Source of the DNA: Chara braunii
Taxonomy: Eukaryota > Plantae > Charophyceae
NCBI GenBank assembly: GCA_003427395.1
Contig: BFEA01000028.1
Span: 318,183 to 369,018, forward strand
Direction of reading: 5' to 3'
DNA: 50,836 bases
Part shown: positions 1-50,836 of the stretch, in pieces
Layout of the letters: each line of letters begins with the position of its first letter
Position numbering within the stretch: the first letter of the stretch is position 1
Notes under the pieces: generated by a model
Databases searched by the model: none
What the model was told of the DNA's origin: nothing
The model's input: the letters and a program-made list of their open reading frames with translations, nothing else
Translations under genes and position numbers: made by a program

Positions 1-121
1 AAAAAAGCAAAACAAGGAAGGGAAAGCAGAACAAGGAAGGGAAAGAAAAAAGTCAGGAAGGCGGAAAAAGGCAAAACAAGGAAGGAAGGAAGGTAAGCGC
101 CACCTGTTCATCACCTCTTAC

Positions 122-193
122 CTACAAGGCCAGCCACGTGGATGTAGGTTGAGCGCTGGCTGCCCCCATCCCCGTGTGTCACAAGGACCCACT
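122..193 (-). CDS. Possible further small exon of the same gene
   Basis: Pyrimidine tract plus AG upstream and a strong donor (GTAG|gtaaga) on the minus strand. No recognisable domain. Confidence 0.25.
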
Positions 194-395
194 TGCACGC
201 AGCCAAAAGGCAAAGAGGTAAAGAAAAGGAGGAGGAAACCAAACCTGACAGGGAAAGAAAGATAATCCAATTGTCACAAAGCAAATAACACATCCCACAG
301 ATCAACATATCTTTTCTTTTTTCTTTGTTTCTTTTTTTCTTTTTTTCTCTTTTTTTCTTTTTTTCTCTTTTTCTTTTCTTCTTTTTTTCTCTACC

Positions 396-600
396 TGTCC
401 CCACCTCGGCAGATAGGACAGCTACGGTGAGGATGATGTGGATGTTCACAAGGATGCCCAAGGAGAGCTGCGCCAGCACAGCATTCAGCAGGACGGCTAG
501 CACGAACCATCCCATCAAAACAATCCTGACAGAGGACATGTTGTCCACATGTCAAAAACACAGCAGGACGTTCATCACAGTGCGGCATATATTGTCACTC
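396..600 (-). CDS. Probable internal exon encoding a RING-finger-like (C3HC4-type) segment of a spliced host gene
   Basis: Translation HCDERPAVFLTCGQHVLCQDC...SCPICR has RING-like Cys/His spacing. On the minus strand it is bounded by a plausible acceptor (aaacag|AGTGAC) and donor (GACAG|gtagag). The first CxxC pair is incomplete in this exon. Confidence 0.5.
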
Positions 601-1049
601 TGTTTGACGATATATATTCATTGGCCGGTAAAAAGAACAACCTTTCGGATGCACTTCAAGAGGTGCGAAACTCGTCATTTTTTTATTTAATAATGAAAAA
701 TTGAATATGTAATTATTTTTAAAAAAAAACTAGACGACCCGTTGCCATGTCGTTAGCACGAAAACAGGCGGGAGACCAATCTTTTTTTTCGCCTCTTCAT
801 GCGGTCGTTAATTCACCTGTCATTTCCGGTCTTCCATAATAGGAACTATTAGGAAGGTTTTCCTTCTTGTGCTGCGAGCAATGACTCTCACAGTTGCGGT
901 CCGAGAACTCCACACTTTTTTGAGGAAATGATATCCTCTTGATCTGTTTGCTGAGAATTCGAAGTCCGAGTCCGCTCGCTGCTCGTCTTTTCTAAGTATG
1001 TACGTGATCAGCCGGTGTTTCTTTGTATGCCGTGTGCTTGCCTGGTGAG

Positions 1050-1052
<3 letters not shown>

Positions 1053-1121
<69 letters not shown>

Positions 1122-1386
1122 NNNNNNNNNNNNNNNNNNNNNNNNNNNNNNNNNNNNNNNNNNNNNNNNNNNNNNNNNNNNNNNNNNNNNNNNNNNNNNN
1201 NNNNNNNNNNNNNNNNNNNNNNNNNNNNNNNNNNNNNNNNNNNNNNNNNNNNNNNNNNNNNNNNNNNNNNNNNNNNNNNNNNNNNNNNNNNNNNNNNNNN
1301 NNNNNNNNNNNNNNNNNNNNNNNNNNNNNNNNNNNNNNNNNNNNNNNNNNNNNNNNNNNNNNNNNNNNNNNNNNNNNNNNNNNNNN

Positions 1387-1432
<46 letters not shown>

Positions 1433-1453
1433 GTGCGTGTGTGTGTGTGTGTG
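1053..1453. repeat. (CT)n and (GT)n microsatellites flanking an assembly gap
   Basis: Directly visible; N-run 1122-1385. Confidence 0.95.
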
Positions 1454-2359
1454 TCCGAGACACAAAGACAAGCAACAAAACTTGGCATAAGCGCTTGAGT
1501 GAGATCGAAAATAATGGCACGGACGCAAGAAGGGCGGGAGGAGTGTGCAAAGACGGGAGCTGATGTAGCCGGAGCTTACGGTCTAAGGATGTTGGCGAGG
1601 AAAAGTCGGCGGGGTGGAAGATCCCCATGGCGCAAGAGAGATGGGTAAAGCAGGTAAAGACGGGTATTGCGACAAGATGTCGAAAGTGGACAGCCCGAGC
1701 GCGAGGTGAGGAGAAGGAAAAGGAGGAGGGGGAAGAGGAAGGATAATAGATCGCGGCTTACCTCTTTCGCGCGGAGCTGTTCACAACCCCTTCGTCGAAA
1801 AGAAAGAGGTTCGACTCTTGGCGGCGTCCAGAGTCGCTCTAGCGCTCCCCCGCTTCTCTCCCTCACTGTCTCCCCCCCCCCTCCCCTCCCCCCCCCCCTC
1901 TCTCTCTCTCTCTCCCCCCCCCCTCCCCTCTCTCTCTCACTCTCTCTCCCCCCACCCCCCGGTAAGCACAACACCCACACCAACGCAGGCAGCTGCACGC
2001 ATGCGCACACACACACACAAGTACACGCGCAAACGCACGCAAGTATGCACACACACACGCACTACCAGTATTGTTCAGGACGGCGGCGGTACGACCTGGG
2101 CAGAGGTAGAACCTACCGGTCCCCGTAGGCAGATTCTACCGTTGGCCCAGCAATACCATCGACGGCCTCGATTGCAGCGGGAACTTATTCTTTGAGATCT
2201 TCGGATGATCCTTGCCGTCGGCTTGCTAGGCGGCCTGATTCGAGATTTGTTGTTACATTCTTGCAACGATCTGGGCCGTCAACAGGTAGACGGCAGGCGG
2301 CCAAGGTTAGACTTCTTTTTCTTTCTGTTTTTCTTTGAGGAACAAGGGTGGCGTAGTGA

Positions 2360-3850
2360 AGGTCTACAATTGCATACTACAAGGGGTAAAGAACCACGGG
2401 GTTATTTCGGTACTCTTCAACAAAGGTGACAAGTGGGAAGTGAGAAACTGGAGACTGAGGAGGTTTAGGGATTTGATGGGTCAGGGTGTCACCACTCTTT
2501 TATACAAAAAAAGGGACAGAGAGGTCTGCTCCCCCTGCCCTACAAAATGGTGGCCAAAGGGTTGTGCCACAGACTCCTACCGCACATAGGCCATCTCATT
2601 CACATGGACCAAACAGGGTTCATGCCACAACGGAACATCCAGGACCATATTTTACTGGTGGTGAACGAGACCATCAAATACGCGCGGCAGCGTAAGAAAG
2701 ATGCAGCGATCCTATTTATCGACTTTGAGAAAGCGTACGACCATGCACCGCTTTGCGGCAACCAACATTATGATCAATGACCATCTTTCAGCACTGTTCC
2801 AACTACAAAAATCAGACTGAGTGAGACAAGGGGACCCAATAGCACCATTGCTCTTTGTGATTGTCATGGAAGCGCTTGCCTCCCTAATTAGGGCAAACCC
2901 CGTAGTACAACGAATTGACATTCCGGAATTGTCACCATACCTGGTCCCCATTACCTCCCTTTTTGCAGACAATCTCACGATCTTCATCAAAGCCTCACCC
3001 TCTAGCATGCAGACTTTGGCGGATACGATCCACCTCTTCTCCATCGCTGCGGACATGAAGGTCAACAGGGGCTCTCAAACAGAAGGGCGGTGGATCCACA
3101 CAATAGGGGAGCTCCTCCCAGATGACCCCCTGGTCAATTGGAAACCAAAAAAAAAAGTCATACGGATCGTAAGACTCACAACCCTCGGCCTGCCTATGGA
3201 CCATGCGGATTGCCTGTTCCAAACCGCAATCCAAGCTATAACCAAACGGAAAGGCATGTACACTTCGCTGGTGGGAAGGGCCCTAGCCATCAACAACGCT
3301 ATCATATCCATTATTTGGTAAAAAACAACTTTCTGGGTGCTCAGGCTACCCCCAAAACAAATATCGGCCCTGAAACAAACAATTGTTGCTAACCTTTGGA
3401 GGAACAACCATTAACTACGGACTTGTATCAAAAGGGTAGCATGGGCCCAGCTAGTCCAACCAAGAGACAAAGGGGGTGTGAGCATCATCGACGCGGAAGG
3501 AAAAATCAAAGACTTGGTCTTCAAAGTCATAATTAGATTGCAGATGGGGAATGATATCCCATGGTCCCCGCTAGCCAGTATTCAACTGTGTTGTCTAGCC
3601 CCTCACACAATATAAGAAATATCAATTCACCCCCAAACATGGCTCGCAAATCCTGGGTGCAAACTGCCACCACCGTCATGGTGGCACGAAGTCCGGAGAC
3701 AGCCTTGGTTAGGGAATCCGCACATCTTGACCTCGCAAGGTCGGCCTTTTTCTATCAAGCACAACTCTCATTGGTTGGGATGGGTTAAAAAAGTGTCTTC
3801 ATAGTGAGGAACCTTTGGGACATGAGAGTTGGTAAGTGAAAAACAATTGA
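2360..3850 (+). pseudogene. Degenerate, 5'-truncated LINE (L1/Tx1-like) reverse transcriptase fragment
   Basis: Motifs across frames: GVISVLFNKGDK..NWR, QTGFMPQRNIQDHI, IDFEKAYD, RQGDPIAPLLF, FADN (degenerate FADD), SLVGRALAINN. Many stops and frameshifts. Confidence 0.9.
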
Positions 3851-5247
3851 CCACCTAGATCGACTTTTGTCATTGGCTATGCCGAAGGAGGGGATTATAG
3901 ACAACACCACATCCAAAGAGAAAACCTCCATCTTCTGCGTCATCTCCTTAGGCACGGGAGCGGTTGCCCAGGATTAAACCATAACCCTAAAACGTGCTTG
4001 GCGCTGCGAGAATTGACGCACTGGAATAGTCCTGCCACTTGCGCGCACCAGGCACCCTTTTTCTGAAGAGTCCATCATCAGCATTCCGTGTGTTGTTTCA
4101 GTCCAGTCCAGTTTTGCCCGGTACCACTGTAGGTACCAAGGGGAGGATACCTATCTAGTCCAGTCAGTCCGTTGGGGGTATACCTAAACTGCAGTCTGTT
4201 TTCAGGTCATGCTTCATTCTGCATACTTTGGAGTACGTGTGTGTTGAGTCTGTGTCGGAGTTGCGCTTTTCCTTCCAGGTCCACCTCCATCTCCTCCATC
4301 CTCACCCCTTCGTCTTCACCCTAAAGGATCGTCATCCCGTGGGTCCGTCACATCAATACTGTGAGGTGATTTCATGTCGCCCACCGCCGCCAAATATGGT
4401 TTGCCATTGGACAATCCAACTAGTAGTGTTCGAGGTCTGCTATCTGGTTTTGGGATGATGCTCCGCTGTAAGAATAGAGGGACGACAAAATGACCTTTTG
4501 TTTTAGTTGGGACCTTGACACCATCTAATTTGGAGTTGACAAACAACGGTATATGATCTGTCATTGGAATGCTCGTTGAGATGTGGGTATAATTCCAAAA
4601 TAGTGGGGTCATCTGAAGTTTTGTAGATCATCTTCTTTTAATATAGAGACATAACGTTACCTTTTTTTTATAATAATGTTAGTTGTGTCGGTTGTCTTAT
4701 GAGTCTTCTTATAGTATCTTTGATCGTGCACTTTCAAACCACTAGCGGTTTGACTCCACCCCATTGTCACTCTTTGGGGTTAAATGAAAGAGAACATATT
4801 GAGGTAACAGTCTCATAGATCTACCAACCGTCTTCATTTTTTTCGACCACTTGTACTCTTATGAGGCCTGACCAGGATTGTTGTTTGTCCAAGTCCTCGT
4901 TTCTGGTTAGTCTTGTCATTCTGGCCCGAGGAAGCACCGTATCATATGCTTCCAGTGCAGCTTGATTGCCGAGGCAACTCTTAATTCGATAGAGGACCAC
5001 TAGGACAGATAGGGCATTTGCTTCGATTACCCAATCCCCTTCTTGGATAGTGAGACTCTGTCTAACCCTCAAGGTGAATGACTTACGTGCAGTTGTGGAT
5101 TCGGTAGTTGAACCATGGTCTTCCCGTTCAGCGTCTTCAACTTGGTGAGCTCTCGATCAGCCGATCAACGAATGCTTCGTAATCTTCAGCCAGCGGAACC
5201 TTCCGCTTTTAGCTTCGGTTATGATTATTAGGCTTTCCTATTTTTGA

Positions 5248-6612
5248 GTGGATTGCTCGATGAGGGGTTGCATGTGTAAGATTAGGAACAGGTTAATTAT
5301 TTCTTTGTTTGCCCTCTGTTTCGCAACCTCTTTGGTCTTTTTGGCAAGGGGAGGATACAAGTCGGGTAGATGCGAGATGGCGTCATCAAGCGTCTCCCGT
5401 CAGGTTCCTAACCCCTCGGATATGATCGAAGAAGATCGGAAAAGAGTGAAGGACCTGATTCACAAATATTATGCCGAAGGAATTTTACCAGAAGATTATG
5501 ATCCAACGGTCGTGGAGACGGGACCGGATTTTGTCAAAGTTGTGGTTAATGAAGAGTTGTTAAAAATTCAAGCAGATTGGCTACATAATCATGCGGTGTC
5601 AATCCATTTTGGAGACGACGTTACATCCCTCCCAGCGTCAGTCAATAACAAATTGGTTAGAATATATGAGGATGGATGGGCAAAGGCCGGGGCTCCTCGG
5701 GTCCCTCTGAAGAGAGGAATTTTTAGAAACGAGGGGCGCAATTTGGTTACCTACGTTGCTAGTGCCACAAAAATCGCTCACTGGATACTGCGTAAGGAGG
5801 AATATATTATTGAGTTAGATAAAAAAACTTACTCAGTCAAGTTTCGACCCTGGATGGCCGAGAATGAGTTGTTTGAATGGAACGAAGCGTTAAAGTTCCA
5901 GTACTTCTGGGTTAAAGTACTTCAGGTTCAAATCTCGGTCCTTCCACATATAAAAGGTGCGGTGACGAAAACCTTTGGGAAGGTCCTTCATGCATCCCCA
6001 GCCTTTGCGGATCCCATTTCCCCTGACCTATGGTCGATCGGATTTGATCTGATTTCGTCAGCACGAACCAAGTATAAGAGATATCTAGTGGTCGACCTGT
6101 GTCAACAAGGGTACGTGGATCTGGAGGTTGCGAGTGCAGATTCTGAGTGGTGCAGAGAGTGCAAACGGTATTTTCATGACAACTCGGACCCAGAGTGTCC
6201 GATCAATATTCGGAATGACCCTCGCAAATCAGACTATAGAGACGCCGTTTTGAAAAGCAAAGAACAAAAAGGGGATCGACGAAATGAAAGGAAGGGAGAA
6301 GAGCGGGAAAAGGAGGAGGAGGAAGTAAGAGGAGAAAAGGAGAAGGAGGAGGGTAAGGAAGGAGGGAAAGAGGTAAGTGAGATTAGTAACGCAAGGGAGA
6401 AAGATCCCCCGGTGAAAGCAACGAAAAAGGCCAAAACCGCCAAGCGGGCTAATGGTCGGAGTGCTGCGGGAAAAGGGGCAAAGGAAAAATCAGACCGGCG
6501 TCAGAAATGGAATGAAGTAAGTTCCAGGAAAGTTTCTTCAATGGACACAGCGAAGTCAGAACTCCCTGTCCCGCCCCCCCCTCTCCTCCTCCCCCCTCCC
6601 CTCCCCCATTGA
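5248..6612 (+). CDS. LINE ORF1 protein (nucleic-acid binding, zinc-knuckle-like); probably continued by frameshifted sequence to ~7800
   Basis: 454-aa ORF upstream of ORF2 with VKFRPW...FWVKV segment typical of plant LINE ORF1, CRECKRYFH-x6-C knuckle-like motif and charged tail. ATG start more likely at ~5377. The stop follows a poly-C run, suggesting slippage. Confidence 0.7.
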   Translation: MDCSMRGCMCKIRNRLIISLFALCFATSLVFLARGGYKSGRCEMASSSVSRQVPNPSDMIEEDRKRVKDLIHKYYAEGILPEDYDPTVVETGPDFVKVVVNEELLKIQADWLHNHAVSIHFGDDVTSLPASVNNKLVRIYEDGWAKAGAPRVPLKRGIFRNEGRNLVTYVASATKIAHWILRKEEYIIELDKKTYSVKFRPWMAENELFEWNEALKFQYFWVKVLQVQISVLPHIKGAVTKTFGKVLHASPAFADPISPDLWSIGFDLISSARTKYKRYLVVDLCQQGYVDLEVASADSEWCRECKRYFHDNSDPECPINIRNDPRKSDYRDAVLKSKEQKGDRRNERKGEEREKEEEEVRGEKEKEEGKEGGKEVSEISNAREKDPPVKATKKAKTAKRANGRSAAGKGAKEKSDRRQKWNEVSSRKVSSMDTAKSELPVPPPPLLLPPPLPH

Positions 6613-7872
6613 AGGAAAAGCAATTGGAGAAATCTGACTCAGAGGGAGCAGGGAAAGGGGAAACTGAGGAAAGGGTGGATCCGGTGGGGAAAAATCCGAG
6701 GGAGAAGGGGATTGAGGATAAAATGGCGATAAGTAGGCCAGATGGAGAGGGGGATGATCAGAAACAGTAAAGTTTACAGGAATCAGGGAAATCCTTAGAA
6801 GATTTGTGCGGAGACATCAAGAAGCTGACTGATTCAGCAGACTTGGGCTTTGTGCAAACAGGAGGCGTGCTACAACCCACTGTGACACAAAGAAAACAGG
6901 GTAAGGAGGTTGACCCGCAACCCGAAAATAGGGCAGAGAAGGAGGAATCCTCGGTAATGGAGGGTATCACACAAGGGGAGAACAGACTCAAGGCCATGGA
7001 CCCACTGGTTAGACTGTCGAAAGGGAACAAGAAAACCTTAACTGGGAAAGGGAAGCGGCCCATAAATAAGGAGGAAAGATCCAAATGCAGGATAGGGGCA
7101 AACGAAGAAGGGTTACTAGTAAAAAGAGGAGGACAAACGACAACAAGACAGTGTATCGTAAAGCCTACCTGTGTTGTGGGGACTTTTTGGACTCAGAAGC
7201 CGGACCTCCAAAGGCGAGAAAGAGGTCTTGGGACACTGTACCCTCGTGGCAGAGTCTCACCTTTGCGTCTCCAATTAAAACCTTGGAAAGAAAAAAAAAA
7301 AAGTAATAAAAAGATTGTGGAAATTATGGTTCCCTTAATCTGCACGACAACACAGCAAAGAACAACAATCTTCACAACAAGAGTTAATGACAACGTGTTA
7401 GAGCTCCCCACAGTGCAAGTGCAGAAGCAGCTATCGGAATCACAGATAGTGGAATTTGCCCAGTCCGTAACGCTACTGGGACTGGGCAAAGTCCATATCT
7501 TACAGGATCCCAAGGTAGGGAGACACCTAGTACAGATCTCTGACGAGGAAAGGGTGATTCTACACCTGGCCTTTTTTGTGCTGGTATCCCTGTAAGGGTC
7601 CCGGGAACAGTGGGCAACATTGAATAACCATTGGTTCCCACTGGCGTCCTTGACAATGGTGAACTATGAGGCCTTATCGGACATTCGCGTAGGGACTTCC
7701 CTATCTGCTAATCATGTGGTTGAATGAATAACCTTAGTGGATGCACAATAATTCATGTGTTCTAACAAGTTCACATACCTGATCTTGGTCTTGGGTTAAC
7801 AAATTCGGTCCCCGTGTATTCCATTGATTGAGGAAACCCGTATCCAATTCGAAGACGGCGAGGAACTGAATA

Positions 7873-8613
7873 ATGGTCTTGCGCAATCGGATTAGATTAA
7901 TAAATTGGAACATAAGAGGCCTTGGTAATACGTCTGGTAGATACAAAAAAAAAAGATTAATGGCTTTGATGCATTCAAAGAAGGCACATATAGTGTGTCT
8001 CCAAGAAACAAAGCTTAATGCTGAGAAAATTCAGGAAGTGGCCCGTTGGTGGAGGGACCCTCAGATATGGTCTTCAGCTGATGGTACAAAGGGGGGAGTG
8101 GCCATTCTGATAAATAAGGATCTGCAGGTGGAGGTAATAGACTCCTTTTCTGACCCAATGGGGAGATGCGTTTGGGTCAAACTGGCGGTGGAGGATGAGG
8201 AATGGGTTGTAATGTCAATCTACGCGCCAGTTGACTACAAGGAGAGAACGAGGTTCTTTGCCCACCTCCCGGCCTGGATACCCGACGTTGAGAACCTAGT
8301 AATTATAGCAGACGCTTGGAATACAGTCTTCAACCCGGGTCTTGATTCACTCAAAATCTTTCCTATGCGGGAAGACTCCCTAACACTGTTTGCTTTGGCA
8401 GATGCTCAGAACCTTACTGATGTTTTCATAATCCTAAACCCTGACGATAACAACTTTACTTGGTATGGACCTCCCCCTACTCCCACCTCCCCTCAACCTC
8501 ACAAGATGCTTGATTTTTTTCTACAAGGGGAGTTATTTGCAACAGGTGTATGGAATGTGACCTGTTGGTGGATACTCTCTCTGACCACTACCCGGCGTAT
8601 ATGGATATTGTAG
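7873..8613 (+). pseudogene. LINE ORF2 apurinic/apyrimidinic-type endonuclease domain
   Basis: NWNIRGL, CLQETK, GGVAIL, SIYAP, DAWN (degenerate GDFN), FTW, LDFF. The SDH motif is shifted into another frame. Confidence 0.92.
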
Positions 8614-9016
8614 CCAGAGCGCAGTTTGAGAAGACCAGACCCCCTTCCGTCTAAATGTAAACATCCTAAAAAACAAGGGGATACCGGAATGGATAAAATG
8701 CCCAATGGCAGCATGGATGAACGCCAAGGACCTATTTCCACAGGAAAGTAGGTGGGCCGAAGTGGGTTTAGGAATTATTTCTGCAGCTTTGAGCACGTTC
8801 TCCAGGATAAAAGCGGCGAATAGGGATTGGAAGGAAAAATGTCCAAGAAAGGCGGTGGAAGAGGCTGAGCAGAAGATGGGGGCGGATCCATTCTCTGATT
8901 TCTATTGGTCCAAATGGAGAAGGGTCAACCTAGCATTGCTAGAGGAATTGGAACTTAAAAAATAGGAGGATTGGCTTAATTGGCTCAAACTGCGAGGGTT
9001 AGTTGGGTATGACCGT

Positions 9017-10621
9017 ATGACCAAGCTAACATTCAGATCCCTTATGCTAAGTAAAGTCAAACCAGTGATCAGAGAATTAAGACACCCTTCTGACCCTTCG
9101 ATGCAGGTAGTGAGTGACATTGAAAGGATGAACAACTATGCCCTTTGCTACTGTAAGGATATAGTTACAACGAGCAGGCCAAACGACAATTGTGATTCGG
9201 ACCTGTCCATAGCGTCCCATTTCTGGGACAACATAAGGGTAACATTGCCCGTCGTGGGCACTGTTTTTTTGGGCATCCCCTTTTCCCCAGAGGAATTACA
9301 TCAGGCAGCTAGGCGGATGGCAAAATGGAAGTGTCCTGACCTTGATGGCTTACCGGTTGAGCTCTTTCTCGCAGTTTGGGACTTTTTTGGCCCTTTTCTT
9401 TGTCAGATTTTTAACAATGCATTGATAACGGGTCATCTCCCTCAGAATTGGCTAGTAGGAGTTATCTCCCTGTTATACAAAAAAGGCGATAAGGAGAAAG
9501 TTAAAAACTACAGGCCTATCTCAGTGCTTAATGTAGCCTATAAGATTTTGGCTAAGGCGTTAGCGATCCGGCTGTCCGGCCTCTTACCGAATCTAATAGG
9601 CTGGGAGCAAGGGACTTTTGTACAAGGGAGATCGATATTCGACAACATAATGGCCACCATCCAAGCGCTAGAGGTCTTGGGGCGTGAGAAACAAAACGTT
9701 GCTATTCTGCTGTTAGATATGGAAAAGGCCTACAACAAGGTAGGTTGGACCTTCGTGTTTACAACGTTGTCCAAAATGAGGTTTGGACCAGGTTTTTACA
9801 GATGGGCCAAAGCAATGTATGCTGATGCTACCTCGAAAGTGTTGGTCAACGGATATCTTTCGGAGTCCTTTCCACTGTCAAGATCCCTAAGATAAGGGTG
9901 CCCTCTGGCTCCCTTGCTCTTTGTAGTCCAATTGGAAATATTGTTATGCAACATTAGATGCAATGATTAAATAGTGGGCCTTTGCCTCCCCCCAAATATT
10001 CAGTGGAAGGGGGGTGCAATAGCCGACGATCTAACCATTGCTTGCGCTAATGAACCACCGGCTCTCATTGAACTAAGAGGGGTCTTGGAGAAATATTGTT
10101 TTCTCTCTGAGGCCTCAATAAACTGGGAAAAATCAGTCTATCTTCTGCCCCCCATGTATACTTTATGTGTAGATTGGGGTTTAAGACCCATCCCGACGAA
10201 TGCGTCAGATCGCTTTTGGGGGGCTCATGTGTCCCTCACTGATTGCTCAAAAGCGCAAGACAGCATCCTAAAGGATAAAATCACGGTCAGAATTATGGAC
10301 TGGGCTAGAAAATTTCAGCTGTCCGTTTTTGGAAGGGCTTTGGTTCTCTCGTCGGCTGACTTCTCTATCATGTGGTTCCCCCTAACTGTGCATCTGCTGG
10401 GGGATAGTGCCTACAAGGCTATAAGGAAGGTAGGGGCTAAATATGTGTGGAAGCCACTAGCCACTGAAGACCAAGGTTTCATTGTCAAAGTTGCATGGGA
10501 AACGGTGGCCTGTCTTAGAGACCAGGGTGGGTTGGGAATCTTAGACCCCCTACAACAGAACATAGCCGTGTTGGCCAAGTGGCCAATCCAAGCAATATTC
10601 GGATTAAAGGATAAACTATGA
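9017..10621 (+). pseudogene. LINE ORF2 reverse transcriptase domain with in-frame stops
   Basis: KCPDLDGLP, LLYKKGD, NYRPISVLN..YKILAKAL, LDMEKAYNKV, SLR*GCPLAPLLF, IADD, GGLGI. Confidence 0.95.
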
Positions 10622-11097
10622 GTCTTGTTGGCAAAATATATTATGCAAACATAATGGGATCTTCAGGTAGGAGCCTACGTGTGGCTCTGTCTGCAAATTG
10701 ATTTTTTTTGTCAAAGAAGGCCTATGTCTCGTCTGTGGAGAAGTATCCTCACAACTTGGAGAAAGGTCAAACCCCAGACTGTGATAGAATCGTCGTCCAA
10801 GGTGAAAATTTTGAATCAGATCCTATTCGAAAACAAATATATAACGCGGACAGAGGGAGAGCCTTTATTGGCAGACGGAAGCCCAGGCTCTTTTGGGAGG
10901 GCATGGGTGGAGAAGGGTGTGATTCAAATTAAAGATATATGGGATGCTGAAAATGATTGTTGGTACTCGGTAGAAACTATATAAAGGAAACTTTATCGGC
11001 TGCGCAGGATGAAGGAGAACTTCGCTATAGTCAAAAAGGCAATTCCTTACCACTGGGTAGCAGCTTTATCAAAAGACAAAGAATTTAACCCTGGGGT

Positions 11098-12087
11098 TTG
11101 GTTTCAATCTGCAGAAGAGAACCAGAATATTTGGAAAGTTATACGACCTGGATTAAATACAGGATAAAAGTCCAAGCATGGAGAAAAAGTAATATCGAAA
11201 GAGCTCCACTTACCTATGGAGGTGATAAAATTGTGAGGACAACGGTGGGTGCCCAGGAGATTCGGGTGTGGGAGGGTAAGGAGCGGAATAGGAAAAAAAT
11301 TAACATTTTGTCGTTAGTACCATCAACAGGGCAAATAGAACGGTTACCTTTGTTGGTAGGCTGGGCCCTTTCGGAAGGACAGGAGTTGAATGTCCCACTA
11401 CACCGGTATAACACGAAGGTAGGGACGTCGATGCAGAGAGCAAAAGTCGAGAAGAAACCAATATGCACAGCAACAAGAAGACTTCAGCACTTGGGCACAA
11501 CATTCGTGCAGGACGCGGACCTGTTCAAGTTATGGAAGACCTTGAAGAAAAAATCATCACAAAAACAGGCGGCCCTGATGTGGTTACAGTCCCTGCAAGT
11601 GACTGCAACAGCGACCTGGTGTGTCTCTAAAGGAATGAAAATGTCTTCAACTTGTGTAAGATGCAATTGGGGTTGGGAAAACAGTACTCACCTGTGACTG
11701 TTTTGTCCTTTCTCAGACACCATCTGGGAGTGGTGGAAAAAGAAATGGAAAGAGCTTAAGGGACCGAAGATATGGTCGGATGATTTTATACTTCATGGAC
11801 AAACTCGGGTGGTTAGGAATTTTGCATCGGGCACAGGGTACATGGCTCTGATTCGCAGAGGTATTGTGAGGGAAGCCATTTGGGAAATGAGGAATGCGAA
11901 GGTCTTCAAGTGGGGGGACCTGTCATATCAACAGTTGTTCAGCATCATCAAGCAGAAGATCAAATTAGTAATTAGAGTTGATTGGCGTAGGAAGAGATGA
12001 CTGTGGTTTAATAGGACTTAAGCAAAAAATAGTTATTTTGCAAAGGTGTCCGTTGAAGGAAATCTGATATTAGCAGATTGGCTGTAG
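11098..12087 (+). pseudogene. LINE ORF2 C-terminal region with CCHC (zf-RVT-like) motif
   Basis: CVRCNWGWENSTHL*LFC and IWEMRNAKVF (IWxxRN motif). Confidence 0.8.
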
Positions 12088-13754
12088 GAGCCTCGTTCAC
12101 GAAGTGTCAGTCCCTTTGAGGGAAACGACCTCTTTTTTACCATGATTTGGTTATGGGTCGTTACAGGCCTAATGGTGTCGCCTGGGTGGATTTGGTCTGA
12201 GAATTTTTCTGAAAAAGATGAGGAATGGTTGTCCTTTTTAATAAGTAACTTACATGGGCCTGAAAAGCAAGTAGGCTGCGGAAAACAAAGAGCTGTTTTT
12301 TCTTGTGTACTATTGGAGCAATTGAAATGCCCATTCGGATAAGGTAGAGAAAATGATGTTGGACCCGGTTTCTAGCCCTGTTCTGATATTGTCAAGAGAT
12401 TGTCCAAGGGCCAACGGAGTTAGCGTTTTGCCTAACCCATTTTTTCGGAGCTTAAAGAGATTTTGGAAAGCTAAGTAGCATGGGATACTGGACCCGGTTT
12501 CCAGTTTGTTTTTCGATAAGGAAACTTTGTAGTTTTTGTTCTTCAAGGTTTATGTTAGGAAAGCTTTCTGCAAGGGACGCTGGACCTGTTTTCTAGCACA
12601 AGTGTTGATGTAACAGACATAGTCGGTGAATCTACGAGCTCCGCTCATAAGCGAAATTGGCTGATGCTGCCAGGATAACTCCGATTTGAATTGTGAGGTC
12701 CCCGACCATGTGAGGTAGCCTAAGCTACACTATGTCAAATGAAAAGCAAATGTTTGGTATACACATCCTAACTAATAATCGTAAGTTAAATGTAGCAAGA
12801 TACAATCCTAAAGTCCCGTTGGGAATTGCCTCAATGTTGAAAGGAAAAGATAGCAATATGTCACAAGTAATGTCATGTTGTTGAACCACTAAGAGTGGGA
12901 TGGTCTCAGAGGGGGTGAATGCAGCCGAAGAATCGAAACTCCTAAGGGCAGTCACACACAAAAGTGGGATAAGTCATCAGGCTCAGGGTGAGGGAGTGGT
13001 AGCGAAGCAAAACCAATGACCCTAACAGATAGACCATCAAAGGGGGTAATGCTCGACGAAAGGTTGACACCATGCAGGGGCGACCATGAAAGGGGAACTT
13101 AAAAGAGGGTGGACATCATATGCCTAACTGAAGGTATGCAATGGCCGACACTAGGGTGACGAGGGATGAAGTGGGTGAGGGAAACATGCACACAACTCAC
13201 CGACTGGGAGTTGTGTGTCCATGCCTATGCCTATAACGCTACGGTCCCAATGTCTATGCGATACCAACGGAGAGTCAAACTAAGAGAGACCCAACTAAGT
13301 GAGAACCATCATTCGACACATGCAAGGGAATGTACAGGGTAGGGTGGTGGCGTGAAGTAGTCACGTCCAAAGTAATTGAGGTCGATAAGGTAGCTGAAGT
13401 CGTCGAAGTGGTCGATGACGTCGATGAAGTAGGAGTAGAGTCCATGTCGAAGCAGAGTCGAAAAACAGCGACATCCTAAAGAAGTTGATGATGGAGTACC
13501 TGATAGTGTGAGTCAGTAAGAAGATAGTATGTGGTCAAAGAGTCAGTCGTCGAGATACCACAGACGTCGACGAGTGCGCTGTGGACGAGTGGAGGCGTCT
13601 GTCTCCTGCTGAAGAATTGTCTCAAAGGGAGCGGGCTCATCCTCAACAATCTCCTCAACAGGAGAAGGAGGAAGAGGGTCAGTTGGTTGAGTAGGAGCAG
13701 ATGTCTCAGTACGACGAAGCATGATCATATGCACGCATCATCATCCGGGCGTGC

Positions 13755-13875
13755 TCCAAGAGTTCGTGGGGCTCCCAAGCCTCACGATGGCCTTTCCAAC
13801 GCACAAGGTACGTGATATGTGGAGGGGTATCCTAGGTACCTCGGTGAGAAACGATGTCAGAAACGATAAACTCCT
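13755..13875 (-). pseudogene. Chromodomain at the integrase C-terminus
   Basis: Manual translation EFIVSDIVSHRGT*DTPPHITYLVRWKGHREAWEPHELL matches the chromodomain YLVxWKG...WEP signature. Confidence 0.8.
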
Positions 13876-15324
13876 CGCGATCATCCACCATGATAGGTAG
13901 AGGGTACTCATAAGGACGTTCGGCGAAGCGCTCTGACAGTCTGAGATAAGAATGTCGCAAGGAGACGTGGTAAACATCGTGTACGCGAGCTTGTCAAAGA
14001 TAATCAAGTAGCTTCATACGTAATTTGATAAGACTAGTGACAGTATCAGCAACGATGGTCTGAAGGATGCGGCATGGACCGAAGAAGCGACACCTGAACT
14101 TGCGAAGCGTATCCACTTCGAGTTGCAAATGGCGTGCGTCGACAAACACATCGTCACCAACTTTGAATGAATGATCCATTCGTGATCGGTTCGCTCGTGC
14201 AACCATGCGAGTTAAGGAGTCGGATAGACTCTCGTGTGTGCGCTTCATAATCGCCATCATATGGGCGATTCGATCGTCAAGCGCAAAATGTCTGAGCGCA
14301 ACCGCGACGGTCGTAGGAAATCCGCGGGTACGCGAGGGTGGTAGCCGACGTGGCAATAGAATGGCGACATCCCCGTGGCTGGTGAGACAACATGGTTGTA
14401 TGCAATCTCCGCGTGGGCTAAGCGTAAGTCCTATTGCTGGTCAACCCTAACAAACTTTCAAATAAGATTACAGAGAGTTTTATTGGTGACCTCAGTCTGA
14501 CCATTTGTCTGAGAGTAGTAAAAAGATGAGAACCGGAGTTGGGATCCGTACACCTCGTGTAGGCGTCGCCAGAATGTGCTAGTAAAGTGTGGATCACGGT
14601 CAGAGATGATGCTCTGAGGTAAGCCGTGATCTCTCACGACTCCGTTGAAGACCTCACGAGCGCTAATACGATAATGACACATGACAAAACGTGCACGCTT
14701 TGTGAAGCGATCGACGACGACCAAGATAGCATTATGATCGCGCTAAGTTAGTAGAAGGAGGGGACCAACGAAATCCATTGAGATGGACTGCCAACGACCC
14801 TCTTGTATGGGTAGGGACTGAAGTAACCCATACAAAAGGTGATTCCCATTGTTCACCTCCTGGCAGCCCTGGCAGGTAGGACACTCCACGACGTAGGTTT
14901 TGACGAAGTCCTTGGACTTTGACGAGATGTATAGGCGGCTAGGTATCACCCACTGCCGCGGCCATGGGGTCAAGCTTTGGGGGCGACCGAGTTCATGGCC
15001 ACATTGCGGCCATGTTTTACACGGATTTTTCCCGTCGAAAATAATAGGCAAAAAAGAAGGGGTTGTAGGGTTCTTCAAATCCTACAACCCCATATATTTT
15101 TTAAAGCAAACAAAGAATTTTAGGAAGTTAAAAAAAAATAAAAAACAGAAAAGGCGGAGATGAGAAATTTAAAAAAAAAAATTTTTTTTTTTTGGGCATT
15201 TTTGGTTGGCACTGCCTTGTCTTTTTCGATTTTATGTTTTTTTTTTTTTTTTTTTTTTGTAGTAAGAAAAAAATCAAACAATGAAAAAAAAAAACGTACT
15301 GTTATTTTGCAAGGACAATTAGTA

Positions 15325-15440
15325 TGCGTGTGTGTGTGTGTGTGTGTCTGTGTGTGTGTGTGTGCGTGTATATGTGAATGTGTGTATGTGTGTGGGTGTG
15401 GGTGTGCGTGTGTGTGTGTGTGTGTATGTGTGTGTGTGTG
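15325..15440. repeat. Imperfect (GT)n microsatellite before an assembly gap
   Basis: Directly visible; N-run 15442-16099. Confidence 0.95.
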
Positions 15441-18400
15441 ANNNNNNNNNNNNNNNNNNNNNNNNNNNNNNNNNNNNNNNNNNNNNNNNNNNNNNNNNNN
15501 NNNNNNNNNNNNNNNNNNNNNNNNNNNNNNNNNNNNNNNNNNNNNNNNNNNNNNNNNNNNNNNNNNNNNNNNNNNNNNNNNNNNNNNNNNNNNNNNNNNN
15601 NNNNNNNNNNNNNNNNNNNNNNNNNNNNNNNNNNNNNNNNNNNNNNNNNNNNNNNNNNNNNNNNNNNNNNNNNNNNNNNNNNNNNNNNNNNNNNNNNNNN
15701 NNNNNNNNNNNNNNNNNNNNNNNNNNNNNNNNNNNNNNNNNNNNNNNNNNNNNNNNNNNNNNNNNNNNNNNNNNNNNNNNNNNNNNNNNNNNNNNNNNNN
15801 NNNNNNNNNNNNNNNNNNNNNNNNNNNNNNNNNNNNNNNNNNNNNNNNNNNNNNNNNNNNNNNNNNNNNNNNNNNNNNNNNNNNNNNNNNNNNNNNNNNN
15901 NNNNNNNNNNNNNNNNNNNNNNNNNNNNNNNNNNNNNNNNNNNNNNNNNNNNNNNNNNNNNNNNNNNNNNNNNNNNNNNNNNNNNNNNNNNNNNNNNNNN
16001 NNNNNNNNNNNNNNNNNNNNNNNNNNNNNNNNNNNNNNNNNNNNNNNNNNNNNNNNNNNNNNNNNNNNNNNNNNNNNNNNNNNNNNNNNNNNNNNNNNNG
16101 GTTTGCGCAACCCCAATCCAATTCCGAAAACCTCACCCCTCCCCCCCACTGGCCGGCACGCGGCCGCACGGCCATGACCGCGGGGTTGCGGCCACGACCT
16201 CAGTCGGGGCCGCCCACAGCCGCCTTCTTGGGAGATTCATAGATAGGCAACAAACACGAACAACCGTCTTGTGGACGCTTGGTCATGAAACTCTGTTATG
16301 GCTTGGACACGGAGTTGTCCGATGGAGGGAACGCAAATACGTGGTTCTAAGTGACCATATCTACCATGCCAGTACACGAGGCCGTTCTCACCGAGCACGT
16401 ATGAAGGAACGGTCTGACCGCGCCGCAGTATCGCGTGTATATTGTGATAATCCGGGCAGTGGTGGTACTGAGTGCGATACGTGTCGATCACCGACTGATC
16501 AGCAATGGTGACAGAGATGGCAAAAAGATGTATGGATTACTGACTGTGATCAGGACTGCGGGCCACGGCATCAGCGACGCGACTCGTTTCACCCTTGATA
16601 GGCTGAGTGGTGAAATCGAACTAAAATGTATCACGCACCAGCGCGCCTGTCAAGGGGAATGTTTAGGTTTCGTGAGAAAAGCCTAAACAACTAAGTTGTT
16701 TGTGCGCACCGTGAAGGGCGCCCCGTGCAGATAGTGACTCAATGTCGGATAACATAAACTACTGCGAGAACCTCATGTTCATCGGCAGTGTAGTTTATAT
16801 CGGCAGGCAGTGGCTGATGGGAGCAGAAAGCGATCGGACAATCTCCAACATGAGCCTTGATAGTCCCATCCTGATCGGGGAGTAAGTGATAGGAGGACTG
16901 CCAGTAGAGGGAAGTGGTGGAAGGATAGACGTCAGTCGAGAAGCAGTGTCGGCAGGAGGGGGGGAGAAGTGAGGAGTATGGGAATAAGATGAATCAGGAG
17001 GAGAACGAAACATCTGAGAAAGTACAACTATTGCTGCAAAATGTGACGCATCAGTGGTGATGATAAAGGGACGATAAAAATCCGGGAAATGAAGAACCGA
17101 CGCACAAGTCACGGTCATCTTGAGGGCGTGAAGGGCGTCCTCGCAGAGGGGTGTCCAAAACCACAGTGTGTTCTTTCAGAGGAGGGTGGAGGTAAGGATG
17201 AACATAGGAATACCTAGCGTATCCCTGGATGAAATTACTATAGTAACAAGTAAGGCCTAGGAAACTGCGAAGCTACTTGACGGATGTGGGGACAGACCAA
17301 TCCGCAATAGCAGTGATCTTCACGTCGTTCATTTGGAGCCCCTGGTCAGACATATGGTGTCCTAGGAAGTTCATTTTATGCAGGGCAAAGCAACACTAAG
17401 AAGTCATGCTTGCATAAACGTTGTTGGACATCGCGGAGGTGTCTGAGATGGTCTTCTAAGTTACGCCTGTAGACCAAGATGTCGTCTTTTTTTTTGTTTT
17501 TTTTTTTAAAGACATGCTCAAATCTATTCGTGGGGAGCAGCGCGTCCTGGGAATCGGGCCAAGCGTCCCATATGGAGACATGTAGAAAAAAATTATGAAC
17601 AAATTGAAGTACTGGGGCCATTACCCGGTTTCGGCTTGAGAGTATGCTCCAGGATCATAAACAAACTGCTGAAAATTGGGATAGATGATGAGAAAACTAC
17701 GAATATAGATGATGAGGAAAACTACGAATTCTTTTTTACGATCACTAAACACCTCCTGAAATCCGCCCGCAATTCTCCGAACGCTCAAGTATCTAAGGAA
17801 GTTCCAGTAGATCATAACAAAGCTCAGAAAAACTGACTTATTCTCTGAAAAACTCATCCAGGCCTCACGCCCTCTATCCGCTAGGTTACAGAGCAATGCG
17901 ACTCACTCCAACTCCGACCAGTGTCGTCATGTGTCAGGAACCGCCATTTGTCCCTTAGGATGACCCCGCATAGCATCCCCAAATCTCTTTACAAAGCCCC
18001 ATGCCCTCACCTTGGGCAAGTTACAGGGCATCACCCCGGCTCCGGCCAACGTCGTTCTGGCATGGAACAGCCATGGATCCTGAATATAACAGTCTAATTC
18101 CAGTGCAGCTTCGTATAAACCACCAACAGTCCCTCAGAGTCCTGGTGGTAACTGCTGCGAAGATCAATCTTTGTGAAGAAGCGGTTGCCTGCCAGATGGT
18201 CAAACAACTCATCCGTGCGAGGCATGAGATAGTTATTCTTAACCGTGTAACGGCTAAGACCGCGGTAGTTAATGTCGAGGCGGAGAGTTTCATCCCATTT
18301 GCAAGCAAAGAGGACGGGTGCATCCCAAGAGGAGTTATTAGGTTAAATAAAACCCAATCGAAAAAACTCCTCAAACCGATACTTGAGTTGTGTCACCTAT

Positions 18401-19629
18401 GGAATCGAGAGTCGGTAGGGTGCCTGATGGTGGACATGATAGTCAGGCAAGAGCTGGAAGGAATGATCAACACCACACATCGGAATGATCCCGCTATAGA
18501 AGAAGTATGGGAAAAAAATATCGCGGTACTCTCAAATCAGATCGTGGACGACGGGCTCTAAGTCGGTCGTGAACCTCGTGAGTTCCTCAATGTCGGCGTT
18601 GGCACGAGACATATGTGTAGACTTGGCAATGAACGGTGTAGGGACCAAGAATGTCGAGGGGTTATCCGCAGGCTGAGTGAATGTAGAGATAGGAGCCGTG
18701 AAGATGGAGGAAGGGTCAGGGGGACCAGACTCCAAAGGGATGAGCTCAACCTCTGGGCAGAGTGGATCATAGCGAAGAAGATCAATGACGTTCACTGAGT
18801 AGAACGTGACATCCTCCTGACGTATGAAGTAAGTGAACGGACGAGGAGAAGTGAAGGTGATGTATGGGTGGGACCCAGAGGAACGAGGGTCTTGGGGAGG
18901 TAGGTCGGGAGGGGTGTCGCTCGTGGTTCCAATGAAGGGGACTCGATAGGTTTGGCCACACTTTGTTTTGAGAAGGAGTGTCTCGGTCGCCCATTCGGCC
19001 TTTGTGCCATGGAACTGGCGAGACTAGGGAGTGCCAAGGATAAAGTCGTACCCAGTCTGTAGCACATCAAAGTATGCGGAGAAATGGTAGCGTTGAGGCG
19101 CCTGGGTACTATCCGGTGGTTGGAGGGTGAGGAAAAAGTGGAGGTAGGGGACCGTCTGATCGAAAAAGCGTTGTGTCGTGTTTTCTTAGAGGGTAACAGA
19201 GATAGGAGAACGAGACCCGAAGGTAGCTAGACGAGCTTCCTCAACCAGGCGAGGGTGAACGGAATCTCCCTGCGAGCCGAAACCTCTCAAAGCGCGATAC
19301 ACCCTCATAGATGTCCCCCAGTGGATGAAAATGATGGGCAGGGTGCGATCAAGGTCAGAGAATGGAGCGAGAAAACGGCGCAGGACGTTTATGTGTCTCG
19401 TGATTCGCTCCTGACAGTGTATAAGAGAGGGTACGTTTCACAATCACACTCTCGATAGCATAGCACCGAGAGATAACCCCCTCAAAGCATGTGTCAGTCG
19501 ACACTTAAATGTCGAAAACGACCCCTTAAATCATTGAGGGGTGCATGATTATGGGTATAGTACACCATCACTACAACTACTTGTGTATTCATGCATGGCT
19601 AGTTGATATGACAAAGCCTACGTCGCCGT

Positions 19630-20539
19630 TGTCGAGCACGTCGGCTCCCGCCTTTTTGCAACGGCTATGTCACGCAAGTGTAAAACATAAACAAAACAGA
19701 GTCAATTCAGGGACGACGCATAAATAATCCCATGAGTCATCGAGATGGGTGAGATTGAGTCGTCCCTTCGCCACTCTAGCCGGGTGCGCCAGTTGTACAT
19801 CCCGCAATCCCCGACATAATGATAGGTTTCTACGGGGCATAAACTTTCCTTCCCTAAGGGGTTGTCACCACGCTTAGGGGTGTATCCCTACCGAGCTACT
19901 AACCCACGTATGAAAATTTTTATACGCAATCGTAGAGGTAAGTCAGCTGAGGGCATTTGCTCATTCACTGTAGTATGGAAAACGCTTGGTTAAACGCCGA
20001 GTGGACCCGAATGTCGTCCGTTTCCTGGGCGTTGATCTCCTAAGTACGGAGCGTACATTGGTCGACTAGGACGGTCTTAACCAAGCGTGAAACCCATAAA
20101 ATAATCTTAGTGCCTTGACATTTTTTTTAAAACAAAACAGTAAAGTCAATACACCTTATATCATATCATGCAAGATTGGGTTTTCAACTTGATGAGATGG
20201 TTTGCCGAAGTTATTCTTCGCAACCTATATGAATGAAGATATTTATACTACCATTTTCTGATACAGAAGCTCACTATTGACAAAAAGAATTAGAAAGAAC
20301 CAACATTTGAACTCCCGGTTCATTGTTTAACTTAGTAAAGGTTTTTCCTCATTTCAATCAATGTATGCATGACATACATTGGTACACGTTTAATTACCCC
20401 TCAATGCATAAGCATGACAGTGCAATCATCAGGATAATCTAGATAATATTCATCCAGTTGGTCCTATTTACAATGTTGTTTTTTTTTTAATCCTCGGAGA
20501 GTCATATAGACACGACTCTATCATAGGGACACTCAATGT
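19630..20539 (-). repeat. LTR-like repeat family A, copy 1, left part (PBS-proximal/U5 end at 19630)
   Basis: Begins TGTCGAGC. Colinear with 34239-35180 and with the PBS-adjacent sequence at 43774-43945 plus 49390-49830. Confidence 0.85.
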
Positions 20540-22220
20540 TGTCGAGCGCATCGGTCCGGCACCGCAAAAGGCAGCGCGGGACCCTCCCGGCCGCGTCATG
20601 CAGGAGTTGGTTTTAATCCTTCGTCGCGAATATACATGGAGCTTCTGCAAGCCGCTTCGGTCGAGTGTGCCAACCATACCTCCCGCGAGCCCCTACGACA
20701 GGATAGGGCCTACACGAGGCACAACTTACCTCCACCTTACGGGAGCTGTCACCTCCCTTCGGTGGGCGTATCCCTGCCGAGCTACCAGCCCACAGTACGA
20801 AAGCTAATCAGTTGCAATCGCAAAGGTGGACCAGCCGAGGGCGTTTCTCGTTCGCTGTAGCATAGGGGGTACGCGCGGTATTACGCCTCTGTCGCGCCCG
20901 CATGCGAACCGTCAACTTGAGGGTTCGAAGTCCCAGGCGCGGCCCGTCGCCGGTCGATTAGGACGTATCCCACTCACCACGCATACACCACTCTACGAAC
21001 GCAAAAAAATAAAACACACACACACACACCTCAAACAACGCGACAACACTCCTAGTCCCTTCAGTAGTCATCCCATAACTCTCCGATGCGGAAATCGAGT
21101 GGGCGTCGCGCGCGAGACTTAGTGTAAAACCGCGTGGACACAGCGCTAGCTCACATCGACTCGCAATGCAAGCGCACGCAAGCAGTCGCAATGATGGCGT
21201 ACAATGTAGTGCCCATAATCAAGCGGTCCCTCGTGGATCCGAGTACCGCTTATGACACTCAAGTGTCAGACTCGAAGTGTCGTGAGGACCTAACCCCTCA
21301 CCATTTTGCACGGCTGAAGGAATAGTCGTGCAGCCGCCGCGAGACCTCCGACTTTTGGTCTGAGCGTCTCGGTAGGCAGGGCAAATAGGCTCTGCACGGG
21401 GGGCAGATTCCTTCCCTGCAGAGTCTAGGGCTTGGGATGTCCTAGACAAAGACCTTGAATCCCGGCCCAGGACCAACTTCCGACTATAAAAATCTCTAAA
21501 AAGCAAAGGATAAAAGAGAGTCTCCCTTATCTCTCAAGCCATAGTCTGGCTAACCCCTGCGCACGATCACAGTAAGCCGCGCGCATACCCAAGGCACATA
21601 TAAATATATACACAAGGTTTATTTATATAGGACGATCACTTCTCACAGTCACAGTGGGACTCCTCTCAGCCATATATGTATGTAATCGGAGGCAGTCACA
21701 TCCCGATTCCGCACCACAAACATACCTGCAATCACATCAAAGGTCCAACAAAAGTTCACGCACTACACGGGGTCAACCTCAACCATTCTCTATGGTCATA
21801 CCCCTTGCTTTAGCCATACAAATCTCACTCTTGTGCAACTCCCCGAAATAAATACCAAGTACTTTAGTTAAATGACCATTCAATAAAGTCCGGGTGAAAA
21901 CACAATGAAACAATTCAAACCACAGGGCTAAAGCCTTTAGGTTGAGTGACAAGAGTGAATTGGAGTCGAATCGTAAACCAACGAATCGGCAACCGACCTG
22001 TAACACAAGACAGACCAATCCCCAGGCTAAACCTATAAGTCCATGGAGGATAATTCTCATATCACGATCTCACTCAAAGATCTACCTGACTGACTAGGCC
22101 TAAATCTACCTTTAGGCGGTGCCCAAAGCAAAGGTAGATCCTGGCAAAACCTCCCCTATACAGAGTGGATCGCCCGAATCGCCACCTGTCAAAATATAAT
22201 TTATCCCTTTTAAATTAAGA

Positions 22221-22515
22221 AAATTTTGGCAGCGCTTTCCATAGGAAGGGTGCCTTTCCAAAATTTATATCAGTTCGAATGTGAAAACAGAAATAGTCTT
22301 TGACCTTCCAAAGTTCAATTTTGTCTAACTCTCTGAATTAGCAAAAATTTGGGCAGCACTCCCTTTAGAAAGGGAGACTTTCCATATTTTTACTAAGCCA
22401 TATATGAACTTTAGACAAGTTGAACTTTGAAAATTCAAAAATTGACTAACTCCTTGGATTTGTAAAAATTTCGGCAGTGATTCTCGTAGAGAAAGTAACT
22501 TACCAAAATTTATAC
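22221..22515. repeat. Three degenerate ~120-bp tandem units
   Basis: Core AAAATTT(T/G/C)GGCAG...GAA.G...CTT.CCA.A.TTT recurs at ~22221, ~22343 and ~22465. Confidence 0.8.
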
Positions 22516-22811
22516 AAAGCCAAGTATAACAAAAGATCCAAAAAAATGCGAAACTTGATTTAAGTAAAAAAACGTAGCTCAGAAAATGCAGGAATTGAAA
22601 CTAATTCATATGGCTCTACCACGTGGCGAGCGACTAAAGCAACTACCTATCAAACTGAAGCTTAGACCGAGTAGTAGCCTCACTCAGTCACATGCAGGTC
22701 AGACCACAAAAGTAAGTACTCTCGCCATCCCAAAGTCAATTTAGCAAACAATAGTCCATGATCTTTCAATGATTTAGCCCCTTATACCCAACTTACATAC
22801 GGCGTAAAGTA

Positions 22812-23714
22812 AGGTCATCCAATCTTATGGAACATGTCTGACTCAGCCGTTCAGTATACACGAATAGGTTGCACAACTACTTCTCTCTTACTTTGGGCAC
22901 ATGACTAAGTCGTTCATCTTAGAAATAATGCTTAGTTGCCCTGAACTGTTTGATACCCAAATTGTATATACTTCTCTGAACTTAGTGTTAAAAAGCTGAG
23001 CGTAGGACTGAGCAATTCATCTTAGAAACAAAGTTCAGCCCGCCCAAAGTTACCTTCAATTATATTTTTAATTATACTCTCCTCAAGTTTATGATAAGCT
23101 ATAGTCAGACCACCCAATCTTAAGAGACCCTGTCTGACTAGCCTGTTCTTAAATAGAATAGTAATAAGATATAGCCAAATTATAACCTTTTGGGTTCCAA
23201 CATGTGCGAGGCATGGGACCAGGTCATCCAATCTTATGGAACATGTGTGGTCCTCCGCCGGGTTCATTTTTCTCTGATCCATCTGTGTGCGGCATGAGTC
23301 CAAATCCATCCAATCTTATGGAACATGCTTTGTCCTCAGCGGAAGTTTACTCCCTCAGAATAAAACAAACGAAAGAGTTGAGTCATTCATCTTAGAAACA
23401 AAGCTCAACCCCTTTTTCTCAGCACAAAAAAAAAGACAGAGTACTCTGAGTTAAACCCAGAGACCGTTCAGAAACCAACCAGAAATAAACAGCGACCAGA
23501 CCATTCTTCTTAGAAACAAAGTCTGCTCCTAAAGTTTGCACAGTCAAAACCCCACAAAATAAACAACCAGGTCATTCATCTCAGAAACAGAGCCTGACGA
23601 AATTAAGTGAACACAACGACCAAACCATTCATCTCAGAAACAAAGCTTGGCCTTTTTAGAAAACAAAATAAACACAGCTGTCAGGCCATCCAAACTTATG
23701 GAACCATGCCTGAC
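22812..23714 (+). repeat. Array of 11 conserved stem-loop motifs
   Basis: Each unit: variable outer stem - CA - inner stem (TTC/GAA or TCCA/TGGA) - ATCTTA-like loop - ACAAA/ACAT - complementary outer stem. Confidence 0.85.
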
Positions 23715-26700
23715 CTTATAAGACCCCTCCAATCTCAAGCAAAATCACCTTTCTCCCAACCTTCCGCCTGATGCAACCCCTTGTGACAGTCTGCTTTCAG
23801 ACAGATAAACAAAACCGAAACTGTCATTACACACACATTCCTTTACTTAGTTTGGTTTGTGTCCTGACAGTCAAACTAAAAGCCAAGGTAGGGGTGCATA
23901 CAGTATACTCAGCCAAACATAGAAAGATGTACAAATAGGGGTTATACCTGGGTTTGTAGAGGGGAAGCAATGATTACCTTTCAGTTCCCTGCCTCCAGAA
24001 CTCCCCTTGAGTCCCGGCAGAGCTCCCGCAATCGGTAGGTTGACTCCTCACAGAGTCTTGCTGCGGTCCTACGGGTTGCAATCCCGCCTGCCGCCTTCCT
24101 CTCTGAACAAGATTAGACTTGGATTTAGAAAGGCAGAAATAGGAGTTTCAGACGCTCGAGATACAGGAAAGGGACACTCAACTTCCTGGAGAGGGCCTTG
24201 TTACCTTCATGTATCTGAGGGCCCCGCAATGATGGCCAAACTGCAGCAGCTTGATCCAACTCTGAAGTCAAACTGTTGAGGTCAGTTCCCTGACGACCTT
24301 CCGAATTGCCGCAACAAGCCCCTTTACAGTCTGACCACTCCACCAAGTCTCACTAGCTTACCCTCAGATGGCACCGTCGCCTAACTCTAGTGCACACCTT
24401 CCTCACACTTTGTTAGAAATGGTGGCGAGGCGTAGCAATACACAATAGAATGCCACATATTCAGCCACCTACAGTCCGTCCTTCCAAACAAGGATAGCCT
24501 CGCTGTGCAACCACACCTAAAAGGTGCGCACGACCTCCTTCAATTGGCACCAATATGTGCAATTTTACCCTCGCGGTCGGCCTCTTGGCTGCTCCAGCCA
24601 CTCCCCCGTGTTTACAGTGGACATTGTCCTTTACTCTTAGCATCGTCCATGTGACCAGTCGGACTGCTTCTCGCCAGTCACCGAGTAGGCAACGAAGGTG
24701 ACCACAACGCCCTTCTGCTGCCTTCCCAAGTTCGCAATCAGAGAGAGAATCCCTAACCGGATCACGACCAGAAACGTTGTCGACCCACTGGCACACCGGG
24801 CGGCCACATGACCCCTCCCCAATCATCCGTCACCTTGACTTTTTCTCCTACAGATCAGCAGCGCAGCACTCAGTAGGTAAGTGTCCACTCCCACAAGCTT
24901 GACCTGTTCAAGATAAACAGCACCTCGGCCGCCGGTAAGTCTTCACCCTCATGCCCCTTCTCATGCTACCTCCTCCTGTAGGACGAGTAAGAACTCAAGA
25001 CTAACCTTCCGATACAACATAGGTGGATACACCGTCGAAGCCCCCTTGGTATTTCGAAGACTTATGCCTTAGCCCGCCTTCCGACCCTCCCGTACTGTTA
25101 ACTTTTAAGGTAAGCTTCCAACCTTTTCTCATCCTCCTTTCCTTCCTCTGGTCAGCACCTACCCACACTACAACTCCGACCCTTTTAACAGATTCCGGCA
25201 GAAGGGAATGGCAGGTTGAGAAGGAAATCACTGCCTAAACTGCATGGCGGCTAGCCCTCGCGATGGAGAGGAAGAGATAGCTGGCGCCGCGAAGAAGAAA
25301 CCTTTGACAGCGATAAAGGAGAAGGCCTACAGAAGGGGGGGGGGGGGGGGGAAGGCCATCATCGAACTGAGGACTAGTCATGAAGTAGCCCGTTCACTAC
25401 GAGCAGTTGCGTGGCCTCTAGCTGCTTGCCTTCAGGAGCGGGGATGAACCTTCCCCTAAAACGTGGGCTGATACATGCAGTTTTAAATCTCCTACTCTAC
25501 TGACTGCCTAACCAATCTAACTTCAAATTGAAAGCCGCCTACCCCTAGAACCTCCACTTTAGCTTTCCCCTCGATCGATTTCATCCGAAAACGGGTGCGA
25601 CCGACGATTTTCATCCTCAGTCCTCTCCTTTCCCCGCCATAGCTCCACGCACTAACTTTCTGTACTAGCTCGTTCCCTACTAACTCAACGGCCAACCTAA
25701 CTCCATATTTTGATTCGCCAGACCAAAAGCCTCTGCGTAGCACTCTAGATGGTCAAAGAGTAATCGAATTACTCCCGTTTCGTTCCCCTTCTTCTCTTCC
25801 CTTCCGCCATCTCCATTCCTCCGCGCACTATATTCCTCTCCTACCTCTCTTTCTACTAACTTACCTCAAAATCTAACTTCACGGCTGAACTCGCCCTCCC
25901 TTAAAAGCCCCAAAACGCCTTCTTCCTCGCCTGTTTCCGCTAAGGATCGGGCGAGTTAGCTTTTTCTAACTACGCCGAACTCAGTACTCGTCATCTCCCC
26001 CGCACCTTGGCACGCAACCCGTCCGGGTTCTGTCACCCTCTTCGCTACTCCGCCTCAACCCCCGTCGCCCCGCTGCGCTAACCCCCGCATGCACCCGGCT
26101 CTACTTCGCACCCGGGTTCGCTCTCTTCGTTTTGCCTGTGGCCCCCCTACCGTCCTTCACTCCGCCTTACTCCTGCTCAGCTCTGCCATCACTCTCTTCG
26201 GTATGCATGCACCTGGCGCGATTCGTCGCCCAGGTTCACTCCCCGTTTTGCTCAGCGCTAGCGCCTACCAACTCCCTTCCTTCGCACCCGTGTCCTTTCC
26301 ACCCGACCTCACCGTGCTAGCGCTCGTCACCCGCTGCTACGTAGCGCTGCTCGTCTGCTGTTACGTAGCGCTGCTCGCTACGCTATCTACCCTGCCGCCC
26401 ACTTTCTGTCTCCCCACTCCCACTTTTGCGCTGCCCAGTATTCGGATAGCCGACGAACGACTTCTGCCCGCCGGTATCACCATGGGCTTTTACCAAATTT
26501 CCTACAACCTCAGTCTGCGCTCGATCCCTCAACAGCGCAGTGACTCTTTGATGTCCGGGGTTATGCTATGAGAGGCATCGACTTTTACTCATTCCCCCCT
26601 TTTCCCAGTCCCATCACCCCCTTTCCATAGCAGCACCGCGGTAGCCCCTACGTGGTACCCTCGTCACGGAAACTCATTCATGGCAAGTCTAGCGCACGCC

Positions 26701-27879
26701 TCCTAGGGATATGTCGTTGGCCCCGCCTGCTGCAAATCCTAATATGGGCACTAGTGGGTTGGGCCCAACGCTTTTTTTAAGTAGCAAGTATTCGAATGAG
26801 AACTTTGAAGCCCGAATTGGAGGAGGGTTTTACAAACCCGCTGGGCACTTGGCGCTGTCGTGCGCCTCATCGTTGTCTGCCCCTTCTGGCCCCAATGGGC
26901 AAGCGCACACTCAACCCTCTCCTAGCCTACGTCGGGGGCGGACTGTACATCCACCACAGCCCGTGCCACCATCGGATTGCGACCCCACAGACCCGCTCGG
27001 AATGCTCTTCAAATTCCCTACCACTTCAGGCTATCGACGCTCTCCAAGAGGGACGCGAGGGAAGCCATGACCACGGACTCCACCGCTCTCTAAATATTGA
27101 CCTCTTCGGTCCGTCTCTTCGAGACAGACCGGGTAGGGGAAATTCCGCCACCGCCCCGACACGCACGAACTCGTAGGTCAACCAAAGGAGACGCGCGCTC
27201 AAGTCCCGACCTTCCACAACGAACTTTAAATTTGGCGCCTCATCCGAGTCAAGGGACGCCGAAGTACATAAAAAAATTTAATAAATAATAACTTATTTCA
27301 AAACTTTTTAATCGTCAGCATACGACGGACTGCTAATACCGTTCCGACGCCGCCAACAACAAAACCAGGGGGAATAGCCCCGCCGGGCTCTTGACCCGTC
27401 GGTCTCGATCCTTGAATCCCCTTAACAAGAATCGTACGCCTCAACCGCTAACGCTAAACCCAAGTCTGGGTTTGGCCCTGGCGGACGCCTAAATAATCGG
27501 TCACTGCGCAACGTCCCCGCGCTACCGAAACGCCTTTAGAAGTCACTTGGCCGCCGATGCCGTCCTCAGTACGTGCGCATGAGTCACAAGTAAGCACGTT
27601 AATCAACGAGGCGTAGTCTGTTTAATCCCTATCTCATCAGAAGAAAAGAAAATTTCTGGCCGGCGGTCACGCCGACCCTTCAATCATCAACAATTAAAAA
27701 GATCACTCGCGCCTCAAGCCTGCGCGCCCACACACTCTTTACTCTAGTCAACCCTCAGCCGCAAAAATAACGGAGACTACCGCAAATCGCGTGGTATATT
27801 CAAACTGTAAATCCAAACTTAATTTCTGTCACTTGCAAAAACCAGGGCGGATACCCTTGTAAGGGTATTTGCGCCGACA

Positions 27880-29650
27880 ATGAGGCATCTGAATATCATA
27901 AAAGACGCACCTAGCAGAGATAGAGCTTTCAACCCTCACGCACCTCAGCTTTAGTCTGGTCGAGTCGTGCGAGCTCCTTGTCATCAAAAGTCAAGGTGGT
28001 AATGTGTCTGCCCTGCATGATCCGAACCATCCGTGTACCATAGAGGGAAGCCATCTGAGAGGCTAGCTTCCAAACTATAGTGCGAAACGACTGTCGCATC
28101 CGAAAGAGGTGCCTAGGCGTAGTGTCCCTAATCCGAATGACGCTGTAGCGCTCCCCGGATAGGGTAATTTTAACACTCACAATGACCCGAGAGAGGCATT
28201 GGAGGTTGCTCGAGAAATGAAAATACAAAGTATATCCATAAAATTCATTTGGAAGTCGGGCCACATTGGCACGGACATTCACGCGCGAGTCAGGGAAGAA
28301 TCATTGCCCATCTTTGAGTAACCTAGTAAAACCAACCCAATGACTGATCACATCATCTTAAACAAATAAAAGTCGCTCCGCGCGCCGAATCAACACTTCA
28401 TTCAATATGTTGTGAATCAACAAATACGTCGCTTGAGTGAGATTCCGCCGTCTGCTGACCATCTGCACATTCGAAGGAAATGTAAGTCTTGGAGACGTTC
28501 CCCGATCTCATACGCCTCACCATCAAATGCGAAGACAGAAAAACGTTCAGAGCGAAAGATACTAAATCTATTTGCTCGAATTTGTCTCACAGGATAAAGA
28601 AGACTGAAGGGACCTTGCTGATCATTCAACTATAACAAAATATGACAGAACATCCTGCTAATCTCAGGAGCGTCCTTCCTAATTTGATTTGCCTCATGAA
28701 CTACGACGAGATTCATATCTCTTAAGTCCCGGGTCGGATTAGGAGACGCAAAATCATGTCGTAGAATATGTCTTGCTCCGGAAAAACTTCATGCGGGTTG
28801 TAAACTAATCGTCCTTTCCGTATCATACCGGCACGTGATCGTGTCGACACTGCTATCCAATCTATCACCGCCTCGCGTGTACTGAATAATCGAATAATCA
28901 CCGCTTTTGTAGACATCTGGACGACAAAATAATATCTTTAACAAAATAAATTTATATACACTAATCTCTTTACTCCAACTCCCTTTTTCCTCGGGTCGTG
29001 ATTTTTCAGTCACAGTCCTATCGAGAAGATCGTACCTATTTAACACATCCAATACTATTAGGTACATGAATTGGGCTTCTTTTCACACCAGTTCACCATA
29101 CGTCAGTGACACTTAAGATGACCAAAAAGAAAAAGGTATTGACTTCAACCTTTCCCCACTTCAATGCATGGAAAAATGACTACCCTTAGCTATGGAACAC
29201 CCTACCCTCTAGAAAGTGGTCTGGAATACCCCTTTTCCTCGCACGAACACATTGTTTAGATCTCAGAAGTTGGGCTGACTCCACCACGATACAGCATGGT
29301 ATTCCCCCGTTTGAATAGTCCACTCTTGTCAATAACAGAGTCGGCTACTAAAGCAGCGAACCCCTGCCCCAGATGCTTCCTAGAGAGAAGAAGTCCCAAT
29401 CTCTAGGTGTAATAATTTTTTCTATATTTTCCACTGGGGTTTGACTTAGACGAAATGACAATAAGATAAAAAAGAATACTGAGATTGAGACTTCTTTTGG
29501 ACGGGCATAAAAAGATAAGTCATTTACGATAGAACGAAATGTCGCTTTGGAAAATTTTAAATCCTTCTCTTTGTTTTCTTAATCCGAATTTTTTTTTCTT
29601 TCTGCACCCAATATCCTTTTCCTTTTCCAATGTATTGTTTTTTATGACAT
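27880..29650 (-). repeat. Continuation of family A LTR / 3' region, copy 1
   Basis: Colinear with ~35180-36960. Similarity ends at a shared ATGACA (a possible TG... start on the minus strand). Confidence 0.8.
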
Positions 29651-29941
29651 GCAGACATGTATGAAGTCGCGGGGAGAAAAACATTTTCATCATTTCCTTG
29701 AGCAAGCATAATACAACTTTCTTCCCACATACATCATTTACCTACCTGCACAACAACAAAGAAACAACCCAAAAATCATCCATATCCCAACCAAGTCAGC
29801 CCACATTTCCCACATGCATGATGCCCTACCTTTTCCTAAATTCAAAGCCAGGTCATGCAAGGTGTGGGTTCACGCGGGTGTGTAAGGGGAACTGAGTCAC
29901 AACTGACCTTGAGTGAAGTTGACGATGACTCACTCAAGAAA

Positions 29942-30848
29942 ACCAAGTATTCTTCTCAAAATAAGATCGATCACACAACTCATAACTTGCGGCTATCCAC
30001 ACAAAAAATAATTTGCGTCCTTCTCAAGTGTCACTACGGACACAAGCGTCACTCACAAGAACTGAGCGAGATAGCCCTCGAGGAGGGTGCTCTCACCTAC
30101 AACTCCCACGAGGTCCCACGACAATAATCTCAATGACACCTCGTCCACTAAGAATAGTTTCACCTCAATCCTAAATCCAATCTCCTCCAATCACCACGTC
30201 TGACCACCAATGTCCACCACAATACGCATCACAACCTAAATTTCAACTCACTTGGTCCCAAATTGGGTGCCAAGTGGTTCCACGCTGTCGCCGCACCACT
30301 AAATGATTCTCCAAAAGGGTAACCCAGATCGAGGCGCTTGTCCAAGAATTAGTATCACTTCCGGCGTTAATGCCGTAGTGCCAACACCCAAACGACCAAG
30401 TATTATTCTCAAAATAAGATCGGTCACACAACTCATAACTTGCGGCTATCCACACAAAAAATAATTTGCGTCATTCTCAAGTGTCACTACGGACACAGGC
30501 GCCACTCACAATAACTGAGCGAGATAGCCCTCGAGGAGGGTGCTCACACCTACAACTCCCGCGAGATCCCATGACAATGATCTCAATGACACCTCGTCCA
30601 CTGAGAATAGTTTTACCTCAATCCCAAATCCAATCTCCTCCAATCACCACGTCTGACCACCAATGTCCTCCACAATACGCATCCCAGCCTAAATTCCAAC
30701 TCACTTGGTTCCAAATTGGGTGCCAAGTGGTTCCACGTTGTCGCCGCACCACTAAATGATTCTCCAAAAGGATAACCCAGATCGAGGTGCTTGTCCAAGA
30801 ATTAGTAGCACTTCCGGCGTTAATGCTGTAGTGCCAACACCCAAACGG
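29942..30848. repeat. Two tandem copies of a ~453-bp unit
   Basis: ACCAAGTATT.TTCTCAAAATAAGATCG starts at ~29942 and ~30395; units are colinear through GTGCCAACACCCAAACG. Confidence 0.9.
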
Positions 30849-32059
30849 CCACACATGCCAAATATCGTGCTGCAAAAAATCACCGTCGTAGTTTTAGAAT
30901 ACTGCCCTAAAAAATCACCAGCCTCGCCGCGCAATCTCGGCAGCACCTCCCCTTAAAACGCTGCCAAATACACCATGTTTCGGTCATCACTAACGTAAAA
31001 AGAAGATCCTGCTGCGCCGTGCAAAAATTTTGACAGCATTTTCTTTCAAAAATACAGTTGCGCAGCCTCCCCACTCAATGTCACTTGCTACTGTGCAGGC
31101 TGTCGGACAACATCTCCCCGTCGTGGGCCTCTTGCCGCAAGGTTCTAGCCCGCTGCAGCCTTATGGCAGCAGCTCACACACCAACCCACAGCACAAATAC
31201 GAAGGTGGGGAAAAGAACTCCCAGCCTTTAGTTATGGCTGCCTCCCTTCTCCTTCAAGTGCTCCTGTAGACCTCCACCACTTCGCCAGCACTCCCTCACT
31301 ACACCAGTAGCCAGCCAGCCAGCATCTACTTAAGTAGAATGCGGCTGAATGCCCCAACAGCATTGCCACAAGTGTGAGGCTGTTGGGTGGGGAACTGACT
31401 TTTATAGCTAGCCGAAGGCATGTGGGCAGTTGCTTTGCCCACAGCCAGGCAAAATTCGTTAGTGCTCCTGGCCCTTGATCTAAATCAACGGCTAGAAGCT
31501 CAGTGCCTTGAAACCAAGGTCATCCATTCTCGGAAGCACATGGCCTTCCCCACAGGCCACATGCTCCAAGAACTGGTTGTACCCAAGCAGACTGCAGACT
31601 GTTCAAAAACGAATAGGCGCAGTCTCATCACTCCCTAGAATCTTTTACCCCCTGCATCTATTTCGTGTCCGCGGCCACATACGTGGCCGTTACCTTTTTT
31701 TTTTCCTTCTTTTCTTTTCTGCTCCTTTCTTCTACCTTTTCTTCCCCCTCGTTTCTCCATGCAGGGGGCAACTCGCCGTTCAAAATGAACGGCCGCCCCT
31801 CCAATTTTTTCACAGAGTCGAACTAGAGTCAAGCTCAACAAGGTTTTCCTCCCCCAGATCGCGCGCCCATACCCGGGCGCAATTGATGCCAGGTACAAGT
31901 GACGATCTGCAGCCCGTTTTTCAAGCAAACGGGCGGAGATCTTCCCCCATAGGTCAAAGGGGGTTCCAAACGTCACCAAGTAAGTATCCTCTCTCTCTCT
32001 CTCTCTCTCCCGACAACCGCGATTGTTGCCAGCAGTGTGTGAGTTGTCGTGAAAGCCCT

Positions 32060-34238
32060 GAGAGAACTCGTAGTGGGCAAAGCGCGACCGAAAGGCGGTC
32101 TCCGGCTGGTCCTCTACGGCAATGCGGAGCTGGTGGTAACCGCTACGAAGATCAATCTTTGTGAACAAGCGGTTACCTGCCAGACGGTCAAACAACTTAT
32201 CCGTGCGAGGCATGAGATAGTTATTTTGAATAGTGTAACGACTAAGACCTCGTTACTCAATGTAGAGGCGGAGAGTTTCATCTGCTTTGCAAGCAAAGAG
32301 GATGGGTGCTCCCAGAGGGGAGTTACTAGGTTTAATAAAACCCAGTCGAAGGAGCTCCTCAAGCCGATGCTTGAGTTGTATCACCTCTGGAATCGAGAGT
32401 TAGTAGGGTGCCTGATGGTGGACACGATAATCAGACACGAGCTGGAAGAAATGCTCAACCCCACGCATCGGAATAATCCCGCTGTATGAGAAGTACGGGG
32501 GGAAAAAGTCGCGGTACTCTCAAATAAGATCGTGGACGGCGGACTCTAAGCCGGTCGTGAACCTCGTGAGTTCCTCAATGTCTGCGTTGGCACGAGACAT
32601 ATATGTGGACTCGACAATCAATGGCGTAGGGACATGGGATGTCGAGGGGGTATCCGCAGGCTGAGGAGTGAATGTAGAGATAGGAGTCGTGAAGATGGAG
32701 GAAGGGTCAGGGGGATCGGACTCTAAAGAGATGAGCTCAACCTCTGGGCAGAATGGAACACAGCGAAGAAGATCCATGACGTTCACTAAGTATAACGTGA
32801 CATTCTCTTGATGTATGGGTTGGACCCAAAAGAACGAGGGTCCTAGGGAGTTAGGTCGGGAGGGGTGTCGCCCGTGGTTCCAATGAAGGAGACTCGATAG
32901 GTTTGACCACACTTCATTTTGAGAACGAGTATCTCAGTCGCCAATTCGGCCTCTGTGTCAAGGAACTGTCGGGACTAGGGAGTGCCAAGAATGAAGTCGT
33001 ACCCAGTCTGTAGCACGTCAAAGTATGCGGAGAAATGGTAGCGTCGAGGCGCCTGGGTACTATCAGGTGGCTGGAGGGNNNNNNNNNNNNNNNNNNNNNN
33101 NNNNNNNNNNNNNNNNNNNNNNNNNNNNNNNNNNNNNNNNNNNNNNNNNNNNNNNNNNNNNNNNNNNNNNNNNNNNNNNNNNNNNNNNNNNNNNNNNNNN
33201 NNNNNNNNNNNNNNNNNNNNNNNNNNNNNNNNNNNNNNNNNNNNNNNNNNNNNNNNNNNNNNNNNNNNNNNNNNNNNNNNNNNNNNNNNNNNNNNNNNNN
33301 NNNNNNNNNNNNNNNNNNNNNNNNNNNNNNNNNNNNNNNNNNNNNNNNNNNNNNNNNNNNNNNNNNNNNNNNNNNNNNNNNNNNNNNNNNNNNGAATGAA
33401 GTCGTACCCAGTCTGTAGCACGTCAAAGTATGCGGAGAAATGGTAGCGTCGAGGCGCCTGGGTACTATCAGGTGGCTGGAGGGTGAGGAAAAAGTGGAGG
33501 TAGGAGACCGTCTGATCGAATAAGCATTCTGTCGTGTTATCTCCAAAGGTAATGGAGATAGGAGAGCGAGACTTGAAAGTAGCTAGACGAGCTTCCTCGC
33601 CAATTCGGCCTCTGTGTCAAGGAACTGTCGAGACTAGGGAGTGCCAAGAATGAAGTCGTACCCAGTCTGTAGCACGTCAAAGTATGCGGAGAAATGGTAG
33701 CGTTGAGGCGCCTGGGTACTATCAGGTGGCTGGAGGGTGAGGGAAAAGTGGAGGTAGGAGACCGTCTAATCGAATAAGCATTCTGTCGTGTTATCTCCAA
33801 GGGTAATGGAGATAGGAGAGCGAGACTCGAAAGTAGCTAGACGAGCTTCCTCAACCAGGCGAGGGTGAACAAAATCGCACTGTGAGCCGGAGTCTCATAA
33901 AGTGCGATACACCCTCATAAATGTCCCCCAGTGCATGAAAATGATGGGCAGGGTCCGATCACGGTCAGAGAGCAGAACGAGAAGACGACGCAGGACGTTT
34001 ATGTGTCTCGTGATTCACTCCTGACTGTGTGCAAAAGTGGGTACGTCTCGCAATCGCACTTGCGATAGTATAGCACCGAGAGATAAAACCCTCAAAGTGT
34101 GTGTAAGCCGACACTTAAGTGTCGACCCCTGAAATCATTGAGGGGCGCATGATTCTGGGTACCATATAGTACACCATCACTACGACTGCTTGCGTATTCA
34201 TGCATGGCTAGTTGATATGACAAAGCCTACGTCGCCGC
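32060..34238 (-). pseudogene. Second copy of the Ty3/gypsy pol 5' fragment (RT N-terminal part and upstream region)
   Basis: [50 protein letters not shown]. Colinear with ~18135-19629. Confidence 0.9.
32941..33850. repeat. Local ~260-bp tandem duplication around an assembly gap
   Basis: GAATGAAGTCGTACCCAGTCTGTAGCACG occurs at ~32989, ~33394 and ~33648. Confidence 0.85.
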
Positions 34239-36962
34239 AGTCGAGGGCGTCGGTTCCCGCATTTTTGCAAAGTTCGGAAGCCCTCTCGACCATGTCACGC
34301 AAGAGTAAAACATAAACAAAACAGAGTCAACTTGGGGACGACGCATAAATAATCCCATGAGCGACCAAGACGAGCGTAGTCGCGTTGTCCTTCGCCACTC
34401 TAGCCGGGTGCGTCTGCTGTACATCTCGTGGTCCCCTACGACAGCATAGGTTCTCGCGGGGCATAAACTTTCCTTCCCTAAGGGGGTTGTCACCACTCTT
34501 AGGGGTGTATCCCTACCGAACTACTAACCCACATACGAAAACTTTTATATGCAATCGTAGAGGTAAGTCAGCCGAGGGCGTTCGCTCGTTCGCCGTAGTA
34601 TAGGAAACACTTGGTTAAACGCGGAGTGCACCCGAACGCCGTTCATTCCCTAGGGCGTTGATCTCCTAAGTACGGAGCGTACGTTGGTCGACTAGGACGG
34701 TCTTAACCAAGCGTGAAACCCATAAAATAATCTTAGTTTCTTGACAAGTTTTTGAAAACAAAACAGTAAAGTCAATACACCTTATGTCATATCACGCAAG
34801 ATCGAGTTTTTAACTTGATGAAATGATTTGTCAAAGTTATTCCGAGTCTTCGCAGCCTATATGACGGAAGATATTTAAACTACCATTTTCTGATACAGAA
34901 GGCTTAGCTCGCTATTGACAAAAAAAATAGAAAGCACCAACATTTGAACTTCTAGTTCATTGTTTGACTTGGTGACGTTTTTTTCCTCATTTCAATCAAT
35001 TTACGCATGTCATACATTGGTACACGTTTAATTACCCCTCAATGCATAAGCATGATAGTGCAATCATCGGGGCAATCCATATATTATCCATCCAGTTGGT
35101 TGTATCTACAATTTTTTTTTTTTTTTAATTACCATCGGAGAGTCATATAGACATGAGTCTATCACAGGGACACTCAACACGGCACCTGAATATCATAAGA
35201 GACGTATCTAGCAGAGATAGAGTTGTCAACCCTCGCGGGCCTCAGCTTTAGTCTGGTCGAGTCGTGCGAGCTCCTCGTCATTAAACGTCAAGGTGGTAAT
35301 GCATCTGCCCTGCATGACCCGAACCATCCGTGTACCATAGAGGGAAGTCATCCAGGAGGCTAGCCTCCAAACTATGGGAGGAAACGGGTATCGCATCCGA
35401 AAGGGGTGCCTAGTCGTAGTGTCCCTAATCCGAATGACGTCGTAGCGCTCCCCAGATAGGGTAATTTTAACACTCACAATAACCAGAGAGAGGCATTAGA
35501 GGTTGCTCGCGCGATGAAAATACAAAGTATATCCATAAAGTTCATTCGGAAGTCGGGCCACATTGGTACGGACATTCTCAGGGAAGAATCATTGTCCATC
35601 TCTTAGTAACCAACTCAATGAGTGAGCGCATCATCTTGAACAAATAAAAGTCGCTCCGCGCGCCGAATCAGCCCTTCATCCAATATGTCACGAATCAGCA
35701 AATACGTCACTTGAGTGAGATCCCGCCGTCCACTGACCATCTGCACAGGAAATGTAAGTCTTGGAGACGTTCCCCAATCTCATACGCCTCACAATCAAAT
35801 GCGAAGACAGAAAAACGTTCAAAGTGAAAGATATTAAATTTATTTGCTCAAATTTATCTCACAAGATAGAGAAGACTGAAAGGACATTGCTAATCATTCA
35901 ACCATAGAAAAATATGAAGGAACATCCTGCTAATATCAGGAGCATCCTCCCTAATTTGATTCGTCTCATGACTTACGACGAGATTCATATCTCTTAAGTC
36001 CCGGATCGGATTAGGAGGCGCAAAATCATATCGTACAATATGTTGTCCGTGCTATGCTGTAAGAACATAACTTCGTGGAGGATTCCTCACGCTTTCATCC
36101 CAAAATCGCGGTTCGTCTTGCTCCGGAAAAACTTCATGAGGGTTGTAAATCAATCGTCCTTTTTGTATCATACCGGCACGTGATCGTGTCAGCACTGCAT
36201 TTCAATCGATCACCGCCTCGCGTATACTGAATAATCGAATAATCACCGCTTTTGTAGACATCTGGACTATACACTAATCTCTTTACTCCAACTCCCTTTT
36301 TCCCCGGGTCGTGATTCTTCTGTCACAGTCCTACAGTGAAGGTAGTGCCTATTTGCACTCCATCCAATACTATTAGGTACATGAATTGAGCTTTTTTTTG
36401 CACCAGCTCCCCATACGTATGTGACACCTAAGATGGCCACAAAAAAAAGGAACTGACTTCAGCCTTTCCCCACTTGAATACATGGAAAAATGACTACCCT
36501 TAGCTACGGAATACCCTACCCTCTAGAAAGTGGTATGTTATACCCCTCCTCCTCGCCCGAACACATTGTTTAGATTTCAGAAGTTGGGCTGGCTTCACCA
36601 CGATACAGCGTGGTATTCCCCCGTTTGAACGATTCACTCTAGGTCAATAACAGAGTCGGCTCCTAAAGCAACGAACCCGTGCCCGAGATGCTTCCTAGAG
36701 AGAAGAAGTCTGAATCTCTAGATATAATCATTTTTACCTATACTTTTCACTGGGATTTGACTTGGACGAAATGAGAATAAGATAAAGAAAAATATTGAGA
36801 TTGAAACTTCTTTTGGGAGGGCATAGAAAAATTTTTAGGTAGAACGGGATATTCCCTTAGAAAATATCAAATCCTTCTATTTTTTTTTTTAATCATAATT
36901 TTGTTTTCCTTTCTGCACCGAATATCCTTTTCCTTTTCCAATGTGTTGTTCTTTACATGACA
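34239..36962 (-). repeat. Family A LTR / 3' region, copy 2 (likely 3' LTR of the element at 37.5-43.8 kb)
   Basis: Its left end matches the PBS-adjacent LTR end at 43774, and it lies downstream of the integrase. The inner boundary and PPT were not identified. Confidence 0.75.
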
Positions 36963-37499
36963 ATAAATAATTGCAATAAATGTCTTTGTGGATAACACTC
37001 AGTGCTATCCTACAAGCCATATAATGCAAATTATATATCATTATCCTATAACATTTTACAACAAAACATACATCAAGTAACAACATACATTTTCACAGAG
37101 AGTTTCATAACATTCCAGTGTAAAAATATTCTAAAATTTGTATTGCATCACATTGCATTGAAAAATGATAAGCAATCATTCAAAATTAGAAGTCGAAATA
37201 AAATTTTTAATCCATCCATAAATATTTCACAAAACTTTCTATGAACAAAAGTCGTAGATATTATTAATTATTACAAAACATGGAACCATAGACCTCAAAT
37301 TAAATCCAAAAAAAAAAAAAAATCAAAGTTAAATCCTCTCTTTGTCCGATCTTAGATAATAGTCAGTAATTAATGATCCCAAGTATAAAAATAATAAAAG
37401 AAGAAAAACAACTCTTCCATCATCTCTCAACGAAGTTTTATATCTAGTGAATCTTTTTATTAAGTCCTTGGAATGAATATCCGCAGATGCAATCCTGAT

Positions 37500-40400
37500 A
37501 TCCAGTTCCGTCATCAAGCCTCATTCAATTCCTTAATCTCATAAACCTCATAATCAAATTTTCTAACAATGCGATAGGGCCCCAACCATCAATTATTCAG
37601 TTTTCGATACCATCGTTTTTCCAAGGATGTGTCATAAAGAAGAACAATATCCCTAACTTTCAATGGTACCTTACAAATACGGGGTTGCTTGTCTCATCTT
37701 TCTTTATCTGTCTGTCAACTCTCTGAAGTAGAAGCAACGACCTCCTCAACCCTTTCCCCAGTCACCATCACATATTTTTCCCTTAATTCCAACAACTCTT
37801 TCGTTCAAAGCTTCGTTTTCACATCCTACTTTCATCAAGTGGTCGGGAAACTCTCAATTGGAAAAGTTGCATGTTGCCCAAACCACAATGTGACTGAAGC
37901 ATACCCAGGAGTCCGCTTAATAGTGACATTCTCATCAAAGGATGTTGTCCTAAAATATATTGGTCATCTTGACAGATTACCTGCACACCATTTGACCAGA
38001 AAATTTGTTAGAATGGCATGTCTACGCTCAACTGACGCATTTGTCGGGGGATGTGCCATTGTAGTATAGCTAAAGCTTACTCAAAGTTTCTTCCAAAGTG
38101 CTTGCACTTCCCCAGTCAGAAACTCACCACTTCGGTCCATAACAAATTATCTGATAAATGGGTACCGAAGATAATGCTCTTCAATACATTCTGCCAAAAC
38201 CTGCCTAGTACGCTCATGAATGACACAACCATCAACGAACCCTTGCATCGAATATATATCTATACCTATTAATCCCATGTGGCATAACCAATAGATCAAG
38301 GTGCACCACAACTCCCGACTCAGCTACATAGCGTGAATTAAGTGGTTCAACAAAACACATATTAGATCATCTTTGACAATGAAGATAAGATTTAGAAAAG
38401 CCAATTACTATCTTGCTCATCCCTTCCTGAAAATAAAGATGTTGAATATTTTTCAATGTGATACGTGCAATTTATGTTCGCCTGCCACCCCATCATGTAG
38501 GGCTGCAATCACATCAAGTTGTCGTACAACCCCACATACCACTCTCGTTGGACTTCTTAAAGAGATAACTATATCGTACGACGAAGTCCTTGCTCTTTTG
38601 GCAAACAGCTGGATCCACTTCATCCTCTCTCTACTCACCATTCAACCACATCTCCATCAATCTATACTCCCCGTCATATTCTCCTTCTCTGAAAGTTCCC
38701 TGATGACACTGCCTTCCCTTTCTTCATTCATCATCTTCAGGCGGTCCTCGTGAATCACGGAATGCACAAGAACAAACATCTTCCCAACGATCTTAAAAAT
38801 TTCATCAACTTGCTCATGCCCATGTTCAATCATTAATAGTTCTTTGATAAGTTCGACTTCATTAGATAAAGTCAAACTCATCATTTGTTCTGAGGTTCTC
38901 TTCCCCCATGGGTCCTCCTAAATGAATGACTCCCCCATCACTAGTTCTGATCGCACATTATAGAAACTAGGAGCATTCCAAATAATTTTTTCATTTCGGG
39001 TTGTTGCATCTGCCAAGTAATTATATGAATTGATACTCAATTGTAACTCTTCTCCTTCCAAGAATTCATCAACAGGGACGAAATCCTCTGCCTGATCTGT
39101 CGAGTCCCAATCAACACGACTCAATCCATCTACGCGATTCTGAGTGCCTGAAATGCGTTCAATTTCAAAATCAAACATAAAAATGTACATCAGTCATCGA
39201 GCAATGGTTGGATCTGAAGAAGAACAGTTCTTCAGCGACCGAGCTAGAGCCGTAAGATCAACTCGTAAAATAAATCGTCTGCCAAACACATAATTCCTAA
39301 AGATACAAAGACAGTGAAACATTGAGAGAGTTTTCTTTTTGAACTGAGAATAGTTTCACTCAGCAACATTCAGAGTTTTACTTTCAAATCTCAAGGGTCG
39401 TTCTCGTCCTTCCTCATCCTTTTGAATTAGGACCCCACTTAAAGTCGTGGGACATGCATCGGTCTCGATGATTAAAGGACGTCTTAGATCATCATCAAAA
39501 TAAGAAACTCTCAAAATCAAACCGCCCTCTCGAAACTCAACCTTGATATCCTCAACAGTTGCCTGATGCTTCGCTCCTCATTTCCAGATCTGATTTTTGC
39601 GTGCTAATTTCTGCAAGTGTTTCATTCTCGCTACAAACCCACATATAAAGATACGTAAAAATCCGTAAGTTTCAAGGAAGCTTCGAACGTCGATAATAGA
39701 TCTGATGGAGTAGGTCATTCCAAGATTTTATTAGTCTTCTTGACATTTGACCGACGACCTTTTTCATCGCAAAGAAATCTCAGTATTATCTTCTTCCTCA
39801 TACAATGTTTTAATTTAACCCTTCTAGTTGTGAGATTATACTCCTTTAATTTTCTCAGGATTTTTTTCACATTACTGATGTGTTCCTAAACGAACTTTCG
39901 AACGTCGGGTAACACTTCAGTCTCATCCTTGACGTGAGGTTCTGGGATGACCAATTCATCGATATATAGAGAGGTCACGTACAAACAAAGCGGTTGTATG
40001 ACCCTCATCATATACCTTTGCACAATCGCGACAACATTTGTCCAACCTTGTGGTGCCACGCACATATGAAGCAGTCCTCGAGGCGTATGCATCGCCGTCA
40101 TAGGTCGATCTGCCGTATACAGCGGAAATTGGTCATACCCAGAAAACAAATCAATTAGGGTGATGATGGGTTTGCCTGCACAAAATTCTGAGAGTTGATA
40201 TGCGTTCAGAAGTATGCCCGCATCATGAACCGTCACAGAATTATACTTCTACAGGTTCTGAACCCACCGCAAATCTTCATTCGGCTTAATGAAGCAGAAC
40301 CAATAAGATGCATACGGTCCGTACAAATAATCAGTCACCTTTGTCCGAATTCTTCCGTCAAGATAATCAACAACTTTTTTGTGATCCTCCGGATTCGGAT

Positions 40401-43400
40401 ATCGTGGACCCCTCACATTCCATGGTTGATGTGACACTGTATGAATACAGATCATTGGGATCATGTCGACGTCCAGCCTTCCACGCTCATCATCATCAAA
40501 GGCATAAACCAGATGAATCCCCTTCATAACATCGATAAAAAATTTAGTTTCCTCCTTGCTGAGGAGATCATCCTCCCCAATAATCCTCTCCTTGATCCTT
40601 TCTTCAGTCAGCCGATACGGTCCATTTTCACCCTTCTCTTTCATTGCACTGATCCACTTATATTCCTCTTTATAATACATTTTTTTTTCTTTAGTGATTA
40701 GGAGAGGCATCGACCGTGCCTTCTCGCCTACTTTCTTATACTTTCTCTACGACTCAACGCCGAGTCTCCGCCCTAAAAAAAAAACCTTTGCCTGGTCGAA
40801 GGCGGTGACTCCTCCACACGGGAGTCATTCGGTCGATAAGCGAGGTGCATAGTCCCCACACCTCCTTCCTCGGTCACAACCTTTGTGAGGGTTTGTACCA
40901 AGCTTGGATCGATCGCAGGGTATGTCGATACAAAATCAATTGCCTGCGAGATATCTGGAAATGTCAAGGAAAATTCTTAAGGATCATACTCCTCCTCAAA
41001 TGACTCATTTTCCTTCCTCATCTTTTTTTATTCTAAAAAGGTGTACGACTCGAGATTCAACCGGTTTCGCGAATTTTCCAGTCTGGTGTTTGCACACCTT
41101 ACCGCCTCGTAGTAGCTGCAAACCGGGTCGCACAAAGTCACAAACATAATACCATCGTATTTGTTGATTGTTATGTTTTCTGTTGGACACAAAAATGATT
41201 TTTCCAAAAGCACCTCGTGCTCCACCTTTGACAAAATATAAAAATATGCTCGCGCCTTGACCTTCCCAACTGTAACCATCACGCCACTAACCGTACTACA
41301 AAACTACGTCGCACCGCTGACCCCAACCAAAAATCCGAAGTCGTTAAAATTTATTTGCACTCCGGCTTCAATTGCACGTCTCTCCCTCATTATATTCATC
41401 CCGGCCCCATCATTCACAAGGGTAGAAAATTCTCCAAGGCCTATACGGACGTTCATATGTCCTGTGGCTACACATTGCCCGTCCATTTTCGTCCCAGGAG
41501 GAACCCAGTTAGCCTCTGGAGGAATAATTTCTCCAAGCTTAACTATCATGACCTTCTTTTATGTGATTCGTTGCTTGAATTCCTCGCGGAGTTTTGGCGA
41601 AACAGCCAGGATCTCCTTCAAAGTGATCAGATCACGCTGGCTTTCCAAGATCCGATTCACGAGTTGCTCAAAATCAATCCATTTTTCAATCGGGATTGTG
41701 TATATTCTTTTTTTTGCGAGGCTCTTCTTCTTCAACCTCTGCCCTCTCTTTCTCCAGGTTCCTTTCCATAGCCCGCAGCCTCGCCTGCTGCTCATCTTCT
41801 GCACGCAATCTTTCATCCTTCTCATTGTCTTCCTCCGCTATCGGAATGGGTTCCTCTTCCTGAGGTCCTTTTGAACTTTCCTCTGACGAAGGTTATGGTT
41901 GGGAATTTTTTCTTCCCTTTCGAGTCTGTACCATTATGGTCGGTGTTCCCCACTTAAGTAAAGACCGGGACATCACCATTGGTCGAACTAATGACATTGC
42001 CCCTGACACTGAAGTGGTAGCAGGTACTGACTCATCTTGTCCTTCAGTTCCCCATCCACCAAACAGGAACACATTTGGAAGGTTGGGTCAGACTTCCTCC
42101 ATGTCCAGGCACAACCGCACAATGGAATCCCGACACTTGCTCAATCTCTTAGTTACTTTCTGAGCTCGACAAATAATATTCTCCTTCTTCTTCTCCATTT
42201 CCTTCTCTTCAAATTCATTAACTTCCAAAGAAGCGATTGCTTCCTCCAACTCAAAAAGACTCGTCTTTTCTGCGAGGCCAAACAGAATGTGGTCGGAAGA
42301 GGACGACCCATCTGCTGAAAAACTTCTTTCCTCATCCCCCTTTCAATATTTTGGTCGATGAAATTTCCTTCAAAGTCGAAAACTTCACATCAGATGGTCG
42401 TGAAAACTATTTTCTCATTTTCGTCCTTGACCAAAATTTGAAAAAAACGGACAATGTGACCCTTCATATCACAATATTTGCAAACATAATCCTTCTGTTA
42501 GTTTCCACTTCCTCCTCCATTTCCTCGGCCTCTACCACGGCCTCGACCACCTTGTGGTTGACTTTGCTGACCCTGGCCTTGTTGGCATTGGTCCCCCTGT
42601 CGCTCACCGTTTCCATTCCCTCCACCCTTGCTACTTTTCTCGCGCTTTCGAGAAGTACTCGGCCCTCCTCGAATTTGATTAAAGGTTTTTCTCTCAGCCT
42701 TGGTTAATTTTCAAGGAGGCTCTCCTTCCTCCTTACTGTCACTTTCACTACTACTCTCCTAAATGACTGACTCTTTCTCTTTTCTCTTTCCTTTTTTCAC
42801 TTAGGCCACCATCACCTGGAGTTTTAACCGTTCCTCTCTCATGCTGGCCATCCTCTCTTTCATATCTGCCAATTTCTTATAAACCTCTTTATCCTTATCT
42901 TCTCCCAAGTGCACCCTCTCCTGATCCTCTTTCTGCTGCTTCAACAAACAGTAGAGTATCTGGTCAAAGTTTCCTGCCAACGAGTTTTCTCGAATCTTGG
43001 GTTAGTCGTACCGTCCTTGCATACCTTTGAACAACTTTCGTTGTTCCACCCCCGAGATGTTATCCAAAAAGATAAGGCAACGATCCTCATCTGGAAGGTC
43101 AGGAATCAGCCGCGCCACGTGCTCGAATTCCATCTGATTCAATAAATTTTTTATCGTACCGAAATTCCTTCGACTAACCTTTCGTAGATCGAGCCAAATC
43201 CAACAATTGGTCACCCAATTGGTATTTCTCTAACAATTTTCCCTTGAATTCCGGTCAATCCTGCGAGGTCCGCAACAACTCCTCCACTTCGTCCTTGTAC
43301 GTCACCTTGCAATACATTTTCACCATTCGCAACATCTTTTCATTTGACCACTCATAACAGTTTCCCAACTGTTCAAACTTATCTGCCCATCCCGATGCGT

Positions 43401-43771
43401 TATTGCCATCGAATAATGAAACTCCGACCTTTGGGAATTGTTCCTTCTGGGACTGTTGAATGATCCTCGCGAGTTCTCGAATATCATTCCTCCTCTCGTC
43501 CTGATTGTCGTTGTTATTCGGAACCCCAACCATCTTGAGTGATAAGATCACAACAATACATTTCCAAGAATCAGTTAGTTCCCTTGGAAAATTCAAATAA
43601 TACTTCTCATTACTTTTTTTTTCCCTCTTTTTATTTTTACCTTTGGGATCAAATTACTAACATTTTCTAAGGCCAAACAAAAATGAGAGTTACTTTTCAT
43701 TCCTTTAATCACCTAAGTGTCGTTCCGCTAGGGACAACGGTAGTTTGGCGTTATCCCCGGAAACGGCGCCA
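37500..43771 (-). mobile_element. Decayed Ty3/gypsy non-chromovirus (Athila/Tat-like) internal region: gag-protease-RT-RNase H-integrase
   Basis: gag-like (LFDGNNASGW, 43255-43596); protease (LVNDGAGMNIM ~41400); RT (YASYWFCFIKPNEDLRWVQNL, DLFSGYDQ, PQGWTN, YIDE); RNase H (ETDACP ~39460; RISGTQNRVDGLSR); integrase (LHDGVAGEH ~38490; GPYRIVR ~37580). No chromodomain seen. Confidence 0.9.
43753..43771 (-). promoter_or_regulatory. Primer-binding site complementary to the tRNA-Asp 3' end
   Basis: Minus strand TGGCGCCGTTTCCGGGGAT, one mismatch from the plant tRNA-Asp PBS TGGCGCCGTTGCCGGGGAT, 2 nt inside the LTR end. Confidence 0.85.
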
Positions 43772-43773
43772 CC

Positions 43774-43945
43774 TTTCGAGCGCATCGGCTCCCGCCTTTT
43801 TGCAAAGTGCGGGAGCTCTCCCGACCATGTCACGCAGGAGTAAAACATAAACAAAACAGAGTCTCGGGAACGACGCATAAATAATCCTACGAGCCGCCGA
43901 AACGGCCACGGTCGCGTTGTCCCTTTGTTACTCTGGCCGGGTGCA
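43774..43945 (-). repeat. 5' LTR (family A), U5 end, interrupted at ~43945
   Basis: Matches 34239-34411 and 19630-19787. The terminus reads CGAAA instead of CGACA. Confidence 0.85.
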
Positions 43946-45060
43946 ACAAGCTATTCGTGAAAAGTGGGCAAAAAAAAAGTTCAGTTTGCAAAATCCACAA
44001 CTTGAATGTTTTCCATAGAAAACTATTTTCGGTCAAACGCAATGTGACTCGTTGCTCATATGTCACCACAACTTTGAGGAAATTTCAGGAAAACCTATTT
44101 TTAAAAAAAACGAAAAAGCTTGTTGAAAAAAAAAAAAAAAAGTTTTTATATAAATTATGAGTATAGCCACTGTTGTGGTTATAAGAAGATGTATCACCGA
44201 TGGCACTGCGAAGACAACGAAACAGGAAAAGGGTCCCACGTGTAGGGGCCCCTGCATGCATAGGGAGGGGCGCATGCATAGAGCCCCCCCATATATATAG
44301 GGGGTCCACTGTATGCATATAGAGCAGCTTACATGGGGGCCCAGAAGGGGGGGCCTGCAAGGATCCCCGCATATGGGGGGGCCCCTCCATGCATATCTAG
44401 AGGGGGGGGCCGGTGCATGCATGGGGTATGCCCATATGAGGGGCCCCGACATGTATGGGGCCCTATGCACAGGGGAACCCCTTTAACCATTCCTCCAATT
44501 CATATATCTCGATATGGGCTGACCCGCTATGTGAGGCATATATGGGCCCTCGTGCATAGGGGTCCCTCATGCTTGCATGACCTTCAGACATGCATTTTTC
44601 TTGGGGGTTTTGCATGCATGGGGGGACCCAATGCCCCCCATATATGGGGGACCCTGTATACGCGGGGGCCCTTATGTAAGTTGCACACATGCATGCCAAC
44701 CCCCATGTATGGCGGCCCCCCAAGCACATGCATGCATTGGGGGGGGGGGCATATATGCCCCCAATTCATATATCTCAATAAGCAATGACAAACCAAAATT
44801 CGATACTTGTAAAATGCCATAAGTTTAATTTTGTTGTGATCCAGGGAAAAGTTTCATCCCAAATTGAACAACCATTGCAACCTTCCACTACCTTCAATCC
44901 CCTGCCTTTCGCTGCCGTCAATCCCCCACCTTCCCCCGACTTCTATCCCCCGCCTTCAATCTCCCGCCTTCAATCTCCCGCCTTCAATCTCCCGCCTTCA
45001 ATCCCCCAGCTCCCGCTACCTTCAATCCCCCACCTTTCCACGCCTTCCCCCCCCCCGCCT

Positions 45061-45145
45061 TCACCTTTCTCGCCCTTTTGGCTAAGATCAAATATAGTAT
45101 CTGTTCTGATCAGTATAATATCTGATCCGTGACTCATTGGGCCGC
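45061..45145 (+). pseudogene. U2: U2 snRNA 5' fragment, copy 1
   Basis: ACCTTTCTCGCCCTTTTGGCTAAGATCAAATATAGTATCTGTTCTGATCAGTATAATATCTGA resembles the plant U2 5' end. Ends in an A-tract before the Sm site. Confidence 0.9.
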
Positions 45146-45265
45146 TAAAAAAAATAAAAAAATAAATCCCGCCACCTTCCTTTTGCCGCCTTCCCGCACC
45201 TTGCCCCACGTTCACTCCCGCACCTTGCCCCGCCTTCCAGAGAAGGTTAACAACAGTCGTATTTT

Positions 45266-45860
45266 TCATCACCACTTCAGGACACCCTTCACCACTTCAG
45301 GATGCAGCCTGCCTAAACAGGTGGTTTTCAGGATCTTCGGACCTTTCACCACTTCAGGACCATTCAGGTCTGAAAATCCTGAATGGTCCTAAAGTGGTAA
45401 AAGCTCCGAAGACCCTGAAAACCACCTGTTTAGGTAGGCTGCATGCTCAAGTGGTGAAGGGTGGTTTTCATGGTCTTCGGACCTTTCACCACTTCAGGCG
45501 CATCCAGGATTTCAAACTGTCAAAAACTCTCACTTAACCACTTCAGGACGCCCTTCACCACTTCAGACCTGAATGGTCCTGAAGTGGTGAAAGCTCCGAA
45601 GACCCTGAAAACCACCTATTTAGGCAGGCTGCATCCTCAAGTGGTGAAGGGTGGTTTTCATGGTCTTCGGACCTTTCACCACTTCAGGACCATTCAGGAT
45701 TTTCAGATTGCCCAAAACTCTCATCTCACCACTTCAGGACACCCTTCACCACTTCAGGATGCAGCTTGCCTAAACATGTGGTTTTCACGGTCTTCGGACC
45801 TTTCACCACTTCAGGACCATTCAGGATTTTCGACTGCCCAAAACTCTCACTTCATAATTT
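45266..45860. repeat. Minisatellite block of TTCACCACTTCAGGA units in mixed orientation
   Basis: Many direct copies plus inverted copies (AAGTGGTGAA). Confidence 0.9.
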
Positions 45861-46069
45861 TCATTCCTGAATTTTCAGCTACCCGATAACCGCTTGTGCT
45901 GCCTTCCTCCACCTTGCACCGCCTTCCTTCCCCTGCATTCCCCTACCTTCCGCTGCCTTCAATCCCCTACCTTTCGCTGCCTTCAATCCCCCACCTTTCA
46001 CGACCTTCAATCCCCCACCTTTCGCTGCCTTCAATCCCCCACCTTTCCCTGCCTTCCCCCCCCCCGCCT

Positions 46070-46154
46070 TCACCTTTCTCAACCTTTTGGCTAAGATCAA
46101 GTGTAGTATCTGTTATGATCAGTTTAACATCTGATCCGTCGCCCATCGAGGCAC
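46070..46154 (+). pseudogene. U2: U2 snRNA 5' fragment, copy 2
   Basis: CCTTTTGGCTAAGATCAAGTGTAGTATCTGTT with intact branch-point recognition sequence GTAGTA, followed by (TAA)n. Confidence 0.92.
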
Positions 46155-46412
46155 TAAATAATAATAATAATAAAATCCGCCACCTTCCTTTCCCCGTCTT
46201 CCCGCACCTTGCCCTGCCTGCCCTCCCCTGCTATCCCGCTGCCTGCCTTCCTGCGCCCCAAGTCGCTGCACTTGTGTTCTCCCCACGTAATCGATCATTT
46301 TTCAAACTGGCCGATTACGTAATCGGTCAATTTCAAGAACGACCGATAAAGTAATCGACTGTTTTTGGAACTGGCCGATTACACAATCGGCCTTTCTTGA
46401 AACTGACCGATT

Positions 46413-47527
46413 GATGTAGCTTAATGGTTAGAGCACCGGTTGGAAATATGCATTGTGGTATGAGGTTGCAGCCTTGCGCATGGACACCAGCAGGGCGTTA
46501 GAATGACGCACGACTCGACACACATTCCCTTGGGCTGACACACGGTAAGGTTATAAAGACACTGCCTGCGCACCACCCAAGGGTTGTCCATGGTGTTGTA
46601 TGTCGGGTCTTGATAGTACTGCGTGGGTTGCTTGTGGCGGTTGCTCGTGATTTTTTGTTGATCTCCCCAGTTTGGCATATCACACACAGAGACCGTTTGC
46701 AATTGTTGCTCAAATGGTAGAGTCTTCAGGTCACAGCTTGGCCTGTCATCTCTTCAAGACGAACACATAGATCCCTCTACATAGCACTGCACATATCTGG
46801 CCATCGGGCACATACATCTTGCTGTACAGTTACACATAGCGCACATAGACTGCACATATTTGGCCTTCGGGCACATACATCTCGCTATACAGGTACACAG
46901 AGCACACATAACCTTTGGGCAGATACAAAACACATGGCCCTATGGGTTCATACAAACATATACAGAGCCTCTGGACATACACACATACACACAAATTACG
47001 ATACTGGGCTGGGGGGGTCTATCAGGTATATGACGAGGTCTACTCACGCATGGCTTAGCTCTGGGGTAGGTTTAGGGATATAAGTCGCTCCGGTTAGTCT
47101 GAGTTCCGCCTAGCCTTGGGTAAGCTAGGGGAAGGACGGTAGGATGTGTCCGCGGGCGCTGACCTACCTTGCTTAGGTAATCCTGGCAGGTAGACTCTCT
47201 GAATTGGGCCTGTAGAAGATTGCATGAGCCTGACGTTCAAAGTTCCCGTACGGCAAGGTTCGTCCCCTTCCACTTCCGTCAAGGCTGGGAGGTTGGCCCA
47301 ACCTTGGTGCTTGCCACTGCTGTTTGGTCCAAGTTGCCCTCGATACTGGTAAGGTGAGGGTCCGGAGTGTTGGTCACACTGAGGTAGGATAGTAGCGACA
47401 AGGGTTGTGTTGGGAGTATTAACGTAGGGATGGGTAGGGTAAGTGACCTATCCTGTCAGGACAACCATTGGTTGCCGCTACTATCAATCACCGAGGGTCT
47501 AGTCCTTGGTCTCTACAACACTCCGGG

Positions 47528-47581
<54 letters not shown>

Positions 47582-47593
47582 AACAACAACAAC
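46413..47593 (+). mobile_element. tRNA-headed SINE-like retroposon with poly(A)/(CAA)n tail
   Basis: A-box-like TAGCTTAATGGTTAGAGC, degenerate B-box GGTTGCAGCC, CACCA at ~46489, A-tract 47532-47579 plus (CAA)n, and flanking GACCGATT / GATCGATT. Confidence 0.65.
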
Positions 47594-47675
47594 GATCGAT
47601 TACGTAATCGGTCGTTTTTGAAACACTGATTAGTACGTAAGCGATCAGTTTAAAAAACGACAGATTATGTGGGGA

Positions 47676-48049
47676 GGTTCGTCCGCTTCCGCTTCCGTCA
47701 GGGCTGGGAGGTTGGCCCAACCTTGGTGTTTGTCACTGTTGTTTGGTCCAAGTTGCCCTCTATACTGGTAGGGTGAGGGTCCTGAGTGTTGGCCACACTG
47801 AGGCAGGATAGTAGGGACAAGGGGTGCGTTGGAGTATTAACGTGGGGATGGGTAGGGTAGGTGGCCTATCCTGTCAGGACAACCATTAGTTGTCGCTACT
47901 AGCAATCACCGAGGGTCTGGACCTTGGCCTCTACAACACTCTGGGTTAAACAACAACAACAACAACAACGACCGATTACGTAATCAGCCGTTCTTGAAAC
48001 TGACTAATTACGTAATCGGTCAGTTTCAAAAACGACCGATTATGTGGGG
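47676..48049 (+). repeat. Tandem duplicate of the SINE-like 3' end plus flank (~47256-47674)
   Basis: Colinear from AGGTTCGTCC through CTCTACAACACT, (CAA)n and GATTATGTGGGGA. Confidence 0.88.
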
Positions 48050-48195
48050 ATAACATAGGTGCGACAAGTCAGGGCGCAGGAAGGCAGGCCGCGGGATAGC
48101 AGGGAAGGGCAAGAGGGAAAAGGCGGGGGAATACGCGGGAGGGAAGGCAGGGCAAGGAAGGTGGCATATTTTTTAATTATTAATTTTTTTTTTTA

Positions 48196-48280
48196 GTGCC
48201 CCGATGAGCGTTGGATAAGATATTAAACTGATTAGAACACATACTACATTTGATCTTAGCCAAAAGGCCGAGAAAGGTGA
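48196..48280 (-). pseudogene. U2: U2 snRNA 5' fragment, copy 3
   Basis: Reverse complement reads ACCTTTCTCGGCCTTTTGGCTAAGATCAAATGTAGTATGTGTTCTAATCAGTTTAATATCT. Confidence 0.92.
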
Positions 48281-48513
48281 AGGCGTGGGGGGGAAAGGCG
48301 GGGAAAGGTGAGGGATTGAAGACAGCGGAAGGTGGAGAAATGTAGGGAAAGGAAGGCGGTGCACGGCGGAGGAAGGCGGTGCACGGCGGAGGAAGGCGGG
48401 GCAAGGTGTGGGAGGGAACGCGGGGCAAGGTGCGGGAGGGAGCGCGGGGCAAGGTGCAGGAAGGCGGCGAAAGGAAGGTGGCGGGATTTTAAGTTTGTAA
48501 TTTTTTAATTTTA

Positions 48514-48598
48514 GCGGCCCGATGGGCCACGGATCAGGTATTATACTGATCAGAGCAGATGCTACACTTGATCTTAGCCAAAAGGCCGAGAAAGGTGA
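48514..48598 (-). pseudogene. U2: U2 snRNA 5' fragment, copy 4
   Basis: Reverse complement reads ACCTTTCTCGGCCTTTTGGCTAAGATCAAGTGTAGCATCTGCTCTGATCAGTATAATACCTGATCCGTGGCCCATCGGGCCGC. Confidence 0.92.
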
Positions 48599-49389
48599 AG
48601 GCNNNNNNNNNNNNNNNNNNNNNNNNNNNNNNNNNNNNNNNNNNNNNNNNNNNNNNNNNNNNNNNNNNNNNNNNNNNNNNNNNNNNNNNNNNNNNNNNNN
48701 NNNNNNNNNNNNNNNNNNNNNNNNNNNNNNNNNNNNNNNNNNNNNNNNNNNNNNNNNNNNNNNNNNNNNNNNNNNNNNNNNNNNNNNNNNNNNNNNNNNN
48801 NNNNNNNNNNNNNNNNNNNNNNNNNNNNNNNNNNNNNNNNNNNNNNNNNNNNNNNNNNNNNNNNNNNNNNNNNNNNNNNNNNNNNNNNNNNNNNNNNNNN
48901 NNNNNNNNNNNNNNNNNNNNNNNNNNNNNNNNNNNNNNNNNNNNNNNNNNNNNNNNNNNNNNNNNNNNNNNNNNNNNNNNNNNNNNNNNNNNNNNNNNNN
49001 NNNNNNNNNNNNNNNNNNNNNNNNNNNNNNNNNNNNNNNNNNNNNNNNNNNNNNNNNNNNNNNNNNNNNNNNNNNNNNNNNNNNNNNNNNNNNNNNNNNN
49101 NNNNNNNNNNNNNNNNNNNNNNNNNAAGGTGGGGGATTGAAGGCGATAGTTGTAAAATGCCATAAGCTTTATTTTGTTTGTGTACTTGTGCAACAACTCC
49201 CCGAAAATTTTTTCTTCTATCAAACAAACCGTTAGCCTTAAGGTATTCCCCAAATTAGTTTCCCTAAATTAGTTTTCTTGTTTATCTTCTTGACTCTATT
49301 TTGTTATGATTTCCAAAATACTAGTTTTATAAAAAAACTTGGTGGTTGCAAACGGAAAACGAGTTCCAGAAATTAAAAAAATATAGTTT

Positions 49390-50022
49390 TTCTTCCCTAA
49401 GGGGTTGTCACCACCCTTAAGGACAAACCCCTACCGAGCTACTTACCCACATATGAAAGTTTTTATATGCAATCGTAGAGGTAAGTCGGTCGAGGGCGTT
49501 TGCTCATTCGCTGTACTATAAGAAACACTTGGTTAAACGCCACGTAGACTTGAACGCCGTCCGTTCCCTATGACGCTGATCTCCTAAGTACGGAGCGTAC
49601 GTTGGTCGACTTGAATGGTCTCAACGAAGCGTGAAACCCGTAAAATAATCATAGTCCCTTGACAATTTTTTGAAAACAAAACAGTAAAATCAATACACTT
49701 TATATCATATCACGCAAAATCGGGTTTTCAACTTGATGAGATGGTTTGCCGAAGTTATTCTTCGCAGCCTATATGACCAAAGATCTTTATACTGTCATTT
49801 TTTGATACACAAGTTCGCTATTGACGAAAAAATTATAAACAACCAAGCGTGTAAGCCATAAAAATTTCATAGTCCCTTGATAATTTTTTGAAAACAAAAC
49901 AATAGAATCAATACACTTTATATCATATCACGCAAGATCGGGTTTTCAACTTGATGAGATGGTTTACGCAGCCTATATGACCAAAGATTTTTATACTGCC
50001 ATTTTCTGATATAGAAGCTCAC
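49390..50022 (-). repeat. Resumption of family A LTR, with an internal ~170-bp duplication
   Basis: Matches 34472-34930 and 19848-20290. 49628-49820 is repeated at ~49846-50020. Confidence 0.88.
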
Positions 50023-50685
50023 TCTTAGGCATGCTTGCAGAACTGGTTGAGGAGCACCCGCTTTCCCCAACCTCCTATGTTGCCGATTCGACTTCCTAAT
50101 GCCCGCCTGACCAGCGAGTACGAGCAGACTAACGCTCGCCGACAGGAAGTCTTCGCTAACACCTTCTAATCCCCTCCCGCCATCACTACACTCCTCCGAG
50201 AAGCGTATATGGCTTAACTCACCGAGGGAACATGGCTACAATCAAGGAGACGTATTCTTCGCAGGCGCTTCGCTCACAAGTATGTTTCTGCTCAAGCATA
50301 CCCACTGATAAATCCCTTAAAAAACCACCCTACCTTCTTTCCCCAGTCCATTTTTTTTTAATTCCCCCCCCCCCCTCCCAATCTGCTAACTAGTACGGAG
50401 CATTCTCCCTCTGACGAGCTGCTATGGGTGCTAAGCAGCGAAAAAGGGCGTGCACCCCCCAATGGTTGTCTTCAACAACCATCTCTAACCTCAGTCTAAC
50501 CTCTAATCTGCTCCCGCCTAATTGATGATATAAAACTAACATGCATCCTCCTAGTATGGAGTTGATTACTAAATTTCCCTCTCTTAAAACTAATATGTGT
50601 ATGGCCTACTGCTAACTTGTCGCGTGTTTACGATTGGACAAATACATGGTCTGGTTCCCCATTGTATATGGGGCAGTCGTGTTAT

Positions 50686-50723
50686 ACACACCCATTACAC
50701 ACACACACACATTGACACACACA

Positions 50724-50764
<41 letters not shown>
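50686..50764. repeat. (CA)n microsatellite
   Basis: Directly visible. Confidence 0.95.
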
Positions 50765-50766
<2 letters not shown>

Positions 50767-50802
50767 GTCTCTTATACACATCTAGATGTGTATAAGAGAC
50801 AG
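50765..50802. other. Nextera mate-pair junction adapter (two head-to-head Tn5 mosaic ends); sequencing artefact
   Basis: Exact CTGTCTCTTATACACATCT + AGATGTGTATAAGAGACAG. Confidence 0.99.
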
Positions 50803-50836
50803 GACAAGGGGTGCGTTGGAGTATTAACGTGGGGAT

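What the first reader, a model, noticed from the sequence alone, without database searches (positions are those of the whole stretch)
44880..49146. Fold-back element whose inverted arms each carry two U2 snRNA 5' fragments
Seen: four ~85-nt U2 fragments (two +, two -) in mirror arrangement. Each is preceded by the same CCTTCAATCCCCCACCTT / CCCCGCCTTC repeats and followed by an A-rich tract and CCGCACCTTGCCC repeats. All stop at the same point after stem IIb, before the Sm site. Known: this part of U2 holds stem I, the branch-point recognition sequence and stems IIa/IIb. U2-derived SINEs (SINEU in crocodilians) and U2-targeting LINEs (Keno, Utopia) exist, but I know of no U2 module built into long terminal inverted repeats. 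Inference: a retrocopied U2 fragment was captured and amplified as a unit of a fold-back/MULE-like element. A read-through transcript would form a long hairpin able to yield U2 sense and antisense small RNAs.
Basis: partly seen in the sequence, partly recalled or inferred. Interest (0 to 1): 0.82.

Follow-up and report, generated by a model that had tools for sequence, protein, structure and literature searches.

The report
Duplicated U2 retropseudogene palindrome in Chara
A dead, shortened copy of the splicing RNA U2 landed in a C-rich minisatellite of the alga Chara braunii and was copied side by side and then in mirror image; it is decaying repeat DNA, with no sign so far that it moves as a transposon.

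Summary
Rfam finds four U2 hits above threshold, two on each strand. Each is an 83-nt U2 5' part (stem I to stem IIb), followed by an A-rich tract and sharing C-rich repeat flanks.

The genome is Chara braunii. In 261 kb sampled elsewhere I found 3 U2 and 5 U6 retrocopies. Two of those three U2 copies also end just before the Sm site with poly(A), but in unrelated flanks. The module is therefore an ordinary LINE-made, 3'-truncated snRNA retropseudogene.

Here one such copy was amplified as DNA. First came a tandem duplication (units A and B), then an inverted duplication (C pairs with B, D with A). The arms are now only 76-90% alike.

Later events are a MITE-like insertion at 45239-45899, whose empty site survives in the other arm, and a dispersed tRNA-headed SINE at the centre.

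Transposon hallmarks are missing. There is no flush short TSD, the termini are ragged, and I found no second copy.

An unexplained 35-nt direct repeat flanks the block. Misassembly is unlikely.

Earlier unchecked notes of this scan report U2 modules in arrays and in opposite orientation on other DNA of this genome.

The parts
44801..44841 (+). Left copy of the 35-40 nt direct repeat that flanks the whole block
   Evidence: 35 nt at 91% identity to 49144-49178. The exact 17-mer occurs only at these two places in the window.
44881..45062 (+). Unit A: upstream C-rich 24/14-nt minisatellite
45063..45145 (+). Unit A: U2 5' module (83 nt)
   Evidence: Rfam U2, 78.5 bits
45146..45238 (+). Unit A: A-rich tract (to 45167), then C-rich CCGCACCTTGCCC-type repeats
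45239..45899 (.). Later MITE-like insertion made of ~92-nt hairpin repeats, with a 7-8 bp duplication (C/T)GCCTTCC
   Evidence: Hairpin pairs I6-I18. Filled site compared with the empty site in the C-D arm.
45900..46071 (+). Unit B: upstream 24-nt minisatellite
46072..46154 (+). Unit B: U2 5' module (83 nt)
   Evidence: Rfam U2, 78.4 bits
46155..46284 (+). Unit B: A-rich tract, then C-rich segment
46285..46410 (.). 32-nt repeats with an 18-nt palindromic core; inner end of the left arm
   Evidence: Mirror match 46183-46367 / 47963-48147 (pair I2).
46411..47579 (+). Nested tRNA-headed, poly(A)48-tailed SINE-like retroposon
   Evidence: Collinear with L001 16772-15466, which has a ~15-nt TSD, and with L008 7787-6710
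47580..48050 (+). (CAA)n plus 32-nt repeats, then a tandem duplicate (47675-48050) of the SINE 3' part and those repeats
   Evidence: 47256-47675 against 47675-48050 is 80.5% overall and 91% in the SINE part
48051..48195 (-). Unit C: C-rich segment and A-rich tract
48196..48278 (-). Unit C: U2 5' module (83 nt)
   Evidence: Rfam U2, 68.9 bits
48279..48513 (-). Unit C minisatellite, joined directly to unit D's C-rich repeats and A-rich tract (the empty site of the MITE)
48514..48596 (-). Unit D: U2 5' module (83 nt), the best preserved
   Evidence: Rfam U2, 91.8 bits
48603..49125 (.). Assembly gap inside unit D's minisatellite
49126..49146 (-). Outer end of the right arm: minisatellite motif
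49144..49185 (+). Right copy of the flanking direct repeat

Best explanation
This is a locally amplified U2 retropseudogene, not a working RNA gene and probably not a transposon.

Step 1 (inferred from known LINE biology). A LINE reverse transcriptase copied U2 snRNA from its 5' end up to the single-stranded A/U-rich stretch before the Sm site. The cDNA, with an A-rich tail, was inserted in or next to a C-rich minisatellite.

Step 2 (shown). The unit of minisatellite, 83-nt U2 part, A-tract and C-rich repeats (about 320-360 nt) was duplicated in tandem, giving an A type and a B type.

Step 3 (shown). The two-unit block, together with the adjoining 32-nt palindromic repeats, was duplicated in inverted orientation. 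The result is A B | C D, where D pairs with A and C pairs with B.

Step 4 (shown). Afterwards a MITE-like element entered the A-B spacer. A tRNA-headed SINE sits at the centre and was partly re-duplicated; when it inserted relative to the inverted duplication is not resolved.

All copies are decaying independently. The block sits inside a 5.4-kb stretch that interrupts a dispersed repeat (R family). If transcribed through, it could fold into an imperfect hairpin, but nothing shows that this happens or matters.
For: Retrocopy nature:
- U2 homology starts at about nt 3, stops after stem IIb, and is followed by an A-tract.
- The window carries a LINE with an endonuclease and a reverse transcriptase.
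- In 12 other C. braunii loci (261 kb) Rfam finds 3 U2 and 5 U6 retrocopies.
- L011 and L007 run to about nt 95 and then carry poly(A) of 18-21 nt. L001 stops at about nt 58 with an A-rich tail and a GTGGCGA duplication. All three have unrelated flanks.
- In human, truncation of snRNA retropseudogenes clusters in specific short segments; the authors propose priming at single-stranded stretches of the snRNA (PMC4476161).

DNA-level amplification:
- The four copies share both flanks and the exact end point.
- Four U2-core columns group (A,D) against (B,C). Identity is 88.5% for A-D and 80% for B-C, against 76-81% for the other pairs.
- The B-C mirror match continues into the 32-nt repeats.

Later insertions: an empty site is preserved in the other arm, and the SINE family is found in L001 and L008.

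Neutral decay: each copy carries its own changes in stem I, the branch-point recognition sequence or stem IIb.

One locus: the flanks 43776-43944 and 49388-49846 match parts of repeat R that lie only 58 nt apart in its two other copies.
Against: - A 35-40 nt direct repeat brackets the block. This looks like the mark of an insertion, so the palindrome may have formed elsewhere and been inserted here.
- Earlier unchecked notes of this scan mention U2 fragments in opposite orientation inside a transposon-like element, and U2 tandem arrays, elsewhere in the genome.
- My search for other copies covered only about 0.3 Mb of a genome I recall to be close to 2 Gb.
- The target-site duplication of the original retrocopy cannot be read, because its flanks are low-complexity (a possible CCCGCC).
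Confidence: 0.6

Rival explanations
1. It is a copy of a non-autonomous fold-back (long-TIR, FB/Galileo/Tetris- or MULE-like) DNA transposon. Its inverted ends are built from U2-bearing subrepeats, and it was inserted here as a unit.
For: The arms are long inverted repeats made of tandem subrepeats around a palindromic centre, as in Tetris and Galileo (PMC4079207). A 35-40 nt direct repeat flanks the block, and the block lies in DNA that the other R copies lack.
Against: There is no flush short TSD. The left repeat copy lies about 40 nt from the arm, and 35-40 nt is far from the 7-10 bp of FB, Galileo, Tetris or MULEs. The arm ends are ragged minisatellite without a distinct terminal motif. 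No second copy of any flank component was found in the window or in 261 kb of other loci. The peptide word search and the metagenome pattern scan were blank. The arms are 10-24% diverged.
Confidence: 0.17
2. The mirror arrangement is an assembly artefact: a strand flip or false join in a short-read, mate-pair assembly.
For: The assembly carries Nextera mate-pair junction adapters at 50765-50802, in L006 (a 245-nt-period array) and in L008. There is a gap inside arm D. The centre holds palindromic 32-nt repeats.
Against: The arms are only 76-90% identical. The longest exact inverted match between them is 24 nt, so they are distinct sequences joined within a gap-free contig. The B and C junctions with the 32-nt repeats are mirror images. 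The outer flanks belong to one R copy and share a direct repeat. The chimeric read at the window end joins 50764 to 47816-47849. That implies one ~2.95-kb molecule in the scaffold's order and orientation across the gap, although it is probably the same data that built the scaffold.
Confidence: 0.06
3. It is a functional hairpin-RNA locus. Read-through transcription makes double-stranded RNA and sense/antisense small RNAs to U2, or a U2 5'-domain decoy.
For: Only the geometry: inverted arms that could pair.
Against: The copies decay independently, with hits in stem I, the branch-point recognition sequence and stem IIb. Arm identity is low. No listed holder of this stretch is on record as RNA.
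Confidence: 0.04

Closest known systems
3'-truncated snRNA processed pseudogenes (Group II of Doucet et al. 2015, PMC4476161; classes II/III of Denison and Weiner)
   Same: The 5' end is complete or nearly so. The 3' end lies in a single-stranded segment of the snRNA. There is an A-rich tail. Such copies are made in trans by a LINE, and independent copies in the same genome show TSDs and clustered 3' ends.
   Different: Here one retrocopy was re-amplified as DNA with its flanks, in tandem and then inverted. Its own TSD is unreadable. The density of such copies in C. braunii (8 U2/U6 hits in 0.26 Mb, sampled near LINE genes) is roughly 30 times the human figure, taking 3,512 snRNA hits over a genome I recall as about 3 Gb.
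Foldback-type DNA transposons with internally repetitive TIRs (Drosophila FB, Galileo, Tetris; PMC4079207)
   Same: Long inverted arms composed of tandem subrepeats, a variable non-coding middle, and no coding capacity.
   Different: No 7-10 bp flush TSD, no distinct terminal domain, no other copies found, and arms 10-24% diverged. The subrepeat carries an snRNA retrocopy.
SINEU, the snRNA-headed SINEs of crocodilians (Kojima 2015, PMC4494074)
   Same: A U2-derived 5' segment is part of a repeated unit.
   Different: SINEU copies are dispersed retroposons with a common body, a poly(A) tail and their own TSDs. Here the four copies share both flanks, so they are DNA duplicates, and no dispersed copy with this body was seen.

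Membership tests
3'-truncated snRNA retropseudogene | snRNA homology beginning at or near nucleotide 1, without gene flanks | tested here: met
   The modules start at ACCTTTCTCGG. Independent C. braunii copies start at ATACCTTTCTCGG. Upstream is minisatellite.
3'-truncated snRNA retropseudogene | 3' end inside a single-stranded segment of the snRNA, followed by an A-rich tract | tested here: met
   The modules end right after stem IIb, before the Sm site, and are followed by 22-30 nt of A-rich sequence. L011 and L007 have a similar end, about 7 nt further on.
3'-truncated snRNA retropseudogene | Target-site duplication around the retrocopy | tested here: inconclusive
   CCCGCC is possible on both sides, but the flanks are low-complexity C-rich repeats.
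Foldback / long-TIR DNA transposon | Long terminal inverted repeats with internal tandem repeats | tested here: met
Foldback / long-TIR DNA transposon | Short TSD of fixed length (7-10 bp) flush with both termini | tested here: not met
   The bases next to 44881 and 49146 do not match. The only flanking repeat is 35-40 nt and is offset by about 40 nt on the left.
Foldback / long-TIR DNA transposon | Several dispersed copies with the same termini | tested here: inconclusive
   None in the 50-kb window or in 261 kb of other loci. The wider searches were blank. The genome itself could not be searched.
SINEU-like snRNA-headed SINE | Each copy is an independent retro-insertion with its own flanks, a terminal poly(A) and a TSD | tested here: not met
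   All four copies share their upstream and downstream flanks.
Functional U2 snRNA gene | Sm site and 3' stem-loops III and IV | tested here: not met
   In all four Rfam alignments nearly all model positions beyond about 90-109 are unmatched, apart from a few forced end positions.

The most novel reading that the evidence does not exclude
The block is one copy of a Chara-specific fold-back mobile element. Its inverted ends are arrays of a U2-retrocopy-bearing subrepeat, and it inserts with an unusually long (35-40 bp) target duplication. It would be related to the other U2-module arrays that this scan noted in the genome.
Probability: 0.1. Interest if true: 0.55.

Novelty: new member of a known kind. 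Interest (0 to 1): 0.22.

Why it matters
The locus itself matters little. It shows how an snRNA retrocopy can be swept into minisatellite and palindrome growth.

The wider point is of moderate interest. C. braunii seems to carry U2 and U6 retrocopies at a density far above mammals, with a preferred U2 3' end just before the Sm site. These copies keep turning up inside tandem or inverted repeats. A genome-wide census would show whether this is only a very active LINE system or something more organised.

The locus also flags mate-pair adapter contamination in the public assembly.

Tried and rejected
- Reads. No depth, junction, RNA or small-RNA evidence could be obtained.
There are two exceptions to report. 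The findings look-up by place (asked for 46200-48100) was widened by the tool itself to 44700-49600. One local BLAST inside the sandbox used the whole window against three fetched loci; later scripts masked the U2 cores.
- Findings look-ups by sequence or relatives were blank.
- The word search with the 59-aa minisatellite ORF gave no hit.
- The exact 20-mer scan of metagenome contigs gave no hit.
- A tRNA scan of the window found nothing. The SINE head is tRNA-like only by eye and by its L001 relative.
- The miRNA-family hits in the hairpin repeats are all far below gathering scores and were rejected.
- No inverted or direct similarity was found between the AT-rich parts 43945-44230 and 49186-49387.
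- An in-situ template-switch model does not readily yield the flanking direct repeat, so its origin stays open.
Full report
OBSERVATION

Rfam's U2 model matches four places above its gathering score: 45061-45180(+), 46070-46188(+), 48156-48280(-) and 48489-48598(-), at 69-92 bits. In each, the true homology is 83 nt: 45063-45145, 46072-46154, 48196-48278 and 48514-48596. It covers stem I, the branch-point recognition sequence and stems IIa and IIb. It ends at the same base in all four and runs into a 22-30 nt A-rich tract. The Sm site and the 3' stem-loops are absent.

Upstream of each module lie 24-nt C-rich repeats, and downstream lie CCGCACCTTGCCC-type repeats.

THE GAP

All four modules lie on the gap-free stretch 44880-48602, so the mirror arrangement does not rest on the gap. 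The gap's left edge is the first bases upstream of module D. Its right edge (49126-49146) is the minisatellite motif in the same orientation. The gap therefore sits inside D's minisatellite and may hide one more ~320-nt unit.

The window ends in a Nextera mate-pair junction adapter (50765-50802), followed by an exact copy of 47817-47849. That chimeric read implies one ~2.95-kb molecule running from 47816 to 50764 in the scaffold's order and orientation. It agrees with the gap estimate, though it is probably part of the data that made the scaffold.

ANATOMY

I call the units A (44881-45238, +), B (45900-46284, +), C (48051-48440, -) and D (48400-48602 plus the gap, -).

- BLAST and alignment give 87-88.5% for A-D and 76-83% for B-C. 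In the alignment of the shared part, A-B is 81% and C-D 76%.
- Four columns in the U2 core group (A,D) against (B,C); two columns disagree.
- The B-C mirror match continues inward into 32-nt repeats whose core is an 18-nt palindrome: 46183-46367 against 47963-48147.

So a two-unit tandem block, with its adjoining 32-nt repeats, was duplicated in inverted orientation.

The 661 nt at 45239-45899 are hairpin repeats flanked by (C/T)GCCTTCC. The C-D arm keeps the uninterrupted site, so this is a later MITE-like insertion.

The centre, 46411-47579, is a tRNA-headed retroposon of about 1.17 kb ending in A48. Collinear copies lie in two other C. braunii loci, one of them with a ~15-nt TSD. Its 3' part, together with 81 nt of 32-nt repeats, was duplicated again in tandem (47256-47675 against 47675-48050). 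Without these additions the structure is a near spacer-less palindrome with arms of about 830 nt.

CONTEXT

The best protein relatives of the window's LINE reverse transcriptase are C. braunii proteins. One window segment is 98% identical to a C. braunii scaffold.

The window holds three copies of a dispersed repeat, R. In the third copy the parts 43776-43944 and 49388-49846, which are 58 nt apart in the other two copies, are separated by 5.4 kb that contains the U2 block. Both outer flanks thus belong to one locus.

A 35-nt direct repeat (91% identical, extendable to about 40 nt) lies at 44801 and 49144. It is flush with the right arm but about 40 nt from the left arm.

WHAT THE U2 MODULE IS

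I fetched 12 other C. braunii loci (261 kb) around LINE genes. Rfam finds 3 U2 and 5 U6 hits in them.

- The U2 copy in L001 starts at U2 nt 1, stops at about nt 58, and has an A-rich tail and a GTGGCGA duplication.
- The copies in L011 and L007 run through stem IIb to about nt 95 and then carry poly(A) of 18-21 nt.
- None of the three has the C-rich flanks seen here.

Retrocopies ending just before the Sm site therefore arise repeatedly in this genome. This matches the known pattern for LINE-made snRNA retropseudogenes. Their truncations cluster in specific short segments, and priming at single-stranded stretches of the snRNA has been proposed (PMC4476161). The window itself has a LINE with an endonuclease and a reverse transcriptase.

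The four modules here share flanks and end point, so they descend from one such retrocopy by DNA duplication.

The 24-nt upstream repeat matches the first 16 nt of the module at 14 of 16 positions; only 2 of 2000 shuffles do as well. Either the minisatellite grew by re-copying the module's 5' end, or microhomology guided the insertion.

IS IT A TRANSPOSON?

The architecture resembles foldback elements such as Tetris and Galileo, with long arms made of tandem subrepeats. The defining marks fail or are untested.

- There is no flush 7-10 bp duplication.
- There is no distinct terminal domain.
- No other copy of any flank component was found in the window or in the 261 kb.
- The peptide word search and the metagenome pattern scan were blank.

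The sampling is tiny relative to the genome, so mobility is not excluded. The 35-40 nt flanking repeat does suggest that the block was inserted as a whole by some route.

IS IT AN ARTEFACT?

The assembly does contain adapter chimeras. However, the arms differ by 10-24%, and the longest exact inverted match between them is 24 nt. The junctions of B and C with the central repeats are mirror images. The outer flanks belong together. I rate misassembly as unlikely.

FUNCTION

Each copy has its own damaging changes: A and B in stem I, D in the branch-point recognition sequence, B and C in stem IIb. The U2 core is not clearly better conserved than its flanks. This looks like neutral decay.

A read-through transcript could fold into an imperfect hairpin, but that is inference only.

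VERDICT

This is an ordinary 3'-truncated U2 retropseudogene caught up in minisatellite growth, tandem duplication and an inverted duplication, later invaded by a MITE-like element and with a SINE at its centre. It is a new instance of known kinds of event.

Earlier notes of this scan (unchecked) report U2 modules in tandem arrays and in opposite orientation, and dense U2/U6 retrocopies, on other DNA of this genome. My small sample agrees on the density.

Noticed in passing
window 50765-50836; L006 15621-20562; L008 18847-18890: The Nextera mate-pair junction adapter (19+19 nt) is assembled into the sequence. At the window end it is followed by an exact copy of 47817-47849. In L006 it recurs every 245 nt, as an artefactual array lying inside a called 2909-aa 'gene'.
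   Followed up: partly
L001 14285-14427, L007 15943-16049, L011 14373-14505, plus five U6 hits in L001, L003, L005, L007 and L008: There are 3 U2 and 5 U6 retrocopies in 261 kb of C. braunii DNA sampled around LINE genes. Two of the three U2 copies end at about nt 95 with poly(A). This density is far above mammalian figures.
   Followed up: partly
window 45239-45899: A MITE-like element built of alternating ~92-nt inverted repeats, with a 7-8 bp duplication (C/T)GCCTTCC and weak terminal inverted similarity.
   Followed up: partly
window 46411-47579; L001 16772-15466; L008 7787-6710: A dispersed retroposon family of about 1.2 kb, with a tRNA-like head, internal 63-nt repeats and a poly(A) tail. 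The L001 copy has a ~15-nt TSD.
   Followed up: partly
window 44891-45047 and 45932-46056, compared with the U2 module's 5' end: The 24-nt minisatellite unit matches the first 16 nt of the U2 module at 14 of 16 positions (2 of 2000 shuffles reach this). The repeat may derive from the module's own 5' end.
   Followed up: partly
window 43945-49387: A 5.4-kb stretch replaces about 55 nt of a third copy of a dispersed repeat. The other two copies are at 18142-20536 plus 27884-29644, and at 32130-36955. Besides the U2 block, the stretch holds AT-rich DNA and a CATGCATGGGG-type satellite (44230-44760).
   Followed up: partly
window 46285-46410, 47595-47675, 47969-48050: 32-nt repeats with an 18-nt perfect palindrome (ACCGATTACGTAATCGGT). 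The spacers mostly alternate in orientation, so the array is itself hairpin-prone. It forms the centre of symmetry.
   Followed up: no
window 7873-9895: LINE remnants on the + strand: an endonuclease/exonuclease/phosphatase domain and a reverse transcriptase domain in separate ORFs.
   Followed up: partly
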